Source: a virus
DNA: 64,000 bases
Virus record (IMG/VR): IMGVR_UViG_3300025411_000008
Coordinates: 67,917 to 131,916 of that record
Strand: one strand, 5' to 3'
Shown here: positions 1-64,000 of the stretch, one piece after another
Numbering within the stretch: the first letter of the stretch is position 1
Layout of the letters: each line of letters opens with the position of its first letter
Notes under the pieces: model-generated
What the model was told of the DNA's origin: nothing
The model's database searches: none
The model's input: the letters and a program-made list of their open reading frames with translations, nothing else
Position numbers and translations under genes: made by a program

Positions 1-15
1 ATTGGCTGTGCCATA

Positions 16-285
16 TTAGAATCCTCTCACGGTTGTGTTGTATTGGTCGTTCTGGAATACCAGGCCAGTGTTGTTTTGACCCTGCCAGCCGTTACCACTC
101 AAGGTAGGCTGTGCATAGCCACCACTAACGGTACCGGAGAATGTCTGGGGTGCCCAGACGTTGAACCATGGCTCGTTGTAGATTGTTGTGCCGCTCAGAA
201 CCGTACCACTGGGGATAATTGCACCCAATGGCTCGGCAGCAGCCTCAACAACAGGCTTCACTGTGTTCTTGATCTCGTCGCTCAT
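16..285 (-). CDS. hypothetical protein (head gene cluster)
   Basis: 89-aa ORF with an AGGAG RBS, co-oriented downstream of the major capsid gene. Confidence 0.6.
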   Translation of the reverse strand: MSDEIKNTVKPVVEAAAEPLGAIIPSGTVLSGTTIYNEPWFNVWAPQTFSGTVSGGYAQPTLSGNGWQGQNNTGLVFQNDQYNTTVRGF

Positions 286-328
286 TTAAGCTCCTTCTAG
301 AAGGTGGAGCTTTGCAGTCCACCGGTTG

Positions 329-895
329 TTATACGTTCTTTGGTTTTGCGGTGCTAGTGCTGTTGTTCCAGATCTGCTCCCATGACTGCGAAGGACCCTT
401 AGGCTCAGCTTCATCAGGAAGAGGAATCTTGTACAGACCTGTGTTTTCACTAGCTCCGGCAGCGAGGCTTTCACGGAGGTGATCCATGTGACTCTCGCTT
501 GTACTGCTTTCGTCCTTAAGTTCAGCGATCTTTTCCATAGCCTCTTCAGAGGTAATGAACGCAATACGACCACGCTGTACAGCTCTCAGCAAGTAAGGAT
601 CCTTGCGGATTTCCTCTGCGATAGGCTGAATGCTATTGTGAAAGCCAGTTCCGGCTAGCTTAAAGCTACCCTTGTCACTGGCAAACACGGTAGAACCAGA
701 CATAAGGTTCTCGATCCAGTCTGCAGTCTTAATGTCTTGCATATCCTTAAACGAAGCTGGTGCACGCTTTTGAAGTGCTGCTGCTCTGTCTGCGGGGTCT
801 GCCTTGTGCTCTTCAAAGTGACCACCCAAGTCCACTACTGGGACTGGGGTACTCTCTGCTCCGACATCACTTGACTTTGATACAGTTCTTGCCAT
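329..895 (-). CDS. hypothetical protein downstream of major capsid
   Basis: 188-aa ORF with an AGGAG RBS; no family recognised. Confidence 0.7.
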   Translation of the reverse strand: MARTVSKSSDVGAESTPVPVVDLGGHFEEHKADPADRAAALQKRAPASFKDMQDIKTADWIENLMSGSTVFASDKGSFKLAGTGFHNSIQPIAEEIRKDPYLLRAVQRGRIAFITSEEAMEKIAELKDESSTSESHMDHLRESLAAGASENTGLYKIPLPDEAEPKGPSQSWEQIWNNSTSTAKPKNV

Positions 896-987
896 TTTAA
901 TGCTCCTATTTTCAAGGGACTCTCGTCCTCAATAGATACGAAATTTTCATACCTAGTTGTTACTTCAAGGGTATTTCTTTGTACGAT

Positions 988-1026
988 GACCGGGGAGCGA
1001 TCTCGGAGGATCCGACCTCCCCGGCC
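988..1026 (-). terminator. GC-rich hairpin after the major capsid gene (terminator or stabiliser)
   Basis: Inverted repeat CCGGGGAG...CTCCCCGG just after the capsid stop codon; no U-tract. Confidence 0.55.
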
Positions 1027-1044
1027 GTAGTACGGTTGTTAAGA

Positions 1045-2055
1045 CTAAGCCTTAACGATCTTGCCCAGACCACGGGGGTTGAGAACGATCTCGGAAACGA
1101 GCTCGTCCATGACCCAACCCTTGTGGAACTTCTCAGGCGTGTGGTTCTCTTCGACGTCGAGCGAGTACATGACGGGGAAGACACCGAGGAACTCGGGGCT
1201 TGGGGTCATGTAGACAGTACCCTGAGGTACTTCGATCGAACGCTGAACTTGGAAACCACCGAATTGAACGATGCGCTCACCAGCAACAACACGGTCCTTG
1301 AAGGCCCAACCGGTCTGGTTGATGTCCCACTTGTAAAGGTCACGGTAGTCGAGTGGGTTGAACAACAGTCTCGAAGCTTCCAACTGGTGGACTTCGATGA
1401 GTGCAACGAGGTCGTACAGCGAGTCAGGGGTGATGTAACCCGAGAGCTCGTTAACGATGTGGTTGGGCGAAACTACGTGGTTGGGGTCAACGGCGTAGTT
1501 GTTGATGGCAGCTTCGAGGACCGTGATCAAACGGGCGTCTTCCTGCATCATGATTGCCTGCTTGGACATGTCCTGGGCGTACTCCACGATGTTTACGCGG
1601 AGGTACCACAAGTCTTCCTTCTTGATCTGAGGGAAGGTAGCGATACGGAACAAACGGACTGGAACCTTCTTACCTTCGAAGGGTGTCACACGGACTTCAC
1701 CTTCGTTACCGGAAAGAATGTAAGCCTGGCCGTACTCGTCGAGGACGTCGTACATGACAGGTACACCAGGGGTAAGCGGGTCTTCCAGGAGGACGTTACG
1801 GGTCATACCTTGGTAACGGAGCTTCAGCTGGATGGGACCGATCATACCCTGGCCCAAACGGACCATGTAGTTGTCCTTGTCGGCCAGAACACCGGCGAGG
1901 CGACGCTGCTTCTCTTCACGAGTAGCAGTTACGCGGCCAGTTGCAGTCTTAAGACGGTCCTGAGCCTCAATGATACCGGCGACGTAGTCGTCCGACTTCT
2001 TGGCTGTGCGGGGAGCGAGGTGCTCAGCGACAGCGCCATTGGGAGTGATTGACAT
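1045..2055 (-). CDS. major capsid protein (HK97 fold, Bxz1/cluster C-like)
   Basis: 336 aa with strongly biased codons. Motifs MIGPIQLKLRYQG, FRIATFPQIKKEDL and GWVMDELV..VLNPRG recall cluster C mycobacteriophage capsids. Lies downstream of portal, protease and scaffold-like genes. Confidence 0.88.
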   Translation of the reverse strand: MSITPNGAVAEHLAPRTAKKSDDYVAGIIEAQDRLKTATGRVTATREEKQRRLAGVLADKDNYMVRLGQGMIGPIQLKLRYQGMTRNVLLEDPLTPGVPVMYDVLDEYGQAYILSGNEGEVRVTPFEGKKVPVRLFRIATFPQIKKEDLWYLRVNIVEYAQDMSKQAIMMQEDARLITVLEAAINNYAVDPNHVVSPNHIVNELSGYITPDSLYDLVALIEVHQLEASRLLFNPLDYRDLYKWDINQTGWAFKDRVVAGERIVQFGGFQVQRSIEVPQGTVYMTPSPEFLGVFPVMYSLDVEENHTPEKFHKGWVMDELVSEIVLNPRGLGKIVKA

Positions 2056-2079
2056 TTTCTATATTTCCTTTCAAATACC

Positions 2080-2607
2080 TTAGGCAGTTGCGCCGAATGG
2101 AACGAGACGGACAACAATTTGCGTGGGGCTGATGACATCGATCAACTCAGCGACAGGAATGGCGTTCAAGGCACCAACAGTGGCACTTGTACCCGAAGAC
2201 GAAGTCAGCTGACCAGTACCTGAAGCGGTGTACAGCAAGGTACGAGTACCGTTCGTAGGAACGTTGTAAGCTACCGTCGTGTCGAAAGCAGGGGCGGTGA
2301 TGGTGAAGAAGGCGTTAGAGCCACCCAACCATACTGACCATGCGTTGACGCCAACCTGAGTTACGTCGTCAATGTTAGGGTTACGGTCAAGAGCAGAAAG
2401 ACCAAATGGCTTTGCACCTGAAGCAGTAGCCGTAGCAGCATTGGCAACGGTGTCGGGACCTGTACGGTACATGACCATACCTGAGTAGATGTTCGTGGTG
2501 TCCGTGGGATCCAGGAACGTGTTGTAAGGTGTAGCCTCGTACTTTTCGTACAGTGGGGTGCACGTACGGTGAACCCCAACGTTAGCTACGCTATTAAGTT
2601 GCAGCAT
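2080..2607 (-). CDS. putative capsid decoration/cement protein
   Basis: 175 aa, beta-rich, immediately upstream of the capsid gene, same codon bias. Confidence 0.6.
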   Translation of the reverse strand: MLQLNSVANVGVHRTCTPLYEKYEATPYNTFLDPTDTTNIYSGMVMYRTGPDTVANAATATASGAKPFGLSALDRNPNIDDVTQVGVNAWSVWLGGSNAFFTITAPAFDTTVAYNVPTNGTRTLLYTASGTGQLTSSSGTSATVGALNAIPVAELIDVISPTQIVVRLVPFGATA

Positions 2608-2639
2608 ATTTTCTTTCTCCTGTTAGTAGGGGATTTGGG

Positions 2640-4100
2640 TTAAAGTGTCATCAGCCAATCGTCAGACATAACGTCCTGACGAGTAACTGTTGAGGCCGTT
2701 GTCAACCGACCCATTTCTGGCAAACGATTACTTCCGCTTGCCACTTTCTGGCTCCGGGGTTGACGAGCCCCAGACTCTTCAAACATGTCGATGGAAGCTA
2801 CAAAACCTGCCAGCTTAACATCAGACATTTGTTCAAACTTTGCGATGTGCTTAGCACGATCTTCGTGTTGGATCATGCTCATCTTTTCGAGACGATCTAC
2901 AACTTGGATAGCAGCGAAGATCTTTTCACGGCTAGCCTGTACAGCGGCAACAGTGCCTGCGTAAGGAGCCAGGGCAGGGTTGGTGCCATCTTCGAAGTCG
3001 ATTCTGCCGTGGCTAGGGCCGTGCAGTTGGTCATCAAGGATTCCTGTCTCGGTACCATCGTTGTAGAATGGTACGTAACCAGCGTCTTCACCGTTTACTT
3101 CCTCAGGAACGAGTGCGTTGGTCTGGTGGTCAGGCTGCATTACGCGCTGACGGTCCCAAACACCAGCCTGGTCATCAAGGTCACGGACATCAACAACCTG
3201 GAGGCTCTCCTGGTTACCGTTAGAAGCCTCCTTAGGCTCCTTCTTGCCATCGCAGTTCTTGGTCTTGCAACCAGGGCCACTGCACCACTCGGTGCGAGCA
3301 GACTTCTTCTTCTTCAAGAAAGCAGGCTTGTCGTCGTCGTCTTCGTCATCATCGTCTTCGCAGTCTTCGCAGCCCTTACCCTTGCAGTTCTTGCAGGATG
3401 ACTTCTTGCTCTTAGACTTAGTCTTCTTCTTAGCGGCAGTCTTCTTGTCGTCTGCATCGTCATCATCGTCGGCACCGCCATCCGAGTCGCTGTCGTCGTC
3501 TGTGGCAGCAGTCTTGATCTCTTCCAAGAGGCCCTCAAGAGCCTTCAGGTCGACAGAAGCTTGACGGTAGTCACCGGTAACAACAAGGTCGTTCTCGATG
3601 TCAGTTACGATGCTTGCAACGGTACCAACAACCTGGTTGAGGTCATCGTTAGTGCTAGCAAAGCGCAGAACGGTTGCAGCGTCATTCGAAGCAGTGATAA
3701 GGTTATTGAAGTCGAAGTCAACTTCGTCACGGATAGCATCGCGTACTTCACGGCTAGCCTTGTAAACCTGGTACAGACTCTCGTCAATAGGGTTAATGCT
3801 TGCGTACATTGGGCCACCTTCAGAGTAAACGGCACTCGAGCCAGGACCACCGATGATTTCGCTTCCATCGTCAACGCCAGTGAAGTCACGGACATCAAGT
3901 TGACGTGTCATTGGCTGGTTAGCAATCCAGTCAGCTACTTCTTCAGTAGGAGCAGGAGCTTGCTCAGGCCAACCGCCTGAACCAAGACTGTCGACCTGGT
4001 CGTATGGTTGCACTCTTGGAGTGGTAGTCGTTCCCGACATGCCTCTTTGTTGGAAAGCATTTTCTGCTTGCTTAATCATCTCGTCATCAAAACGGCTCAT
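2640..4100 (-). CDS. putative scaffolding/head assembly protein
   Basis: 486 aa, acidic and low-complexity with K-x-A sites and CxxC motifs; sits between protease and capsid genes. Confidence 0.5.
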   Translation of the reverse strand: MSRFDDEMIKQAENAFQQRGMSGTTTTPRVQPYDQVDSLGSGGWPEQAPAPTEEVADWIANQPMTRQLDVRDFTGVDDGSEIIGGPGSSAVYSEGGPMYASINPIDESLYQVYKASREVRDAIRDEVDFDFNNLITASNDAATVLRFASTNDDLNQVVGTVASIVTDIENDLVVTGDYRQASVDLKALEGLLEEIKTAATDDDSDSDGGADDDDDADDKKTAAKKKTKSKSKKSSCKNCKGKGCEDCEDDDDEDDDDKPAFLKKKKSARTEWCSGPGCKTKNCDGKKEPKEASNGNQESLQVVDVRDLDDQAGVWDRQRVMQPDHQTNALVPEEVNGEDAGYVPFYNDGTETGILDDQLHGPSHGRIDFEDGTNPALAPYAGTVAAVQASREKIFAAIQVVDRLEKMSMIQHEDRAKHIAKFEQMSDVKLAGFVASIDMFEESGARQPRSQKVASGSNRLPEMGRLTTASTVTRQDVMSDDWLMTL

Positions 4101-4810
4101 GATTGCTCCTCGCTAGTTTCTTCGTTTTTATTTTGTGCATCAATCTCTGCGGTGCCCTTGAGCAGGTCCCACATTCTTGTGGTACCATCCATGGCTGCAT
4201 TCATTGAGTCATCTTGAAGAGCTCCAGGATTCATACCCTTTGCACTCTTCTTTTTAAGCTTCTTCTTATTCTTTTCGATCTTTTGTGATGCTGGACTTAG
4301 GAAATTACGCTTGATGTTTTTTCCTACCTCAGGATCTATACCCAGGAACTTGGGTCTTTTAAATCCTAAAGCTCCAGCAATTTCGTGTCCGCAGGCAGGA
4401 TTTTCACAAGAACCTGACAAATCGCCCTTTTTCATCGAGTCATTAACGAATGTACGCTGCTTACAACGAGGACATTCAGCCTTACCACTTGATGTACCGC
4501 TAAGGTCGAGACCTTCAAAGTCTGGTGAAACAATGTCTACAAAAGACAAGCTTCTGTAGGCAGCTTTAGCATTAGGGTTCTGCTCTGCAAGACTCTGCTG
4601 CTGCTTTACAACCTGTTGGATGCCCATCGCATCTTGCCATTCTTGAATAGCTTCTTGTACCCGAGGGTCAATATAGCTACAGTCTGGACAAATGCCATCT
4701 CTGTAACCATTACCTTGACACTGCGGGCAATCACCAAGAGGTGAAATGGATACCCTGATTACTTCCAGTGCATACTTCTTAATATCGCTAGATACCTTGA
4801 GGACAGGCAT
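4097..4810 (-). CDS. Zn-ribbon protein
   Basis: CPQCQG, CPDC, CPRC and CENPAC motifs; start placed at MPVLKV just after the upstream stop. Confidence 0.6.
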   Translation of the reverse strand: MPVLKVSSDIKKYALEVIRVSISPLGDCPQCQGNGYRDGICPDCSYIDPRVQEAIQEWQDAMGIQQVVKQQQSLAEQNPNAKAAYRSLSFVDIVSPDFEGLDLSGTSSGKAECPRCKQRTFVNDSMKKGDLSGSCENPACGHEIAGALGFKRPKFLGIDPEVGKNIKRNFLSPASQKIEKNKKKLKKKSAKGMNPGALQDDSMNAAMDGTTRMWDLLKGTAEIDAQNKNEETSEEQS

Positions 4811-4812
4811 TG

Positions 4813-5472
4813 TTAGTAACGCTTCTTTTGCAACAACCAAGCTGATTCGTCTGCTGGCTCAAATACAAAGCTCAGCTCGAAGAAGTTAGGTCTGATGCAA
4901 CTTTCGAATACAAGGCTCTCAATACGCTTGCCAGCCTTGTAAACAGTAACGGTGCGTCCCTTAAGACGAGGAATGTGTGTGCAGTACTCAGCAGGCTTGC
5001 TGGCAACCTTGCCGCAGGCACTGCATTGTGTGCAATCGACGTCAGCACCCATGCTGACAGCGTTCAAGCTACCTTCCATAATGGAGTTGGCTAGCTTAGG
5101 AAAACTTTGTGCATCTACTTCCATCAGGCAGTAAACACTTCCGTCTGTTGCACCGGAGGCGAGCTTGCTCTCACGGTAAACAGCATCGAGAATAACCCCA
5201 CGAGCACGATCAGGATCTGAGTTGTTGTGCTCAACGTAGATAGGCCGACCAACAAAAGTCTTGTAGCTTTGCTTGATTTGGTCTACAGGCCAACCATCAT
5301 AATTAGCGTTTACTCTGGAGGAAATGGCTCTAGAAACAGCGTAAACATAACCAGGTTCTGGCTTAAAGTTAAAATCGTCAAAGGTTACATTGTGCAGCTC
5401 AATTGGCTGACCGACGCCAGCAAGAGTCTCTCTACCTTGTAGAGCAATTGAGGGAGCACCAAATTTTATCAT
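4813..5472 (-). CDS. putative prohead (capsid maturation) protease
   Basis: NANYDGW, TFVGRPIYVEHNN, VSMG, CSAC..CTH and FFELSFV motifs typical of large-phage prohead proteases; position between portal and scaffold. Confidence 0.72.
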   Translation of the reverse strand: MIKFGAPSIALQGRETLAGVGQPIELHNVTFDDFNFKPEPGYVYAVSRAISSRVNANYDGWPVDQIKQSYKTFVGRPIYVEHNNSDPDRARGVILDAVYRESKLASGATDGSVYCLMEVDAQSFPKLANSIMEGSLNAVSMGADVDCTQCSACGKVASKPAEYCTHIPRLKGRTVTVYKAGKRIESLVFESCIRPNFFELSFVFEPADESAWLLQKKRY

Positions 5473-5535
5473 CTTCAGAACCTTTTCTGTATTAACATAT
5501 ATTTTACATCGTTGTAACAATTAAAACTATGTTAA

Positions 5536-5931
5536 TTAGTGATGTAAGTTAATTTCGTCTTCGAGAGCATCAACGAGATTGTGTACTTCTTTGCTTTGTT
5601 CTTGCTCGAGTTCAAGGATCTCATTGATCTTTACAAGCAATTCTTGGATGGTTGTAAGGCTTTCACGCAATACTTTAGCATCTGCTCGAGTCTGCTCAAA
5701 CATACTGATACCAACAACAGACTCAATGAACAGTGCCATGTAGGAAGCCCATACATTCCACCAGCCAATAACGTTGATGTCAATTGTTCCCCAAGCAGCG
5801 CAGAACAAAGTAATAAACGTAATTGTCCCAATGAAATACCAATTACGAATAGAAAACTGAATCTTCCAAGAAATATGCTTGCCAAGACCGATGGGGTCGC
5901 CCGTAATAGGGTGTCTAAATCTCCTGGCCAT
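5536..5931 (-). CDS. membrane protein (2 TM + coiled coil)
   Basis: Two hydrophobic segments followed by a heptad-rich C-terminus. Confidence 0.6.
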   Translation of the reverse strand: MARRFRHPITGDPIGLGKHISWKIQFSIRNWYFIGTITFITLFCAAWGTIDINVIGWWNVWASYMALFIESVVGISMFEQTRADAKVLRESLTTIQELLVKINEILELEQEQSKEVHNLVDALEDEINLHH

Positions 5932-6305
5932 TATTCCTCGTTTTCGTGCGCTGCTCTGAGTCCTTCGTGGTAGCCAAGGTGTCTATCAATAGACTGTGTA
6001 AGCTTGTCTACGTGCTGTTCGATACCCATCAAGTGGTCAACCTTTGTCTCTAGGCGATTCCACTGGTCTTTAGGGCTCGAGCCACCGTTAGTCTTGAACT
6101 GGCTGAACAAGCGTTCAAACTTCTCGTCTTGATCAATCTTGCTTTCAATGATTGACTTCTCAAGCTCATCCATCTTTTTGTCGCTATGGCGCACAATAAG
6201 CTTGTAGATGAAACGTGCCACAGTTGCAAAACCAGCTGCAGCAAAGAAGAAGTTAGAGATATAGCTAAACCAGGTATTGCTTGAATTAAAAAACGTGCCG
6301 AGCAT
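5931..6305 (-). CDS. membrane protein (1 TM; NGGSS motif)
   Basis: N-terminal hydrophobic helix; the FKTNGGSSPKD motif is common in actinophage small membrane proteins. Confidence 0.6.
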   Translation of the reverse strand: MLGTFFNSSNTWFSYISNFFFAAAGFATVARFIYKLIVRHSDKKMDELEKSIIESKIDQDEKFERLFSQFKTNGGSSPKDQWNRLETKVDHLMGIEQHVDKLTQSIDRHLGYHEGLRAAHENEE

Positions 6306-6493
6306 TATGCATCAATTTTTTCATAGATGCTATTTGACAAATCAAGCTTGTGGGCATTTCGGCACTTAATGCCTTCTCCCTCTTTGATAATGTCAAGCTT
6401 AACTAGGGGGCTAACTACGTCAAGAAAGCTCTTCTTATTGAAGGCAGCTTTTGGTAGAAGACGAGGAGTCTCATTATTAAAAAGAGTGCTCAT
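6305..6493 (-). CDS. hypothetical protein
   Basis: 62 aa, GGAG RBS, TAATG coupling to the next gene. Confidence 0.55.
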   Translation of the reverse strand: MSTLFNNETPRLLPKAAFNKKSFLDVVSPLVKLDIIKEGEGIKCRNAHKLDLSNSIYEKIDA

Positions 6494-6551
6494 GGATGTC
6501 TCCGTTGATTAAATATTACACGTTCTACTAATTAGTGCAATATCTATTGTG

Positions 6552-8933
6552 TTATAAATCTTCCTTTGGAAGATCTGGGTGATAATCTCCGCTAATAGCA
6601 GGTGCACTGATCGCACTATCTCCACCCATACTGTTGCCACCGGCCATATCAGCGATAGGGTTACCAGTATCTTCAGGGTTAGTAGGAGTAGGGATCATTG
6701 AGCTATCACCGTCAAGAGCATTAGCAAGATGTTGCTTAAATGCCTCTTCGTCAAACTTCTCATAGCTATTGTCAACAATAACCTTCATACCAGTAGCAAG
6801 CTTCATACGCTTACGCTTCTTCTGCTCAAATGGTACAGCGAACTTCATACGGTCACCGTATTCAACGCGACCACTAAAGTCATCGTAATCATCTTCGTCC
6901 CAACCAGATACGGATGCAGTCTTCTTCTTAGGTCCATTCTTAGGACCCTTCTTAGAAGGCTTAGGTTGGCTCTTACGCTGTTCGTAGCTTTCTTCTGGAC
7001 GTTGACGTTGCTGAGCAGCTTCTTGGTTGATGCTTGGGTATACTTGTGCACCAGCAGCAGCGTCACTGTTGCCTGCGGCATTACCAGTCATATTGGGTGC
7101 GCTAGGTGGAGCTACAAGACCAGCCATAGCACCTGGGGCAAGCTGTGCACCAAGCGATGGGTCTTCCATCATCGCTAGGTAGGCCTGGTATTCCTGTACA
7201 TATTCTGGTGGTACTGGCAATTGCAGAACCATCAAACGGTTGAACAGTTCCTTCTTGAATTGCTGTTCAGCAACAACCGTCTTAATCTTCTCTTCCTTAC
7301 GTGCATCAATCTCGTCATCGAAGTCGATTGGGATATTGACAGCAAGTGTGCTGAGGGAGATGGGGAAGCCTGAGGCGCTGAGCTGCTGGAGGAACCCACG
7401 CTCAACTGTCTCATCTCTGAGGTTCATCGAACGGAATCTTACCTCTGGAATGGCCAGCTTGGGTCGTTCTTCAACATATTCAGCACCAGTCTCTTCATCA
7501 ACCATGAGAACAGTTTCCATAACAGGTACCATTTGGCCACCCACGTTACGCATCTCATAGTGACCTTGTCTTTCTGCTACTGGCTCCATACGGGAACGGA
7601 TAAACTTCTCGATCTTGTGCTGGTAAGTACTAAGCATCTGAGTAATAAGCTCTCGGTTCAAAGCACCTGAAGCATAGGTACCACCCTGGCCACCCTGAAT
7701 AAGGTCAGCACCGATACCGAATACACCCATGAGGTTTGTCTGTACACGCATGAAATCTGTGTCAAGACGAGGCATGCTTTCACGTCCAAAGGCGTTCTGG
7801 ATCTGCAAACCGTGGTGGTATGTCATCAGACGGAAGTCTGAGTTAATAGCCATGGCCAAGTCGTCACGCAAAGACTGGAGCTCCATAGCATCTGGGATCC
7901 ATGGACCGTCCTGGTCTACGTCAGGAAGTCCCAAGGTAGCAAGGATAAGGGGAGAATACAGACGGTCAGCAATAGCGTCTTGAGCGGAGTTGAGGGACTC
8001 CTCAAGCATAAGAGTGCGAAAGGCACGAAGAAGAATAGGAGTACCATGTTCGCTCCACGGGTTGGTAGAGAACTTGATCTGCTTCATGATTACATCAGAA
8101 ACAGGGATTTCCTTATCTTGTCTAGCCCAAGCCACAACGTCTGGATAGAGCTGCATAAGCATTGCATACTCTTGTGGAGGATCACGACGTTCGATAAGAC
8201 GCTTGATCTCTTCAGGTACCTTAACGTGGAACTGGTATGTTCTAAGAGCACGGTTCTTAGCGACGATAACGTCGTTAGGGTTGATGATCTCATCTTCTTC
8301 CCATGCACCAATACCATCGTGCCAAGAACCCATGGCGAACACTTCACCAACGGTCCAGTGCTCACGACCAAGGTCATAGAGGAAGTCTTGGTAATTAAGA
8401 CCATCAAAGAACAACTCATTATAGAAGTCAGAGATGCGCTTGTCGGGGTGTACTAGCTCGATGTCCAGCAAGGGGAAACGAGTATAGATGTCAATAAGAC
8501 CAGGTACCAAGTGGTGAGTGGTGTAAAGAAGGCGAGCCCAGTCACGTATCTTACGAGTCTGCTCATCTGGGTCTTCCATGTTGAACCACCACGTGCGCTC
8601 ACGCCAGTATTCAAATGGGTCGTGTAGCTTAGGAAGTGCCCACTGGGCATCTGATCCTGTAGCAGCAGCAGTTCTGCGGTTAGACGTTCTAGCCATGCCG
8701 TTCTCAGCAAGGAAGTCAGAACCTAACTTATTAAGACGTTGTCTACCCTCTGGAGGTCCACCCATTGCAGTAGCCATTGGACCAATGTCATTAAGCATTG
8801 ATCCTGGCGTAGAAGCCCTATTGAGCATGTCACGTGCAGCGACACGCCCAGCAATAGGGTTCTTAGGAAGGGTGATACCAGATGTCTTCATGCGGCTAAA
8901 TTCCGCAGAAGCACTCCAGTCGTTGGTAGCCAT
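6552..8933 (-). CDS. portal protein
   Basis: ~790 aa with a helical core (LLYTTHHLVPGLIDIYTRFP, HGTPILLRAFRTL) and a long disordered C-terminus; upstream of the protease and capsid genes. Confidence 0.8.
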   Translation of the reverse strand: MATNDWSASAEFSRMKTSGITLPKNPIAGRVAARDMLNRASTPGSMLNDIGPMATAMGGPPEGRQRLNKLGSDFLAENGMARTSNRRTAAATGSDAQWALPKLHDPFEYWRERTWWFNMEDPDEQTRKIRDWARLLYTTHHLVPGLIDIYTRFPLLDIELVHPDKRISDFYNELFFDGLNYQDFLYDLGREHWTVGEVFAMGSWHDGIGAWEEDEIINPNDVIVAKNRALRTYQFHVKVPEEIKRLIERRDPPQEYAMLMQLYPDVVAWARQDKEIPVSDVIMKQIKFSTNPWSEHGTPILLRAFRTLMLEESLNSAQDAIADRLYSPLILATLGLPDVDQDGPWIPDAMELQSLRDDLAMAINSDFRLMTYHHGLQIQNAFGRESMPRLDTDFMRVQTNLMGVFGIGADLIQGGQGGTYASGALNRELITQMLSTYQHKIEKFIRSRMEPVAERQGHYEMRNVGGQMVPVMETVLMVDEETGAEYVEERPKLAIPEVRFRSMNLRDETVERGFLQQLSASGFPISLSTLAVNIPIDFDDEIDARKEEKIKTVVAEQQFKKELFNRLMVLQLPVPPEYVQEYQAYLAMMEDPSLGAQLAPGAMAGLVAPPSAPNMTGNAAGNSDAAAGAQVYPSINQEAAQQRQRPEESYEQRKSQPKPSKKGPKNGPKKKTASVSGWDEDDYDDFSGRVEYGDRMKFAVPFEQKKRKRMKLATGMKVIVDNSYEKFDEEAFKQHLANALDGDSSMIPTPTNPEDTGNPIADMAGGNSMGGDSAISAPAISGDYHPDLPKEDL

Positions 8934-8945
8934 CAATTAGTCTTT

Positions 8946-9128
8946 CTATAGCCCGCATCCGCAAGACTCAATGCCAGGGATTGCTTGGCAACCACATGCA
9001 TAGTTGACGCTTCGGGTAGACTTAATGATACCACCAGATTTGTTCTGAATGATAGGGTTTCCGTTAAAATCAAAGTTGGCACCAACGCGGCGGATAGATG
9101 CCTGTCTAATGTTTTGCTGTCTTTCCAT
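8946..9128 (-). CDS. small Cys-rich hypothetical protein
   Basis: 60 aa, AGGA RBS, C-terminal CGC..CGC. Confidence 0.55.
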   Translation of the reverse strand: MERQQNIRQASIRRVGANFDFNGNPIIQNKSGGIIKSTRSVNYACGCQAIPGIESCGCGL

Positions 9129-9137
9129 AAGTTATCC

Positions 9138-12100
9138 TTAAGCTTGAGGTTCGTTCCAAGAGATACGACCCAAAAGCTGCACACCAACACCATTAAGGTT
9201 CTGGGCAACTAGAGTCAATGTATCTGGACCATCTGGGTAGATGTTCTTATCAGGTGTAGCGAGTGCTGCAACAGTAGAAGTACCACCGTTGAGGACACTG
9301 TTACCAAGGTCGCGGACACCGGCAACGTTAACTTCCTGTGTGGTGTCTACAAAGAAACCACCGGTAACTTCACCAGCAGCCAAACCACTAGCAACCGTAA
9401 CACCATTGGGTACAGAAGAGTAGTCAGCAATCTGGCTAAGCGATGAGTTCGGGCTGTTTGTACCAGCGACGACGTTTGTCCACTGTGGCAATGTTCCACC
9501 ATTGATAAGCTGTGGCACGCCATTCAAGTAAGCCTTGATAAGCACGTTACCGGCACCAACCCCCTGTGTACCAGTAACCGTAACTGACACGTCAAGCGTC
9601 TGCAGCTGCAACTGAACTCGGTTAGCCAGTTCGTGTGATCCAAGGATAGAACTTGTTTGGCTGTTGTCAACGCTAGGGGCAATACGAATCGACATCAGAG
9701 CCTTGGTCTGACCAGAAGCCAACGTAATTGGAGTAGTCTGACCATAGGTGAACAAAAGGTTGGCGTCAGGCGAGAAACCACCATCCATTGTTACTGCAGT
9801 ACCCCAGTGGCTAAAGTATGGGCTGTGCGTAGGCATTGCCAACTCAACCGTAGTGGGTGCGGTAGCAGAGTATGAGAATGCAGTTCCTGCAAGTCCCATA
9901 GCCTGCACTGGAACCGTTGCGCTGGCGTTAGTCGATACAGAAGCATTGCTAAACGTAATGAAGTTACCGCTGATGGAAGCAACGTATGTGTTGTCGGGGA
10001 ACAACGTCGGTGCAGTAACCTTAGAACCAATTGCAACACCGGTAATAGTTCCGCTACCAATTGGGCTACCAGACGTTAAAGAAAGCGTCAGGGAAGCAGG
10101 GGTAGCAATACCACGTGTCAAACCACCGAAGCTGCTAGCAGTTACAGTTGTGTAATTAACGTATTCAACACCAGTCGTGGCGTTCTTGATCGCAAGAGTG
10201 CCTGATGCAGGGAATGCGCTATTGCCAGCTGGATTCAGCGTATTGTTAACATAGATTGTGGTGTCTGTTGCACCGATGCCAGATGTGGTAGTGGTAATTG
10301 GTGGGATCGTAGATGTTTCGTAACGACCCGGCAAGTTACCAGAGCGCATGTAGGCAGTGGTGTTGATGTTGTTGTTAGCCAGCTTGTGGCAGAACATGAT
10401 GTTACCATCAGTAGTTCTCAGGCCCCAACGCACGAAACCAGCTCCGTACCACGAGTAGTCAAGGTACCACATCTGCATCTTGGTAAGGTCAAGCTTGTAA
10501 CCGCTAGGTCCAGTTCCATCAAGTTTGTCGATGTTCCATTGCGACTGTGGCACACGGTTGTCGACAGTGGCTGTAACAGTCACGTAGTTGGCAGTAATAC
10601 CACGGTAAGCAGGGCTAATGGTGATCTGCGTATCGCTAGCGATATCAGTAACACGGTAAGAGCTACCACGGATAACAATGTACTGACCAGGGGTCAGCTG
10701 CTTGCTAAAGATGGTTGGGAAATTGCCATCGGTTGCAGTAACCGTTGTGCTACCGTTTGTTACAGTTGCACGACCAGCAACCTGCTTAATTGAGCTACGA
10801 AGAACAGCGTAAAGCTGCTGACCATCGTACTCGAAGAACATGCCATTTTCTTGGTTGAAAAGACCCATTCTCTGTACAGCACCGTACCAACCATTAACTG
10901 TGCAAATAAAGTTTGCAGGATAATCAGATGGTGAAGTATTGCCAAGAGTACCAGTAGCAGTAATAGTGAACTGAGTGGCATTAAGAATGTTGGCAATAGG
11001 GTATGTGCCGTTGTAACCACTAGTAATTACACCAGCGATATTTACACTTGTACCAGGGGTAAGGTTGTGCTGTTCACGAGTTGTTACGGTGATCGTCGAA
11101 CCAGGAGTTGTGCCAGTGGCAGAAATACCATCAACAGTGAATGCAGTGTTAAGGATCGTACCGGTGGCCATTTCAAGACCCTTACCAGACTGGTAGTGGA
11201 AGTTACGACGGGTTTGACGAATAGCAGATTGGTGGTTGCTCAAGCTTTGTGGTCCGAACAGCACACCACCGTCAAATGGACGCTGAGCGAACAAAGATTG
11301 GTTGCGAGGAGTGATTGAACCACCGGTAGGAGTACCACCAGGTGCGCTCAATGCATAGTAGGTAAGACCGCTAGCACTGGTAATACCAGTTACATAGAAG
11401 TTACCATTCGCAGCAGATTGGCTAGTACCGCTAACGCTAATTTCATTACCAATGCTCAGGCCATGAGGAACGGTTGTCGTTACAGTAATCAAGTTACTTG
11501 AGTTGGTAAACGTTGGTGTACCGCCGATAGCAGCACCGGTGTAGTACTGCTGCTGCCAGACCTGAGTCTTAAATGGGTCAAAGAAACCCGAAGTACCACT
11601 AGGAGTACCAAATGTGTTTACTGTCTTGGCAGAGTAAGTGAACGAGTTTGTGCCGCTTGTTTCTACGATGAAGTTACCGTTGGCTGGAGCGAAGAAAGCA
11701 TCTTGCACAGAGAATGGTGTGCCTGTGGCAAGGCCGCCACCACTTGTAAGAACAGTCACTGTCTTGCTGTTGGCACTCATAGTCATACCAGTTACGGTAA
11801 GACCATTAGTAGCCAGCGAAATTGGTGGGTACATGTTATAACCAGCAGGGTGCCAGTTAGTTGTGCCGAGAGCTTCCCACTTAGAAGTCTGGTTACCATA
11901 CTCAAAGTCGGTGTCAATCATCGACTGAGGTGTAGAGACGCGTTGCTTACCCACTGGGTCGTAAAGCTCTTCCACAGGAACTGTGCGTTGAGCATATTCA
12001 TCAACTGTGATAGTGATCTTGTCGGTGGCAAGCATGCCAGATGTACCGCCGTTGAACACAACAGTAGTTACACCCTTGCTAGAAGAAGTAGGAAGATTAG

Positions 12101-12302
12101 TAGTGCTAGAAACCTGGTTAGAAACTGTAGCAGTAAAACCAGCTAGAGTAAATACAGGGTCACCAATTTTAAACAATGTTACGCCACGTGTAGTGTTTAC
12201 TACGGATACAAGACGTTCCTGTGGAATATACTGGTTGATTACGAGAGTTGAAGTACTCGGTGTAAATACGTAATTATCGTAGTACGATGTTGTTTGTGCC
12301 AT
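9138..12302 (-). CDS. large virion structural protein (fibre/baseplate-like, repeated beta domains)
   Basis: 1054 aa, Thr/Ser/Gly-rich, with repeated TVTT..HGL..G..V.ISG...NG.F units. Confidence 0.65.
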   Translation of the reverse strand: MAQTTSYYDNYVFTPSTSTLVINQYIPQERLVSVVNTTRGVTLFKIGDPVFTLAGFTATVSNQVSSTTNLPTSSSKGVTTVVFNGGTSGMLATDKITITVDEYAQRTVPVEELYDPVGKQRVSTPQSMIDTDFEYGNQTSKWEALGTTNWHPAGYNMYPPISLATNGLTVTGMTMSANSKTVTVLTSGGGLATGTPFSVQDAFFAPANGNFIVETSGTNSFTYSAKTVNTFGTPSGTSGFFDPFKTQVWQQQYYTGAAIGGTPTFTNSSNLITVTTTVPHGLSIGNEISVSGTSQSAANGNFYVTGITSASGLTYYALSAPGGTPTGGSITPRNQSLFAQRPFDGGVLFGPQSLSNHQSAIRQTRRNFHYQSGKGLEMATGTILNTAFTVDGISATGTTPGSTITVTTREQHNLTPGTSVNIAGVITSGYNGTYPIANILNATQFTITATGTLGNTSPSDYPANFICTVNGWYGAVQRMGLFNQENGMFFEYDGQQLYAVLRSSIKQVAGRATVTNGSTTVTATDGNFPTIFSKQLTPGQYIVIRGSSYRVTDIASDTQITISPAYRGITANYVTVTATVDNRVPQSQWNIDKLDGTGPSGYKLDLTKMQMWYLDYSWYGAGFVRWGLRTTDGNIMFCHKLANNNINTTAYMRSGNLPGRYETSTIPPITTTTSGIGATDTTIYVNNTLNPAGNSAFPASGTLAIKNATTGVEYVNYTTVTASSFGGLTRGIATPASLTLSLTSGSPIGSGTITGVAIGSKVTAPTLFPDNTYVASISGNFITFSNASVSTNASATVPVQAMGLAGTAFSYSATAPTTVELAMPTHSPYFSHWGTAVTMDGGFSPDANLLFTYGQTTPITLASGQTKALMSIRIAPSVDNSQTSSILGSHELANRVQLQLQTLDVSVTVTGTQGVGAGNVLIKAYLNGVPQLINGGTLPQWTNVVAGTNSPNSSLSQIADYSSVPNGVTVASGLAAGEVTGGFFVDTTQEVNVAGVRDLGNSVLNGGTSTVAALATPDKNIYPDGPDTLTLVAQNLNGVGVQLLGRISWNEPQA

Positions 12303-12310
12303 TGTTTTCC

Positions 12311-13066
12311 TTAGCCGAAGTAGTTATGGTTGTTGTCAACACTTGACAATGGTGTTGGGTTCTCGTTGTAGTTAGTAACAACACCACCAGAGATAGTTAG
12401 TTGATCAGAGTCAGCAATATTAGGTTGACCAATACTACCATCAACCCATGTTGCTTCTTGGCCAATACTAACGGCGCTAAGGTCAACAAACAATCCAGGC
12501 AATGCCCAGTCAATAATACCTGTGCCACCTGATGCTGTCAATCTATAAGCAGTATAAAATAAACCATCTGCGATCGGAATAGAAATCAGTGTTGGTGTAG
12601 AAGCAGCGGTAATGGTTGTTGTGGCTAAAGTTGCCCAGTTTGTTGAGCTGTATGAGCTAGCCGACGATGTGTAGTAAGCATTGGGCGTATAACGGTCATA
12701 TGTGCCTTGCAATCTGATTGTTGCTGTACCAGTCCAACCAGCTTCTGCGCTAAGCACAGCAGTAATTGATTGCAAGTCTTGAAGTGTTACAGAAGCATCA
12801 GGTGCGCAAATGATACTAATATCAACTGCACCATTGCCATTAACATTAAGATTAAGACCAGGGTTAACTGAGCCAGGTTGCGCGTATGCGACATTACCAC
12901 TCGTTGTCATGTAGCCAACTGCTCCATTGCTGAATTGAGCAGCGTAGGCCACTGCAGGAGGGTACACCGCACCAGGTGTCCCATCATTACCATAATTGGT
13001 AACAAATTGACCCAATGGCCATGTCTTCTTTTGTTGCTTTGGGCCTTTACCTTCTGCGATGTTCAC
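12311..13066 (-). CDS. putative structural protein
   Basis: 251 aa, beta-rich, GTG start with AAGGAG RBS. Confidence 0.55.
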   Translation of the reverse strand: MNIAEGKGPKQQKKTWPLGQFVTNYGNDGTPGAVYPPAVAYAAQFSNGAVGYMTTSGNVAYAQPGSVNPGLNLNVNGNGAVDISIICAPDASVTLQDLQSITAVLSAEAGWTGTATIRLQGTYDRYTPNAYYTSSASSYSSTNWATLATTTITAASTPTLISIPIADGLFYTAYRLTASGGTGIIDWALPGLFVDLSAVSIGQEATWVDGSIGQPNIADSDQLTISGGVVTNYNENPTPLSSVDNNHNYFG

Positions 13067-13075
13067 AATGTCTCC

Positions 13076-13756
13076 TTAAAGACTCATATAATCTATGCCT
13101 AGATCCGGCGTATCTGATTGCTGGAGAAACTTCATAGCATTCATGCTAATGTCATCATCTGCAACGCTCATAGCCGGTGCATCAGCCATTGGTACTGACT
13201 GAACTGTCTGTGGCCTTGGAGCAGGAGCAGCTTGCACAGGAGTTTGTGCTGGTCTTGCCGTAATCGCCTTGTCTAACTTACCTTCAAGGTTCTTAAAGGA
13301 GTTAGCAACTGGGTTCAATGAGTTCTTTATTGCTGATTCAATTTTGCTTATTGCTTGTTCGATCTGTGGACCAATTGGCTCTTCAGCCTTAGTTGACTCC
13401 GGCTTGATAAAGTACTTGTGTAGGACATCATTGCAAAGGTCCCAAGTTAACTTATCAACTCTTTTGCCAACAAGACGCATGATCCTTTTTGCCTTGTCAT
13501 CCCATTGGTATTCATATTGATTGCCATCGTAGTCAATCAACTTTCCCCAACGGAACTCATCCTCAACCTGATCAAGGGTTAAGAACTCTATGTTAGCAAT
13601 CTGATAAAGCTCGGGCTCTTCGTCTTCCCAGACTTCTTCCCAAGGGTCTTCATCTTCCCAATCCTGATCCCATGTGGGCTCAAACATTGGCTCTACAACC
13701 TCAAGGACCTCTTCTACAGGAGTAGAAACGATCTTAGTTTTTCTAGATCTGAACAT
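13076..13756 (-). CDS. hypothetical protein
   Basis: 226-aa ORF in a tightly packed operon. Confidence 0.65.
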   Translation of the reverse strand: MFRSRKTKIVSTPVEEVLEVVEPMFEPTWDQDWEDEDPWEEVWEDEEPELYQIANIEFLTLDQVEDEFRWGKLIDYDGNQYEYQWDDKAKRIMRLVGKRVDKLTWDLCNDVLHKYFIKPESTKAEEPIGPQIEQAISKIESAIKNSLNPVANSFKNLEGKLDKAITARPAQTPVQAAPAPRPQTVQSVPMADAPAMSVADDDISMNAMKFLQQSDTPDLGIDYMSL

Positions 13757-13759
13757 GAG

Positions 13760-14323
13760 TTATTGGGCAATCACCAATTCGTAGTCGCCCTTGCGCTCTA
13801 CAGAGGCAGTGCGGTCGTCCCAAACAACAGCGAACTCAGCATCACCAACGGCAATAACCGTACCGGCGATCTTCGTAGTGGGTGTCTCAGCAACGACTCG
13901 AGCATTGACCAAAGAACCAGTCTTAGCGTTAGCTACAAGACCAAGTGTGAAGTCAGGGTGAGCTTGGTTGGTACGGAAGCCACTGGCTTGGCTAGCAAGC
14001 TTGCTGGCAGCCTTAGCAGGGGCAAGTTGCAAGTCTTGTGTGCCAGCAACCTCGGGCTCCATAACCATGAGAGCACGGTCCTGAGCAGGGTTAGACAGGT
14101 CATTGCCCTGCATACCTTCATCAACATAACGCTGGATCTGGTCGCCCAGGCCCTGACGCTGCTGCATGTAGGCGTCCATGTTCTTCTCGAAGTGGTTGCT
14201 GTCCTGGTCGATGAAGTCACCAATCCATTGCTGGCTAGGGTCCATAAAGTTAACATCGGGGTTGGCATCGGCTGCTGTCTTGTCGAACAGTTCAGCTACT
14301 TTAATATTCAAACGGGGTTCCAT
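13760..14323 (-). CDS. hypothetical head-associated protein
   Basis: 187 aa, high codon bias, KVA and KTA motifs near the N-terminus. Confidence 0.65.
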   Translation of the reverse strand: MEPRLNIKVAELFDKTAADANPDVNFMDPSQQWIGDFIDQDSNHFEKNMDAYMQQRQGLGDQIQRYVDEGMQGNDLSNPAQDRALMVMEPEVAGTQDLQLAPAKAASKLASQASGFRTNQAHPDFTLGLVANAKTGSLVNARVVAETPTTKIAGTVIAVGDAEFAVVWDDRTASVERKGDYELVIAQ

Positions 14324-14382
14324 TGGTTTCTCCTGTGCGTGGATACATACACTACGGTATGTATTGTTGATAATTACATTGT

Positions 14383-14853
14383 CTACTTGCTAGGCGGATT
14401 CGGCGCACCTGTGTTATCAGCGTCATATTCCTCTGATTTATTAACACGGCTTGCTTCTTCTACAGCAGGCGATTTCTTCATTTTTGTTAAGCCATTTGGC
14501 TCTGGGTGAGCAAAATAACGCATTTTCGATGCAAAAGCCCAAACATCATCATCTTCTTGAACGCTGGCAGTCATCACAGGCTGTTCAGTGTGTGCAGATA
14601 AATTATCTGAGTATGGACTACGAAGATCTTTGGTAAGCAAATTCTGCAATGAGAAGTCATAGTTATCTTGCTTAGCACCACCTGAGTTCATCAGGCAATA
14701 TCCGTGTGAGTACAGTGGGCGCCTACCATCGACTGCAGTACCGTCCACAAGTACCTTACCCAAACCATCAGTGAATGATGGCATATCACAGAAACGGCAA
14801 GGTACTCCTGCAGGAGCGTCTTTTGGCTCTACGTAGCTTCTTTTACGGTTCAT
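14383..14853 (-). CDS. hypothetical protein
   Basis: ORF with CRFC..HGYC; start placed at MNRKRS. Confidence 0.6.
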   Translation of the reverse strand: MNRKRSYVEPKDAPAGVPCRFCDMPSFTDGLGKVLVDGTAVDGRRPLYSHGYCLMNSGGAKQDNYDFSLQNLLTKDLRSPYSDNLSAHTEQPVMTASVQEDDDVWAFASKMRYFAHPEPNGLTKMKKSPAVEEASRVNKSEEYDADNTGAPNPPSK

Positions 14854-14854
14854 G

Positions 14855-17260
14855 TTATCCCTCGTCTTCATCTTCTACATCAAACCCAGCAGCTCTCATA
14901 CCACCATTGATGTGACCTTCGTTGTGGATGCCATCCGCAACATTCTCTTGCTCTTCGTGGCTCATGTTACGGCCATTCTTCTTAAAGAATTGCTTGTTGA
15001 CCGTGTCAACCATGCCATCAACGTCTCTATCTGAAATCTCTGGTGCTGCGCCACGGTTGAGTCGACCAGGCATTTGTGCAGACATTGGTGCGTCAAAGCT
15101 AGGACTTTCAACAGACTTCTTGTAAGGAGCATCAGCAATGATAAATCTCTGCTTGTCCTTCTCGCTTACATTGCCTGATGGGATACTGCGTATTTCTGGT
15201 GGAATCAGGTTGTAAGGGTGGTGCTCTGGTACTCCATACGTGTCTTCAAACTCGTGACCAAGACTTCTAAGTCGTCGTCTAGCTTCATTGTTAGGCGTAG
15301 TGAGCATGTGGTGCTTGATACCCTCAGTGCTCAATCCTGTTGGCTTAACGTGCTTAACGATAACCTGGACCTTTGATTCTGGGTTGCTAACGTAATTGCG
15401 AGTACCATCTGGGTTTTTGCTGTCGCTTGTTAATAGATCTTTCTTTTGCATAGTTGTCTGGACATCGCCCACAACTTGAACGTGTTGTGAGTTAAGACGG
15501 TCCATTCTTGCAACCTGGCTAATGTGACAAGCGAAAGGAACTGCAGTTGTTCTTCTTGCGGTAGATCTTTCACCAACGATTGGTTGAATGCTATCAAGCG
15601 CATCAGAGATGTGGTTCTGCAAAGGTCCTCGGACAGCTTTGTCACGCTGACTACTGAATGTACTGTTTACAGTTGCGCCCTTTGAGAACATGGTCTTACG
15701 ACGACCGCCGTATTGCCCCTTAAGCTGTTCTCTGAGGGCATCACGCTCATCTTTAGCAGTGGTTCCCCAGTGAACACCTTCGACGTATTGCCCATCGTGG
15801 CTAACGTTTGTGACAACACCAAATACGTGCTTGCCTTGGAAACCACCACTGCTAGCAGACTCATCACGCTTGAGTCTTTGTCTGTTCGGGCTCTTTGTAA
15901 AGTTCTTTTGTTCACGGATATTATTAGCAGCTTCTACCTGGTTTGTCCAGTCTTCGTAGTCCTGCTTAAATTGCTCATCGTGAGCACCATTCTTGTACTT
16001 AGAATCACCAGGAGTAGGCATGCCTGGCACGTGCACGGTTGCACCCCATTGAGGTGCCTTATACATCGTGTTAGGGACAGCCTTCTCACCAGGTGCTGTC
16101 TCGTATGCAGAATCTTGAGGCTGCTCAGCATGTAATGCGGCATTTGGCTCATTCGTATCCCAACCAAGGTGCCAGATAGGAGTACCACGTCTGATCTCTT
16201 GTCTAGGGTGACCACCCATAATCTCCAAGGCAGGAGCGATGTTATCCTTTTCACCAACCACTGCTCTATAGGCAGCAAAAGCCATGGTATTTGGGCTTGA
16301 CTTGCTACCCGCGAACGCTACGTGGCGTGGGATCTTAGGGTCTGTGCACTTTTCGCAACCATTAGTACAGTCGCAGTTATCACGAACAGAATCAACATAC
16401 TTGCCACGTTCAATGTCAGCAGCACCCATTGGGCCGCCTTCACCGGTCTCAAAGTCACCTTGTCCTAAGTGGTGATCACAACCTGATTGACAATGCCAAT
16501 CCTTGCCTTCATCGAATGTTTGTTCGTGTCTACAATTAAAGTCGGTGCATTCACTCTCAGGGTGGCAAGCCTTCTCTACGATGTTGCCATTCTTGTCTTT
16601 TTTATCTTTTTTGTGATTAAGAACTGCCTTATTAACAGGACAATTAGTATCGCACATTCCAGCCAAGCAGTGAGTGTTGTGCCAGTTAACAGCATCATTG
16701 TGGCGCCTAGTCTCTTCGTTGACATTTGTCATTCTATCGAAGGTGCCAGCATGTTCTCTTGGCTCATGATAACCTAAGTTGCCACAAGTAATGCATTCAA
16801 TCTGATCGTGAGATCTATCTGCTGGAGCCTCTGGGAAGCCGCCGTGCATCTTGCCCTTACAAGTAGGGCATGGGAATGCTGAGATTGCTGTAAGCACAGG
16901 AATCTTCATAGCTGCTTTGATGTAATTACGGTTGCTCAAATGGTCGCTTGGTACAACTGCAGTCTCCTGCAACTTTCTTGACTCTGGTGAGTTCTCAACG
17001 AACTTAACCTTCTGGCCCTTTGGGACTCTGATGCTCTTTTTGTCCTCAACGGTTCCTGGAGTGTGATACGTAAGGTCGCCAAACTCTTCTTGCTTCTTAG
17101 TCTTCTTCTTTTCCTTTTCCTTGCGCTGTCTAGCAACAGGCTCAGGCTCATAGGAAGAGAAGCCAGAATCACCGAGCTGTTCAGGGGTCAATGCACTGTA
17201 TTCACCATACTCATCCTCGGGGAAAGAAGCAGTCTTTGAGTTGAAGATTGGTCTATTCAT
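14855..17260 (-). CDS. large Cys/His-rich hypothetical protein
   Basis: 801 aa with many CxxC motifs; N-terminus FNSKTA. Confidence 0.7.
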   Translation of the reverse strand: MNRPIFNSKTASFPEDEYGEYSALTPEQLGDSGFSSYEPEPVARQRKEKEKKKTKKQEEFGDLTYHTPGTVEDKKSIRVPKGQKVKFVENSPESRKLQETAVVPSDHLSNRNYIKAAMKIPVLTAISAFPCPTCKGKMHGGFPEAPADRSHDQIECITCGNLGYHEPREHAGTFDRMTNVNEETRRHNDAVNWHNTHCLAGMCDTNCPVNKAVLNHKKDKKDKNGNIVEKACHPESECTDFNCRHEQTFDEGKDWHCQSGCDHHLGQGDFETGEGGPMGAADIERGKYVDSVRDNCDCTNGCEKCTDPKIPRHVAFAGSKSSPNTMAFAAYRAVVGEKDNIAPALEIMGGHPRQEIRRGTPIWHLGWDTNEPNAALHAEQPQDSAYETAPGEKAVPNTMYKAPQWGATVHVPGMPTPGDSKYKNGAHDEQFKQDYEDWTNQVEAANNIREQKNFTKSPNRQRLKRDESASSGGFQGKHVFGVVTNVSHDGQYVEGVHWGTTAKDERDALREQLKGQYGGRRKTMFSKGATVNSTFSSQRDKAVRGPLQNHISDALDSIQPIVGERSTARRTTAVPFACHISQVARMDRLNSQHVQVVGDVQTTMQKKDLLTSDSKNPDGTRNYVSNPESKVQVIVKHVKPTGLSTEGIKHHMLTTPNNEARRRLRSLGHEFEDTYGVPEHHPYNLIPPEIRSIPSGNVSEKDKQRFIIADAPYKKSVESPSFDAPMSAQMPGRLNRGAAPEISDRDVDGMVDTVNKQFFKKNGRNMSHEEQENVADGIHNEGHINGGMRAAGFDVEDEDEG

Positions 17261-19709
17261 TTGCTGGCTCTTCTACCTTCGCTGGGCTAATGGACCAGCT
17301 ATCCGTTTGGTGTGTTGGGAACTTAGAAACAGATTGCTTAAAAGTTTCTTTTGCTGCGGGGCCACTGAAACGTTCAATCTGTTCAGCTAACTTATTTGAT
17401 GCCTTTGTAGCTTCTTCCATGTTTCCATGAGAAATGTGCTTGTACAATTCATCCTTAGTTTGATTGTAACGTCCAGTTGATGCATCTGGCAATGAGTTAA
17501 CAGTCTTTTCTACAGAAGATACACCTTCACGCATGTGCTCCGGGAATGCTTCAGGGTCGTGCTGGAACGTGGGCTGAGCAGCTCTCATCTTACGCTCGAC
17601 TTTGTTGCTCATGTATGGAGGCAGCAAGTCAGGGAATGTACCGAACTCTTTAGACACTTCCTTAACAAGAGCAAGGTCTTTTGATGGTGCTGTGTAATGA
17701 GCATTCGGTGCTTTCCAGTGCTGCTCACTTTGACGAACAATCTGGTTCATACGCTCTTCAGGAATGTCAATACCATTCTTCATCATTCCGCTAACAAGGC
17801 GCTGATCAAGTGGTGCATCGCTCTTCATGTCTTCTACACTTGAACCAAGCTTGCCCTTGTATGTTTCCATAGTGGTCTGGCCAGTTGATGGGTCAATGTA
17901 ATTAGGGAAGTGATCAAAACTGTGAGGGTTATCTGCTGTTCCTAGGCCACCGTATTGATTAGCAAACACTGCTTGTACGTGTCTCTTAGGCAAGTAGAAC
18001 CCTGGTTTGCCACCCTTTGTCCTAGCACCATGGATGATGCGAGTGCCTGGGGGCAATGTGTTTGGGTCTGCGGCGCTTCTGATGTGACATGGGCATGGCA
18101 AGTTAGTAGGTTTGCCATCCTTATCGAACATCTCCTGGTCGTCATGCTCGCAGTTCTTGCAATCATCACGTCTCAAGTGTGAATAGTGGTCAACACCAGT
18201 ATTACCAACACCAGTACCAGAAAGTGGCATGTTGATCTCTGCGTTGCCATAGAAATCATCTGCGTATCCGTGCGTAGGAGGCTTCTTCTTCTTAATTACC
18301 TTTGGACCATCTACTGTCTTATCGATCAGAGTACCATCGCAGTGTGGGCAAACGTTATCAGGTGTCAAGGCAATGCTTGAGTCATCTGAGTGGCAGTTGT
18401 CGCAACTGATAGCGGAAGTATCATGTCCAGTAGCGTTGCAAGCAACACATGGGGTTGACTTTGCACCATCTTCGGTGAACTTATCACCCTTGCAAATCTT
18501 GCAAAGAGGTGCATCTTCTGGATTAACGTACTTTTGCTTACCGCCACCAAGGCCAATAGTGTGAGGTACCAAGATGGGGTTACCAGCACTGTCCGTGCTT
18601 TCCTTCATGTTAACATTGCCCTTGAAACAGCAACGGCAACCTACGATGTTATCATTCTGGTTGGAATTGATTTTACCATCACCACATGCGCACGAAGGGT
18701 GCTCCTCATGTGTAGTAGTTTCCCAGTCTCCAACAGTCTGCTGACCAGCTTTAAGCGTCTCATATCTGGTGTAACGCTTTACATGATCTCCGCCAGGCGT
18801 AAAGTGGATCATAGGCATATAGGTGCCTTCTGGGCCACCTTCATCGAATGCATGAGCTAGCTCTACACTCTTTTGACCCTTGCCGTTATCTACTTCACGA
18901 TATGCTTTAAGTAGCGGGTTCTGCAGGAGTCTTTCCTTGTAGCCGGGTGTTGTGCCATGAACCATCTGTGGCAGCTGCTCTGGTTCCTTGCCTTTAGGAC
19001 CGTGTGGGACTTCACAACCGTTCTCTGAGTCTCCGCCACAAACACAAAGGCTTCCACCTCTTTTGTATGGACCGGTGCCGAGAGCCATTGACATAAGGTG
19101 GTCGATTGCATCACCCTTGTGTGTAGCAATCGTATTTGCTACCGAATCAGGGTCTAGACTTTCAGTTTCTGCTCCAACACCACGTGCTCTTTGCTTCCTA
19201 CCTTGCGCATTGGCACGTAATAGCTTATCAGTAGCAGTGCTAATGTTTTCGCCTTTTGCTCTGCGTCTGAAACCAATCATGCCATGCGGAGCAAGCTCGA
19301 GAAGCTTGTCAGCGTTTTCGTGTTGTGAGTACTGTGATCTAGGAATTCTAATCATCTTGTATTCACCACTGCGCATCAAGTCTTGCTTGAGCTCACGGGC
19401 GTAGTCACCACCACGTTCATTTTCACCTGAATACTTAGGCAAGTCTTTGTGGATGAATTCGTAACGCTTAGGTTCTGCAGTTGGGTTGTTAATGGGGTGG
19501 TAGTCGTTGTCACCAAATTGGATAGCAAAAGGGGCGTCATTGAATTCTTCAGCCTGGGTACGTCGCTTTTCGACAGACTTGCGCTTCTTTCTTGCTTCAC
19601 TCTCAGCCTTTTGATATTCTCTCTGCTTCTTGTTTACAAAGATGCGATCATCGTTACTGGCGGAAGTCTTAACGTATTCTATGTTCTTATTAAAAACAAA
19701 CTTATTCAT
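17253..19709 (-). CDS. large protein with DnaJ-type CxxCxG zinc-finger repeats
   Basis: 818 aa with CKICKG, CVACNATG, CDNC and CPHCDG. Confidence 0.7.
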   Translation of the reverse strand: MNKFVFNKNIEYVKTSASNDDRIFVNKKQREYQKAESEARKKRKSVEKRRTQAEEFNDAPFAIQFGDNDYHPINNPTAEPKRYEFIHKDLPKYSGENERGGDYARELKQDLMRSGEYKMIRIPRSQYSQHENADKLLELAPHGMIGFRRRAKGENISTATDKLLRANAQGRKQRARGVGAETESLDPDSVANTIATHKGDAIDHLMSMALGTGPYKRGGSLCVCGGDSENGCEVPHGPKGKEPEQLPQMVHGTTPGYKERLLQNPLLKAYREVDNGKGQKSVELAHAFDEGGPEGTYMPMIHFTPGGDHVKRYTRYETLKAGQQTVGDWETTTHEEHPSCACGDGKINSNQNDNIVGCRCCFKGNVNMKESTDSAGNPILVPHTIGLGGGKQKYVNPEDAPLCKICKGDKFTEDGAKSTPCVACNATGHDTSAISCDNCHSDDSSIALTPDNVCPHCDGTLIDKTVDGPKVIKKKKPPTHGYADDFYGNAEINMPLSGTGVGNTGVDHYSHLRRDDCKNCEHDDQEMFDKDGKPTNLPCPCHIRSAADPNTLPPGTRIIHGARTKGGKPGFYLPKRHVQAVFANQYGGLGTADNPHSFDHFPNYIDPSTGQTTMETYKGKLGSSVEDMKSDAPLDQRLVSGMMKNGIDIPEERMNQIVRQSEQHWKAPNAHYTAPSKDLALVKEVSKEFGTFPDLLPPYMSNKVERKMRAAQPTFQHDPEAFPEHMREGVSSVEKTVNSLPDASTGRYNQTKDELYKHISHGNMEEATKASNKLAEQIERFSGPAAKETFKQSVSKFPTHQTDSWSISPAKVEEPANE

Positions 19710-19711
19710 TA

Positions 19712-20494
19712 TTAACTTTCGTCTTCCTCGAGGTCATTAACATCGAACATTCTTTGTACCTTTGCCCCAGGTATATTAACTGTTGGTGTATTAGATGGTT
19801 GGTTACTTGGTGGCGTAGCTTCAGGAACTGTTTGAACCTTACGCTCTCTTCTCTTTGGCGTAGGTGTTTCATCGACTGGTGTCGTTGATTCCTCAGAGTT
19901 ATAACCCTTAACCTTTGACTTCGGCATCTTAATATCATGCTTTGGTGCTTCATCATCGGCAGATAAATAAGTAACACCTGTAGTTACTGTCTGATATGGT
20001 GTTGGTGTTGTAACTGGAGCATCGCTGTCTTGTATACCACGAGTTCTAGAACGTTCTTTGTTCCTAACAACTCGTCTCTTCGTTTCGCTCTTCAAGCTAC
20101 TTACAGCACGCTCAGTCTTGTTAATGTTCCTATTTTCAATGCGTTGATCTGTCTTACCAGATTCGCCTGGGTTCAGACCAGATGGACGCTGGTTAGCAAC
20201 AGCATGTTCCATCTCAACGATTTCATTACCAACAAAAAGAGCATGGTTTGCGCATGTGTGAACCTGTGTCACTCCAGATGGAGTGTAAATGAATTCACCA
20301 TCTTTGTTCTCTGCTACGCCACCACGCTCGTAGCTCTTAGCACCTTTTGCTCTAGCTTTCAAAGCTTTCCTAGAAGAACGCTGGATGCTATCGCACGGGC
20401 CCAGAGAATCATATTTCTTCGCTTGTTCTGGAGCTAAGCTATCTCTAAGATCAGCTATGCAGCAACGCTTTCCCATATTAACATGCGTATCCAT
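19712..20494 (-). CDS. hypothetical protein
   Basis: 260-aa ORF, coupled to the upstream gene by a TAATG overlap. Confidence 0.65.
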   Translation of the reverse strand: MDTHVNMGKRCCIADLRDSLAPEQAKKYDSLGPCDSIQRSSRKALKARAKGAKSYERGGVAENKDGEFIYTPSGVTQVHTCANHALFVGNEIVEMEHAVANQRPSGLNPGESGKTDQRIENRNINKTERAVSSLKSETKRRVVRNKERSRTRGIQDSDAPVTTPTPYQTVTTGVTYLSADDEAPKHDIKMPKSKVKGYNSEESTTPVDETPTPKRRERKVQTVPEATPPSNQPSNTPTVNIPGAKVQRMFDVNDLEEDES

Positions 20495-21723
20495 TATTGA
20501 TCTCCCTTGCAGCGGTAAGACTCAGCAATAAATTTGTCAACACGGTCAAATTTATTGCCAGGGTAGCTATCTGGAAATGGAGCGGTTTTGATTTTAGCGA
20601 TGCCACTCTTGTAATCATCACTTTGCTTAATCTTGGAGATGTTTTCTGGTGTTTCAAAGCCTCTTCTTTTTTCACAACCACAAAAGACGTGTGACTCTTG
20701 CTTAGTAGGCGTTGAGGGTGTAGACGCAGGAAGCAATGCTTGCTCTTCTCTTTTTTGCCTTATTTGCTTTATTTCGTCGAAAGTGTCTTTGAAGGCACCT
20801 GCGTAACCAGTACCTTCTTGCTCTCCGCGTCTTACAAGCATCTTATTGATAGATTCAATGTTTTGACGACCCTTCATTGCAAGCACTCGGTCTTGACCCT
20901 GCACACCGTGTTCGGGGATAGCAATGGTAGTCTTACGTGATGGTTTGCTAGCAGGCACTCTAGAAGTTCCAGAAGACGCGCTTGAGTCATCGTCTTCAAA
21001 GTCTTCTAACTCTGGTACGTGTTCTTCTGGGGTTTCATCAGTGGGAGCAGACTTTGTCTTATTGAACTTCTTATTGACAGGTGGCAATGCCTGGATAGGA
21101 ATACCCTTATCTTCTTCCTGATCACCTTCATGTTCTTCTTCGTGAGAAACATTCTCTGGGATTTCTTCTTCAGCTTCTTCAGCTTCGTGAGGAGATTCTT
21201 CTTCTGGGTGTCCAGGAAGCGTTTCAGGATCGTAAGTGAACTTACCTACTTGTTCTTCTTCAGCTTTCTCTTCATCATTGGGTTCTGTATCAACTTGTTC
21301 TGGCTCTTTGTCTTCAGTTGCATCAGACCATTCTTCCTGCTTGCCTTCGTAGTCATCAGGATCGTAATCGTCGCTAGAAGCGTTGAAAAGCATTTTGAAT
21401 GTGGCTGTCTTGCCCAAAGATGGCAATGCAATAATATTTGCTTTTTTCAAGAACTCAATAGATTCAGGAGAATATTTGATCGTGCCAGGCGTTTGGCCCT
21501 GCTTATTCAAAATGTCTTTAAGAGCGTCTTCTTCGCTGGTATAAAGCTTTTTAGGCGTTGAAACTGACGTAGGAGCAGTAGGGTGCTCTGTTCTCTTATA
21601 TTTTCTAGGCCCTGGTTCTTTTTGCCCTGATTGTGTGTTATCTTTTCTCAAATACCACTCAGGGTCTCCATTACTAATGGCACCCGTACCCGAAGAGTAC
21701 TTAGAATTAAATGTTTTAGCCAT
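20494..21723 (-). CDS. acidic, disordered hypothetical protein
   Basis: 409 aa, Glu-rich; N-terminus FNSKYS. Confidence 0.65.
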   Translation of the reverse strand: MAKTFNSKYSSGTGAISNGDPEWYLRKDNTQSGQKEPGPRKYKRTEHPTAPTSVSTPKKLYTSEEDALKDILNKQGQTPGTIKYSPESIEFLKKANIIALPSLGKTATFKMLFNASSDDYDPDDYEGKQEEWSDATEDKEPEQVDTEPNDEEKAEEEQVGKFTYDPETLPGHPEEESPHEAEEAEEEIPENVSHEEEHEGDQEEDKGIPIQALPPVNKKFNKTKSAPTDETPEEHVPELEDFEDDDSSASSGTSRVPASKPSRKTTIAIPEHGVQGQDRVLAMKGRQNIESINKMLVRRGEQEGTGYAGAFKDTFDEIKQIRQKREEQALLPASTPSTPTKQESHVFCGCEKRRGFETPENISKIKQSDDYKSGIAKIKTAPFPDSYPGNKFDRVDKFIAESYRCKGDQ

Positions 21724-21753
21724 ATCAACCTAACGATTCAACAAAGGTTGATA

Positions 21754-22359
21754 TTACTTGTTGTATTGATCTGGGTAGTTCTTGTGAAAAGGATTGTGCT
21801 TCATAGGGCTCGTAAACTTGTCGTGCTCTTGAGTGGGCTCAGGGTTGTTAAACTTCTTCCTGGAGTCATCAATGCCCTTGTCAACTCTGCTACCAATGCA
21901 ATTGTGAAGGCCACTAGCACCACACTTCTTACAACGATCATCCTCACGTGGCTCATAGTGTTTGTGGTAATCGTTAGGGCCAGACTTAGGATTGTACTGT
22001 GGAGGAGTCTTCTTATTAGCATTGTTGGGGTCATCACCATTACCACCAGCAAATGTGGTTTCAGCAGCAATCTTGCAGAATTGGCAAGATGCGTGACGGA
22101 GCTGCCACTCTTCGTGTACAGCGCGTACGAGTTTAGCCTTGGAGTCACTGACGTTGGCGAGTCTGCGGTGTGCAGTGCGCTCGATGTCCTCTTCGACCAT
22201 TTGCATGCGGAAAGCAAGCTCCTTATCGCTGTGAGCCATGAACAAGAAATCACCTGTGTTGGTAAGCAGCTCGTGCTTAGCAGTGACAAGCTTCTTACCA
22301 GCAAGCTTGGCATCAAATGCCATATTTACTGAGTCATCGTAATCGAACATCGAGGTCAT
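21754..22359 (-). CDS. hypothetical head-associated protein
   Basis: 201 aa with AAGGAG RBS. Confidence 0.65.
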   Translation of the reverse strand: MTSMFDYDDSVNMAFDAKLAGKKLVTAKHELLTNTGDFLFMAHSDKELAFRMQMVEEDIERTAHRRLANVSDSKAKLVRAVHEEWQLRHASCQFCKIAAETTFAGGNGDDPNNANKKTPPQYNPKSGPNDYHKHYEPREDDRCKKCGASGLHNCIGSRVDKGIDDSRKKFNNPEPTQEHDKFTSPMKHNPFHKNYPDQYNK

Positions 22360-22448
22360 CGTGTTACTCCTTATACTGTTCCCTTAGGAACGCTGGACAG
22401 TAGGCAATATATGCCTAATACCTGTTATAAGATAGAGCATGTTTTAAA

Positions 22449-22532
22449 TGGTCGATGGGGAGAGATTCGAACTCCCGTACCCGAAGGATCTGGTTTACAG
22501 CCAGACGCGATTGGCCACTCCGCCACCCATCG
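22449..22532 (-). tRNA. tRNA-Tyr(GTA)
   Basis: Full cloverleaf; anticodon arm TCTGG-CTGTAAA-CCAGA; long variable arm; encoded CCA; C1-G72 pair. Confidence 0.93.
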
Positions 22533-22537
22533 ATTTG

Positions 22538-22608
22538 CTGAGGGAGAAGGACTCGAACCTTCAACAAAAGCTCCAAAGGCTCCCGTGTTGCCATTACACC
22601 ATCCCTCA
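22538..22608 (-). tRNA. tRNA-Gln(TTG)
   Basis: Cloverleaf; anticodon arm GGAGC-CTTTGGA-GCTTT; T-loop TTCGAGT. Confidence 0.92.
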
Positions 22609-22630
22609 ATGTTTATTGCATGGCATGCAG

Positions 22631-22717
22631 CGGAATGAGTAGGATTCGAACCTACGGAGGCTTTGATACCTCGCCGGTTTAGCAAACCGGTGCTTTCGAC
22701 CACTCAGCCATCATTCC
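22631..22717 (-). tRNA. tRNA-Ser(GCT)
   Basis: Cloverleaf; anticodon arm CCGGT-TTGCTAA-ACCGG; long variable arm. Confidence 0.93.
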
Positions 22718-22722
22718 TTATG

Positions 22723-22794
22723 CTCCCAGGGTAGGGATCGAACCTACGACCGAGCGATTAACAGTCGCTTGCTCTGCCGCTGAGCTACCTGGGA
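22723..22794 (-). tRNA. tRNA-Asn(GTT)
   Basis: Cloverleaf; anticodon arm AGCGA-CTGTTAA-TCGCT. Confidence 0.93.
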
Positions 22795-22802
22795 TTGTAA
22801 AA

Positions 22803-23162
22803 CTAGTCTCCTTTGACCACTCTGATACTATCATAGTCGAAGTGTTGGGTAGAGAACTCAAATACGCGTGAATTCTCTAGACCAATGATTCTGTGACGTA
22901 AACCGACAGGTACGTGGAAAAGGTCTCCCGCATTAAGCACCTTTTCCTGTGCGAGCTCGATATCGTCTGTCTCACCGTAAAGTACGATGACCTTACCGTT
23001 CTCTACGTAGAAGGTTTCGTCCTTGATGTTGTGATAATGGTAAGAAAGCTTCTTACCCTTATTCATGTGCAAGATCTTGGCGCAGTACTTCTCAGAGTTA
23101 CAAAGAATCTCTTCATAACCCCAGCCCTTTTCTACAAATTCCTTATTCAAAGAAGTCATCAC
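22803..23162 (-). CDS. cupin-domain protein (sugar-phosphate isomerase-like)
   Basis: KGWGYEE, LSYHYH..KDETFY and HRI cupin motifs. Confidence 0.8.
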   Translation of the reverse strand: MMTSLNKEFVEKGWGYEEILCNSEKYCAKILHMNKGKKLSYHYHNIKDETFYVENGKVIVLYGETDDIELAQEKVLNAGDLFHVPVGLRHRIIGLENSRVFEFSTQHFDYDSIRVVKGD

Positions 23163-23460
23163 TGTTTATTCCTTTGTCATCGATGTAAAAATCAGCAGAA
23201 GGTTTACCCATGATTAGATGATGGTACTTACAACCCCATTGCTTAAGCTGACGCTCCGTAATGTCACGGAAAAGTATTTCTACAAGCTTTGGGTCATTAT
23301 TTGTCCTATGCATACCTCGAGCCGTAAAATAAACGACTGTATGACCCTCTGAATAAAGCTTGTTTATCTGATCAATACGTTCTTGAACAGGCAGTGCATT
23401 TTCATACTTACCATCAGTAAGTGTGCAGATGGTGCCATCAATATCTACAACGTATCTCAT
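23143..23460 (-). CDS. small HAD-family phosphatase
   Basis: VDIDGTIC, FTARG and GKPSADFYIDDK HAD motifs. Confidence 0.8.
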   Translation of the reverse strand: MRYVVDIDGTICTLTDGKYENALPVQERIDQINKLYSEGHTVVYFTARGMHRTNNDPKLVEILFRDITERQLKQWGCKYHHLIMGKPSADFYIDDKGINSDDFFE

Positions 23461-23846
23461 CGTTCTAAGATCCTAGTGGTTGAATAAGGCTCAAGTCTAG
23501 TGAAATAATCAATCTTCTTTGCGTACTCTTTACCAGGGAAGTCCTTGCCGAACCAGTCAGCACCAGCAAACCAGATATCTGGGGATAAAGCCTTGACGAT
23601 ATTGATCAGTTCTTCATCTGAGTCAAAGAGTAGCGTTTGATCAACATACTTAAAAGCATCAATAACAAATTGTCTATCATACTGATTATGGAAAGGTCGA
23701 TCAGAGCCTTTCTTCTCTTTTACACGCCTATCAGTGTCGATAGCAACAGTTAGGGTGTCACCATGCGATTTGGCATGTTTTAGAAGTGCTACATGGCCTT
23801 TATGAATGACATCAAACGTGCCAGTTAAAAAGATCTTCTTATCCAT
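23457..23846 (-). CDS. heptose-1-phosphate adenylyltransferase-like (HldC/RfaE domain II, cytidylyltransferase family)
   Basis: GTFDVIHKGH, KGSDRP and YSTT motifs. Confidence 0.8.
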   Translation of the reverse strand: MDKKIFLTGTFDVIHKGHVALLKHAKSHGDTLTVAIDTDRRVKEKKGSDRPFHNQYDRQFVIDAFKYVDQTLLFDSDEELINIVKALSPDIWFAGADWFGKDFPGKEYAKKIDYFTRLEPYSTTRILER

Positions 23847-24624
23847 TTAGATACTCGTCTACAGTCTTGAATTTGTAGTCACCCCACTCTGGCTTAGCAC
23901 AGGTATACGTCTGATACTTGCCAACCAGGTGTTCTGGGAACGGTACATATTCTATAGCACCGTTATAAAGGTATGCAACTGACTCAGCAACGTCTTTAAA
24001 GCTAATTGGGTTGCTTGTGCCAAGATCATAGATGCCAGAAGGCTTATCGTTGTTGAGAACGATTTCAACAAGGTCATCAACGCAGACAAAGTCTCTCTTG
24101 AAGTTCTCTGAGCCTTCAAACAGCTTTAGAGAGCCTGTCTCTTTAATTTGGGCTGAGAACTTGCTAACAGGGCTTGCCTGGTCACCTTTACGGCCTTCAT
24201 AATCACCATATACGTTGAAGTAACGAAAACCTTGGATAAGAGAGAACTTATCCATGTTATCTTGCACCCAGTAGTCAACTGTCAGCTTTGACATAGCATA
24301 TTGGTTCTTAGGGTTAGGAATACCCTGCAAATCGCCATAAACGGAAGCAGAAGAAGCATACTTAACAGGGATACCAAAAGAGATAGCAATCTCAAAGAGG
24401 TCTATCGTGTATTCAACGTTCCAGGCATACAGTTTCTTAACATCCTTTTCAGTAGTGCTGGAGATAGCACCCTGGTGCAAAATAAGATCAACTTTATCCC
24501 ATTCTTTAAAGTTATAAAGGAAGTGATAAGCATCTTCTTTATCAATAGGCAATAAAGGCTTGTTAGAAAGAACCTTGCTAAAGTTTCTACCAATGAAACC
24601 TTCTGAACCAGTCAAAATGATCAT
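23839..24624 (-). CDS. hldD: ADP-L-glycero-D-manno-heptose 6-epimerase-like
   Basis: TGSEGFIG, HQGAISSTTE, YASSASVYG, YAMSK, RYFNVYG, RDFV and GKYQTYT motifs. Confidence 0.85.
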   Translation of the reverse strand: MIILTGSEGFIGRNFSKVLSNKPLLPIDKEDAYHFLYNFKEWDKVDLILHQGAISSTTEKDVKKLYAWNVEYTIDLFEIAISFGIPVKYASSASVYGDLQGIPNPKNQYAMSKLTVDYWVQDNMDKFSLIQGFRYFNVYGDYEGRKGDQASPVSKFSAQIKETGSLKLFEGSENFKRDFVCVDDLVEIVLNNDKPSGIYDLGTSNPISFKDVAESVAYLYNGAIEYVPFPEHLVGKYQTYTCAKPEWGDYKFKTVDEYLNG

Positions 24625-25349
24625 ATCGTTGTAACCCCTCTATGCTTTACCACTTCAGAAGCGCATTTATTAGCATACTCAATGCTTTTGATGATATTGC
24701 CGCAATTAGCATACTCAACGACAAGTGCTGCCATGAAAGCATCGCCTGCACCTGAGGAGTCCTTGACTTCTACCTTGTCAACGTGATAACGGTTACCGTT
24801 GTACTCGCAACCATCTCCACCCATCGTATGGATGATCTTCTTCTTGAAAGATTCTGTAACTTTGGGGTCAGAGTTCTTGTATTCGTAATCGTTGATCTTA
24901 ATGATGAAAGCCTTTTTGGCCCACTTCCCTAGCTTCTTCTTAGTATCGAGGAATACACGTGGGTGTGACTTACAAATATCTTTGATGTCGTCTTCTGTTA
25001 GATAACCTTTGTTATAGTCAGAAATAACTACAATGTCATATTCGCTGTAATCGATATCGTTTTTAAACCTACCATAGTTTGGCTCTGTATCGACTCTAAT
25101 AAACATGTGGTTAGTTGCTTCATGAACGTATCTTGTCTTAGTAATAGACCGCCAATTATGGTTGGTTCTAATGTTGACGTCATCCGCAAACTTTTTGATG
25201 TTGTTTAACACGTTCAGTGCCATACCAGGATTCTTTACCTCATGCATGGCGTTTAGCACAGGTACTGGAATATCGGGTGCAAGACGCATTGCATCACAAT
25301 AAACAAATACGTCCATGCAACTTTCACCTATTACTAAAATTTTAGTCAT
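24621..25349 (-). CDS. heptose-7-phosphate kinase-like (HldA/RfaE domain I, PfkB family)
   Basis: RLAPDIPVPV, KTRY, ISDYNKG and DSSGAGD motifs. Confidence 0.82.
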   Translation of the reverse strand: MTKILVIGESCMDVFVYCDAMRLAPDIPVPVLNAMHEVKNPGMALNVLNNIKKFADDVNIRTNHNWRSITKTRYVHEATNHMFIRVDTEPNYGRFKNDIDYSEYDIVVISDYNKGYLTEDDIKDICKSHPRVFLDTKKKLGKWAKKAFIIKINDYEYKNSDPKVTESFKKKIIHTMGGDGCEYNGNRYHVDKVEVKDSSGAGDAFMAALVVEYANCGNIIKSIEYANKCASEVVKHRGVTTI

Positions 25350-25831
25350 TAGAAAATAGGTAAGCCATCTTTTTTAAGATAGATCATGGCAGGGGCCTTG
25401 ATCAAATATGCATCAATCATAGCCTTTTCTGTAGCTTCACGGCTAGTAGGAAAGTAACTTTGTACATTTTTGAATACCGTAGCTAAGCGTTCAGGGTTGA
25501 GCGGACGGTGAGTAGGACCATGCGTTGGATAATCAGAATAACCAACCAACATAACAGGCAAGTTTTGTTCATCAATATCAATTTTGACTTGCTCATAAGG
25601 TCGTTCGATTACAAAAGGAGTAATTGAATAAACTACTGGACGAAACCCATCGATAGCAAGACCAGCAGCCAAGCTAGTAATTGATTGCTCAGTGAGACCA
25701 AGGTTGAAGAACCGTTCAGGAAACTTTTCTTTGAACTCAGTCATCTCTTGCTCTACGTCGCCTGTAATCAATACGATGCGATCATCTTTTTCAGCGAGCT
25801 TAACGATTGTCTTACCGAATGCTACTCTCAT
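25349..25831 (-). CDS. transketolase pyrimidine-binding domain (split, no C-terminal domain)
   Basis: PERFFNLGLTEQ, RPYEQVKID and GPTH motifs; start placed at MRVAFG (ATGA overlap). Confidence 0.85.
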   Translation of the reverse strand: MRVAFGKTIVKLAEKDDRIVLITGDVEQEMTEFKEKFPERFFNLGLTEQSITSLAAGLAIDGFRPVVYSITPFVIERPYEQVKIDIDEQNLPVMLVGYSDYPTHGPTHRPLNPERLATVFKNVQSYFPTSREATEKAMIDAYLIKAPAMIYLKKDGLPIF

Positions 25832-26553
25832 GCCAGTTCCTCCAATGCTTGCTTTTCTAGGTCTCCACCTAGCCAATTTGAGTGCCATTTAGGTTGGTTT
25901 TCCATAAAGCTTACACCCTTACCCTTGATTGTGTTTGCAACAATCAAAGTAGGAGATACTGCAGCTTCAAAATTGATGTTGATAAGATCATCGTTGTGAC
26001 CATCAATTTCATGCACTTCCCAACCAGCAGCTTGTGCAGCAGCAATAAGAGCACGGTCTACGGGCATGATTTCGTCAACGTACCCAGAACCCTGGATCTT
26101 ATTGTTATCTACGATAACAACCAAGTTATTGAGCTTTAGGCGTGCAGCAATAAGAATTGATTCCCAAGTAGTGCCTTCTTGGCATTCGCCATCACCCATA
26201 AGAACAAACACTTTTTCATTTGAGTTGTTGAGCTTACGAGCAAGAGCCATCCCCATAGACACTGGGAAACCATGTCCCATGCTACCTGCGGTGCAATAAA
26301 TGCCATTCTCAGGCTCATAATGAGGGTGACCTTCAAGGGTGGGGTTATAACCTTGTTCACGCAAAAGCACATAGTATGACCAGCAGCTGTGCCCCTTGCT
26401 CAAAACAAAACGGTCATTCTTTCCCATGATTTTATCAAAAAGATTGATCAGAATTTCAGTACAACTAAAGCTACCGCCATAATGATAACCACCATTAGCT
26501 TTGCTAATCTCAATAGCATCTCTGCGTACTTGCTTTGATCTTTCGTTTAACAT
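25828..26553 (-). CDS. transketolase N-terminal (ThDP-binding) subunit
   Basis: HYGGSFS, DRFVLSKGH, GDGECQEG..WE and TIKGKGVSFME..WH motifs. Confidence 0.88.
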   Translation of the reverse strand: MLNERSKQVRRDAIEISKANGGYHYGGSFSCTEILINLFDKIMGKNDRFVLSKGHSCWSYYVLLREQGYNPTLEGHPHYEPENGIYCTAGSMGHGFPVSMGMALARKLNNSNEKVFVLMGDGECQEGTTWESILIAARLKLNNLVVIVDNNKIQGSGYVDEIMPVDRALIAAAQAAGWEVHEIDGHNDDLININFEAAVSPTLIVANTIKGKGVSFMENQPKWHSNWLGGDLEKQALEELA

Positions 26554-27119
26554 TAATTGGCCTTTCCAGATAGATTGCAAATTAGAATTTTTTTATCTTC
26601 ATCGTAATCAAACTCACATGCGTTGTCATACTCTTTAATATAGTTAATTAATTTTTGCTTTGTAGTTTCTTCATCACCAAAATCAAGAGCCATACCACTA
26701 GAAGAATCACCAAGCAGATCAATATCATCAATCAGAATAGTGTGAGCTTTGCGAGGGCGAGCAAAGATTACGTTTAACTCATCCATCAAAGGAACTGCTG
26801 GGTGTTCTACATTCGGGTCACCGCTTGCGCTGTGAGCATCGAGCCAGAAATCTAGCGGGACATCATAAGGCTCAATCATCTCTGATAATTTTTCTTTTGA
26901 GTCGCCTAGAAATAACACTACTCTGTTGTCATTATCAAACTTGCTACAACAATTATCGTAGAAAGATTTATTGAACTCAACAGTTATAACCTTTTCATAA
27001 CCAAGACCAAGTGCTATTTCTACTGTATAGCCATGTTGTGTACCAGTTTCTACAAAGATATTATTTCTCTTATATTTAGAGAACATCAATGTCATTGCTT
27101 CTGTGCTTCTATCTGCCAT
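26553..27119 (-). CDS. putative SAM-dependent methyltransferase-like protein
   Basis: FVETGT..G, GDS, FWLDAH and ILIDD motifs. Confidence 0.6.
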   Translation of the reverse strand: MADRSTEAMTLMFSKYKRNNIFVETGTQHGYTVEIALGLGYEKVITVEFNKSFYDNCCSKFDNDNRVVLFLGDSKEKLSEMIEPYDVPLDFWLDAHSASGDPNVEHPAVPLMDELNVIFARPRKAHTILIDDIDLLGDSSSGMALDFGDEETTKQKLINYIKEYDNACEFDYDEDKKILICNLSGKAN

Positions 27120-28129
27120 TATTCCATCTCAATCATTATTCTACCGGCAATGCCGCTTCTAAGTGTATCAAATGCTTCATTTACTTCGTCAAGTTTATAT
27201 CTGTGAGTAATGAACTCATCAATATAAAGCTTCCCAGCCTTCTCGAGCTTAACATAACGCAAGATATCGTTAGAAGGATCTGTCTTGCCACCCTGGGTAG
27301 CCTTGATACTAAGACCATTACCATTAAAGAAGCTGAGTGCATTGACGATTTCAAGTGACGTTCCTGGCTTGGGTTGACCCACAAGAATCATTCGGCCATT
27401 GTTAGATAGATAGCCAAAGCTCTTCTTAATAACATCGACGTTTCCAGTCGTATCAATAACAACGTCTACTTTACCTTCAAACTCTGTTTCTGAAGTGTTG
27501 TAAAAGAAGTCAGCACCAGCCATGAATGAAAGGTCGCGCTTGCTTTCATTGTTGTCAATAGCAACAATTGGGCTAAGGCTACGCATAGCTGCACCTTGGA
27601 TGAGGTTAAGCCCTACACCACCCGTACCGACAACTGCAACGCTTTCACCAAACTTAAAATCGCACTCATTGTCGATAATACCTAGTGCGGTAGTCAAACT
27701 GCATCCAAGGAGCGCAGCGAGGTCATTAGGGGTCTCTGAAGGGACTGTAGTGAGTCGGTTCTCTGACACGATAGCCCACTGAGCAAGAGTATTTACCTTG
27801 CCACTACTAAAAGTCTTGTCACCAAGGGTGTACTGAGGAAACGCAGCATCGATACCAGTACCTGGTCGCCAGTGCATAACAACCTTGTCACCTACTTTAA
27901 CAGTGGTTACTCCAGGGCCAATGTCTTCTACAATGCCACAACCCTCATGACCCATAAGGTGAGGAAGGAACTTGCCATTACCCTTGTTGCCATTGATCTC
28001 GTGTAGTTGTGAGCCACAGATACCGCTGACAAGGACACGAACCTGTACTTGACCCACTTGGAGCTCAGTAAGGCCAACATCTTCAATAGAAAGAGGAGCG
28101 TTGAGCTCTTTGAGAACGGCAGCCTTCAT
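27119..28129 (-). CDS. Zn-dependent alcohol dehydrogenase (MDR family)
   Basis: GICGSQ, GHEGCG and GTGGVG motifs. Confidence 0.88.
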   Translation of the reverse strand: MKAAVLKELNAPLSIEDVGLTELQVGQVQVRVLVSGICGSQLHEINGNKGNGKFLPHLMGHEGCGIVEDIGPGVTTVKVGDKVVMHWRPGTGIDAAFPQYTLGDKTFSSGKVNTLAQWAIVSENRLTTVPSETPNDLAALLGCSLTTALGIIDNECDFKFGESVAVVGTGGVGLNLIQGAAMRSLSPIVAIDNNESKRDLSFMAGADFFYNTSETEFEGKVDVVIDTTGNVDVIKKSFGYLSNNGRMILVGQPKPGTSLEIVNALSFFNGNGLSIKATQGGKTDPSNDILRYVKLEKAGKLYIDEFITHRYKLDEVNEAFDTLRSGIAGRIMIEME

Positions 28130-28977
28130 TAGATCAACTCGTACAATGACTTGACGGTGCTGAACTTCTTATTGATGTCAAATGTTCTAGCCATATCACG
28201 GTAAGGAACATTTGTATTAACTCGGTCAAGCAGAGAGATGAACTCACCAACCGTTTCCATGCTCCACTTGTTAACAGCAGCAATGAAAGGTGCATTTGGT
28301 ACGCCAACAACTGCCTTACAACGCTTAGCTAGCTTACCAATATCAACCAAAGTCAAATTGTGATCTTGAGTGCTGCGGTAGCCTTCCACCTTGACAGTAG
28401 TAATGACTTTCTTACCCTCATCGGTCAAGTATTGCAGCAATGCAGCAAAGTTCTTGTCTTGTTCTTCTCTAGACATAAGAAGGACTGGGCTAACAGGGTA
28501 TCCATTAATTACTAGGCAGTCAAACTCTTCGCCATCGAGTACATCCTCGGCAAAGCACTCTTCATCAAGTACAACATCATCAATAGAGTTGAATGGCTTG
28601 TTTAGGTGAGGCAAGTTGTACTGGTGCAGGTAGTTACCCATTTCATATACCCACATTGAGTAGCTGCTAAGGGTGTTGTCCTGCTTCGAGTAGTGGATAG
28701 GATCATAAATGCTATCGCCAAGCAAAGCGTGGCACCACAAGTCAATTGAATAACGTGGGTGTGGTGCATCAATAAAGCTTACGTTTGTATCTTGGATCAG
28801 CTCAACAAGTTGAGAACGATACTGAGCAGGAATTAAGATGTTGCATTTAATTTGTTTGTTGTTTTCACACAACTTCTTCAAAACATGCAATGCAACAATG
28901 CAATCACCATGGCCTTTATCACAATGGAAGTAAAGGTCGTTAGTCATTAACATATCTAAGTTAATTGATTTATTCAT
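28129..28977 (-). CDS. hypothetical protein, possible glycosyltransferase (GT9-like)
   Basis: GHGDCI near the N-terminus and a C-terminal VVGVPNAPF segment loosely recall GT-B heptosyltransferases; first gene of the heptose cassette. Confidence 0.4.
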   Translation of the reverse strand: MNKSINLDMLMTNDLYFHCDKGHGDCIVALHVLKKLCENNKQIKCNILIPAQYRSQLVELIQDTNVSFIDAPHPRYSIDLWCHALLGDSIYDPIHYSKQDNTLSSYSMWVYEMGNYLHQYNLPHLNKPFNSIDDVVLDEECFAEDVLDGEEFDCLVINGYPVSPVLLMSREEQDKNFAALLQYLTDEGKKVITTVKVEGYRSTQDHNLTLVDIGKLAKRCKAVVGVPNAPFIAAVNKWSMETVGEFISLLDRVNTNVPYRDMARTFDINKKFSTVKSLYELI

Positions 28978-28979
28978 AG

Positions 28980-29053
28980 CGACCTTGATGGGACTCGAAC
29001 CCACGACCCCCACCGTGACAGGGTGGTGCTCTAACCAACTGAGCTACAAGGCC
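28980..29053 (-). tRNA. tRNA-Asp(GTC)
   Basis: Cloverleaf; anticodon arm CCACC-CTGTCAC-GGTGG; T-loop TTCGAGT. Confidence 0.94.
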
Positions 29054-29062
29054 TAAACTGCG

Positions 29063-29377
29063 TTACTTCTTAGGCGTAGCCTTCTTGACAGCAGGAGCCT
29101 TCTTAGCAACGGGTGCTGGCGTAGGTTCTACGACAACAGCAGCAGTCTTAGGCTGAGGAAGGGTACCAAGCAACCAACCAAGATTGGGGTACTTCTTCTC
29201 CAAGGCAGTGATAGCCGTGTAGTACAGGCCAGAAGCGACAGGTGTCAACGCAGCGAACGTACCGGTGTTGAACTTACCCCACTTGGTTGCACCCCAAGCG
29301 ATAAGAGCACCAACGATAGCAGCAACAAAGGCACGGCCTATAGCTCTAGTTGTTGTTGTGTTAATTGGATCTGACAT
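29063..29377 (-). CDS. holin-like membrane protein
   Basis: Two TM segments, LEKKYP.LGWLLG motif, basic tail. Confidence 0.55.
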   Translation of the reverse strand: MSDPINTTTTRAIGRAFVAAIVGALIAWGATKWGKFNTGTFAALTPVASGLYYTAITALEKKYPNLGWLLGTLPQPKTAAVVVEPTPAPVAKKAPAVKKATPKK

Positions 29378-29547
29378 TATTTATTCTCCTTGTTGTTTTG
29401 GAACTTCACCGACACCTGTACGCCATTAACTTGGGTTCGCAAGCTATTCAAAAGACCAGCCATTGTTTCACTGATTTCTTGGCTTGCAAGCTCATCGCTC
29501 TGAGCGTCACGAGGGTCATAACTGATTGTAATGACTGCTTTTTTCAT
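29377..29547 (-). CDS. small hypothetical protein (56 aa; below the ORF-track cutoff)
   Basis: Hand-translated MKKAVITISYDPRD...KENK*; TAATG overlap with the next gene. Confidence 0.55.
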   Translation of the reverse strand: MKKAVITISYDPRDAQSDELASQEISETMAGLLNSLRTQVNGVQVSVKFQNNKENK

Positions 29548-29589
29548 AACTTTATGATATATGCAATATTTGCATAAATCAAGCTATTA

Positions 29590-30138
29590 TCAATTATTTG
29601 GCAATTCTGTCAAAATATTGAAAGAAGCAGCAAGATCAGCTGGCATCATTTGGTAAGGGTTGCGGTCGAATACAATGCCGCCTGCCCACAAGGATTGTGC
29701 TACTACGGCACTACAAATCATGGTGTTGCTATTTGTGAACTGCATCTTAATACCAGTCAGCAACTCCAAGGCAATACTCAAGATGGTTAGGAAACCATAC
29801 TTATCCTTAATGAAGCTCTTGCAAGCAGAAACCGTTTGATCACGGCTTTGCTTGTTAAGCTTTGTTGTAACGTAGTAATACTCTACGTCTTTGTATTCAC
29901 TAATGTTGCTTACGATAACACCACGGCCAACAGCCTCAACGATGGTTCCACCTTCATCGATGATCATAGCTGCATGGTTCCAATGAGCAAAAGGCTTCAT
30001 CTTTCCGTGGTAACGGATGAATTGACCAAAACGAATGAACTTAGCTAGAATGCCCTTAGATGAAACCAGGATGAAGTCACCTGGTACATACTTTGTTGGG
30101 TCTTGTCCTGCGGCATATACCTTATATGTCGTAGTCAT
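29590..30138 (-). CDS. permuted papain-like amidase (YaeF/YiiX-like)
   Basis: PGDFIL, WNHAA, EA, Y and ICSAVVA..P.DL layout. Confidence 0.75.
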   Translation of the reverse strand: MTTTYKVYAAGQDPTKYVPGDFILVSSKGILAKFIRFGQFIRYHGKMKPFAHWNHAAMIIDEGGTIVEAVGRGVIVSNISEYKDVEYYYVTTKLNKQSRDQTVSACKSFIKDKYGFLTILSIALELLTGIKMQFTNSNTMICSAVVAQSLWAGGIVFDRNPYQMMPADLAASFNILTELPNN

Positions 30139-31183
30139 CTACATCACCTTCATATCCATATGTTTCATTCAAACCAAAGTGATTACTGGCGAACCAGCCC
30201 TCTACTGCACCACCATCTGGCACAGACTGACCACCACCACGTGCTTGTGGCAGGTCAACAGCACTTTCAACGTCTTCTTCGATTGGCTCATCTACAGTTC
30301 TGCTACCAACGGCAATGTTCCCGAATGGAGCAGCTGAAGCATCGCTTTTGACTCGCTCAGTACCCAAATCTGTACCTTGTTCGTTCCCAGGTTGCGTTAC
30401 GTACCAGCTAGCACCACTAATTGGAGCTCCACCACCAATACCAGTAGCTGGAGTGGCTTCTTGGTGAAGCCCACCGTCTCGAGGAGCATCATTGACACTC
30501 TGGAACTCGTTTGGTCGGTTAAGAGTGAAAGCACCACCAGTATCGCTGTCAATAGCAACGATCTTGAAACCCATAAACAGTTTTGGGTGATTCTTAGCTG
30601 GTGCACCACCGTCTAGAGGGGTAGCTCCATCACTATCCATGTCAGTAATGTCACTTGGGGTGTCTTCGTCAACAGGTTGGCTTTCTTCAGCACCTGGACC
30701 ATAGACAGTTGGCAAGATTTCACTGGTTGGGTCAGCGTAGTGTACGCTAGCATGCCAACCAAGCGATCCGTCTTCATTAGGACCGATCGTGTATTGTGGA
30801 TCGTGGTCTAGTGGTACGTTAAGCTTCTCATCAACACCAGAATCACTGCCGTGTGGCCCCCAGGCGCCTACGGTGCCCTCATTCTCTTTGCCAGCCTTAG
30901 GTAAACGGATGATTTGTATCTTACGGATGGCATCAGCAGCAGTTACGCTCTCTACGAACTGGTTCCAGAGAATCTTGTCTCTTGCCATCGTAGCTGAAAG
31001 GTTATCACCAAGTTGAAGAGATAGGATAAACCCATCATCCATCAAAGTAACTTCAGGATCAGCAAAGTATCCTTCGAACTGCGACATGATTGAACGAACG
31101 ACTGCGTCCTTGTTATATTCTGAGACATAACGGTTAAAGACGCAGCGAAAGTTCTTGCGCTGAGGAGTATTTGCAGATGCCAT
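30122..31183 (-). CDS. acidic hypothetical protein
   Basis: 353-aa ORF within the operon. Confidence 0.65.
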   Translation of the reverse strand: MASANTPQRKNFRCVFNRYVSEYNKDAVVRSIMSQFEGYFADPEVTLMDDGFILSLQLGDNLSATMARDKILWNQFVESVTAADAIRKIQIIRLPKAGKENEGTVGAWGPHGSDSGVDEKLNVPLDHDPQYTIGPNEDGSLGWHASVHYADPTSEILPTVYGPGAEESQPVDEDTPSDITDMDSDGATPLDGGAPAKNHPKLFMGFKIVAIDSDTGGAFTLNRPNEFQSVNDAPRDGGLHQEATPATGIGGGAPISGASWYVTQPGNEQGTDLGTERVKSDASAAPFGNIAVGSRTVDEPIEEDVESAVDLPQARGGGQSVPDGGAVEGWFASNHFGLNETYGYEGDVDDYDI

Positions 31184-31186
31184 ATA

Positions 31187-32053
31187 CTACATACGCGGAT
31201 ACTTGAGCTTTTTAAACCGTTCGAGGCTCATTCCCTCATATCTACGGCACAAAGAGTCAAGTGAAATCTGCTGGATGTCATAACTACCGTTTTGGACACC
31301 ATGCTTAACGACAATACCTCTAAAGTGAGCATTGCCTTGTGGTCCCTTGTAGTTTTCATCGTGCAGGTAACAAGCACCGGCTACAAGGCCATGCTGTGAG
31401 AACGCATCATTCTCATCTCTTCCACCATTTACGTAACGCATGCCATAAAGGAACGTTTGTTGGTGACCCATAGTAAATGAGTGGCCGATATTCTTCAGAC
31501 GAGCATCAATCGTACCACCATAGGGGTTTCCCGTCATAGGGTTATAAAAGAAGTGACTGTAAGCTACACCATCAAGCCAAAGAATGTGCTTGAATGGGCT
31601 AACTCTCCAACCGCTACGGGCATAGTCAAGGTCATCTGTGCTAAATAGGCCATCAATCTGTGCATCCATCTCTGTTGCACGGTTGATACGATCTTCGTGG
31701 TTACCAAGAAGAATGTGACGCTCTGGGTTCCAGATAGCATGCTTAGACTTACGCTTGTTTTCGTTATAGTCATAAAGAGGCTGGTTTAGGATGTGCCAGT
31801 GTTCATTGGCAGCTTCAATGTCTGCTTTGACACGACGACCCTCCATGCTCTTCTTACCCTTATCGTACATTGAAAGGGCTGGCATATCAGCGTGGTCACC
31901 AAGGTGAATGATCTTCACATCTTGGTTGTGGAACTCTTCTACAATATAGTTACCGATCCAAGTGAGGTGGTCGGTTGGGACCCCATCTTTAGCTTGGGTG
32001 TCCGGGATAACGATGTGTGTTGCTGGGTCTTTCTCGACAGAGCTATTCGTCAC
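31187..32053 (-). CDS. metallophosphoesterase
   Basis: IPDTQ, HLGDHADM, LGNHEDR and MGHQQ calcineurin-like motifs. Confidence 0.85.
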   Translation of the reverse strand: MTNSSVEKDPATHIVIPDTQAKDGVPTDHLTWIGNYIVEEFHNQDVKIIHLGDHADMPALSMYDKGKKSMEGRRVKADIEAANEHWHILNQPLYDYNENKRKSKHAIWNPERHILLGNHEDRINRATEMDAQIDGLFSTDDLDYARSGWRVSPFKHILWLDGVAYSHFFYNPMTGNPYGGTIDARLKNIGHSFTMGHQQTFLYGMRYVNGGRDENDAFSQHGLVAGACYLHDENYKGPQGNAHFRGIVVKHGVQNGSYDIQQISLDSLCRRYEGMSLERFKKLKYPRM

Positions 32054-32061
32054 ACTATTCC

Positions 32062-32226
32062 TTAGTTCTGGTCCTCTGCATCAAGATCCTGCAAGTCTCT
32101 ATAGTTCTCGCTAGGCTTATCTTCATCATTAAGACCAGCTACGTCCTTAGTTGTCTTAATTGTTGAAGTAGGGCTATCTGTGATGACGCGGGCATTCTTA
32201 TCTGGCTTGTTGCTGTATCTAATCAT
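32062..32226 (-). CDS. small hypothetical protein
   Basis: Start placed at MIRYS after AAAGG, overlapping the upstream stop. Confidence 0.5.
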   Translation of the reverse strand: MIRYSNKPDKNARVITDSPTSTIKTTKDVAGLNDEDKPSENYRDLQDLDAEDQN

Positions 32227-32515
32227 TGCTATGCCTTTCCTTGTGTTTATCAAGTTTTGCAATGAGAGTCTCGTTGATCATTTTTATGCATCTAACGCGA
32301 TCCTTTGGCAAAACGTTCTTCCACAGGATAATTTCACTAGGTAACGTTTTTACGATACCTTCGTGCTTGTTATTAATTGTAACGAGTGAAGCTTGAAAAT
32401 GCAAGTCACATACGTTACATTTTGTATCATTTACAACTTCGTTTACAAATTCTAGTTCTATTTCGTTAGAAATATTATCGTTGTACGTAATACCTTCAGG
32501 TAATTCTAATGCCAT
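32219..32515 (-). CDS. hypothetical protein
   Basis: 98-aa ORF within the operon. Confidence 0.55.
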   Translation of the reverse strand: MALELPEGITYNDNISNEIELEFVNEVVNDTKCNVCDLHFQASLVTINNKHEGIVKTLPSEIILWKNVLPKDRVRCIKMINETLIAKLDKHKERHSND

Positions 32516-32517
32516 AT

Positions 32518-32748
32518 TTAGTTAGCTTTGTAAGCTACAAGTGCCAAGTTCTTTAGGCACTCTTCTGGGGTGATCCCATTTACGCTTGATAGTTTATTGA
32601 TAAACACCATCATAACACCAGCAAGTGAGCTGAAGAGTTGGATGGGATCACTCTCGAGGACCATTTCATAAGCTAGTTCCTCTTGGCCGCTGATGATTGC
32701 TGTCATCAAAGCGACTACGTTGCCAATGTTCTCTGTTACAGAATCCAT
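32518..32748 (-). CDS. hypothetical protein
   Basis: Start placed at MDSVTE (TAATG overlap with dps). Confidence 0.55.
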   Translation of the reverse strand: MDSVTENIGNVVALMTAIISGQEELAYEMVLESDPIQLFSSLAGVMMVFINKLSSVNGITPEECLKNLALVAYKAN

Positions 32749-33269
32749 TATGCCTCGGTAGACGCCTTCAAGAACCAACTCCACTTTTGGTGTTGATCAA
32801 TGCGTTCAGCAATGAAGTTTGCAATACCTTGCTCGTTATCTTTGTCAGCAAGAACAAAGACCTTTTTAATGTGATCAATGTATTCGTTATTCATATCTAA
32901 GAATTGCTTAGCAAGATTACGTGCATCATCATCGTTAGAACCTACTTCTTTAATTCTACTAAGTCCAGACAATTGGCTCATTACAAAAGGAGCTTTAGCA
33001 TCAAGCTTTCTGATGTTTTCTGCAATTGGGTCAATGTTTTCGTAGATATCATCTACGATCTCATCAAAGAACTTGTGATATTGATAGAAGTCATTACCAA
33101 CAACATTCCAGTGGAAACCATGAATAGTGTGATAGAGAACGTATGCTTCAGCAAGCATTCTTTTCAGAGCAGTGACCAAATCACTAACATCTTCTTCATA
33201 TTCTGGGTTTCTAGTGTCGTCTTCTACTTCTGTTGCACTGACGACTCTAAAGCCATTCCAATTGTCCAT
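32748..33269 (-). CDS. dps: Dps/ferritin-like DNA protection protein
   Basis: HGFHWNVVG..F..YHKFFDE...D.IAE.IR and H.KWSWFL Dps signature. Confidence 0.88.
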   Translation of the reverse strand: MDNWNGFRVVSATEVEDDTRNPEYEEDVSDLVTALKRMLAEAYVLYHTIHGFHWNVVGNDFYQYHKFFDEIVDDIYENIDPIAENIRKLDAKAPFVMSQLSGLSRIKEVGSNDDDARNLAKQFLDMNNEYIDHIKKVFVLADKDNEQGIANFIAERIDQHQKWSWFLKASTEA

Positions 33270-33271
33270 TG

Positions 33272-33982
33272 TTACAGCCAGTTAAGGCCATCTCCGAACG
33301 ACTCATCAATTGATTGCTCAACAAGGCGAGCAGACAGCTTGTTTGCGCTAGCACTCTTGATGCTGCGGAAGCCTGCACCCTCGTTCTTAGCACGACGGCA
33401 AATCTCTACATTGTCAACAAAGTTTTCAATGATAGATGCACGCTTTACAGTGTCAAGGATAGGAAGCGTCTTACGCTCTACGTAGTAAACAGCAGCTTCA
33501 CGTGTGTCAAGCTGGCTGCCCAGAAGGCGGTTGTGTTGGTCTTCGACCCAAACCTCAGCACCAGCGGTAACGAAGTTGATCCAGTCAGCTGACTCAAACT
33601 CGTTCTCAATGCCAGCAGCTGTACGGTACAAAAGGCTGCCATCGTCTTCGCCAAGGTCACTTGTGCCAGCACTGCTAACGCGATATTCCTTAGCAATTGT
33701 GCCACCAGGCAAGCTATTGAGGTAGTCCTCAGTGTCAAAGTCAACGTACTCTGAAGCCAGCTTCTCGAGCGATTCCTTCTCAGCACCAAGCTCGGTGATG
33801 ATGTTAGCATAGCGCTCGATCTCTCTTTGACCAACGTTAGGGTTGCTAGCAGCCATACGAGTCTTGTCCAGAATGTCCTGCAGCCTGTCAAGACGTGTCA
33901 AGATGCTCTCTGAGGTACCATTAAACCAGCGTGCATCAGCAGCTGCGGTCTTGGCTTCAATCTCAATATTTTCGTAGTTCAT
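33272..33982 (-). CDS. hypothetical head-associated protein
   Basis: Start placed at MNYENI; AKTAAADARWFNGT N-terminus. Confidence 0.65.
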   Translation of the reverse strand: MNYENIEIEAKTAAADARWFNGTSESILTRLDRLQDILDKTRMAASNPNVGQREIERYANIITELGAEKESLEKLASEYVDFDTEDYLNSLPGGTIAKEYRVSSAGTSDLGEDDGSLLYRTAAGIENEFESADWINFVTAGAEVWVEDQHNRLLGSQLDTREAAVYYVERKTLPILDTVKRASIIENFVDNVEICRRAKNEGAGFRSIKSASANKLSARLVEQSIDESFGDGLNWL

Positions 33983-34009
33983 AATGGAATCTTTCTTTTT
34001 CCTCAAACA

Positions 34010-34660
34010 CTATTGCGCGTTACGGCTATGATTACATTCATCGTGTGTCATATGTTCTGTGCAAAAACTAGGGCCCAACTCTTCTGAAAGCAACTCGGCT
34101 AGCTTCTTGCTAGCAGTAGTACCACTATTCAATGGGTTAGCACCATTCAGCTCACCGGGTTGAAGGTCATTGGGAGCAGTAGCTTGGCCAATAGGACTTT
34201 GGTTAGTGGCAGAAAAATCTTGTGATTTTCCCGAAGGAGGAGCTGGGTTAGGACCGTTGTTGGCAAAGTTCTGTGAGCTTGCTGCCTGTGGGACAATCAG
34301 ATCGGGAGCACCTTCAAAATAAGCAAGTGCGTTAACGATCTTTGATGCACCCTTGCGGTGTCTCCAAGAGTAAACTGAATCAGCTGCCTTATCAAGTGCA
34401 TCTTCTTCACTTTCCTTTTGACCAGGCTCGTATGGGTGACACTTGGCTCTGTCTCCAGGACCCTTCCAGCCAGGCTTAGTGCCTTCTGCAGTTTCAATAG
34501 TGCATTCTCTCAGCTCGTTCTTAATATTGGCAGCAGTGATGCTAAAACCAAGATATGAGCTAAGAATTACGCGGCGGCAACCATTGCAATAGATTTCTGG
34601 GCCAGCCTTGCTAGATGTTCTAACAAGCTCACCCTTTCTGCATATAAAACATTTTTCCAT
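34010..34660 (-). CDS. hypothetical protein with N-terminal Zn ribbon
   Basis: Start placed at MEKCFIC; CxxC...CxxC. Confidence 0.6.
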   Translation of the reverse strand: MEKCFICRKGELVRTSSKAGPEIYCNGCRRVILSSYLGFSITAANIKNELRECTIETAEGTKPGWKGPGDRAKCHPYEPGQKESEEDALDKAADSVYSWRHRKGASKIVNALAYFEGAPDLIVPQAASSQNFANNGPNPAPPSGKSQDFSATNQSPIGQATAPNDLQPGELNGANPLNSGTTASKKLAELLSEELGPSFCTEHMTHDECNHSRNAQ

Positions 34661-34661
34661 A

Positions 34662-35942
34662 TTAGAACCTAAAGAACTTTTCGAGAACATCAACGGGGAG
34701 ACCGATAGATGAAGTTCTTGCAGCAGGTGGGTTCGTTGGGTCTTTTGCCCAAGCTGCTCTAGAAGCAACATCTGCATTGTTTTTAGCTTTGTTGTAGTTC
34801 ATGCCAGTTCCAGGAGTCGCTATAGCTTTTCCATGTGCTTCTGCTGCATCCATGTGTGCGAAGTAAGCTTCTCTGTGATCAGGGTTGTTACCATGGAAAG
34901 TATCAGCACCATGAAACTCTGGAGAACCATCGGAGTTTGTTCTTCCTGTCCATGGAGTGTTACCCTGCAACTTGTTAGCAGCATTGAGGTGATTATCACG
35001 CAAAGTTGCATGATAGTTATTGGTATCATCCTTTTGGGAGTCTTTACGATCCATGAACATGTGTGCAGCATCATACATACCGGCTTGCTTGGATGCAGTG
35101 GCGTGACCAAAACCATCAGTCAGCTCAAGAGGACCACGATCAGCTTCGCCAGGTGTCATATCGTGTGAACGAGGAATTAAGTTGCTATTTGGTTTAATGT
35201 CATACAAGCTTTGACCTTCGCTCTGCTGAGGGGTCTTGTTGTAGAACTTGTATTGTGTGTAACCGTTGTAGTAGTCCTTGCTCAAGAGGGCAAGATCCTC
35301 GTCCATTGGCTTACCGGCTTGTGCATCGCCGTAGCCTTGGTAGTAAAGCTCACTGTCGTTAGCTTCTTTGAACATAGCGTAGAAAGCACCAGCGGCACCC
35401 ATCTTGGCTTCTTCCTTAACGATGTCACGCCCAGCATCAAGGTCGCCAGCAGTAGGGCCTTCTACTGTTGTAAGGCTCTCACCCGAGAAGTTATTTTCGC
35501 CAATGCCGTGGTCATTAGCAGGCTGGTTGCAACCACAATTTGTGCATGCAATGCGTGTTCCTGGGAAGTATGTCTTTTCGCAGTGATTACAGAATGGCTC
35601 ACCATTCTCCATCACGTATGCAATTCTTGCATTCATGCTCATGTTTGCTCCAATAATTGTTGATAGCGATCCTGGAGATACGCTAGAAAGCCCTTCATTG
35701 CTTACAACTGGTGGTTGCCCCTCGAGATCAATTGTATCCTTAGGCTCATCGCCCAAAGCAGTCAATCTCGTAGAGTTTTCGTCTTCGTTACCAATGTCTG
35801 CAAATCTAAAGTGGCCAACAGTACCGACTTGGCTTTGTCCTGGAAGGCCAAACCCTGCATCGTCTTCTTCGGTAGCGTCTTCAATGCCTCGTAGCGAAGC
35901 ATCGTCTCCGTAATTACCGTTATCCTGCGTAGCGTATCTCAT
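34662..35942 (-). CDS. hypothetical protein
   Basis: ~426 aa; MRYA N-terminus, CNHC..CTNC, YYQGY.DA motif. Confidence 0.65.
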   Translation of the reverse strand: MRYATQDNGNYGDDASLRGIEDATEEDDAGFGLPGQSQVGTVGHFRFADIGNEDENSTRLTALGDEPKDTIDLEGQPPVVSNEGLSSVSPGSLSTIIGANMSMNARIAYVMENGEPFCNHCEKTYFPGTRIACTNCGCNQPANDHGIGENNFSGESLTTVEGPTAGDLDAGRDIVKEEAKMGAAGAFYAMFKEANDSELYYQGYGDAQAGKPMDEDLALLSKDYYNGYTQYKFYNKTPQQSEGQSLYDIKPNSNLIPRSHDMTPGEADRGPLELTDGFGHATASKQAGMYDAAHMFMDRKDSQKDDTNNYHATLRDNHLNAANKLQGNTPWTGRTNSDGSPEFHGADTFHGNNPDHREAYFAHMDAAEAHGKAIATPGTGMNYNKAKNNADVASRAAWAKDPTNPPAARTSSIGLPVDVLEKFFRF

Positions 35943-35977
35943 CAATGACTAGTGCGCCTTGGGGGCTATTTTAACTC

Positions 35978-37057
35978 TTATTCCCAGCTGGTTGGTTTGT
36001 CATTGTTAGTTGAATTGAAACGATCTTCATTCAACAAATCAATTAATCTATTGCTGCTACCAGTGATTGGTCGAGCTGGCGTTGGGAAGTTAGATATAGT
36101 TTGTGGGAAATTAAGCTCAAGGTTAATTCCTGCTCCAGGACCAGATGACCCTTTTTCTGGCGTTTGCTTTGTAGGCATTGGTTCTTGACCAGTTTCAAGC
36201 TTAGTTTTCTGTTGTGGTGGGTTACTAGTCTCTTGCTCACTCTTAGTAGAAGTTTCTTCTTCAAGAGAAGGTTCTGGCATAGCTTCTGTTTTATCACCAA
36301 TTGTTTTAGGAGCTGGCTGCCAAGTTGTGGGAGATGGTTGTGGTGTGCTAGGAGGAGTCTTTGATGGCTTACCAGGAACAGTGAAAGGTGGAACTGTGAT
36401 TGGCTTAGTAGGAGCCAATGGGTGAGTCTCGAGAGGCATGATGCTACCAACTACGGGGTTAGCAGGGCTTGCAAAGCTCTGTCCACCACCAGAATCTGGC
36501 GTATTGTTGATATCATTGCTATTGTCGCCATTTTCATTACCGCTTGAGTTGCTACTAGGCAAGTTCTTCAATGCATCGCTAAGGCCACCACCTTCTGCAC
36601 CTGCAGCGGCCTCTCCAGCGCCAGCGACTGCTTCTCCAGCACCAAGAAGCTCTGGGATAGCAAGAAGAGGACCAGCAGTCACAATTGTGCTTGCTGTGAC
36701 CATGCGAAGTTCCTTAGCAGCGAACCCCTTACCAGCTTCTGACTGGTAAACTTGGTTATCTGTCAATGCATAAGGAATAACGTTAACAGTTGCGTGCGCT
36801 TTGCGCAGCATTTCTGTTGCAATGCCTTGGTTTCGGTATTCTGGCTCGACGTAAACACCATCCATGATGTAGTTGCCACTAGCTTGCTTTTCAGCAGTGA
36901 AATAACCGATTCTTTCGTCTCCAACCATTGCTTCAACAAGAAGACCAGAGAACGTGCCACCAGTCTTGTATTGCATTGGGCCAACGTTAGCAACAATTCG
37001 AACCTTGTCACCTTGTTCTTCAAGGATCTCATTAAGTCTTGGTGGGATAGTAGCCAT
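35978..37057 (-). CDS. GNAT acetyltransferase domain + low-complexity tail
   Basis: VYVEPEYRNQGIATEML (GNAT motif A) and QSEAGKGF. Confidence 0.7.
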   Translation of the reverse strand: MATIPPRLNEILEEQGDKVRIVANVGPMQYKTGGTFSGLLVEAMVGDERIGYFTAEKQASGNYIMDGVYVEPEYRNQGIATEMLRKAHATVNVIPYALTDNQVYQSEAGKGFAAKELRMVTASTIVTAGPLLAIPELLGAGEAVAGAGEAAAGAEGGGLSDALKNLPSSNSSGNENGDNSNDINNTPDSGGGQSFASPANPVVGSIMPLETHPLAPTKPITVPPFTVPGKPSKTPPSTPQPSPTTWQPAPKTIGDKTEAMPEPSLEEETSTKSEQETSNPPQQKTKLETGQEPMPTKQTPEKGSSGPGAGINLELNFPQTISNFPTPARPITGSSNRLIDLLNEDRFNSTNNDKPTSWE

Positions 37058-37785
37058 TATAGTTTTCCTAGGTCAGTAGTGAGGTCTTCAAGGCGCATAT
37101 CGCCATATTGACCCTTTTCAACAATCTCTGGAGTGATGAGAGCCCAGCTCTCTTCCATGTAGCTTTGCAGCCATCTCCACGTTACCTTCTGCACTTTACC
37201 CCAGGTAATACATTCAGCGTAGTCCTTGTCGTAACCTACGAGGATGACACAGTGGCCACCTTCGATCTGATTGTCAGCAGGAGTGCCTGTAAGGTCCCAT
37301 GGCTGGTTGTCAAGGAATTGCTGCTGGAAGGTGACTGGGAGCTTTACACCAATGTATACAAGCCCATATGAGGCAATTACGCTACGGAGCTCATCAAGGT
37401 CAGCATGGTCAGTAGGGGCGAACGCAGCAAGCTTTGTGTTGAACAAGCCGTTGGTCTGCCAGTACTTTAGTAGGTCCGCCTCGACCGCTCCAGCATCTTG
37501 TCCATTCGTATAATTGAGATAACTTTGCTCGACTTCGGTGTCAGAAGGGAATCCTTCTGTAAGTTGTAAGAAAGCAGCGTTAGCCATTCTGGCGTGAACA
37601 ATACCAGCAAAAGTACAATCCCCATATTTATCATTTCCTAACATTCCCCAATTATCTACGTTTGGCACTGCTACGCTCTCTGGTGCAGCTGGCAACGGGT
37701 TGCCCTGATAGAAAGCAAGCATGTGCAACCCAGCAGGGCGCTTAGGATCTAGCTTACCTAATTTACCAACAATACGATCAGTCAT
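37057..37785 (-). CDS. papain-like (C1-type) cysteine peptidase
   Basis: GNDKYGDCTFAG, GGHCVILVGYD and ITWG. Confidence 0.75.
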   Translation of the reverse strand: MTDRIVGKLGKLDPKRPAGLHMLAFYQGNPLPAAPESVAVPNVDNWGMLGNDKYGDCTFAGIVHARMANAAFLQLTEGFPSDTEVEQSYLNYTNGQDAGAVEADLLKYWQTNGLFNTKLAAFAPTDHADLDELRSVIASYGLVYIGVKLPVTFQQQFLDNQPWDLTGTPADNQIEGGHCVILVGYDKDYAECITWGKVQKVTWRWLQSYMEESWALITPEIVEKGQYGDMRLEDLTTDLGKL

Positions 37786-37787
37786 TA

Positions 37788-38156
37788 TTATCTCCCATAA
37801 ACATCTTTCCATTGACTAAAAGTCAAACCAGTTTTGCCTGCAAGGAACGAGTGAGTGTTGCAATATGGCCTTGGCACTGAAGAATCAGACCAATGCATGT
37901 ATTTTGCTTCGTACTTCTTACCTTGGCAGTCGCCATGAGCACATGCAGCCATACCCTTGCGGTCTACGTAAGGTGCTTTCCTAGTTTTCTTAGGAGGCTC
38001 TGGCTGTGGGTTCTCTGCTAAGTACTTCTGCGTGTTCTCGCAATCGGTAGTGTCTTTGCACCTACCGCTGCTAACGATTGTGTGGGTGCCATCATCTGAT
38101 GCACCACAGAGCTGACATTGGTCAGGACGAGCAGCGTAACGTTCTGACCAAGACAT
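37788..38156 (-). CDS. Cys-rich hypothetical protein
   Basis: 122 aa; MSWSERYAA N-terminus. Confidence 0.65.
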   Translation of the reverse strand: MSWSERYAARPDQCQLCGASDDGTHTIVSSGRCKDTTDCENTQKYLAENPQPEPPKKTRKAPYVDRKGMAACAHGDCQGKKYEAKYMHWSDSSVPRPYCNTHSFLAGKTGLTFSQWKDVYGR

Positions 38157-38611
38157 TAGAAGTATTTCTGTCGTTCTGACGGAGTCATCTTGCCTGATTT
38201 TGCTACAGCAGCATCGTGGCTCAGCGGTGTTGGGTTGGGGTTATGACGTCCATTGACTATTGTTTCTCCAACTGATCTAAGCAAGCTATAGTGATTGGGA
38301 ATAACATTTTTGTTGAGAGCGTCAATCGCTTCATCATGTGTAGCTAGCAGTCTGGGCTCTAAAGCTTCTGGGCCACCAAGCCATGGATCATTGCGTGCAC
38401 GTGCACTAACATATAAACTGATATTGTGACCCTGGGTATAGGCATGCATCATTTCGTCTTCGGTAATACCGTGTCGCCTAGCATCATCAACATGCTTCTT
38501 TTGAATAAGCTTGGGGTTGCCTGAGTTGGCGTGATCAATCAGCTTCTCAAAGTAGTGTGGATCACCATAACCAAAGGTATCTTCAGCTGCGTATCTTCTT
38601 TTCCAATTCAT
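38156..38611 (-). CDS. hypothetical protein
   Basis: Start placed at MNWKRRYAA (TAATG overlap). Confidence 0.65.
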   Translation of the reverse strand: MNWKRRYAAEDTFGYGDPHYFEKLIDHANSGNPKLIQKKHVDDARRHGITEDEMMHAYTQGHNISLYVSARARNDPWLGGPEALEPRLLATHDEAIDALNKNVIPNHYSLLRSVGETIVNGRHNPNPTPLSHDAAVAKSGKMTPSERQKYF

Positions 38612-38802
38612 TAATCTTCTCCAAGGATCCAATCGGCTACTTCTTTACTGCGTGAGTGTTCTTGTCCAATAGATGGCCCTTCTTGTCTACTCAGTTCAGA
38701 AATAATGTGTTTTTCTGCTTCAGTAGTGTTAGGGCATTGCAGTTTAGGCCAGCCATGGCATGAACAGCTTTCTGCTGCGTATCTTTTAGACCAATTACTC
38801 AT
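38611..38802 (-). CDS. small hypothetical protein
   Basis: 63 aa; MSNWSKRYAA N-terminus. Confidence 0.6.
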   Translation of the reverse strand: MSNWSKRYAAESCSCHGWPKLQCPNTTEAEKHIISELSRQEGPSIGQEHSRSKEVADWILGED

Positions 38803-39221
38803 TTGATGAGTCCTCTCACGTATTTTGCTGCCTCAAAGTCACTGTAAGCTGTGACGTGTTTGCCACCATGACCTCTGTGGTGGAAAAGGCATAGCCATTC
38901 CAGGTTTGTTGCGCTCTCTACCCATGCACCAACGGTGTCTGGGTCGCTAACGCCGGGGTAATCGACTTCGAGCCACTTAAGATCGACGCCATTCTGCAAT
39001 GAGAACTCAATATGAGTGTGGTGAAGCTCCAAAGGGTGCTCAGAGTCGCACTCACTGAAGTCATTGCGGTGTTCACCGATAGCACATTTAGCTGTTGCCT
39101 TCGTTTTCTCACGGAAATGGTGAAAATCGACGTAATGTGGGTCATCTTCACGCTCTGGGTGAGGTGGATAGTGAACGGTGTAATGATGAGTGATGTTCTG
39201 GTCGTGTTCTTCGACGGTCAT
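38799..39221 (-). CDS. His/Cys-rich protein (HNH-like fold possible)
   Basis: C...C..LELHH...NL..LC..HH pattern. Confidence 0.5.
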   Translation of the reverse strand: MTVEEHDQNITHHYTVHYPPHPEREDDPHYVDFHHFREKTKATAKCAIGEHRNDFSECDSEHPLELHHTHIEFSLQNGVDLKWLEVDYPGVSDPDTVGAWVESATNLEWLCLFHHRGHGGKHVTAYSDFEAAKYVRGLIK

Positions 39222-39613
39222 TAGTCTTTTTCCCTTCTATCTTGCTGAAGGTAGTCAATAACTTCGTCTAAACTGCCAAAAACGCGTATATCATCTTCAT
39301 ATTCGTCGTTATCTAGGTCAAAATCGTCTTCATCTGACGAAAAAAGCTCTTCCATGATCATCTGGAAAGCAGAAAAGGTGATTTCTCTTGAATATTCTAC
39401 AAAAACACCGTCATGCTGACAGTATTCACTTACGTTAATACGATAAGTGTGGTCTTCATCGTCATCTTTTGGCTTATCGATGGAGAAATCATCTGAAAGA
39501 GAGGAAATCTGGGCAATACTCTCCTTAAACCGGGAGACATATGCACTTTTCTCTGTAGTATCACTGTACTTTGCTATGTTCTTGCAAGTTTCACAGTCAC
39601 AGTTGTTTGACAT
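39221..39613 (-). CDS. acidic hypothetical protein
   Basis: 130 aa, AAGGA RBS. Confidence 0.6.
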   Translation of the reverse strand: MSNNCDCETCKNIAKYSDTTEKSAYVSRFKESIAQISSLSDDFSIDKPKDDDEDHTYRINVSEYCQHDGVFVEYSREITFSAFQMIMEELFSSDEDDFDLDNDEYEDDIRVFGSLDEVIDYLQQDRREKD

Positions 39614-39624
39614 GTTTTCCTTAG

Positions 39625-39659
39625 TTATATATATAAGAGGATTTTTTAAATTTTGTCAA
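39625..39659 (-). promoter_or_regulatory. sigma70/SigA-like promoter
   Basis: Perfect TTGACA (39659-39654), followed after 17-18 nt by TTATATATAAC in an AT-rich gap; the -10 is not an exact TANNNT at canonical spacing. Confidence 0.5.
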
Positions 39660-39685
39660 TAGATTTTAAGATAAAACTTTAAAAT

Positions 39686-40801
39686 TTATTCGCCAGAGTA
39701 GCTATCATCAGCGTGAACAGCTCTATTTATAGCTGTTGAAGGACTGTAAAGGTGAGAAACACCCTCTCCACCTCTCGCACGATGACGTACTCTTGGTGCA
39801 ACTACAGCTGCATGGTTGTCTTCGTCCTGTCTAAAGTTGACATGGTGGTTGATAATGGTCTGTTCAGCCTTCGTACCATACAAAACACGGTGGTGTGAAC
39901 GTCTTCCGACCTTACCAAACTCTCCAGCTTCCTTAGAAACGGGGAAACCAGCGAAATAAGCGGCTCTAATCTTGGGATCTTGAGTTCTTTTGGCTGCTTC
40001 TTCGTGGTGTTGCATGTCCCAAAGCTGGTTTGTGGGGTGAGTACTGTCATTTACAACGCAGTATGGGCAGAAACACTTAACAAAACGGGCAGTTTTACCC
40101 TGATCGATGACATTTTGCTCAACAGGATCGATAGCATCGTGCGTATTGCACATGTTATTGATGGTGTGGTTGAATGCGTGGTGCACTGCAAGGTCACCAT
40201 GGGTGTGATCACTGACAGTTTTCATGGCATCTCGGTAGAACTTAGGGTCCTTGATGCCATTACGCTTACCCTCGTTGAATGCCATGATCGTTTCAATGTG
40301 CGATTGGCCCAAAGCTGAGAGTGGGTGGACCATCAAACGCTCACCAGTCTTTGCATTCACGTGTTCACCGGCACGGAAAGCACGATCATCCAGGTGGCCC
40401 TCTTCGCTGGGAGCAATCATCATAGTAGGTTGATGGATACCCTGCTCGAGCTTGTAAGGCTTACCAGTGGTCTTGTTGCGAACAGCAACGGTCATGTAGT
40501 CACTTGCGGTTTTAACGTTGGCAAGCTGCGAGTGAGCGCGACTGTGATACCAGTCGCCCTTTTTGCTTTGCTTCAAGCCAAACAAACGCACTGCGTCAGG
40601 ATTGGGCTCTTCGCCCTCACCAAGGCTACCTATGTAGTGATTAGCGGCTTTCTCAGCAGCATGAGGCACATGATAGTACTCAGGGTCTTCCTTGTGGGTG
40701 GCGTAGCCAGTACCCTCTTGGAAGATAAGCGTCATAGCGTTGGCAGGTCCGCCAGTCTTGAATTGCTTATCGTGTTTTGCAGCTTCTCTGCTGTTGAACA
40801 T
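39686..40801 (-). CDS. hypothetical protein
   Basis: 371 aa, AGGAG RBS, MFNSREAA N-terminus. Confidence 0.7.
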   Translation of the reverse strand: MFNSREAAKHDKQFKTGGPANAMTLIFQEGTGYATHKEDPEYYHVPHAAEKAANHYIGSLGEGEEPNPDAVRLFGLKQSKKGDWYHSRAHSQLANVKTASDYMTVAVRNKTTGKPYKLEQGIHQPTMMIAPSEEGHLDDRAFRAGEHVNAKTGERLMVHPLSALGQSHIETIMAFNEGKRNGIKDPKFYRDAMKTVSDHTHGDLAVHHAFNHTINNMCNTHDAIDPVEQNVIDQGKTARFVKCFCPYCVVNDSTHPTNQLWDMQHHEEAAKRTQDPKIRAAYFAGFPVSKEAGEFGKVGRRSHHRVLYGTKAEQTIINHHVNFRQDEDNHAAVVAPRVRHRARGGEGVSHLYSPSTAINRAVHADDSYSGE

Positions 40802-40907
40802 AAGTTGTACTCCTAGTTAAGTTAAAACAGGCACCGCGCGTCACCGGCCCTAGACCCGATTCCGAATTTTCTTTTACCCTTATGTTATAAGGGGTTTAGA
40901 CTCTTAG

Positions 40908-41573
40908 TTAGCAACCACCACGGCAAATCCATCCAGTACCGTATTCTTGACTTGGGTCCCAAACAATGTCTTGGGTGTTTCCACAGTTGTAGCAGTAGCG
41001 AGAATTGCCTGGGATGTGCCCATCCATAGGCTTATTTTCCCCCATTGAGTTATCGTTGGCGTAACGCTCAGCGAAAGAAGCACTCTTAGGCTTAAGTGGT
41101 GGCACATCGCGAACGTGCTTGTAGACTTGTGGGTCGTACTTAGTGTCTGGGTCTTGCATCATTTTCACTCTTGAATTAAGAGGAACGTTAGGATTTGTTA
41201 CTTCTTTGCTAATGTTTGTCTGAGGAGCCTTGCTCTTTGTGCTTGTCTGCTCTGTGGGGAAATGCTTTTCCATAAGATCACTATAGTGTTCCACAAGGCT
41301 CTTTTGGTTAACGCCTGGTTGTGTGCGCTTCAGTACTTCTTGGTGCATCTCATTAATTTTGCCAACGCCTTGCTGGAACTTCCCAATGCTGTCCATAACG
41401 TCATTGTGGTTATTACGGACTTCATCAACCATTCTTGCATTAGGGACGTTAGGCTTGTTCTTTTCGTATTCATCACGCGTTTGGTATCTATTCTCAGCGA
41501 TTCTAATCGCCGCCATTTTTGCATTGCCAAGTGAGTTCTGGTAGCTCTTTGACCAGTCGTTGAATTGTGCCAT
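40908..41573 (-). CDS. hypothetical protein with C-terminal Zn ribbon
   Basis: 221 aa, CYNC...CRGGC. Confidence 0.65.
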   Translation of the reverse strand: MAQFNDWSKSYQNSLGNAKMAAIRIAENRYQTRDEYEKNKPNVPNARMVDEVRNNHNDVMDSIGKFQQGVGKINEMHQEVLKRTQPGVNQKSLVEHYSDLMEKHFPTEQTSTKSKAPQTNISKEVTNPNVPLNSRVKMMQDPDTKYDPQVYKHVRDVPPLKPKSASFAERYANDNSMGENKPMDGHIPGNSRYCYNCGNTQDIVWDPSQEYGTGWICRGGC

Positions 41574-42126
41574 GGTGTAGCCCTTTGTAGATAGTAGAAC
41601 GATTGCTATCCCCTATACCAAGAACTATATGTATTTACATTATTCTCTCTTTTTTTCTATCTACTTTAGTGCACCTAGTATTTCATACGTGGCCAAGGCC
41701 TCCGGCATTTTTAATTCTTACCAGTACGATCTCAACGCCTGCTCTATCGAATACCCCATAGGGCTGCCCGCCATTTTTTAAAGGCGTTTCTATACGCTCC
41801 CATTGGGACCCCTATTGGCGAGCCTTACAGAGCCTTTTAGGCCCCTCTCAAGGCACTCCTCTAAAACCCTTTAGTTCTGGAAATGGCAAAACCTACCATC
41901 CTATTTCACGCCTTGGATTGCGTGTTAGTTACACGCTAGCAAAAGATTATGAACTTCTTTGCGTCCTTGGGCACAATGTCCAAGTGAGGCTGAGAACTCA
42001 TGGTCCTAGCAATCACCTGTATGTTGCTGAACTACAGCACCGTACAGCTGTGTGCGCAAACGTACTACTCAGTAGTGCGCGAACGTACGCAGCAACCCAA
42101 CACCTATGCATTAGAAAGAGATTAAA

Positions 42127-42312
42127 ATGAAGCGTTTTCAGCTGATTTCCCTGCTCCTTGGTAGCTTTGCGTTCACGTTCGCAGTATCGTTCGTGAACAC
42201 AATGATCTCGTGGTACACACCCATGGGGCAGGCACAGACCGTACTCACGGTCTCGTTGTCGTTCACCTTCGTGGTGTTCGTGGCTGCAGTCCTGTACACA
42301 GCCAAGAAGTAG
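42127..42312 (+). CDS. small membrane protein (first gene of the plus-strand region)
   Basis: 61 aa, two TM segments. Confidence 0.65.
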   Translation: MKRFQLISLLLGSFAFTFAVSFVNTMISWYTPMGQAQTVLTVSLSFTFVVFVAAVLYTAKK

Positions 42313-42319
42313 TACGCAA

Positions 42320-42392
42320 TGCCGAAATCATCACGTCGGGAGATGTTGTGGTCGTCGTAGGGTGATGCCTACGGCCTGATGATGGCAGTCAG
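42320..42392 (+). ncRNA. type II hammerhead ribozyme HH1
   Basis: TGCC-GAAA-[stem III]-GTC|-[stem I GTCGTAGG/CCTACGGC, loop GTGATG]-CTGATGA-T-GGCA; predicted cut after 42353. Confidence 0.88.
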
Positions 42393-42394
42393 CT

Positions 42395-42442
42395 AACTAA
42401 ACCAGTCCTGAGGAGGACACTATGAAGGAAGTAACAACGATC
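42395..42442 (+). repeat. 48-bp direct repeat, copy 1 (RBS + first 7 codons)
   Basis: Identical to 42843-42890. Confidence 0.95.
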
Positions 42443-42790
42443 GACGCTGCTAAGGCTTTGGTTGAGCACTACGCTGCTGCGGCTGAGCTCATGACTGCTG
42501 AGGCTAAGGCTGAGTACGAGGCTGCTTTGGCTGCGTACGAGGCTGTTGAGGCTAAGTACGAGGCTAAGCAGGACGCTGCTTGGGCTAAGCGTGACGCTGC
42601 TAAGGCTGAGTACTACGCTGCTCAGGCTGAGTTCAAGGCTGCCGAGGCTGAGTTCGACGATGCTTGGGCTGAGTACCACGCTGCTTTGGCTAAGTACGAC
42701 GCTGCTTTGTCTAAGCCTGAGGTCAAGGCTGCTTGGGCTAAGTTCTACGCTGCTATGGCTGAGCTCAACGCTGCTCAGGCTGAGCAGTAA
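42422..42790 (+). CDS. Ala-rich helical repeat protein
   Basis: 122 aa, 7-residue repeats A-A-(W/L)-A-(E/K)-(Y/F)-x, strong RBS. Confidence 0.75.
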   Translation: MKEVTTIDAAKALVEHYAAAAELMTAEAKAEYEAALAAYEAVEAKYEAKQDAAWAKRDAAKAEYYAAQAEFKAAEAEFDDAWAEYHAALAKYDAALSKPEVKAAWAKFYAAMAELNAAQAEQ

Positions 42791-42842
42791 CAGCTCGGTT
42801 CACAAGGGGTATGAGCTCCACCCCACCCAACGGGCTCAACCC

Positions 42843-42890
42843 AACTAAACCAGTCCTGAGGAGGACACTATGAAGGAAGTAACAACGATC
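42843..42890 (+). repeat. 48-bp direct repeat, copy 2
   Basis: Identical to 42395-42442. Confidence 0.95.
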
Positions 42891-43130
42891 AGCGGTTCCG
42901 TCTACCTCATCAATGAAGATGAGCAGATGTGGTGCCGGAAGTCAACTGCCCCTGTGCGCAAGTACGATAACGGGGAGTACGTCGACACCGCTCTGGCACC
43001 AGAGAACGAGGACTGGCAGTCGTACATCGATGTTGTGTTCGGTCTCGGTCTCCACATCGAGTACATCACGGACAACAACCGCTTCGGCACGATCAACTCG
43101 ACTCCAATCGACAAGATTGTGCAGTTGTAA
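42870..43130 (+). CDS. hypothetical protein
   Basis: 86 aa; T.SGSVY.I and STPI..I motifs; strong RBS. Confidence 0.7.
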   Translation: MKEVTTISGSVYLINEDEQMWCRKSTAPVRKYDNGEYVDTALAPENEDWQSYIDVVFGLGLHIEYITDNNRFGTINSTPIDKIVQL

Positions 43131-43135
43131 CAAAC

Positions 43136-43196
43136 GCCGAATCCCCGAAAGGGGAAGTGCTGGGGTGATGCCCAGTGCCTGATGATGGCAGTCACC
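43136..43196 (+). ncRNA. type II hammerhead ribozyme HH2 (U15.1-A16.1 variant)
   Basis: GCC-GAA-T-CCCC-GAAA-GGGG-A-A|-GTGCTGGG-GTGATG-CCCAGTGC-CTGATGA-T-GGC-AGTCACC; predicted cut after 43156. Confidence 0.8.
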
Positions 43197-43224
43197 ACCA
43201 CAACTAGTAAGGAAAAAGATAACA

Positions 43225-43521
43225 ATGAAGTATGTCTACATGGCTACTTGGCGCTATGAGTCGATCATCGGTGACATTACCGACGAGAACTGGTACAACG
43301 TTGAGGACCGTCCGGATTACGACGGTGACTTCGTAGAGCCACGGGTTCGTGTCTTCGAGTACCTCGAGGATGCAATCAAGCTCTACTCGGTCTTCGGGTT
43401 CGAGTTCACATCTGAGCGCTTTGGTTCCGTCAACGGATGGCGTCACCGGAAGTTGGCACCAAACTCTGGCGTGACGATTTCAACTCAGATCGTCATCGAG
43501 CGTATCAGCATCACCAAGTAG
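43225..43521 (+). CDS. hypothetical protein
   Basis: 98 aa with RBS. Confidence 0.65.
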   Translation: MKYVYMATWRYESIIGDITDENWYNVEDRPDYDGDFVEPRVRVFEYLEDAIKLYSVFGFEFTSERFGSVNGWRHRKLAPNSGVTISTQIVIERISITK

Positions 43522-43535
43522 TAAGCAGTTCAATC

Positions 43536-43605
43536 TCTGCTGTAGCTCAGTGGTAGAGCAGCGAACGTATGTTCGTAGTCGTGGGTTCGATTCCCACCAG
43601 CAGTA
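43536..43605 (+). ncRNA. tRNA-like element with non-canonical anticodon loop
   Basis: Canonical D and T arms, 6-bp acceptor stem plus a U1/U72 mismatch; anticodon arm GCGAAC-GTAT-GTTCGT has no 7-nt loop. Confidence 0.75.
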
Positions 43606-43779
43606 CGATGGTGTTTTACACACACCAGGCAACAAGAGGACGCGCTCGGTCCGTCCGGCACCTCGGTCATAGCGACCCAAAGGACTTCGGTCCCTCTGCA
43701 CAGGGGTTCTGCTCCTGTGCAATAACACGGCCACCGACCGTGTCAGCGGTACTGACACACAACTAGATGGAGAACCATC

Positions 43780-44676
43780 ATGGCAAAAAATGCCAACTCG
43801 GTGCCTAGCACCAACACCGTCCCATCCACCCTCGGCATGGACAAGGAGGTCGTGCAGCAGCACAAGCGCGACTTCAAGTCCAAGTCGACCGGACAGGACG
43901 GACACGACGACTTCATGTCGGCGGACGTCACGCAGTTCCTCGCACTCGGTCTCATCGCTTTCGATGAGGTCCAGGCTGCGGCGAACCTGCTGATGAAGCA
44001 GACGTTGGACTTCGCCATCGGCAAGTCCTTCGACATCTTCACCGCTGCACGTGAGGGTCACCTGGACTACGTCGAGCACGTCATCGCCGTGGCTGAGCAG
44101 CTTCAGCCTGACGACAACGTGACGCAGGACGACATCTTCTTCGGCTCGTACTACAAGGTACGCCAGCAGGTGAAGATCGTCTCAGGTCTCAAGAAGGAAG
44201 TGGAAGAGGACGGTTCTGTCTTCGGCTACTACTTCGAGATCGAGCGTCGCAACGTGCTCTCGTCCGGCAAGGCATTCCCTTGGAAGGGTGCCAAGCTGCT
44301 GGGTGCAGGCATTCACGAAGACTTCAAGCTCTACGCTAAGGTCGACGCGAACGAGCAGCCCACGGGTGAGTTCTACATGCTGGACCGCTCTGACGACGAA
44401 GTCTACGTCGAGCTCGGTGACACCAGCGTGTGGACCTCGTGCATCGACGACATCACGGACCGCAACATCGTGAAGCGTTACAACGCGCTTCTCGCATCTG
44501 TGGACCGTGACGTCAAGGTGCGCTGGTACAAGAAGGGCTTCGCCATGGGAGACGCGAACACTGCACAGCAGTTCGTCTTCTGGAACGTCTTCAAGATGTT
44601 CAAGGCGGAGTCCGACTACCAGCTGGTGGACGACACCACGGTTGAGGTCGCATCAACCGAGCCTGCTAACGCTTAG
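43780..44676 (+). CDS. hypothetical protein (probably highly expressed)
   Basis: 298 aa, strong C/G third-position bias, GGAG RBS. Confidence 0.75.
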   Translation: MAKNANSVPSTNTVPSTLGMDKEVVQQHKRDFKSKSTGQDGHDDFMSADVTQFLALGLIAFDEVQAAANLLMKQTLDFAIGKSFDIFTAAREGHLDYVEHVIAVAEQLQPDDNVTQDDIFFGSYYKVRQQVKIVSGLKKEVEEDGSVFGYYFEIERRNVLSSGKAFPWKGAKLLGAGIHEDFKLYAKVDANEQPTGEFYMLDRSDDEVYVELGDTSVWTSCIDDITDRNIVKRYNALLASVDRDVKVRWYKKGFAMGDANTAQQFVFWNVFKMFKAESDYQLVDDTTVEVASTEPANA

Positions 44677-44832
44677 TTAGCTCCAGTCTTGAGTCAGGAC
44701 TGGGTTACCTTAAACTGACTCACCCCCAGACATATGTCGATGTTCTTAGGCTTATAACCTAAGTGGGGGGCCCTGTAGTACAGGCTGTATGCAAACTATG
44801 TATACAGAACAATCCCTGAGGAGGGAAACACT

Positions 44833-44997
44833 ATGGCAAAGGCAAACTTTGTCCCCGCTGGCTTCACCATTGGTGAGAAGGCACCCAAGGAATCCGCAAG
44901 GGTTCACTTCACTGTCATCCGCAACGAGGCGGAGCAGAGGAAGGTCACGCGGGACTTGGGACTCTTCATTGAGTTCAAGACACGCAAGAATCGGTAA
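44833..44997 (+). CDS. small hypothetical protein (54 aa)
   Basis: Hand-translated MAKANFVPAG...RKNR* after a GAGGAGG RBS. Confidence 0.65.
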   Translation: MAKANFVPAGFTIGEKAPKESARVHFTVIRNEAEQRKVTRDLGLFIEFKTRKNR

Positions 44998-45002
44998 ACA
45001 AC

Positions 45003-45062
45003 GCCGAATCGCCGGGAGGCGACGTCCTAGAGTGATGTCTAGGGCCTGACGATGGCAGTCAG
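45003..45062 (+). ncRNA. type II hammerhead ribozyme HH3 (U15.1-A16.1 variant)
   Basis: GCC-GAA-T-CGCC-GGGA-GGCG-A-C|-GTCCTAGA-GTGATG-TCTAGGGC-CTGACGA-T-GGC; predicted cut after 45023. Confidence 0.8.
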
Positions 45063-45088
45063 TTTACAACCTAACTAGGAGAATCACT

Positions 45089-45232
45089 ATGTCAGTATTA
45101 GAATCAGGTCAAAAGATCTGTGTGGCCCCCGATTGTGATAAAGACCACGGCCCCGAGGTTGTGTCCTGTAAATCACAAATTGTTTCACGTGAGCTTTTGT
45201 GTCACGTGAAACAACTTCCCACGACGATGTAA
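45089..45232 (+). CDS. small hypothetical protein (47 aa)
   Basis: Hand-translated MSVLESGQKIC...TTM* after an AGGAG RBS. Confidence 0.45.
   Translation: MSVLESGQKICVAPDCDKDHGPEVVSCKSQIVSRELLCHVKQLPTTM
45181..45213. promoter_or_regulatory. tandem parS-like sites
   Basis: TGTTTCACGTGAGCTT (12/16) and TGTGTCACGTGAAACA (15/16) versus consensus TGTTTCACGTGAAACA. Confidence 0.6.
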
Positions 45233-45259
45233 TGTTTCGCGTCAGTTGTTATAGAGTGC

Positions 45260-45679
45260 ATGAAGAAAACATTCTATGACTATGTTGAGAAGACTGACAG
45301 CTGTTGGCTGTGGGTAGGCCCTTTGAATAAGGATGGGTATGGTTACTGGCGGGATAAGCTAGTCCACCGTATAACTTATCTAGAATATCATGGGGCTTAC
45401 CCACCCAACACAGTAACAGATCATCTGTGCAGAGTAAGACACTGTGTTAACCCCGAACACCTCGAGGCTGTATCTATTGCTGAGAATGTTCGTAGGGGGC
45501 GGGCAAGCGAAGCTACTAAGCTACGCCACGCTTCAGTTACTCATTGTCCAAATGGGCATGAATACACTGAGGATAATACGTATCGTTCAGTGGGGAAAGA
45601 TGGCGCCCCTCGACGTCACTGTAAGGCTTGTGTCAAGACACGTCGTAAAGCCAGTTACTATTCTAATAGAGCGTTGTAA
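45260..45679 (+). CDS. HNH endonuclease
   Basis: CWLW.G....GYG, HR..Y, DHLCRVRHCVNPEHLE, plus a C-terminal HCPNGH..CKAC. Confidence 0.9.
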   Translation: MKKTFYDYVEKTDSCWLWVGPLNKDGYGYWRDKLVHRITYLEYHGAYPPNTVTDHLCRVRHCVNPEHLEAVSIAENVRRGRASEATKLRHASVTHCPNGHEYTEDNTYRSVGKDGAPRRHCKACVKTRRKASYYSNRAL

Positions 45680-46214
45680 TGGCGTATCGAGTACGTTAAG
45701 TGTAGGCTGTTAACCTAATAAGTTAATAAGTTATTACGTCAAAGCCGTGTTGTTCATTACATTCAAAACACAAACGTGCCCCGCTTATACTAATAAGCTA
45801 AGCTGCCCTGTGTGGGAACCCTTTCACAGTTAAGGGGCATGTGCGTATTCGATGCGTCATTAGGATGCTCTATTAGAACATTGTACCTAGTACCCTATGT
45901 TCTATGGGGGGCTGATAAAAAATTGTCTTGTGTTTAGACACAAGCTACTTCCCCACAGTACAAATATACTTGTACTTGTATAGTAGGTTGCAATAGCATC
46001 ATCATCTAGTGAGTGGATGGTGGTGCTATTGGGACAAACTATAAGGGGCAAGTCCTACCCTAAGTAAGGAGTTACTAGTGAATACATTCGCTGTGTGGGC
46101 TTGAGTACCACCTTTGATGGATGCATAGGTAGTTCGGGATTTTTTTCCTCCTACCCGGACTACCTATGGGTCAATCAAGGGACTTACCCACCCACAACTA
46201 GTAAGGGAATTAAT

Positions 46215-46664
46215 ATGAGTGCATTAATCAGTTTCCAGCACGTGATTCATAGCTTGGAAGGCGGTGTTGTAGACCTCGCCTGCTTCAAGTACGAGTTCAT
46301 GGAGCTCAACCACATCCACCTCGCCGTTGTAGACTCTTCGGACTACTACGACGTGATACAGATGTCCGCTGCCCAGACTGGTGGCACGTGGAAGGTTGAC
46401 TACTCCATTCCTGTCTGGTACATTGACTGGCCCTTGTACAACATCAAGCCCGTGCAGAATGCCAAGGACGTTGCTATCGCAGAGTTCAAGGCGTTGAAGC
46501 GTGTCATTCGTGACCAGCAAACCCACCTGGACATTGTTCAGCGTGACGCATGTGGCACAGAGAGTGGTAAGATTGAGAAGTCTTTAGCTCACTTGATGTA
46601 CAATCAGGGCGAGTCACTCTGGTCGCCCGAGCGCGGTGACGGCTGGGGTATCGTAGGTCAGTGA
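46215..46664 (+). CDS. hypothetical protein
   Basis: Start placed at MSALIS after AACTAGTAAGGG. Confidence 0.65.
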   Translation: MSALISFQHVIHSLEGGVVDLACFKYEFMELNHIHLAVVDSSDYYDVIQMSAAQTGGTWKVDYSIPVWYIDWPLYNIKPVQNAKDVAIAEFKALKRVIRDQQTHLDIVQRDACGTESGKIEKSLAHLMYNQGESLWSPERGDGWGIVGQ

Positions 46665-46776
46665 CCGGGGGTTGTACGTATTCTACCGAGCAGCAGTTTG
46701 GTTCGGTAGTTTACTAGGACATCCGGTCCTCCACTAGAGATGGTGGCTAAACTATCCTAACTAGTAAGGAGAACGC

Positions 46777-47220
46777 ATGAGTAAATTCATGGTACTTGGT
46801 AATCACAGAGGGACAACGTTTGACTTTGGTGTCTTCGACTCTCAGTCTGATGCTATCCTAGCAGTTGAGATAGCACGGTCTGGAGATCGAAGCCCTGAGT
46901 CCCCGCTCGAGTGGAGTCTTGTTTCAGACAGCAAAAACCGATTCGGGTTCTACCACTACGCTAGCGCGTACGATGGTACGTGCACGACCGAGTTTAACAT
47001 TGTTGAGTTGAACGAGCCACGAACCACTCTCGAAGAGATGATCGAACACTCGTTCGGTTTCACTCCCGGTGAAGAGGAAGCTGACCCAGTTGATCCAGAG
47101 CCAGTCGACATCTCTTCTGCAAAGAAGAAGAAGCCACTCACGGTCCTGGACCCATACGTTGACCCCCTCAAGGTTGAAGCTCGTGAAGCTTGGGCTAAGA
47201 TGGAGAGGGAGGAAGACTAA
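46777..47220 (+). CDS. hypothetical protein
   Basis: 147 aa, AAGGAG RBS. Confidence 0.7.
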   Translation: MSKFMVLGNHRGTTFDFGVFDSQSDAILAVEIARSGDRSPESPLEWSLVSDSKNRFGFYHYASAYDGTCTTEFNIVELNEPRTTLEEMIEHSFGFTPGEEEADPVDPEPVDISSAKKKKPLTVLDPYVDPLKVEAREAWAKMEREED

Positions 47221-47489
47221 TGCAGCTGGACACGAAGCGCCTTATCGATGCTGGGATCACCGATGCTGACATGGTAGTCATCTTCGGTGCATTCGACATG
47301 ATGATGAGTGGTCTTGAAGACACCATCGAAGGCTCGAGAGAAGACCTCCCCTTTACTGACAACGACCTCGACCGTGTGAAGCAGCGCACTCAAGAGGTTG
47401 CTGCCAAGATCAAGGCTTGGGAAGATGCCAAGGTTGAACTACGTGGTGAGCAATTCATGACGTGGTTTCAATCAGGTAACCAAGACTGA
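47220..47489 (+). CDS. hypothetical protein
   Basis: 89 aa, TAATG coupling. Confidence 0.65.
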   Translation: MQLDTKRLIDAGITDADMVVIFGAFDMMMSGLEDTIEGSREDLPFTDNDLDRVKQRTQEVAAKIKAWEDAKVELRGEQFMTWFQSGNQD

Positions 47490-47623
47490 TTGGCGATTGC
47501 AGCCCACTCACGAGCCGGAACATTGGTTCGTGAGTGGTATGGGATAACCAATCCCCCACTACGGATGGTGGTTAAACTATCCAAGTGCAGTACAATGCAG
47601 TAACTAGTAGGAAGGCAAGGTAC

Positions 47624-48184
47624 ATGAGTACACTGCGTAAGTTGTGTATCTGTGGTGCCTTCGTTGCGACAGCATTTGTTGTCACGCAACCAGGTGAGTT
47701 CACCTACGTGTCTGGGCAGCCCCAGTCATTAAGGGTGGCTCATGCTGCTGTCACTACGACGACGTATCCTGTTGAGGTTATCCCTCGCACGGTACTGACA
47801 TCGTATGCTGACAGTCAGCCCCTGGTTCTGATAGCTCCGTTGCAGCGATGGAACACAGAGTCATACGACCCAACAGCCACATGGCCCGATGCTACTGACC
47901 CAATCAGTACTCTTACGATGGCAGCGCAAGTAAAGTTTGCTTGCATACGCTATCGCGAGAGCAGGAATCACGTGCGCTCTGTGGAAATTCACAGTGGTGC
48001 TGCTGGTTGGTATCAGTTCACCCCATACATCTGGGGTTATGCACGGGAGTATATACCTGGGCTACCAGCTACAGCTGCAACAGCATCTGGAGACGAACAG
48101 TCGAAGGTTGCTGTGTGGTATTACAAGCGCAACAATGGTTTCTTCCCTGAATGGGAAGCTGACCAGGGCTTTTGTAATTTGTAG
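47624..48184 (+). CDS. secreted Rpf-like/lytic transglycosylase
   Basis: Signal-like N-terminus; CIRYRES, GAAGWYQF..IW and A..A..DEQ..VA...W lysozyme-like Rpf motifs. Confidence 0.72.
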   Translation: MSTLRKLCICGAFVATAFVVTQPGEFTYVSGQPQSLRVAHAAVTTTTYPVEVIPRTVLTSYADSQPLVLIAPLQRWNTESYDPTATWPDATDPISTLTMAAQVKFACIRYRESRNHVRSVEIHSGAAGWYQFTPYIWGYAREYIPGLPATAATASGDEQSKVAVWYYKRNNGFFPEWEADQGFCNL

Positions 48185-48248
48185 TATGCATTACTGGTAT
48201 GAGTTCCACCAGACCCAACGGGCTCACCCAAATAGTAAGGAGACTACA

Positions 48249-48419
48249 ATGTGGATTTCATCAGACACACCAGAGCCAGAAATTGACCCTGAGTTTGCGG
48301 AAGTAATGAAGCAATTCCTTTTGGAAGGAGAGGCTTCAGGCAAGTTCAAGGTGCTTCGTGGTAAGGAGGCAGAGGAAGCTCTGCGTCATGCCCCTCGTCG
48401 TGGTTGCATCGGTTACTAG
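48249..48419 (+). CDS. small hypothetical protein
   Basis: Start placed at MWISSD after AAGGAG. Confidence 0.6.
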   Translation: MWISSDTPEPEIDPEFAEVMKQFLLEGEASGKFKVLRGKEAEEALRHAPRRGCIGY

Positions 48420-48423
48420 ACCG

Positions 48424-48702
48424 ATGAGCCAAGACGGGTACGTCAGAGACGGTAGTCGTAAGTGGGACAACCCTGCTTACAACTGGTACAACCATTGGGA
48501 TTTGCGTCAAAAGCGTGGGACAGGTTTGCACCCTGACCCATTGAACACGGTTTCAGGTTGGTGGTGTTGTTCAAGATGTTCATTAAGCATGGGCAAAACG
48601 AGGCGCAAGCAAGCGAAGTCGTTTGCACATCGTTGGGAGCGTCGTACTTACAAGTACAAGATCCAATCCATCTTGCAGGAAGAATTGCAAGAGACCTTCT
48701 AA
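48424..48702 (+). CDS. basic hypothetical protein
   Basis: Start placed at MSQDGY; CCSRC. Confidence 0.5.
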   Translation: MSQDGYVRDGSRKWDNPAYNWYNHWDLRQKRGTGLHPDPLNTVSGWWCCSRCSLSMGKTRRKQAKSFAHRWERRTYKYKIQSILQEELQETF

Positions 48703-48858
48703 GTATTAACGGGCACCGAGTGGCAGTAACTATAAGTTATTGTCACTCGGTTGCTGCGAGAGATATCCAAGTCAGACGACGGGTTTGGGTATCTCTCGGA
48801 GTAATCTTATCCCGTTACTCTGTAGTAAATAGTAGGGACAACTAGTAGGAGAATCACA

Positions 48859-49365
48859 ATGGACCACGTCAAGATGAGTCAGATCATCCGTTCAATCGCA
48901 GGCGTAAGCCTGGATGAATTGTTCCTCGACGCAACCGGAAGTCACCCGACTGTTCAACAGTTGGCTGACGTCTCCGAGTTCATCGAGAACAAGTACGGTG
49001 TGACGAACACGGTGGAAGCAGAGGCAGAGGTCGAAGAGACAACTGCACCTGTCGCTACCATCGTTAAGCCAAAGGTAACTCGCAGCTACACCAAGCGCAA
49101 GCAGACGCGTAGCAAGCCCACATTCGTTGTGGACTGGCAGGATCCTCAGGTTCAGATGTTCGTTGACCTGGCACTCGACGGTGAAGAGAACACGTTCACG
49201 TTCGCTGAGTTGAACAGCATCATGCCTTTCAACCGCGTGAGCTTCAACGTGTTCACTTCGTACCTTCGCAAGAAGGCCATCCGTCGTGGCTACAAAGGCC
49301 TGATCACCAAGCGTAACCTTGCCAGCCGCACGGTTACAGTTCAGGCCAAGCGCACCAACGCTTAA
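48859..49365 (+). CDS. hypothetical protein (possibly DNA-binding)
   Basis: 168 aa, AGGAG RBS, basic C-terminal domain. Confidence 0.65.
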   Translation: MDHVKMSQIIRSIAGVSLDELFLDATGSHPTVQQLADVSEFIENKYGVTNTVEAEAEVEETTAPVATIVKPKVTRSYTKRKQTRSKPTFVVDWQDPQVQMFVDLALDGEENTFTFAELNSIMPFNRVSFNVFTSYLRKKAIRRGYKGLITKRNLASRTVTVQAKRTNA

Positions 49366-49371
49366 TTTGGT

Positions 49372-49442
49372 TCTGCAGTAGCTCAATGGCAGAGCACTAC
49401 ACCCATGGTGTAGGGGTGGAGGTTCGATCCCTCCCTGCAGTA
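49372..49442 (+). ncRNA. tRNA-Met(CAT)-like element, probably non-decoding
   Basis: Cloverleaf with a U1/U72 mismatch; anticodon loop CC-CAT-GG lacks U33 and can close to a 3-nt loop. Confidence 0.72.
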
Positions 49443-49507
49443 CGGTAACACACCACCCCGGTGTGTACCCGGTGTCACCAAGCACCGTAACTAGAAGGAA
49501 ACCTATT

Positions 49508-50254
49508 ATGAGCGAAGCTTTTTACGAAGGCATTCCCGTCCCCCAGTGCTTCATTGACCTGGAGGATGTCATCGCTGCAGGTGTGAAGAAGGTCATCTTG
49601 TACGGCCCCCCCGGGACCGGCAAGACCTACTCAGCTCTCACGCTCGGTGTCACTGACACTGGGTCTGAGCGCCTCATCTGCTCCGAGGACATGACGACTG
49701 GTGACATCGTGGGTGCTATGTTGCCCACGCCCACCGGCGGCTTTGGATACGTCGAAGGCGCTTTGGTTCGCGCATGGAAGTCCGGTGCTCGTGCAGTTAT
49801 TGACGAGATCAACCGTGCTTCCGGTGACGTTGAGTCAACGCTGATGGCGTTCCTTGACAGTGCGGAGTCTGCGGTCTGGAAGAACCCTTACACTGACGAA
49901 GTAATTCGTCCGTCTGAGAACTTCTCGGCCATCATGACCACCAACTTCGAGGACCCGAACATGATCGCTGCTCCACTGCGTGACCGTTTCCCGGTTGCAA
50001 TCAAGATCGACGCTGCCCACCCGGCTGCGTTGGTTGCTGCATTGCCACCAGAGTTGCGCATGCTTGCCGCTGCTATTGTAGCAGGTAAGCCTGGAGAGCG
50101 TGCGTCGCTGCGTGCTTGGAAGGAGTTCCAGACTCTTCGTCAGAGTCCGGCATTCACTACCGAGCGCGCTGCCAAGCTTATCTTCGGTAAGCTTGCTGAC
50201 GAGATCATCAACGTGATCCAGCTCGGCTCGTTGAGCACGACGGCTTCACTGTAA
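49508..50254 (+). CDS. MoxR/CbbQ/CobS-like AAA+ ATPase
   Basis: Walker A GPPGTGKT, Walker B VIDEINRA, TTN sensor, LRDRF arginine finger, SLR. Confidence 0.88.
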   Translation: MSEAFYEGIPVPQCFIDLEDVIAAGVKKVILYGPPGTGKTYSALTLGVTDTGSERLICSEDMTTGDIVGAMLPTPTGGFGYVEGALVRAWKSGARAVIDEINRASGDVESTLMAFLDSAESAVWKNPYTDEVIRPSENFSAIMTTNFEDPNMIAAPLRDRFPVAIKIDAAHPAALVAALPPELRMLAAAIVAGKPGERASLRAWKEFQTLRQSPAFTTERAAKLIFGKLADEIINVIQLGSLSTTASL

Positions 50255-51744
50255 TGAGTGAAGACTTCGTTATCGACGGTGACCCGGTAAAGCCGCTAGT
50301 CGGTGCCATCACCTCATTCCGTGACGATGTCACGGACCCGATCGACTGGGATGTACAACAGACGGTCGGTGAGTATGGCGCAGGCGTAGACTTCGCTGCT
50401 GGTGTACTGGCTGTTCCCCTCTCGGGGGACAGCTGGTCCCAGCAGTTGAAGATGCGCACGCTTATCGAAGCTCGCATCTCTCCTCTTGACGACGGTGTGT
50501 ACGAGGCTATGGCTAAGGCATACGCTCGGGACGGTATCACTGACGCCGTGCTGCGTGTGGCTGAGCAAGCCCGTGTCAATGCTGTCGCTAAGCCATTCTT
50601 GGAAGCTCGGGGCGTTGATGTTAACGACATCCAGGGCAACGAGAAGAAGCGTGGTGTCATGCTTGCTACCGGCAAGACCATGGCTCACTGGGACGAGGCA
50701 GTTGCTTTCACTGCTCAGCATCACGGTACCAAATCGTTTGACTCGTTTGCGAGCGGCGTTCGGTCTGTGAACCCTGAGTGGTCTGAGCGACTGCGCAAGC
50801 TCGCTAAGCGTCTCGACAAGACGTTCACTGGCACACCCGATCGACTCGGTGACACGAGGCCGTATCACTATACGGATGACGTCACTGGTCCTTACGGGTT
50901 CAATCACACTGTCCGTGCTGCTCAGGAAATTGCTGAGTATGCATCGGGCGGTATGAAAGCGCCAGAGACAGTCAAGCGCGAGCGCGAGGCACGTGAGGAC
51001 AAGCGTGCTGAAGAGTACGGGGACGAGAAGCCTGACGAGAAGGGTAGGTTGTCACCAGACGATTCTCCTCTCGAGGACGAGTTGCCTGACGACTTCGAGT
51101 TTCCCACAGATGAACGTGGGCAATTCGCTGCGTTGAGCATCGACGAGTCATTAGTTCTCTCCGTTGAGGTTGAGGGTTACATGAAGCGTCGACGCAAGCC
51201 AGCGCAGTTCGGTCGTAGCATTGGCAACATTGCTCGTCTGTACACTGACCCGGAGCGCCGTATCTTCACCCACAAGGTGAAGGTCAAGGGTGGCATCGTA
51301 GTCATTGACATCTCAGGTTCCATGAGCTTGAGTCAGTCTGACATCGAGTCCATCGTTGAGGCAGCACCTGCTGCTGTCATCATGGCGTACAGCCACAGCG
51401 TACACGAAGAGCACAATGCTTGGGTGTTTGCACGCCGTGGCTGGCGTGTAGCTGACATTCCACGTGTCGGTGGTGCTGGCAACGGTGTCGACGGTCCTGC
51501 TCTTACGTGGGCTATCCAGCAGCGTGCTCCAGGTGAGGACATCATCTGGGTATGTGACGGGTATGTCACCAGCAAGAACGACGGTCAGTCCGACGCTCTA
51601 ACCCTTCAGTGCGCACAGCTTGTCAAGAAGCACCGGATCATCATGATCGAGAGTGTTGAAGACGCAGTCAAGCAGTTCAAATCAGGTAAGTTTATCAACA
51701 AGCCTGCTGGTCCTGTTCGTCAAGCGTTGCTTGGCAAGCTCTAG
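50254..51744 (+). CDS. VWA (MIDAS) domain protein, partner of the AAA ATPase
   Basis: VVIDISGSMS MIDAS and WVCDG; translationally coupled to the AAA gene. Confidence 0.8.
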   Translation: MSEDFVIDGDPVKPLVGAITSFRDDVTDPIDWDVQQTVGEYGAGVDFAAGVLAVPLSGDSWSQQLKMRTLIEARISPLDDGVYEAMAKAYARDGITDAVLRVAEQARVNAVAKPFLEARGVDVNDIQGNEKKRGVMLATGKTMAHWDEAVAFTAQHHGTKSFDSFASGVRSVNPEWSERLRKLAKRLDKTFTGTPDRLGDTRPYHYTDDVTGPYGFNHTVRAAQEIAEYASGGMKAPETVKREREAREDKRAEEYGDEKPDEKGRLSPDDSPLEDELPDDFEFPTDERGQFAALSIDESLVLSVEVEGYMKRRRKPAQFGRSIGNIARLYTDPERRIFTHKVKVKGGIVVIDISGSMSLSQSDIESIVEAAPAAVIMAYSHSVHEEHNAWVFARRGWRVADIPRVGGAGNGVDGPALTWAIQQRAPGEDIIWVCDGYVTSKNDGQSDALTLQCAQLVKKHRIIMIESVEDAVKQFKSGKFINKPAGPVRQALLGKL

Positions 51745-51883
51745 CCACGAGTTCCTTGAGTAACTAATCACTCAAACAACTCGGGTGTATCCTTTCGGGT
51801 ACACCTGAGTACCATGTTACATCACACAACGTGATGTACAGTGTGCCCACCGAGGCACTGTCTAAGCAATAAGGAGTACCACT

Positions 51884-52243
51884 ATGGAAGAGTTCAATCT
51901 CGACTTGACCCTTGACGAGGCAGCGGAGGCACGTATTGCTCACGCTGAGTTCCTCACTGGCATCAAGGACTGGGCGTTGCGACTGGGTGAGCTGATTCAG
52001 CCTTACACCCACATCGCCAACATCCTGCTCCAGGACGAAGTCTCGGAGTCTGACGTTGAGAAGTTGTCGATCGTGTTCCCGCTGGGCCTTCGGCTCACCA
52101 TTGAGCACATCAACAACTTCTATGATGTCATCCAGACTGAGGCCAAGAAAGTCTTGGGTTCACCATTTGCACTGCACGAGGAGCACTCGCCGCACTGCGA
52201 TGGCACCCGTGATGCTTGCGGCCACCAGGAACACTGGGCTTAA
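51884..52243 (+). CDS. hypothetical protein
   Basis: 119 aa, AAGGAG RBS. Confidence 0.7.
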   Translation: MEEFNLDLTLDEAAEARIAHAEFLTGIKDWALRLGELIQPYTHIANILLQDEVSESDVEKLSIVFPLGLRLTIEHINNFYDVIQTEAKKVLGSPFALHEEHSPHCDGTRDACGHQEHWA

Positions 52244-52252
52244 GGAGAGAAG

Positions 52253-52558
52253 ATGATCAAGACTGAAGTTCAAGAGCATGCTGAAGGTCTGCGGTCCCGT
52301 ATCAATGAGGCCACAGACCTTGACTCGCTCAAGGAATACAGCCTCAAGATCGTAGACCTTCTCACCAAGATTGACCAGTTGGTTGGTCTTGGTGAGGAGC
52401 GTTGGGTCTTGGCTGACTGTAAGTTAGAAGCTGTAACTACGGTCGCCAATGGTCTCATTGAGCTGCTTGAAGCCATTGAGGAATCGTCTACGATTCTAAA
52501 CAATGTCTCTTCTTACAGCGCAGCTATCGCAGCTGCTCGAGACATCATCGAGGCCTAG
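52253..52558 (+). CDS. hypothetical protein
   Basis: 101 aa, AAGGAG RBS. Confidence 0.7.
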   Translation: MIKTEVQEHAEGLRSRINEATDLDSLKEYSLKIVDLLTKIDQLVGLGEERWVLADCKLEAVTTVANGLIELLEAIEESSTILNNVSSYSAAIAAARDIIEA

Positions 52559-52559
52559 T

Positions 52560-53766
52560 TGTAACCTCCCTCGGCTAATTGGGGGAGCCTTAGCTCTTGC
52601 GAACTAACTCCACGCATTTACACACACAGTGTGTATTTGACGTGGGGTTGGTTGGCAGACGATGTGGAGGGTTATCGTTAAAACCCTAGCCTGGGCTATG
52701 CCGTTGAGGAGGAGATGGCGGTTGCATACTATGGCTTGTCCTGGAAAAGATATGGAAGCTGGTAGATGGTTAAACTATCTATAAAGCCCTCAGCATAAGG
52801 GGAAGCTTATGTAGGAAAATCAAGGCGCCTTAAAGGCCTATCGCAGAGGAGCGGAGAATCCATACTTGTTGGTAGATAGACATAGGAACCATCGTGCAAG
52901 CGAGCGCGTGTACAGGTGAAGACGCTCAAGCCTATGCATGCTTCGTTGTGTGCATAGGCCCTGTTGTGTTTACAGTGACCAGAGATGCAGGCGTGCAGTT
53001 TTATACGCAACGCACAGGAGTCGAGTTAAACACAATCTCAGCATGAGGGGAAGCTCATGTAGGAGCGGAGGCTCTCCTTAAACCTGCACACTTAAATCCC
53101 GGCCACCGATGTAAAACGTGGTAGCTGCGCTAGCTTAACTGGCGATCCCGTACATGCTTCATTGTGTGTACGGGAGCAACTCACGGCGAGTATACCAGAC
53201 CCAGCTGGCAACCTGTAAAGGCCATCTCACCATACGGGGAAGCGTATGGAGGCAATCAGAAGCCTACTTAATAGACGGGAAGCTACTGCCAGAGTGTAGC
53301 CGGTGCAATCCGTTAGCTTGCTAATACTTCCTAGTTGGTATGATACAAAGGAACTAGGGTGGTCCTGGGTATGACCACTGGAAAACTGCCCTCTTTCTCT
53401 TCAACCACGATGCACCGGCATATGAGCCTTATGAGATCGTTGGTTGATAGACTCGGCATGAGGAGCAACTCATGTAGGTTGGCCTACTACCTGTGTGTTA
53501 CACGAGTGTATGGCGTCCTGGGTATGACGATAAACTGCCTCCTTTCTTGTGTTCACATGGACAGCATATGCGCGATGAGATGCGAACACGGACTCAACAT
53601 AAGGAGCAGCTTATGTAGGAAGTGGTAGATGCCTACTTAAAAAATACACGTTACCCAGAACGATACTTTGGTAGCTTCTTAGTTGGTAGTTGGAACTATG
53701 GTGCTAGTAAGCGCGAGTACTGGTGAAGACGCTTAACACCTGGGCATGTGTATAAAAGGCCTACTA
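52560..53766 (+). ncRNA. putative large modular ncRNA (~1.2 kb)
   Basis: No credible ORF in an otherwise gene-dense region; five classes of repeated hairpin/pseudoknot modules with compensatory changes and G-U pairs on the + strand. Confidence 0.72.
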
Positions 53767-53900
53767 GGGTGTGTAGTTTAAGCTGGAAAAACCCTTAGTA
53801 GCTGTGACATCCAACTATCTAAATATAGAAAATTGTTGGTTAGCACTCAGAACTTACGTCACGGTTAAAGGGAATGGTGGTTCGAACCCACCCACACCCA
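53767..53900 (+). ncRNA. tRNA-like element with ~60-nt expansion of the anticodon arm
   Basis: Acceptor GGGTGTG/CACACCC-A, D stem GTTT/AAAC, T arm GGTGG-TTCGAAC-CCACC, extended stem TAGCTGTGAC/GTCACGGTTA. Confidence 0.8.
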
Positions 53901-53929
53901 CGCAGTACCAAACCAACTAGTAAGGAGAT

Positions 53930-54163
53930 ATGATGGAAATCAAGGTAGAACAGCAGGGACCTGAGCTTCGTATGCAAGTCATCTTTGATGAGCCTGCGCA
54001 GTCGGAAGTCTTTCGTGAAGAGTTCGAATCAATGATGGAGCGCATCGCCAAGCGTCTTGACGCAGTGGTACTCGGTGCAGAAACCGATGGTTCAATCTCT
54101 AAGGAAGAGATCCGTAAGCAGTTTGCAGAGACTGTTAACAAGTTCGTTAGCAAGGAGGAGTAA
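53930..54163 (+). CDS. hypothetical protein
   Basis: 77 aa, AAGGAG RBS. Confidence 0.7.
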   Translation: MMEIKVEQQGPELRMQVIFDEPAQSEVFREEFESMMERIAKRLDAVVLGAETDGSISKEEIRKQFAETVNKFVSKEE

Positions 54164-54579
54164 TGATTGCACGTGAACTAAGGTGGTCTCGCAGGAATGA
54201 CGATGATGATATCATCTGGACTGCGAAGACTTATCCTAATCACGGGTATTGGCATCACAACGTAGACCTGTCTTTTACTTTGGAGTCAGGTAGGCGTTAT
54301 GCCATCACCAACCGCAATGCTGTCCTCACTGTGCGTAAGCGCGAAGAGGGCAAGAAGGTTGCCACAAAGGTTCTGTTACAGAAAGAGTTTGATAATTCTT
54401 ATGTTGCTAAGAACCTGATTGACTCACTTCTGTATTCAGCTCGTATGTTGTACGAGAAGTTACCACACATGGCAGAACAGTGGTTCTTAGAGCAGCTGAC
54501 TAACATGCCTGATGCTGATGAACCAGAGCAACCCGATGTTCATACTAAGGTTCATTACCCAAGAGGGTATCCCTGCTGA
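54163..54579 (+). CDS. hypothetical protein
   Basis: 138 aa, TAATG coupling. Confidence 0.7.
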   Translation: MIARELRWSRRNDDDDIIWTAKTYPNHGYWHHNVDLSFTLESGRRYAITNRNAVLTVRKREEGKKVATKVLLQKEFDNSYVAKNLIDSLLYSARMLYEKLPHMAEQWFLEQLTNMPDADEPEQPDVHTKVHYPRGYPC

Positions 54580-54694
54580 TTAGGCATTCTAATCACAATA
54601 GTTGTGTAACGTAAGTTACACAGCTATACTATGTGTAAGTAGCACAGAAGGCAGCCATGCCTACAAAATGGCAATCTAACAAGGAGTATATACT

Positions 54695-55057
54695 ATGACT
54701 GCAATGTCAGATGAAATTAAGCTTGCAATCCTTCAGGACCAGCTTAAGAACATTACAATGGGCGTGAAGATGATGATCACCATCCAAGCGACCTTTGAGG
54801 CACAGCGTCAGTACATGGCTGGTATCTTGCCAGATGAACTCAAGAATGTCCCAGAGACAGATGACTTCAAGAACATGTACATGGCTGCAAGTGAGGCATA
54901 CAACGAAGTAGTCCGTAACATGACTATCTTTGTTGACAACATGACTCAGGTGTTTGATTACAGTTTTGCTGACACCCTGCCAACAGACAAGGAAGGCTTC
55001 CAGAAGATGGCTGAAGAATTGTCTGAGCAGGTTGACAAGTACAACGAAATCAACTGA
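54695..55057 (+). CDS. hypothetical protein
   Basis: 120 aa, AAGGAG RBS. Confidence 0.7.
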   Translation: MTAMSDEIKLAILQDQLKNITMGVKMMITIQATFEAQRQYMAGILPDELKNVPETDDFKNMYMAASEAYNEVVRNMTIFVDNMTQVFDYSFADTLPTDKEGFQKMAEELSEQVDKYNEIN

Positions 55058-55058
55058 C

Positions 55059-55226
55059 ATGGATATCTTCAGTAAGGTAATAGCTTACGAGCAAGATGAG
55101 CTCAACGAAGAAGAAACCGTTGAGTTGTTCCAAGAGCTTATCGACAATGGTATGGCCTGGAGTCTTCAGGGCCACTACGGTCGTACAGCCACGAACCTCA
55201 TCGAGAATGGGTTGTGCCATGCCTGA
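55059..55226 (+). CDS. small phage protein (LFQELID.G.AWSLQGHYGRTA motif)
   Basis: Start placed at MDIFSK; motif recalled from phage early proteins. Confidence 0.65.
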   Translation: MDIFSKVIAYEQDELNEEETVELFQELIDNGMAWSLQGHYGRTATNLIENGLCHA

Positions 55227-55356
55227 TACAATTCCACGTCAGGAAGTAATCGAGATGTTAACTCATATCGAGATGCTTCTGCTTGCAATGCAAGACCAGG
55301 AAGCATGGTCGTATACTCACATTCTTTGTAAGGCAATCAAAGACGGTGAGTATTAA
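55219..55356 (+). CDS. small hypothetical protein
   Basis: Start placed at MPDTIP, overlapping the upstream stop. Confidence 0.5.
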   Translation: MPDTIPRQEVIEMLTHIEMLLLAMQDQEAWSYTHILCKAIKDGEY

Positions 55357-55367
55357 GTAGTAAGGTA

Positions 55368-55429
55368 GCTTCAGTTTGGTAACGAAGTTCAACAGTTCGA
55401 TTCTGTTGTGGAGCACTCCCAAGTAGGGA
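55368..55429 (+). ncRNA. mini tRNA mimic 1 (acceptor stem + T arm) with trailing hairpin
   Basis: GCTTCA/TGGAGC, CAACAG-TTCGATT-CTGTTG, then TCCC-AAGTA-GGGA. Confidence 0.65.
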
Positions 55430-55452
55430 AACAAATAGTAGGAAGGTATAGT

Positions 55453-56193
55453 ATGCCGACAGAAATCATCTGGGTACCAAAACCCGATGGTAAGACCTGG
55501 AATTCCAGTCGCACTCGTGACTTGGTTGACCTGGCTTTCACCATTGAGAGGAAGAGTGATGACCACACCATGATCATGATTCGTTGCTCTAAGAACAGCG
55601 ATGAAAATGGTCGTGCGAGGACTGTCATTGGTCGCGTCTACACTAAGAGTGTGTTAGCTGCACGGGAACTTGTTAAGCAAGTTGTCAGTGAAGCTAACAC
55701 GAAACCAAATCAGGAAGAAGCACGCAGTTGGCTCCTAAACCAAATGCTGGGATTCTCTCTTGATTTGTCTCCAGAGGGTCGACCATTGAATCCAGAAATC
55801 ATCAAGGATGGTGCATGGGTTACCAAGAATACTCTTGGTATGGTTGTGGCAAGCGAGACACCAGTCGCAGAGGAAGAGTTCGACGTTGCAGCACACGTTG
55901 AGTCCCTGCCTCTTGAGATTGACCTTAGCAAGCCAGTCACTGAGACACCAAGTAGTGGTATCTACAAGGTGGATCCAACGACTGAGTCATGGATTTCATG
56001 GGGTGATATTGCAGATGACCTTAGCAAGTCAATTGCAGCGAAGCGTGCTGCAATCGCAATGAAGGAGACTGTCGAAGCAGTTATGGAAACAGCTACACCT
56101 GTAGCTGAGCCAGTTGCTGAGGTAGTATCCACAGAAGCACCGCAGTTCATTACCATTAATGGTAAGCAAATCCCGATTGCCTATCCCAAATAG
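55453..56193 (+). CDS. hypothetical protein
   Basis: Start placed at MPTEII after GGAAGG. Confidence 0.7.
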   Translation: MPTEIIWVPKPDGKTWNSSRTRDLVDLAFTIERKSDDHTMIMIRCSKNSDENGRARTVIGRVYTKSVLAARELVKQVVSEANTKPNQEEARSWLLNQMLGFSLDLSPEGRPLNPEIIKDGAWVTKNTLGMVVASETPVAEEEFDVAAHVESLPLEIDLSKPVTETPSSGIYKVDPTTESWISWGDIADDLSKSIAAKRAAIAMKETVEAVMETATPVAEPVAEVVSTEAPQFITINGKQIPIAYPK

Positions 56194-56261
56194 CTAATCT
56201 GGTTGACCTGGGTAAGTCAATAAACTGCCCACCCAAACAACTAACAAGTAAGGAATAAGCT

Positions 56262-56663
56262 ATGAAGCAGTACGCTATTAAGGCAACCGCAAACAACGAC
56301 CTTGATGTTGTTGAGTTTGATGTAACGGACTCTTACGACACCATCAAGGAAGCTACTGGCGGTGGTACTATCCAATGCATCTACCTGAGTGAGCTCGACG
56401 TAGACATGTGGATTGATGACAATGGCAAGTTGGTTAACGAGCCAGAAATCAATGCGTTCGGTTCTGCCCTGTGGGTTCACTCATACGGCATGACCGACAT
56501 CATCGTTGGTGATATCATCATTACCGGTGGTGTAGATGATGAAGGCAATACGCTTGGTCTCAATGAAGAACAGGTTGCTACTGTCCTCAAGGCTGCCAAC
56601 GACACAATGCGTTTGGTAGCAGTAGATGCATTCAGCGAAGAGAACGTAACGATTGTAGTTTAG
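56262..56663 (+). CDS. DUF3846-like protein
   Basis: GGGTIQ, MWIDDNGKL...IN..GS and DIIVGDIIITG. Confidence 0.7.
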   Translation: MKQYAIKATANNDLDVVEFDVTDSYDTIKEATGGGTIQCIYLSELDVDMWIDDNGKLVNEPEINAFGSALWVHSYGMTDIIVGDIIITGGVDDEGNTLGLNEEQVATVLKAANDTMRLVAVDAFSEENVTIVV

Positions 56664-56670
56664 TAAGGTG

Positions 56671-56732
56671 GCCCTAGTCTGGCGATGAAGTATGGTGGTT
56701 CAATTCCATCTTAGGGCGCTCCCAGGTAGGGA
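56671..56732 (+). ncRNA. mini tRNA mimic 2 with trailing hairpin
   Basis: GCCCTAG/TTAGGGC, GGTGG-TTCAATT-CCATC, then TCCC-AGGTA-GGGA. Confidence 0.7.
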
Positions 56733-56761
56733 ACGTAGTAAGTTAATTAAGGAGTATAACT

Positions 56762-57319
56762 ATGGGTTTAGACCAGTATTCATGTAAGGTGCCACGTCAT
56801 GCTGACAACAATGACTTTTCTTATGTAAACGGAAAAGGTGTTGAACAGTTAGCTTATTGGCGTAAGCACCCTAACCTCGAAGGTTGGATGGAGCAGACTT
56901 TCAATCGCAAGGCTGATGCACAGAGCTTCAAAGGCTACACTGATTTCGGTACGGAAATCATTGCTACTGCTATTGAGCCCGAGGGCGAGTCGTTGACGAA
57001 AGAAGCGATAGCAGAGTTGTCTAACAAGGCTATGAATGACAAATTATTGCAAGAATTAATCATGACTGAGTCTTTCGCTTCCATGGCTGCTAACATCTCT
57101 AAGACTCGTGTGTTCAATGGGCAACCAATTAGGTTAACAATTGGCGACCTCGATCAACTTGAGATGCATGTTCGTCTTGAGACGTTACCTCCAACTACAG
57201 GTTTCTTCTTCGGTGACAATGCAGATAAAGAGTACTTTAAAGATGACTTGAAGTTCATCGAAGAAGCACGTAAGGCAATTGCAGATGGCTTTGATGTGTA
57301 TTACGAAAGCAGTTGGTAG
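56762..57319 (+). CDS. phage protein (MGLDQY...YWRKHPNL.GW family)
   Basis: MGLD.Y, YWRK, GFFFG and Y.SSW motifs. Confidence 0.75.
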   Translation: MGLDQYSCKVPRHADNNDFSYVNGKGVEQLAYWRKHPNLEGWMEQTFNRKADAQSFKGYTDFGTEIIATAIEPEGESLTKEAIAELSNKAMNDKLLQELIMTESFASMAANISKTRVFNGQPIRLTIGDLDQLEMHVRLETLPPTTGFFFGDNADKEYFKDDLKFIEEARKAIADGFDVYYESSW

Positions 57320-57333
57320 TTAAGTAATAGGTT

Positions 57334-57398
57334 ACCCTAGCCAGACGGTGGTGATGTATGCTAGTTCGATTCTAGCTTAGGGTGCTCCCAAGTTGGGA
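57334..57398 (+). ncRNA. mini tRNA mimic 3 with trailing hairpin
   Basis: ACCCTAG/TTAGGGT, GCTAG-TTCGATT-CTAGC, then TCCCA-AGT-TGGGA. Confidence 0.7.
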
Positions 57399-57423
57399 AG
57401 TAAGTTAAATAAGGAGTAATACT

Positions 57424-57816
57424 ATGGGTGACCGTGGACAAGTAAAGATTACAGCTGAGGGCAATCCTGACCTGTACCTTTACACACACTGGGGTGCTGA
57501 ATCACTGCCTGAAGTCGTAGCGACTGCGTTAGCACGTGGCCGTGGTCGATGGACAGATGACGAGTACCTTAACCGCATTATCTTCTCAGAGATGATTCAA
57601 GACGATGTAATGTCAGAAACCGGTTACGGTATTGGTTTCGGTGAGCACGGTGACGTGTGGCGTGTCGTAGAGATTAACTACGACAACAAGACCGTTGCTA
57701 TTCGTGAAATCGATTACGAATCATGGGACCCAGAGAGTGGCATCGACAATATGCCATGGAAGTACACAACTGAGTCAATGGAATACGAACTGTTCATTAC
57801 TGAACACACTAACTAG
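57424..57816 (+). CDS. phage protein (MGDR...LYTHWG family)
   Basis: MGDRG, LYTHWG, RW.D..YL.RIIF..M and GYGI. Confidence 0.75.
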   Translation: MGDRGQVKITAEGNPDLYLYTHWGAESLPEVVATALARGRGRWTDDEYLNRIIFSEMIQDDVMSETGYGIGFGEHGDVWRVVEINYDNKTVAIREIDYESWDPESGIDNMPWKYTTESMEYELFITEHTN

Positions 57817-57824
57817 GAGGAACG

Positions 57825-58088
57825 ATGGATTGGTTTGACGACGCTAAGTGTAAAGGCGTTAGTCAAGACGTTTTCTTTCTTGAGGGTCATGCAGGCCCAA
57901 AAGAATCAAGAGAGAGAGTAGTTGCTGCTAGGGTTTACTGCAATGCTTGCCCTGTAAAGCAGAAGTGTCTTGAGTATGCAATAAAGAACAAGGAGAAGCA
58001 CGGCATTTACGGCGGTGCTACTCCAGTAGAACGCCATGCTATGCGTGGTTTTATAAAGAAAGAAAGTAAGTTAAGTGTTGTTAAGTGA
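57825..58088 (+). CDS. whiB: WhiB-family transcription factor
   Basis: W...AKC, FF, CNACPVKQKCLEYA and HGIYGG.T..ER. Confidence 0.9.
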   Translation: MDWFDDAKCKGVSQDVFFLEGHAGPKESRERVVAARVYCNACPVKQKCLEYAIKNKEKHGIYGGATPVERHAMRGFIKKESKLSVVK

Positions 58089-58199
58089 TTATGGCCTAGA
58101 GCCACCAACAAACTTGGTCGAAGCCCATCTAGTAATTGAAAAGTTGCTAGATCGGTGCGATCAACTCAATGAAATCATCGAAGAGTTAGAGGAGTATTA

Positions 58200-58406
58200 A
58201 TGGCTAAGTATATTATCCGTGACTGGATGAATAACGTACTGTTTGACGGTATCGAGTTCGACAGTTTTGAGGAAGGATGGGATTGGTTGTACGTCAACCA
58301 CCCAGAGCCTGAGGAGTCAAGTTCCGACTGGATTGACGGTTGGAATGACGACTGGTTCGTAGTAGAGAAAGGTTACAGTGTGACCGGAAACAAGGAGGAA
58401 GAGTAA
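58200..58406 (+). CDS. hypothetical protein
   Basis: 68 aa, AGGAG RBS. Confidence 0.65.
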   Translation: MAKYIIRDWMNNVLFDGIEFDSFEEGWDWLYVNHPEPEESSSDWIDGWNDDWFVVEKGYSVTGNKEEE

Positions 58407-58554
58407 TGGATCCAGAGACACTAGAGGCAGCAATTAGCTTAACTAAGTGGTGCATTAAAGATGCAGAGAATAGCGGCGACTTAGAACACGCTATTCACAA
58501 TCTCAAGCGCATCTACGCATTCTTGACAGACACCGAGATAGGAGAGGAGGTATA

Positions 58555-58746
58555 ATGCAAGAGTATTACACAAGAGTTTCTATGGACGTTGCTGTTACGG
58601 CAAACAGTCCTGAAGAAGCAACTGAGAAATTAAATGATTGGCTAGACCGTCAGCAACTGATCGACAAGTCAATAGAGTCTGATTTCTGGTGGGACAACAT
58701 CGATTGGGATGATTGGGCTATCGTAAACACAGGAGAGGAAGCATAG
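58555..58746 (+). CDS. hypothetical protein
   Basis: 63 aa; V.A.S.EEA motif; GGAGG RBS. Confidence 0.65.
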   Translation: MQEYYTRVSMDVAVTANSPEEATEKLNDWLDRQQLIDKSIESDFWWDNIDWDDWAIVNTGEEA

Positions 58747-58994
58747 TGAGTAAGAAATATCCTATTTGTTTAACATGTGGTATGGAGTTAGATACTCCAT
58801 TAAAGCACCCATGTGACGAATGTGATGATGGTACGTGCGATGAATGCTGGGAGGTATAATGAAATGTAGTATATGTCAACTACCAATTCATGAGCCATTC
58901 GTTGGCCATGACTATGTAGATCATGTATGCTGTTTGAGGGATGAAACCCTCATGTGTGAGCATGATCATCGAGCAATCAAGTAAGGAGTAAGTT

Positions 58995-59183
58995 ATGATA
59001 TGTGAACCATGTGATCATGGACCTACTGTATATGAAAACTATTGTCAACATTGCAATGGTTTATGCCCCATATGTAGTGAGATGGGTGAGTGTGACACCT
59101 GTGGTAGAGAATATGAATTAGCTAGTCGTGATGGTCGCTGTGGCGACTGTGGCGATTGCAACGAGTGTTGTACCCACCTATAA
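58995..59183 (+). CDS. small Cys-rich protein
   Basis: 62 aa, multiple CxxC motifs, AAGGAG RBS. Confidence 0.6.
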   Translation: MICEPCDHGPTVYENYCQHCNGLCPICSEMGECDTCGREYELASRDGRCGDCGDCNECCTHL

Positions 59184-59206
59184 GATAGAAAGTAAGGAAA
59201 TAAACT

Positions 59207-59377
59207 ATGGCTTTCGCCACTAAAAAGAAGCTTTCAATGTGTCCACGTTGTAAGGAAACGTATTCAGGGTTCCCCGCTCTGTCTCGGCTCGACAACAAGA
59301 CATCAATCTGCTCCCCCTGTGGGACAGACGAGGCAATGCAGGACTTCGCAGGCGTCCCGCTCACTAACTTCCTATAA
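59207..59377 (+). CDS. small Zn-finger protein (CPRC...ALSR.DN...IC..CG..EA)
   Basis: Hand-translated 56 aa after an AAGGA RBS. Confidence 0.65.
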   Translation: MAFATKKKLSMCPRCKETYSGFPALSRLDNKTSICSPCGTDEAMQDFAGVPLTNFL

Positions 59378-59496
59378 GGAACTAACTCCTCGCATTTACA
59401 CACATAGTCTATACGATCAAACAAAGGAGGCAGTACCGAGTAAGCTAATATAAACCATGATGCAGTAAAATCTAGTTGAAGAAAAAAAGGCCTAGC

Positions 59497-59763
59497 ATGC
59501 AAGAGAATGCTACAGCGGTGTATAGGCTAAATCAGGTCATCGAGGAGCTCGCCAAGATTGGTTACAATTTTGAGGGCTTGCTCGATGGCCTGAAACTATA
59601 CAACGAATATAAGGGACATCTAGACATAGGCATTTATGAAGCCGCTCTAGAGTCATTTACCACAAGTATCACTGCATTGGGAGAGCAGATAAATAACTTC
59701 CATGCGGTTCTGTCTTACCTTAAGGATACCGTAGAGAACGGCATCCCCGGTAGTATTAGTTAG
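59497..59763 (+). CDS. hypothetical protein
   Basis: Start placed at MQENAT. Confidence 0.55.
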   Translation: MQENATAVYRLNQVIEELAKIGYNFEGLLDGLKLYNEYKGHLDIGIYEAALESFTTSITALGEQINNFHAVLSYLKDTVENGIPGSIS

Positions 59764-59773
59764 TAAAGTTAGC

Positions 59774-59848
59774 GCCGAAACCCCCGCTTTCTACGGGGGG
59801 TCTATGAAGGGGTTGTTTCCTTCATACCGATGATGGTAGACTATAACT
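59774..59848 (+). ncRNA. type II hammerhead-like ribozyme HH4 (U4C core variant)
   Basis: GCC-GAAA-CCCCC..GGGGG-TC|-TATGAAGG-loop-CCTTCATA-CCGATGA-T-GGT; loop GGTTGT can pair with downstream ATAACT; predicted cut after 59802. Confidence 0.7.
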
Positions 59849-59862
59849 AGAAAGGAGTAAGT

Positions 59863-60549
59863 ATGCCTGATCTCAAGCAGATCATTGCAACGGTAGAGAA
59901 GCTACTCCGCTTAGCTGCTAGTAGCAATCACCCTGGTGAAGTCGAGGCCGCTCAGGCCCAGGCTCAGAGGATTATTACCAAGTATCAGATTGAAGAAGCT
60001 CAGCTTACTGGTCATGTAGCTAGTGGTAACGTAATCTCTAAACAGGTTCCGACTCCGAAGCCATATGCGTCAGCTAAAGCTATGCTACTCAACTACATAG
60101 CTAAGCATAACTTCTGTAAGGTTCTCCGTACAGATGACTATGCGGTTATCTATGGATACGCTAGCGACGTCGAAATCTGCGTCATGATGTATGAGATTAC
60201 TAACCTACACATGGTATCAGAGATGAAAGCTAAGCTAGAAGTAGCTAAGGCACGTAATGAAGATGGTTTCCATACTAAGACGTGGATCAAGAGCTTCTTT
60301 GGCGGCTATTGCATTGGTATCGGTGAGCGCATTAAGGAATCAAAGTCAGAAGTTATCAATCACGCAGAGACAGCTGGCACATCAGTCGAGCTGGTGCTAC
60401 GTGATAAGCAACACGCAGTGGAAGACTTCTTCCAGCAGATAGAGCATGGCCCCGCTCGGGACTATGAGCTATCATCTAAAGCAGGTTATCAAGATGGTTT
60501 AGATAGCTCGAAGAATGCAGATATCAATCAAACTAAGTTAGAAGGATAA
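59863..60549 (+). CDS. DUF2786-like protein
   Basis: VEKLLRLA.S....E..AA...AQRIITKY N-terminus; SF..G and GY..G motifs. Confidence 0.72.
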   Translation: MPDLKQIIATVEKLLRLAASSNHPGEVEAAQAQAQRIITKYQIEEAQLTGHVASGNVISKQVPTPKPYASAKAMLLNYIAKHNFCKVLRTDDYAVIYGYASDVEICVMMYEITNLHMVSEMKAKLEVAKARNEDGFHTKTWIKSFFGGYCIGIGERIKESKSEVINHAETAGTSVELVLRDKQHAVEDFFQQIEHGPARDYELSSKAGYQDGLDSSKNADINQTKLEG

Positions 60550-60552
60550 CAT

Positions 60553-60852
60553 ATGAGTAAGGGAATAGCATGGCGAGTGCGTGAGTTGGCCGTTGGGTTG
60601 CCCAATAACAAGGGTAATGATTGGGTCTACGATAGCAACTGCTATGGTAAAGAAACTAGTGATTTTATTTATACTAGGACTGAGTTGCCAGAAGGGCAGC
60701 GTTATAAGCTAAAGAAGATATGCGAGGGTTGCCCCGTTATCGACACTTGCAGGTACGAAGCAGTACGTAATCAAGAAGAAGGTTGGTGGGGTGGTATGGA
60801 CCGCAAAGAACGAATGGAATGGGCAGCTAAAGAGCTGTTCCATCTAGTATGA
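60553..60852 (+). CDS. whiB: WhiB-family transcription factor (divergent)
   Basis: W...SNC, ICEGCPVIDTCRYEA and GWWGGM...ER. Confidence 0.8.
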   Translation: MSKGIAWRVRELAVGLPNNKGNDWVYDSNCYGKETSDFIYTRTELPEGQRYKLKKICEGCPVIDTCRYEAVRNQEEGWWGGMDRKERMEWAAKELFHLV

Positions 60853-61046
60853 TGAAGATTATTTACGCGCTACTATATGATACAAGCTACAATAGCATGG
60901 AGATCTCAGGGCTTTACGCTTCGCTCGAGAAAGCTCAGGCTGCCGTGATCGGTGCTGAGTGGGCAAAGCACGAGAACTTAGCTATGTGGGAAGCTATCAC
61001 TGGTGAACAATATTGGTGCATCACAGTCCACGCTATGTTAGATTAA
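60849..61046 (+). CDS. hypothetical protein
   Basis: 65 aa; G.YASLEKA motif. Confidence 0.6.
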   Translation: MMKIIYALLYDTSYNSMEISGLYASLEKAQAAVIGAEWAKHENLAMWEAITGEQYWCITVHAMLD

Positions 61047-61047
61047 C

Positions 61048-61947
61048 CTACTCAATAGGTTTATCCCATCCAAGTTCTTTGCCTAAGCGTTGCGTTAATG
61101 GATTTTGATTACCATTAAGATACCAATCATGGTGACAAGCATAGCTTTCTGGCAATGCCGATTGAGCATAGGGTACATAGCCTGTAGATTTAACTATTTT
61201 ATTTAAAAAACTTGGCATTTTACCCCACGGAACAAAATCATTGCTGTATAATTGCTCAAGGTTGCCTTTGTTTTTTCTTACATGAGCTTCTACCGCAGAA
61301 ACGTTTACTCTGTCACGAGTAGGTGATTTAGCATTATGGTGTTTAGCAATAATACTTGCAAATTTTACTAAACTTTCATGATCTCTGTTGTGCCTAATGT
61401 GACCAAGCTCATGATCAAGTACTTCAAATTTGGGTCCACTTGTGTGCTTACCCGGTGATCCTATATCTACGTTACTAGTATCTTGTGCAGAGCATATGCT
61501 ATGTGACATAAGCATATTTTCTTGGTTAGCTTCATGCCTAAGCATACGCAAGTTTGTATTAGTAGTTAATTTATCTAACCGTTTAAGCCCTTTAGCTATT
61601 AATCTACCATGATCAATGGGGTTCCAATAAGCACGTCGAGCATCATCATTCATACCAGAATGATCGTATAACTCAGCTGTATTTCCCGTAGCAGGGTTCA
61701 TTACCATATGAACATCAGGGGTTTTTATCCTATTGCGTCTAGCATTTGGCAATGGTTCTAATGGTGCGTCAGGATCATCAAAATGTTGACCACGCTGCTG
61801 AGGCGGCATCCATTTGTAAAAACCTTCTTCAGGTGTTTTATTGCCATCAGGCTGCGTAAAACCTACGTGTTCCCAACCTTCAGGAAGGATAGCTTTAAGC
61901 TCTCTAATGCTTTTCTTTGTGGTAGCGTATCTAATAGACCAATTCAT
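61048..61947 (-). CDS. HExxH zinc-metallopeptidase-like protein
   Basis: LDHELGH and YA...ESYA; MNWSIRYA N-terminus. Confidence 0.55.
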   Translation of the reverse strand: MNWSIRYATTKKSIRELKAILPEGWEHVGFTQPDGNKTPEEGFYKWMPPQQRGQHFDDPDAPLEPLPNARRNRIKTPDVHMVMNPATGNTAELYDHSGMNDDARRAYWNPIDHGRLIAKGLKRLDKLTTNTNLRMLRHEANQENMLMSHSICSAQDTSNVDIGSPGKHTSGPKFEVLDHELGHIRHNRDHESLVKFASIIAKHHNAKSPTRDRVNVSAVEAHVRKNKGNLEQLYSNDFVPWGKMPSFLNKIVKSTGYVPYAQSALPESYACHHDWYLNGNQNPLTQRLGKELGWDKPIE

Positions 61948-63938
61948 CGTCTACCTCTTGACATACCGCCGTAATCACGTTGTGCCCTCTGCGCCCCAAA
62001 CACCCTCAGTCTGTCTCGAGCCGAGATAGGTTGCATATCGTTAGCGTTAGTGGTGTGGTAGCCACCCTGTGCGCCTGGGTAGAGCTGTGTATTGCTCAAA
62101 CGGTCACGCATCTCTAGCTTAACGAAGTTGTCTTCGAGCAGCGCATCGACAATAACCATGAGGCAGTCAGAAAGGTCTGACGTTCTGATCGGTCCAAACT
62201 TCTGCTTATCGACGCGACCATTGATCTCTTGTAAGAACTTAAGCTCTTGTTCCAATAAGCTAGTGTTGTCTGGACCGAAGTCGTCGCGGTAGGAGTGTAC
62301 CCAGTTCATACCGATAGCAGACTTGAACCGCTCGTTGCGGCGCATGTTGCTTTCCTTGGTGAACTTCTCTTCTCTAATGATTACCTTATGCGGAGGTCTA
62401 ACCTGCTTGAGGCGCTTCTTGAGGCGTGGCAGCGTTACGAAGGCTCCGTACTGGTCAAAGGAGAATACCTTAGTGGCACGGAACTTACAGAGTACGTCTA
62501 CCAGCTCTTCTTCTACCTCTTCGTAGTCGATCTGATTCTCTTCGTAGTCTTCAGGGTTCCATACCTTAATCCAGTCAACAATGACGTGGTACCACTCTTC
62601 ACCGTCTTCTTCGTCGTACATCTTCTCGACGTGACCGATCATTGCTGCTGTGTTAGCACCACTCTTTGAGGGGTCACAGTGGCCATGGTAGACTACGCTA
62701 AAGTTACCCTCTTGTTGGGCCTCTAGGATACGTGTCTCACCCTTTGAGTCGATGAATGGCTCAAACATACGCTCAACCATCTTGGGGTTAAGGTAAGCGT
62801 TGGTGACTTCAGCCCATTGGCTCATACGCTCTACCTTGAAAGCATCAGGCTCACGCTTCTCTAGGAGCTTCATGCTTTCATCATATTCCTGAGGGGCACC
62901 ACGGAAGTTAAACCCTCCCGTTGCACGTGGGTCTGCCCAGTCCTCATAAGGTCCCCACGATGGGAGCTGTGCCATCATCATGTTAGGATAGGCAGGTGTA
63001 CCGTCTTCTGAGTTACGCTCGAGGGCTGCCTCGTAGAGGTTGAACGCCTTACCAACCTTTGTAAACGGTGACGTAGGTACGTAGATGAACCCGTCCTTAC
63101 CGAATTGGTCAAGTGCCGGGGTGATAGCGTTGTATACTTCTTCACTTGTTCTGGCACCACCGGTACCAGCGAGCATGTGTGCGAACTCGTCGAACATTAC
63201 TGAGAATACCGTAGCACCACGCGATGCCTTGGAGTTACTCGTAACGGCCATGTTTCTGATCGATGCGATCAAACGGCTTGGGCGTAGCCCTCTAGCTTCA
63301 AACGCTGCGATACGTCTAATGTCTGACGGAGTACGCAAAGCGAGGAAGTGTTCCTTTGAGTCAGCAATATATGGCTGGAAGCAAGGAGCATCAATGATTG
63401 AGTTAGAAAGGTCAGCAAACTGGTAACGCTTGGCCTGCTCGATGTTCGTAGCAACGCATAGCGTATAAATATCCTTAGACTTGTCGATACCATAGTACCA
63501 TTGCGGGTCATCGAGCATGATGAGCTGCCAGTTAAGGTATGCACCCATGATACCGCCGATGTGGCCCTTACCACCACGACGACCAGTGATGTTGATCACT
63601 TCTTTAAAGTGCTTGTACCCATTAGCCTTAAGGTATTCAACGCGTTGCATAACGTCTGGGGACACACCGATGGCCACACCATTGCGGTCAAAGTTCTTCG
63701 TCCATTCGTCAATGACTTCATAGTCATAGTCTGTCATGTGTTCTGTCTCCAGGCACATGAGGCGAAGCAAGGTCTTCTGACGAGGATATAGTTTACGGCC
63801 TAAGAATTCTGGGTGCTCTGCAAACGTGACGATATCAGGGATATCAGGAGTTTCTTTGAGAGACTTTTTAGCTATCTCGAAGAAGTCCTGCTGACTCTTC
63901 AGAATGTTTTGGTTACTATTTCTAGTTACTTTTGGCAA
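61944..63938 (-). CDS. terL: terminase large subunit
   Basis: LYPRQ Q-motif, Walker A GRRGGKG, Walker B VMFDEFAH, PTSP coupling motif, nuclease HCDPS...FDQY...SDLSD. Confidence 0.9.
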   Translation of the reverse strand: MPKVTRNSNQNILKSQQDFFEIAKKSLKETPDIPDIVTFAEHPEFLGRKLYPRQKTLLRLMCLETEHMTDYDYEVIDEWTKNFDRNGVAIGVSPDVMQRVEYLKANGYKHFKEVINITGRRGGKGHIGGIMGAYLNWQLIMLDDPQWYYGIDKSKDIYTLCVATNIEQAKRYQFADLSNSIIDAPCFQPYIADSKEHFLALRTPSDIRRIAAFEARGLRPSRLIASIRNMAVTSNSKASRGATVFSVMFDEFAHMLAGTGGARTSEEVYNAITPALDQFGKDGFIYVPTSPFTKVGKAFNLYEAALERNSEDGTPAYPNMMMAQLPSWGPYEDWADPRATGGFNFRGAPQEYDESMKLLEKREPDAFKVERMSQWAEVTNAYLNPKMVERMFEPFIDSKGETRILEAQQEGNFSVVYHGHCDPSKSGANTAAMIGHVEKMYDEEDGEEWYHVIVDWIKVWNPEDYEENQIDYEEVEEELVDVLCKFRATKVFSFDQYGAFVTLPRLKKRLKQVRPPHKVIIREEKFTKESNMRRNERFKSAIGMNWVHSYRDDFGPDNTSLLEQELKFLQEINGRVDKQKFGPIRTSDLSDCLMVIVDALLEDNFVKLEMRDRLSNTQLYPGAQGGYHTTNANDMQPISARDRLRVFGAQRAQRDYGGMSRGRR

Positions 63939-64000
63939 GGCTTAATATCTTTCGCCTAATGCACGACGACAGTCTCTGCATTTTTTTAGTTTAGTACCTT

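Follow-up and report, generated by a model that had tools for sequence, protein, structure and literature searches.

What is a short structured element doing in five copies, irregularly spaced, in a gap between phage genes that is poor in ORFs? The gap lies within 64 kb of viral DNA, a stretch that was analysed whole and is called the window here. The element, module A, was noticed from the letters of the sequence in an original prediction, which read it as a compact pseudoknot followed by a variable-loop hairpin and offered several roles for it: a repeated protein-binding or processing handle, a decoy for a defence nuclease, or a handle that delimits individual small RNAs. As a whole, that interpretation is partly supported by the analysis reported here.

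Five copies of a two-hairpin module

All five copies were confirmed at the positions first proposed, with CTC starting at 52789, 53037, 53226, 53452, and 53593 and the module cores ending at 52815, 53063, 53252, 53478, and 53619. The irregular spacing of 141 to 248 nt also held, the successive start-to-start distances being 248, 189, 226, and 141 nt. What the copies have in common spans 27 to 46 nt, and the remainder of each unit differs. A degenerate 22-nt pattern allowing up to three mismatches matched exactly five times in the 64 kb against an expectation of 0.35, and none of 100 shuffled windows (0/100) reached five matches, which excludes chance as the source of the repeat. A covariance model of the module, run over the full 131,916-base record, found no copy beyond these five.

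The copies share a layout in which a single-stranded (A)CUCA precedes a 7-bp hairpin with a 6-nt purine-rich loop (G-R-G-M-A-R), and a second hairpin of 3 to 6 bp abuts the first with a 0-nt linker. The features are as follows, the pair probabilities being those of a fold of the whole gap.

52559..53929, + strand: ORF-poor gap with the array, 1.37 kb, between + strand genes
52789..52834, + strand: module A copy 1; CTCA at 52789-52792, TAAA tail
52793-52812, + strand: copy 1 hairpin 1; GCATAAG/CTTATGT, loop GGGAAG, pair probability 0.93-0.99
52813-52815 (AGG) with 52828-52830 (CCT), + strand: copy 1 hairpin 2; 12-nt loop
53037..53082, + strand: module A copy 2; CTCA 5' flank, TAAA tail
53041-53060, + strand: copy 2 hairpin 1; GCATGAG/CTCATGT, loop GGGAAG, pair probability 0.92-0.98
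53061-53065 (AGGAG) with 53074-53078 (CTCCT), + strand: copy 2 hairpin 2
53226..53271, + strand: module A copy 3; CTCA 5' flank, ACTTAA tail
53230-53249, + strand: copy 3 hairpin 1; CCATACG/CGTATGG, loop GGGAAG, pair probability 0.98-0.99
53250-53253 (AGGC) with 53262-53265 (GCCT), + strand: copy 3 hairpin 2; loop AATCAGAA
53452..53487, + strand: module A copy 4; CTCG 5' flank, without the TTAA tail
53456-53475, + strand: copy 4 hairpin 1; GCATGAG/CTCATGT, loop GAGCAA, pair probability 0.97-1.0
53476-53478 (AGG) with 53483-53485 (CCT), + strand: copy 4 hairpin 2; loop TTGG
53593..53640, + strand: module A copy 5; CTCA 5' flank, ACTTAA tail
53597-53616, + strand: copy 5 hairpin 1; ACATAAG/CTTATGT, loop GAGCAG, pair probability 0.01
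53617-53619 (AGG) with 53632-53634 (CCT), + strand: copy 5 hairpin 2; 12-nt loop

The gap opens with a leader containing a 26-nt motif that is also found at 59379, continues through the five units, and ends just 5' of the RBS of the gene starting at 53930. The T(T)AA tail that had been ascribed to four of the copies is indeed carried by four and absent from copy 4, which is also the weakest match to model R2 (21.1 bits). The first hairpin of copy 5 all but disappears from the whole-gap fold because 53601-53609 pairs there with 53535-53544; folded as 60 nt only, it does form.

Base pairs were counted over 37 copies (36 of them distinct) from 14 sources, aligned to the two-hairpin model. Loci L043 and L049, whose hits and scores duplicate those of L042 and L048, were left out of the counts, as was L038, which has no DNA 3' of the gene. 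Among the distinct copies no pair of hairpin 1 is broken (100% paired), and 7/7 pairs show compensatory changes; the second hairpin, proposed from AGG...CCT, proved real, being 97.8% paired with compensatory changes in three of four pairs. In 500 shuffles of the 37-copy alignment none attained the observed score, and slid controls were 23 to 52% paired; this alignment was fitted to the model and is hence biased towards structure, a bias from which an ungapped MAFFT seed of 18 copies is free as regards hairpin 1. In the seed all 7 pairs of the stem form in every copy (100%) and four of them show compensatory changes, no shuffle was as good, and slid controls were 17 to 56% paired.

The covariation described for the first stem was thus correct and its length of 6 bp was not: the stem has 7 bp in 33 of the 37 copies and one bulge in the other 4, and the base adjoining CAT, written earlier as part of an unspecified NN, always pairs with the K after ATG, as GU, CG, UG, or AU. 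Hairpin 1 is closed by G:U or U:G in 21 of the 36 distinct copies; these pairs would be C-A mismatches on the opposite strand, so that the folded RNA is that of the + strand. The stem of hairpin 2 occurs as AGG:CCT, CGG:CCG, AGGC:GCCT, AGGT:ACCT, AGGA:TCCT, and GAGA:TCTC, and each of two stem variants seen in contigs from metagenomes, 53230 C>T and 53253 C>T, replaces C:G with U:G. Throughout the seed (18/18) the CTC, the loop pattern G-x-G-x-A, and the C:G and A:U pairs at the stem base are invariant or nearly so. Judged by these pair counts, both hairpins are genuine covarying RNA structures. By the same measure module A is an element with strong covariation support outside the curated RNA families, Rfam 15 having no family that corresponds to it.

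The proposed pairing of CTC with the loop concerns a third, shorter helix. CUC is pairing-compatible with the first three loop bases, G-R-G, in 36/36 distinct copies: the outer positions are CG in all 36 at either end, and the middle one is UG in 30, UA in 4, and CG in 2. Two of the three pairs are therefore invariant, the middle one varies, and no pair changes on both sides. In 33 of the 37 copies the knot would leave 1 nt (A) to cross the 7-bp stem and 3 nt (A-rich) to cross the 3-bp stem, and under the rules for H-type pseudoknots loops of 1 nt over 7 bp and 3 nt over 3 bp suffice. When the knot positions were freed in the search pattern, no additional true members appeared among the matches. 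Sterically the H type suits the module well, and we regard a CUC:GRG knot as likely, although the copies neither contradict nor prove it; its three pairs would give the module a compact, knotted head.

Distribution, neighbourhood, and unit borders

The virus record, estimated to be 89% complete, encodes a WhiB-type regulator and a portal 39 to 40% identical to those of Mycobacterium phages of 154 to 161 kb, such as Tonenili. The stretch occurs in 24 runs, all of them metagenomes, and 22 of these are labelled freshwater. From gene content and sample labels we read the carrier as a freshwater actinophage. Searches against phages gave no match to the stretch by blastn in distant mode, nor to the 496-amino-acid (aa) protein encoded upstream of the array by tblastn.

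A search of phage genomes with a covariance model built from the copies, named in the original prediction as a check, found homologues in related phages, at a single locus each. A pattern scan of viral contigs added 12 loci whose modules have compensatory stems. The distribution was surveyed in 80 syntenic loci collected via the 496-aa vWA protein: 34 of 35 model matches fall within 14 loci whose vWA protein is at least 42% identical, a fifteenth locus at that identity (L038) being on a contig that ends without DNA downstream of the gene, and the 65 more distant loci gave no module match at E<0.5. One new locus, L116, with two copies, came from a scan of metagenome contigs. Copy number per locus ranges from 1 to 6 over 14 of the 15 related phage loci and the one metagenome contig. 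Among the loci surveyed the module is confined to this small clade of freshwater actinophages and its locus is fixed, matches at E<=1e-4 clustering in one place in 5/5 whole records searched, and all 37 copies lie on the + strand, which is the strand of the flanking genes.

Two sets of candidate members were rejected. A loosened pattern returned 10 new viral-contig loci that were judged to be chance from their sequence context and weak R1 scores; an eleventh locus that it returned was L116, a true relative already named above. The canonical 27-nt pattern, compared with one genome each of 185,579 species in a scan that covered the canonical form of the module only, hit once, in an Acidobacteria MAG, within a protein-coding stretch, and this too was a chance match.

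The order of genes around the array is constant and runs along one strand: an AAA_5 ATPase, a MIDAS protein of ~495 aa, one or two small ORFs, the array, and further small ORFs. The two ORFs immediately downstream (53930-54163 and 54163-54579) matched no Pfam or PHROG family. The 496-aa protein carries a MIDAS motif, DISGSMS in the alignment consensus, and its AlphaFold model (mean pLDDT, 85.2) gave weak vWA-domain matches, the best at E 0.017 and none at E<=0.001. An idea that the locus resembles Ro60 and Y RNA was dropped, there being no TROVE gene in the record and only these weak vWA-domain structure matches. Genes for RtcB, RNase III, and the CCA enzyme were likewise not found in the 89%-complete record. 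Three small proteins, p119, p138, and p261, are encoded by 12 of the 16 loci that carry the module and by 0 of the other 65, a co-occurrence that simply mirrors relatedness.

The same + strand gene run holds four near-threshold type II hammerheads, at 42320, 43135, 45002, and 59773, and two tRNAs, which make the cutting of long transcripts plausible at this locus; the module keeps to one locus, whereas the hammerheads and tRNA-like elements are spread along the run. An anti-Shine-Dalgarno-like run was also considered and set aside, with 9 matches in the window against 6.2 expected.

Comparison of the arrays themselves revealed a mosaic. BLAST of the array against eight relatives gave 25 blocks of at least 45 nt, hence 50 ends, of which 15 lie within 3 nt of a module core edge against an expected 5%; 16 joints were seen where contigs of four more freshwater runs align with the array, 10 of them with an end at a core edge, and both counts (15/50 and 10/16) rest on alignments that are not independent. 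Joints run, for example, from 53063 to 53226, from 52777 to 53037, and from 53583 back to 52789. Across the borders the flank ending in ACGGACUCA stays with the upstream block and hairpin 2 stays with the downstream block, and on these alignments hairpin 1 is the hinge between blocks. Each copy had been described as having its own hairpin-2 loop, and within the genome this is so, but the loops are not free: subtypes (AAYCNGAR, a GUGGAUG type, and an ACGKAGGCU type) are conserved between genomes, and every subtype has its own downstream body.

That homology blocks start and stop at module edges makes the module a constant head and the junction of shuffled units, as would fit a handle that delimits individual small RNAs. 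Homologous recombination is also likely to act at the common 27-nt core, and a block border there is therefore not necessarily the end of an RNA.

A candidate recognition handle and its alternatives

Unpaired bases that do not change, together with invariant pairs inside a stem that otherwise covaries, point to read-out by sequence and shape. The restriction of module A to a single locus and its position at the borders of homology blocks also bear on the mechanism. We tentatively prefer, at somewhat below even confidence, the reading that module A is a handle by which each unit is recognised or processed, with one loading event per unit. Module A heads each unit, of ~140 to 310 nt, in an array whose RNA units follow one another and fold separately, and it would offer a docking site specific in sequence and shape onto which one phage or host protein could be loaded per unit. 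Once docked, the factor would either cut a long precursor where units meet or bring the same partner together with bodies that differ from unit to unit. We infer that the array is transcribed, bound by a protein partner, and processed. Against a handle stands the prediction that hairpin 1 of copy 5 does not form in the whole-gap context, and no candidate for the partner was found among the neighbouring small proteins or in searches of the record. The coat-protein operator hairpins of RNA phages, with ~7 bp and a fixed loop read by one protein, occur once per genome, at a start codon. Module A is like them in its ~7-bp hairpin with a fixed loop and differs from them in its five copies in non-coding RNA, its added 5' CUCA, and its stacked second hairpin.

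A bolder form of the preferred reading, which we regard as a long shot, makes the array a "handle-and-cargo" RNA operon, an early transcript that would be cut at or by its pseudoknotted heads into small RNAs bearing the same handle. The cutter would be a new small ribozyme or the modules would be the site of an as yet unnamed nuclease, and the hairpin-2 loop subtypes with their unit bodies might arm one effector with several specificities. The logic would be CRISPR-like, with spacers absent. CRISPR repeats, with their Cas6-type handles, and the solitary repeat units of phages share with module A a constant hairpin that separates variable cargo in a long transcript and a copy number that differs between relatives; unlike theirs, the cargo here is 100 to 250 nt of conserved folded RNA rather than spacers of 30 to 40 nt, the spacing is irregular, the CRISPR-DR families of Rfam have no match at the modules, and the scan of the 185,579 species' genomes with the canonical form yielded no host copy. 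The segments between modules show no guide-like complementarity to the phage genome itself, a possibility raised in the original prediction: the best antisense match is 15 nt at E 0.14, no better than in 20 shuffles, which reach E 0.009 with a median of 0.56.

Among competing explanations the one that survives best, though we consider it unlikely, holds that the whole gap folds as a single large RNA, like other large phage RNAs, with module A as a recurring tertiary block (a docking loop or knot) that needs no protein and marks no RNA ends. In its favor, the inter-module segments consist of further conserved, covarying hairpins, the whole-gap fold contains long-range helices, and in copy 5 the loop region is paired, 60 nt upstream, to another module's tail. 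Large ornate RNAs that phages carry next to tRNAs, and that have a tRNA-like part inside, supply a precedent: GOLLD and ROOL are reported as large non-coding RNAs of tRNA-carrying phages with a tRNA-like part at one end (PMC6582537; 10.1101/2024.12.08.627333), and in those terms the present locus is alike in being a large non-coding RNA locus in a phage with tRNAs. However, a fixed fold is hard to square with units whose number (1 to 6) and order differ even between close relatives and whose borders fall at the module; that units have been gained, lost, and reordered speaks for autonomous units over one rigid fold. Nor does a complement of the GGGAAG loop recur once per unit. Rfam offered no large-RNA family, GOLLD and ROOL included, in a gathering-threshold scan of the window; six relatives' loci matched no family at E<=0.5, and in 51500-54500 a cmscan with a limit of E<=10 gave a single, unrelated match, in an opposite-strand ORF, and none at the modules.

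It is less probable still that the repeated hairpins act as a decoy or sponge, titrating a host RNA-binding factor or a defence nuclease. Several copies, irregular spacing, a conserved loop, and variable copy number are as in sponge RNAs, and the array sits among + strand genes of the phage, but the search of the 185,579 species' genomes turned up no host original for the module to mimic. Two established systems had been invoked for such a role, and neither fits. Type III antitoxins (ToxI-like) are head-to-tail tandem copies of a unit of ~34 to 45 nt. With ToxI and phage pseudo-ToxI arrays the present array shares a row of small, possibly pseudoknotted RNA units in a phage setting and, in idea, the binding of one protein per repeat with cutting between repeats; it differs in that the constant part is ~45 nt of a 141- to 248-nt unit whose remainder differs. 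By the features that define that family, module A is not a type III antitoxin, because it forms no head-to-tail tandem repeat and adjoins no toxin gene, and mimicry of one is equally unsupported, with no match in Rfam and no ToxN (PF13958) found in the record by a weak search whose control matched nowhere.

In RNA sponges of the CsrB/RsmZ type, GGA occupies a constant place in the hairpin loop. Like module A, those RNAs repeat short hairpins at irregular intervals, with a conserved loop rich in purines and a copy number that varies. In module A, however, the loops GGGAAG, GAGCAA, GAGCAG, and GAGAAG share no GGA position (GAGCAA and GAGCAG have no GGA at all), and the RNA between sites is conserved and structured. 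Since GGA has no constant loop position, the CsrB-type comparison made at the outset fails on that feature. No CsrA gene (PF02599) was detected in the record, in a search whose actinobacterial control genome likewise gave no match. Actinobacteria are not known to carry CsrA.

We think it quite improbable that module A cleaves itself, as a small ribozyme of a new kind that would separate the units of the array in the way hammerheads may act between genes. A conserved core of ~45 nt, with invariant unpaired CUCA, the loop G-x-G-x-A, and a possible pseudoknot, would suit such a ribozyme, as would the placing of modules at unit borders and the four near-threshold hammerheads of the same gene run. 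Yet no ribozyme family of Rfam matched at E<=10, the conserved unpaired core is very small and bears no mark of a cleavage site, and conservation of this kind is equally to be expected of a protein site.

Very little probability attaches to the idea that the module imitates, or is a relic of, a translation start, acting as a start-stop site or ribosome decoy. Copies 1, 2, 4, and 5 do have a Shine-Dalgarno-like AAGGAG or AAGGGG across stem and loop with ATG 5 to 6 nt later and then TAG, and in copy 5 an upstream stretch of pyrimidines pairs with the purine run. Against this, the ATG is replaced elsewhere by ATA, GCA, GTG, or AGG, with a compensating change in the 5' strand, the base after it is T or G as set by its pairing partner, and the peptides that would start from the ATGG forms are not conserved. 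Because the ATG of the 3' strand is not conserved, it is no start codon, and the coding reading is rejected. Hardly credible, finally, is an element acting at the DNA level (a palindromic protein-binding site, a promoter, or a recombination site), for although as DNA hairpin 1 is an almost perfect inverted repeat and block borders at the module would fit recombination, the half-sites change together with pairing kept, which a dimer-binding site does not need, the G:T-type closing pair in 21/36 copies breaks the palindrome on the other strand, 37/37 copies lie on the + strand of the flanking genes, and a sigma-70-type scan found nothing at the modules.

In the literature searched we found no description of such an RNA array. 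New here are the two-hairpin model with its pair counts over 36 copies, the counts of knot compatibility, and the border statistics. The hosts of freshwater actinophages include some of the most abundant bacteria of lakes, and the RNA biology of these phages is barely known; in this group module A organises a locus that the phages reshuffle unit by unit. Should the module cleave itself, it would represent a new class of ribozyme. If, as we tentatively prefer, it is a processing or loading handle, it would represent a new route by which a phage obtains a family of small RNAs from one transcript, and a compact, portable RNA tag.

Recurrent hairpins of the array

Two structured elements recur within the ORF-poor gap that holds the array, and a third hairpin lies at its 3' end.

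52930-52959 and 53147-53175: long hairpin with loop TGCTTCRTTGTG
53362-53402, 53515-53549 and 53736-53760: second recurrent element, a short covarying stem with loop CTGGGYAT
53876-53892: T-arm-like hairpin GGTGG-TTCGAAC-CCACC, 3'-terminal in the gap

The stems of the two long hairpins differ yet both pair (GCCTATGCA/TGCATAGGC and CCCGTACA/TGTACGGG), while the loop TGCTTCRTTGTG is conserved, and a long hairpin with this loop is also found in related phages. The second element reads, 5' to 3', as a stem-loop carrying CTGGGYAT, then AAACTGCC, then a pyrimidine run; its stems covary (GTC/GAC, CAC/GTG and GGTG/CACC), and the GGG of its loop could pair with a downstream GCC. The final copy of this element in relatives lies 20 to 40 nt upstream of the ribosome-binding site of the first gene.

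One of its pyrimidine runs, at 53538-53547, resembles an anti-Shine-Dalgarno tail, and runs of this anti-Shine-Dalgarno-like type showed no enrichment within the window. In the predicted fold of the gap, this run pairs with the loop region of copy 5 of module A, the two-hairpin repeat that heads the RNA units of the array.

Genes and candidate ribozymes flanking the array

Upstream of the array lie a tRNA gene and a pair of protein genes, and further RNA elements are found on both sides.

42320-42394, 43135-43197, 45002-45064 and 59773-59845, + strand: type II hammerhead matches, intergenic
43536: further tRNA, anticodon unreadable
49372-49443: tRNA gene directly upstream of the AAA_5 gene, anticodon CAT (ARAGORN)
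49463-51744: AAA_5 (MoxR-type) ATPase gene, then the gene for a 496-aa protein

The ATPase and 496-aa protein genes occur together in all 81 of the 81 retrieved loci. The N-terminal half of the 496-aa protein is all-helical and matches no known fold; a predicted vWA domain bearing a MIDAS motif lies C-terminally. A tRNA gene occupies the same place in L036, L037, L040 and L047, and among these records and that of the window it is directly upstream of the AAA_5 gene in 4/4 for which gene position was checked. The L040 tRNA was called by an Rfam tRNA match alone; in the four records covered by ARAGORN the anticodons all differ (CAT in the window, ATT in L036, TCA, labeled SeC, in L037, and ATA in L047). 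The four hammerhead matches score 27.9 to 36.7 bits, slightly below the Rfam gathering score (37), and one in the relative L036 (26-87) clears the cut-off at 40 bits.

A motif at the array head

52598-52630 and 59379-59408, same strand: 26- to 30-nt motif AACTAACTCC-N-CGCATTTACACACA

Across the whole record, this motif occurs in two copies of 96% identity, each preceded by a stop codon, and it is also borne by the array head in relatives L010, L016, L033 and L039. The motif is a candidate for the promoter or leader of the array.
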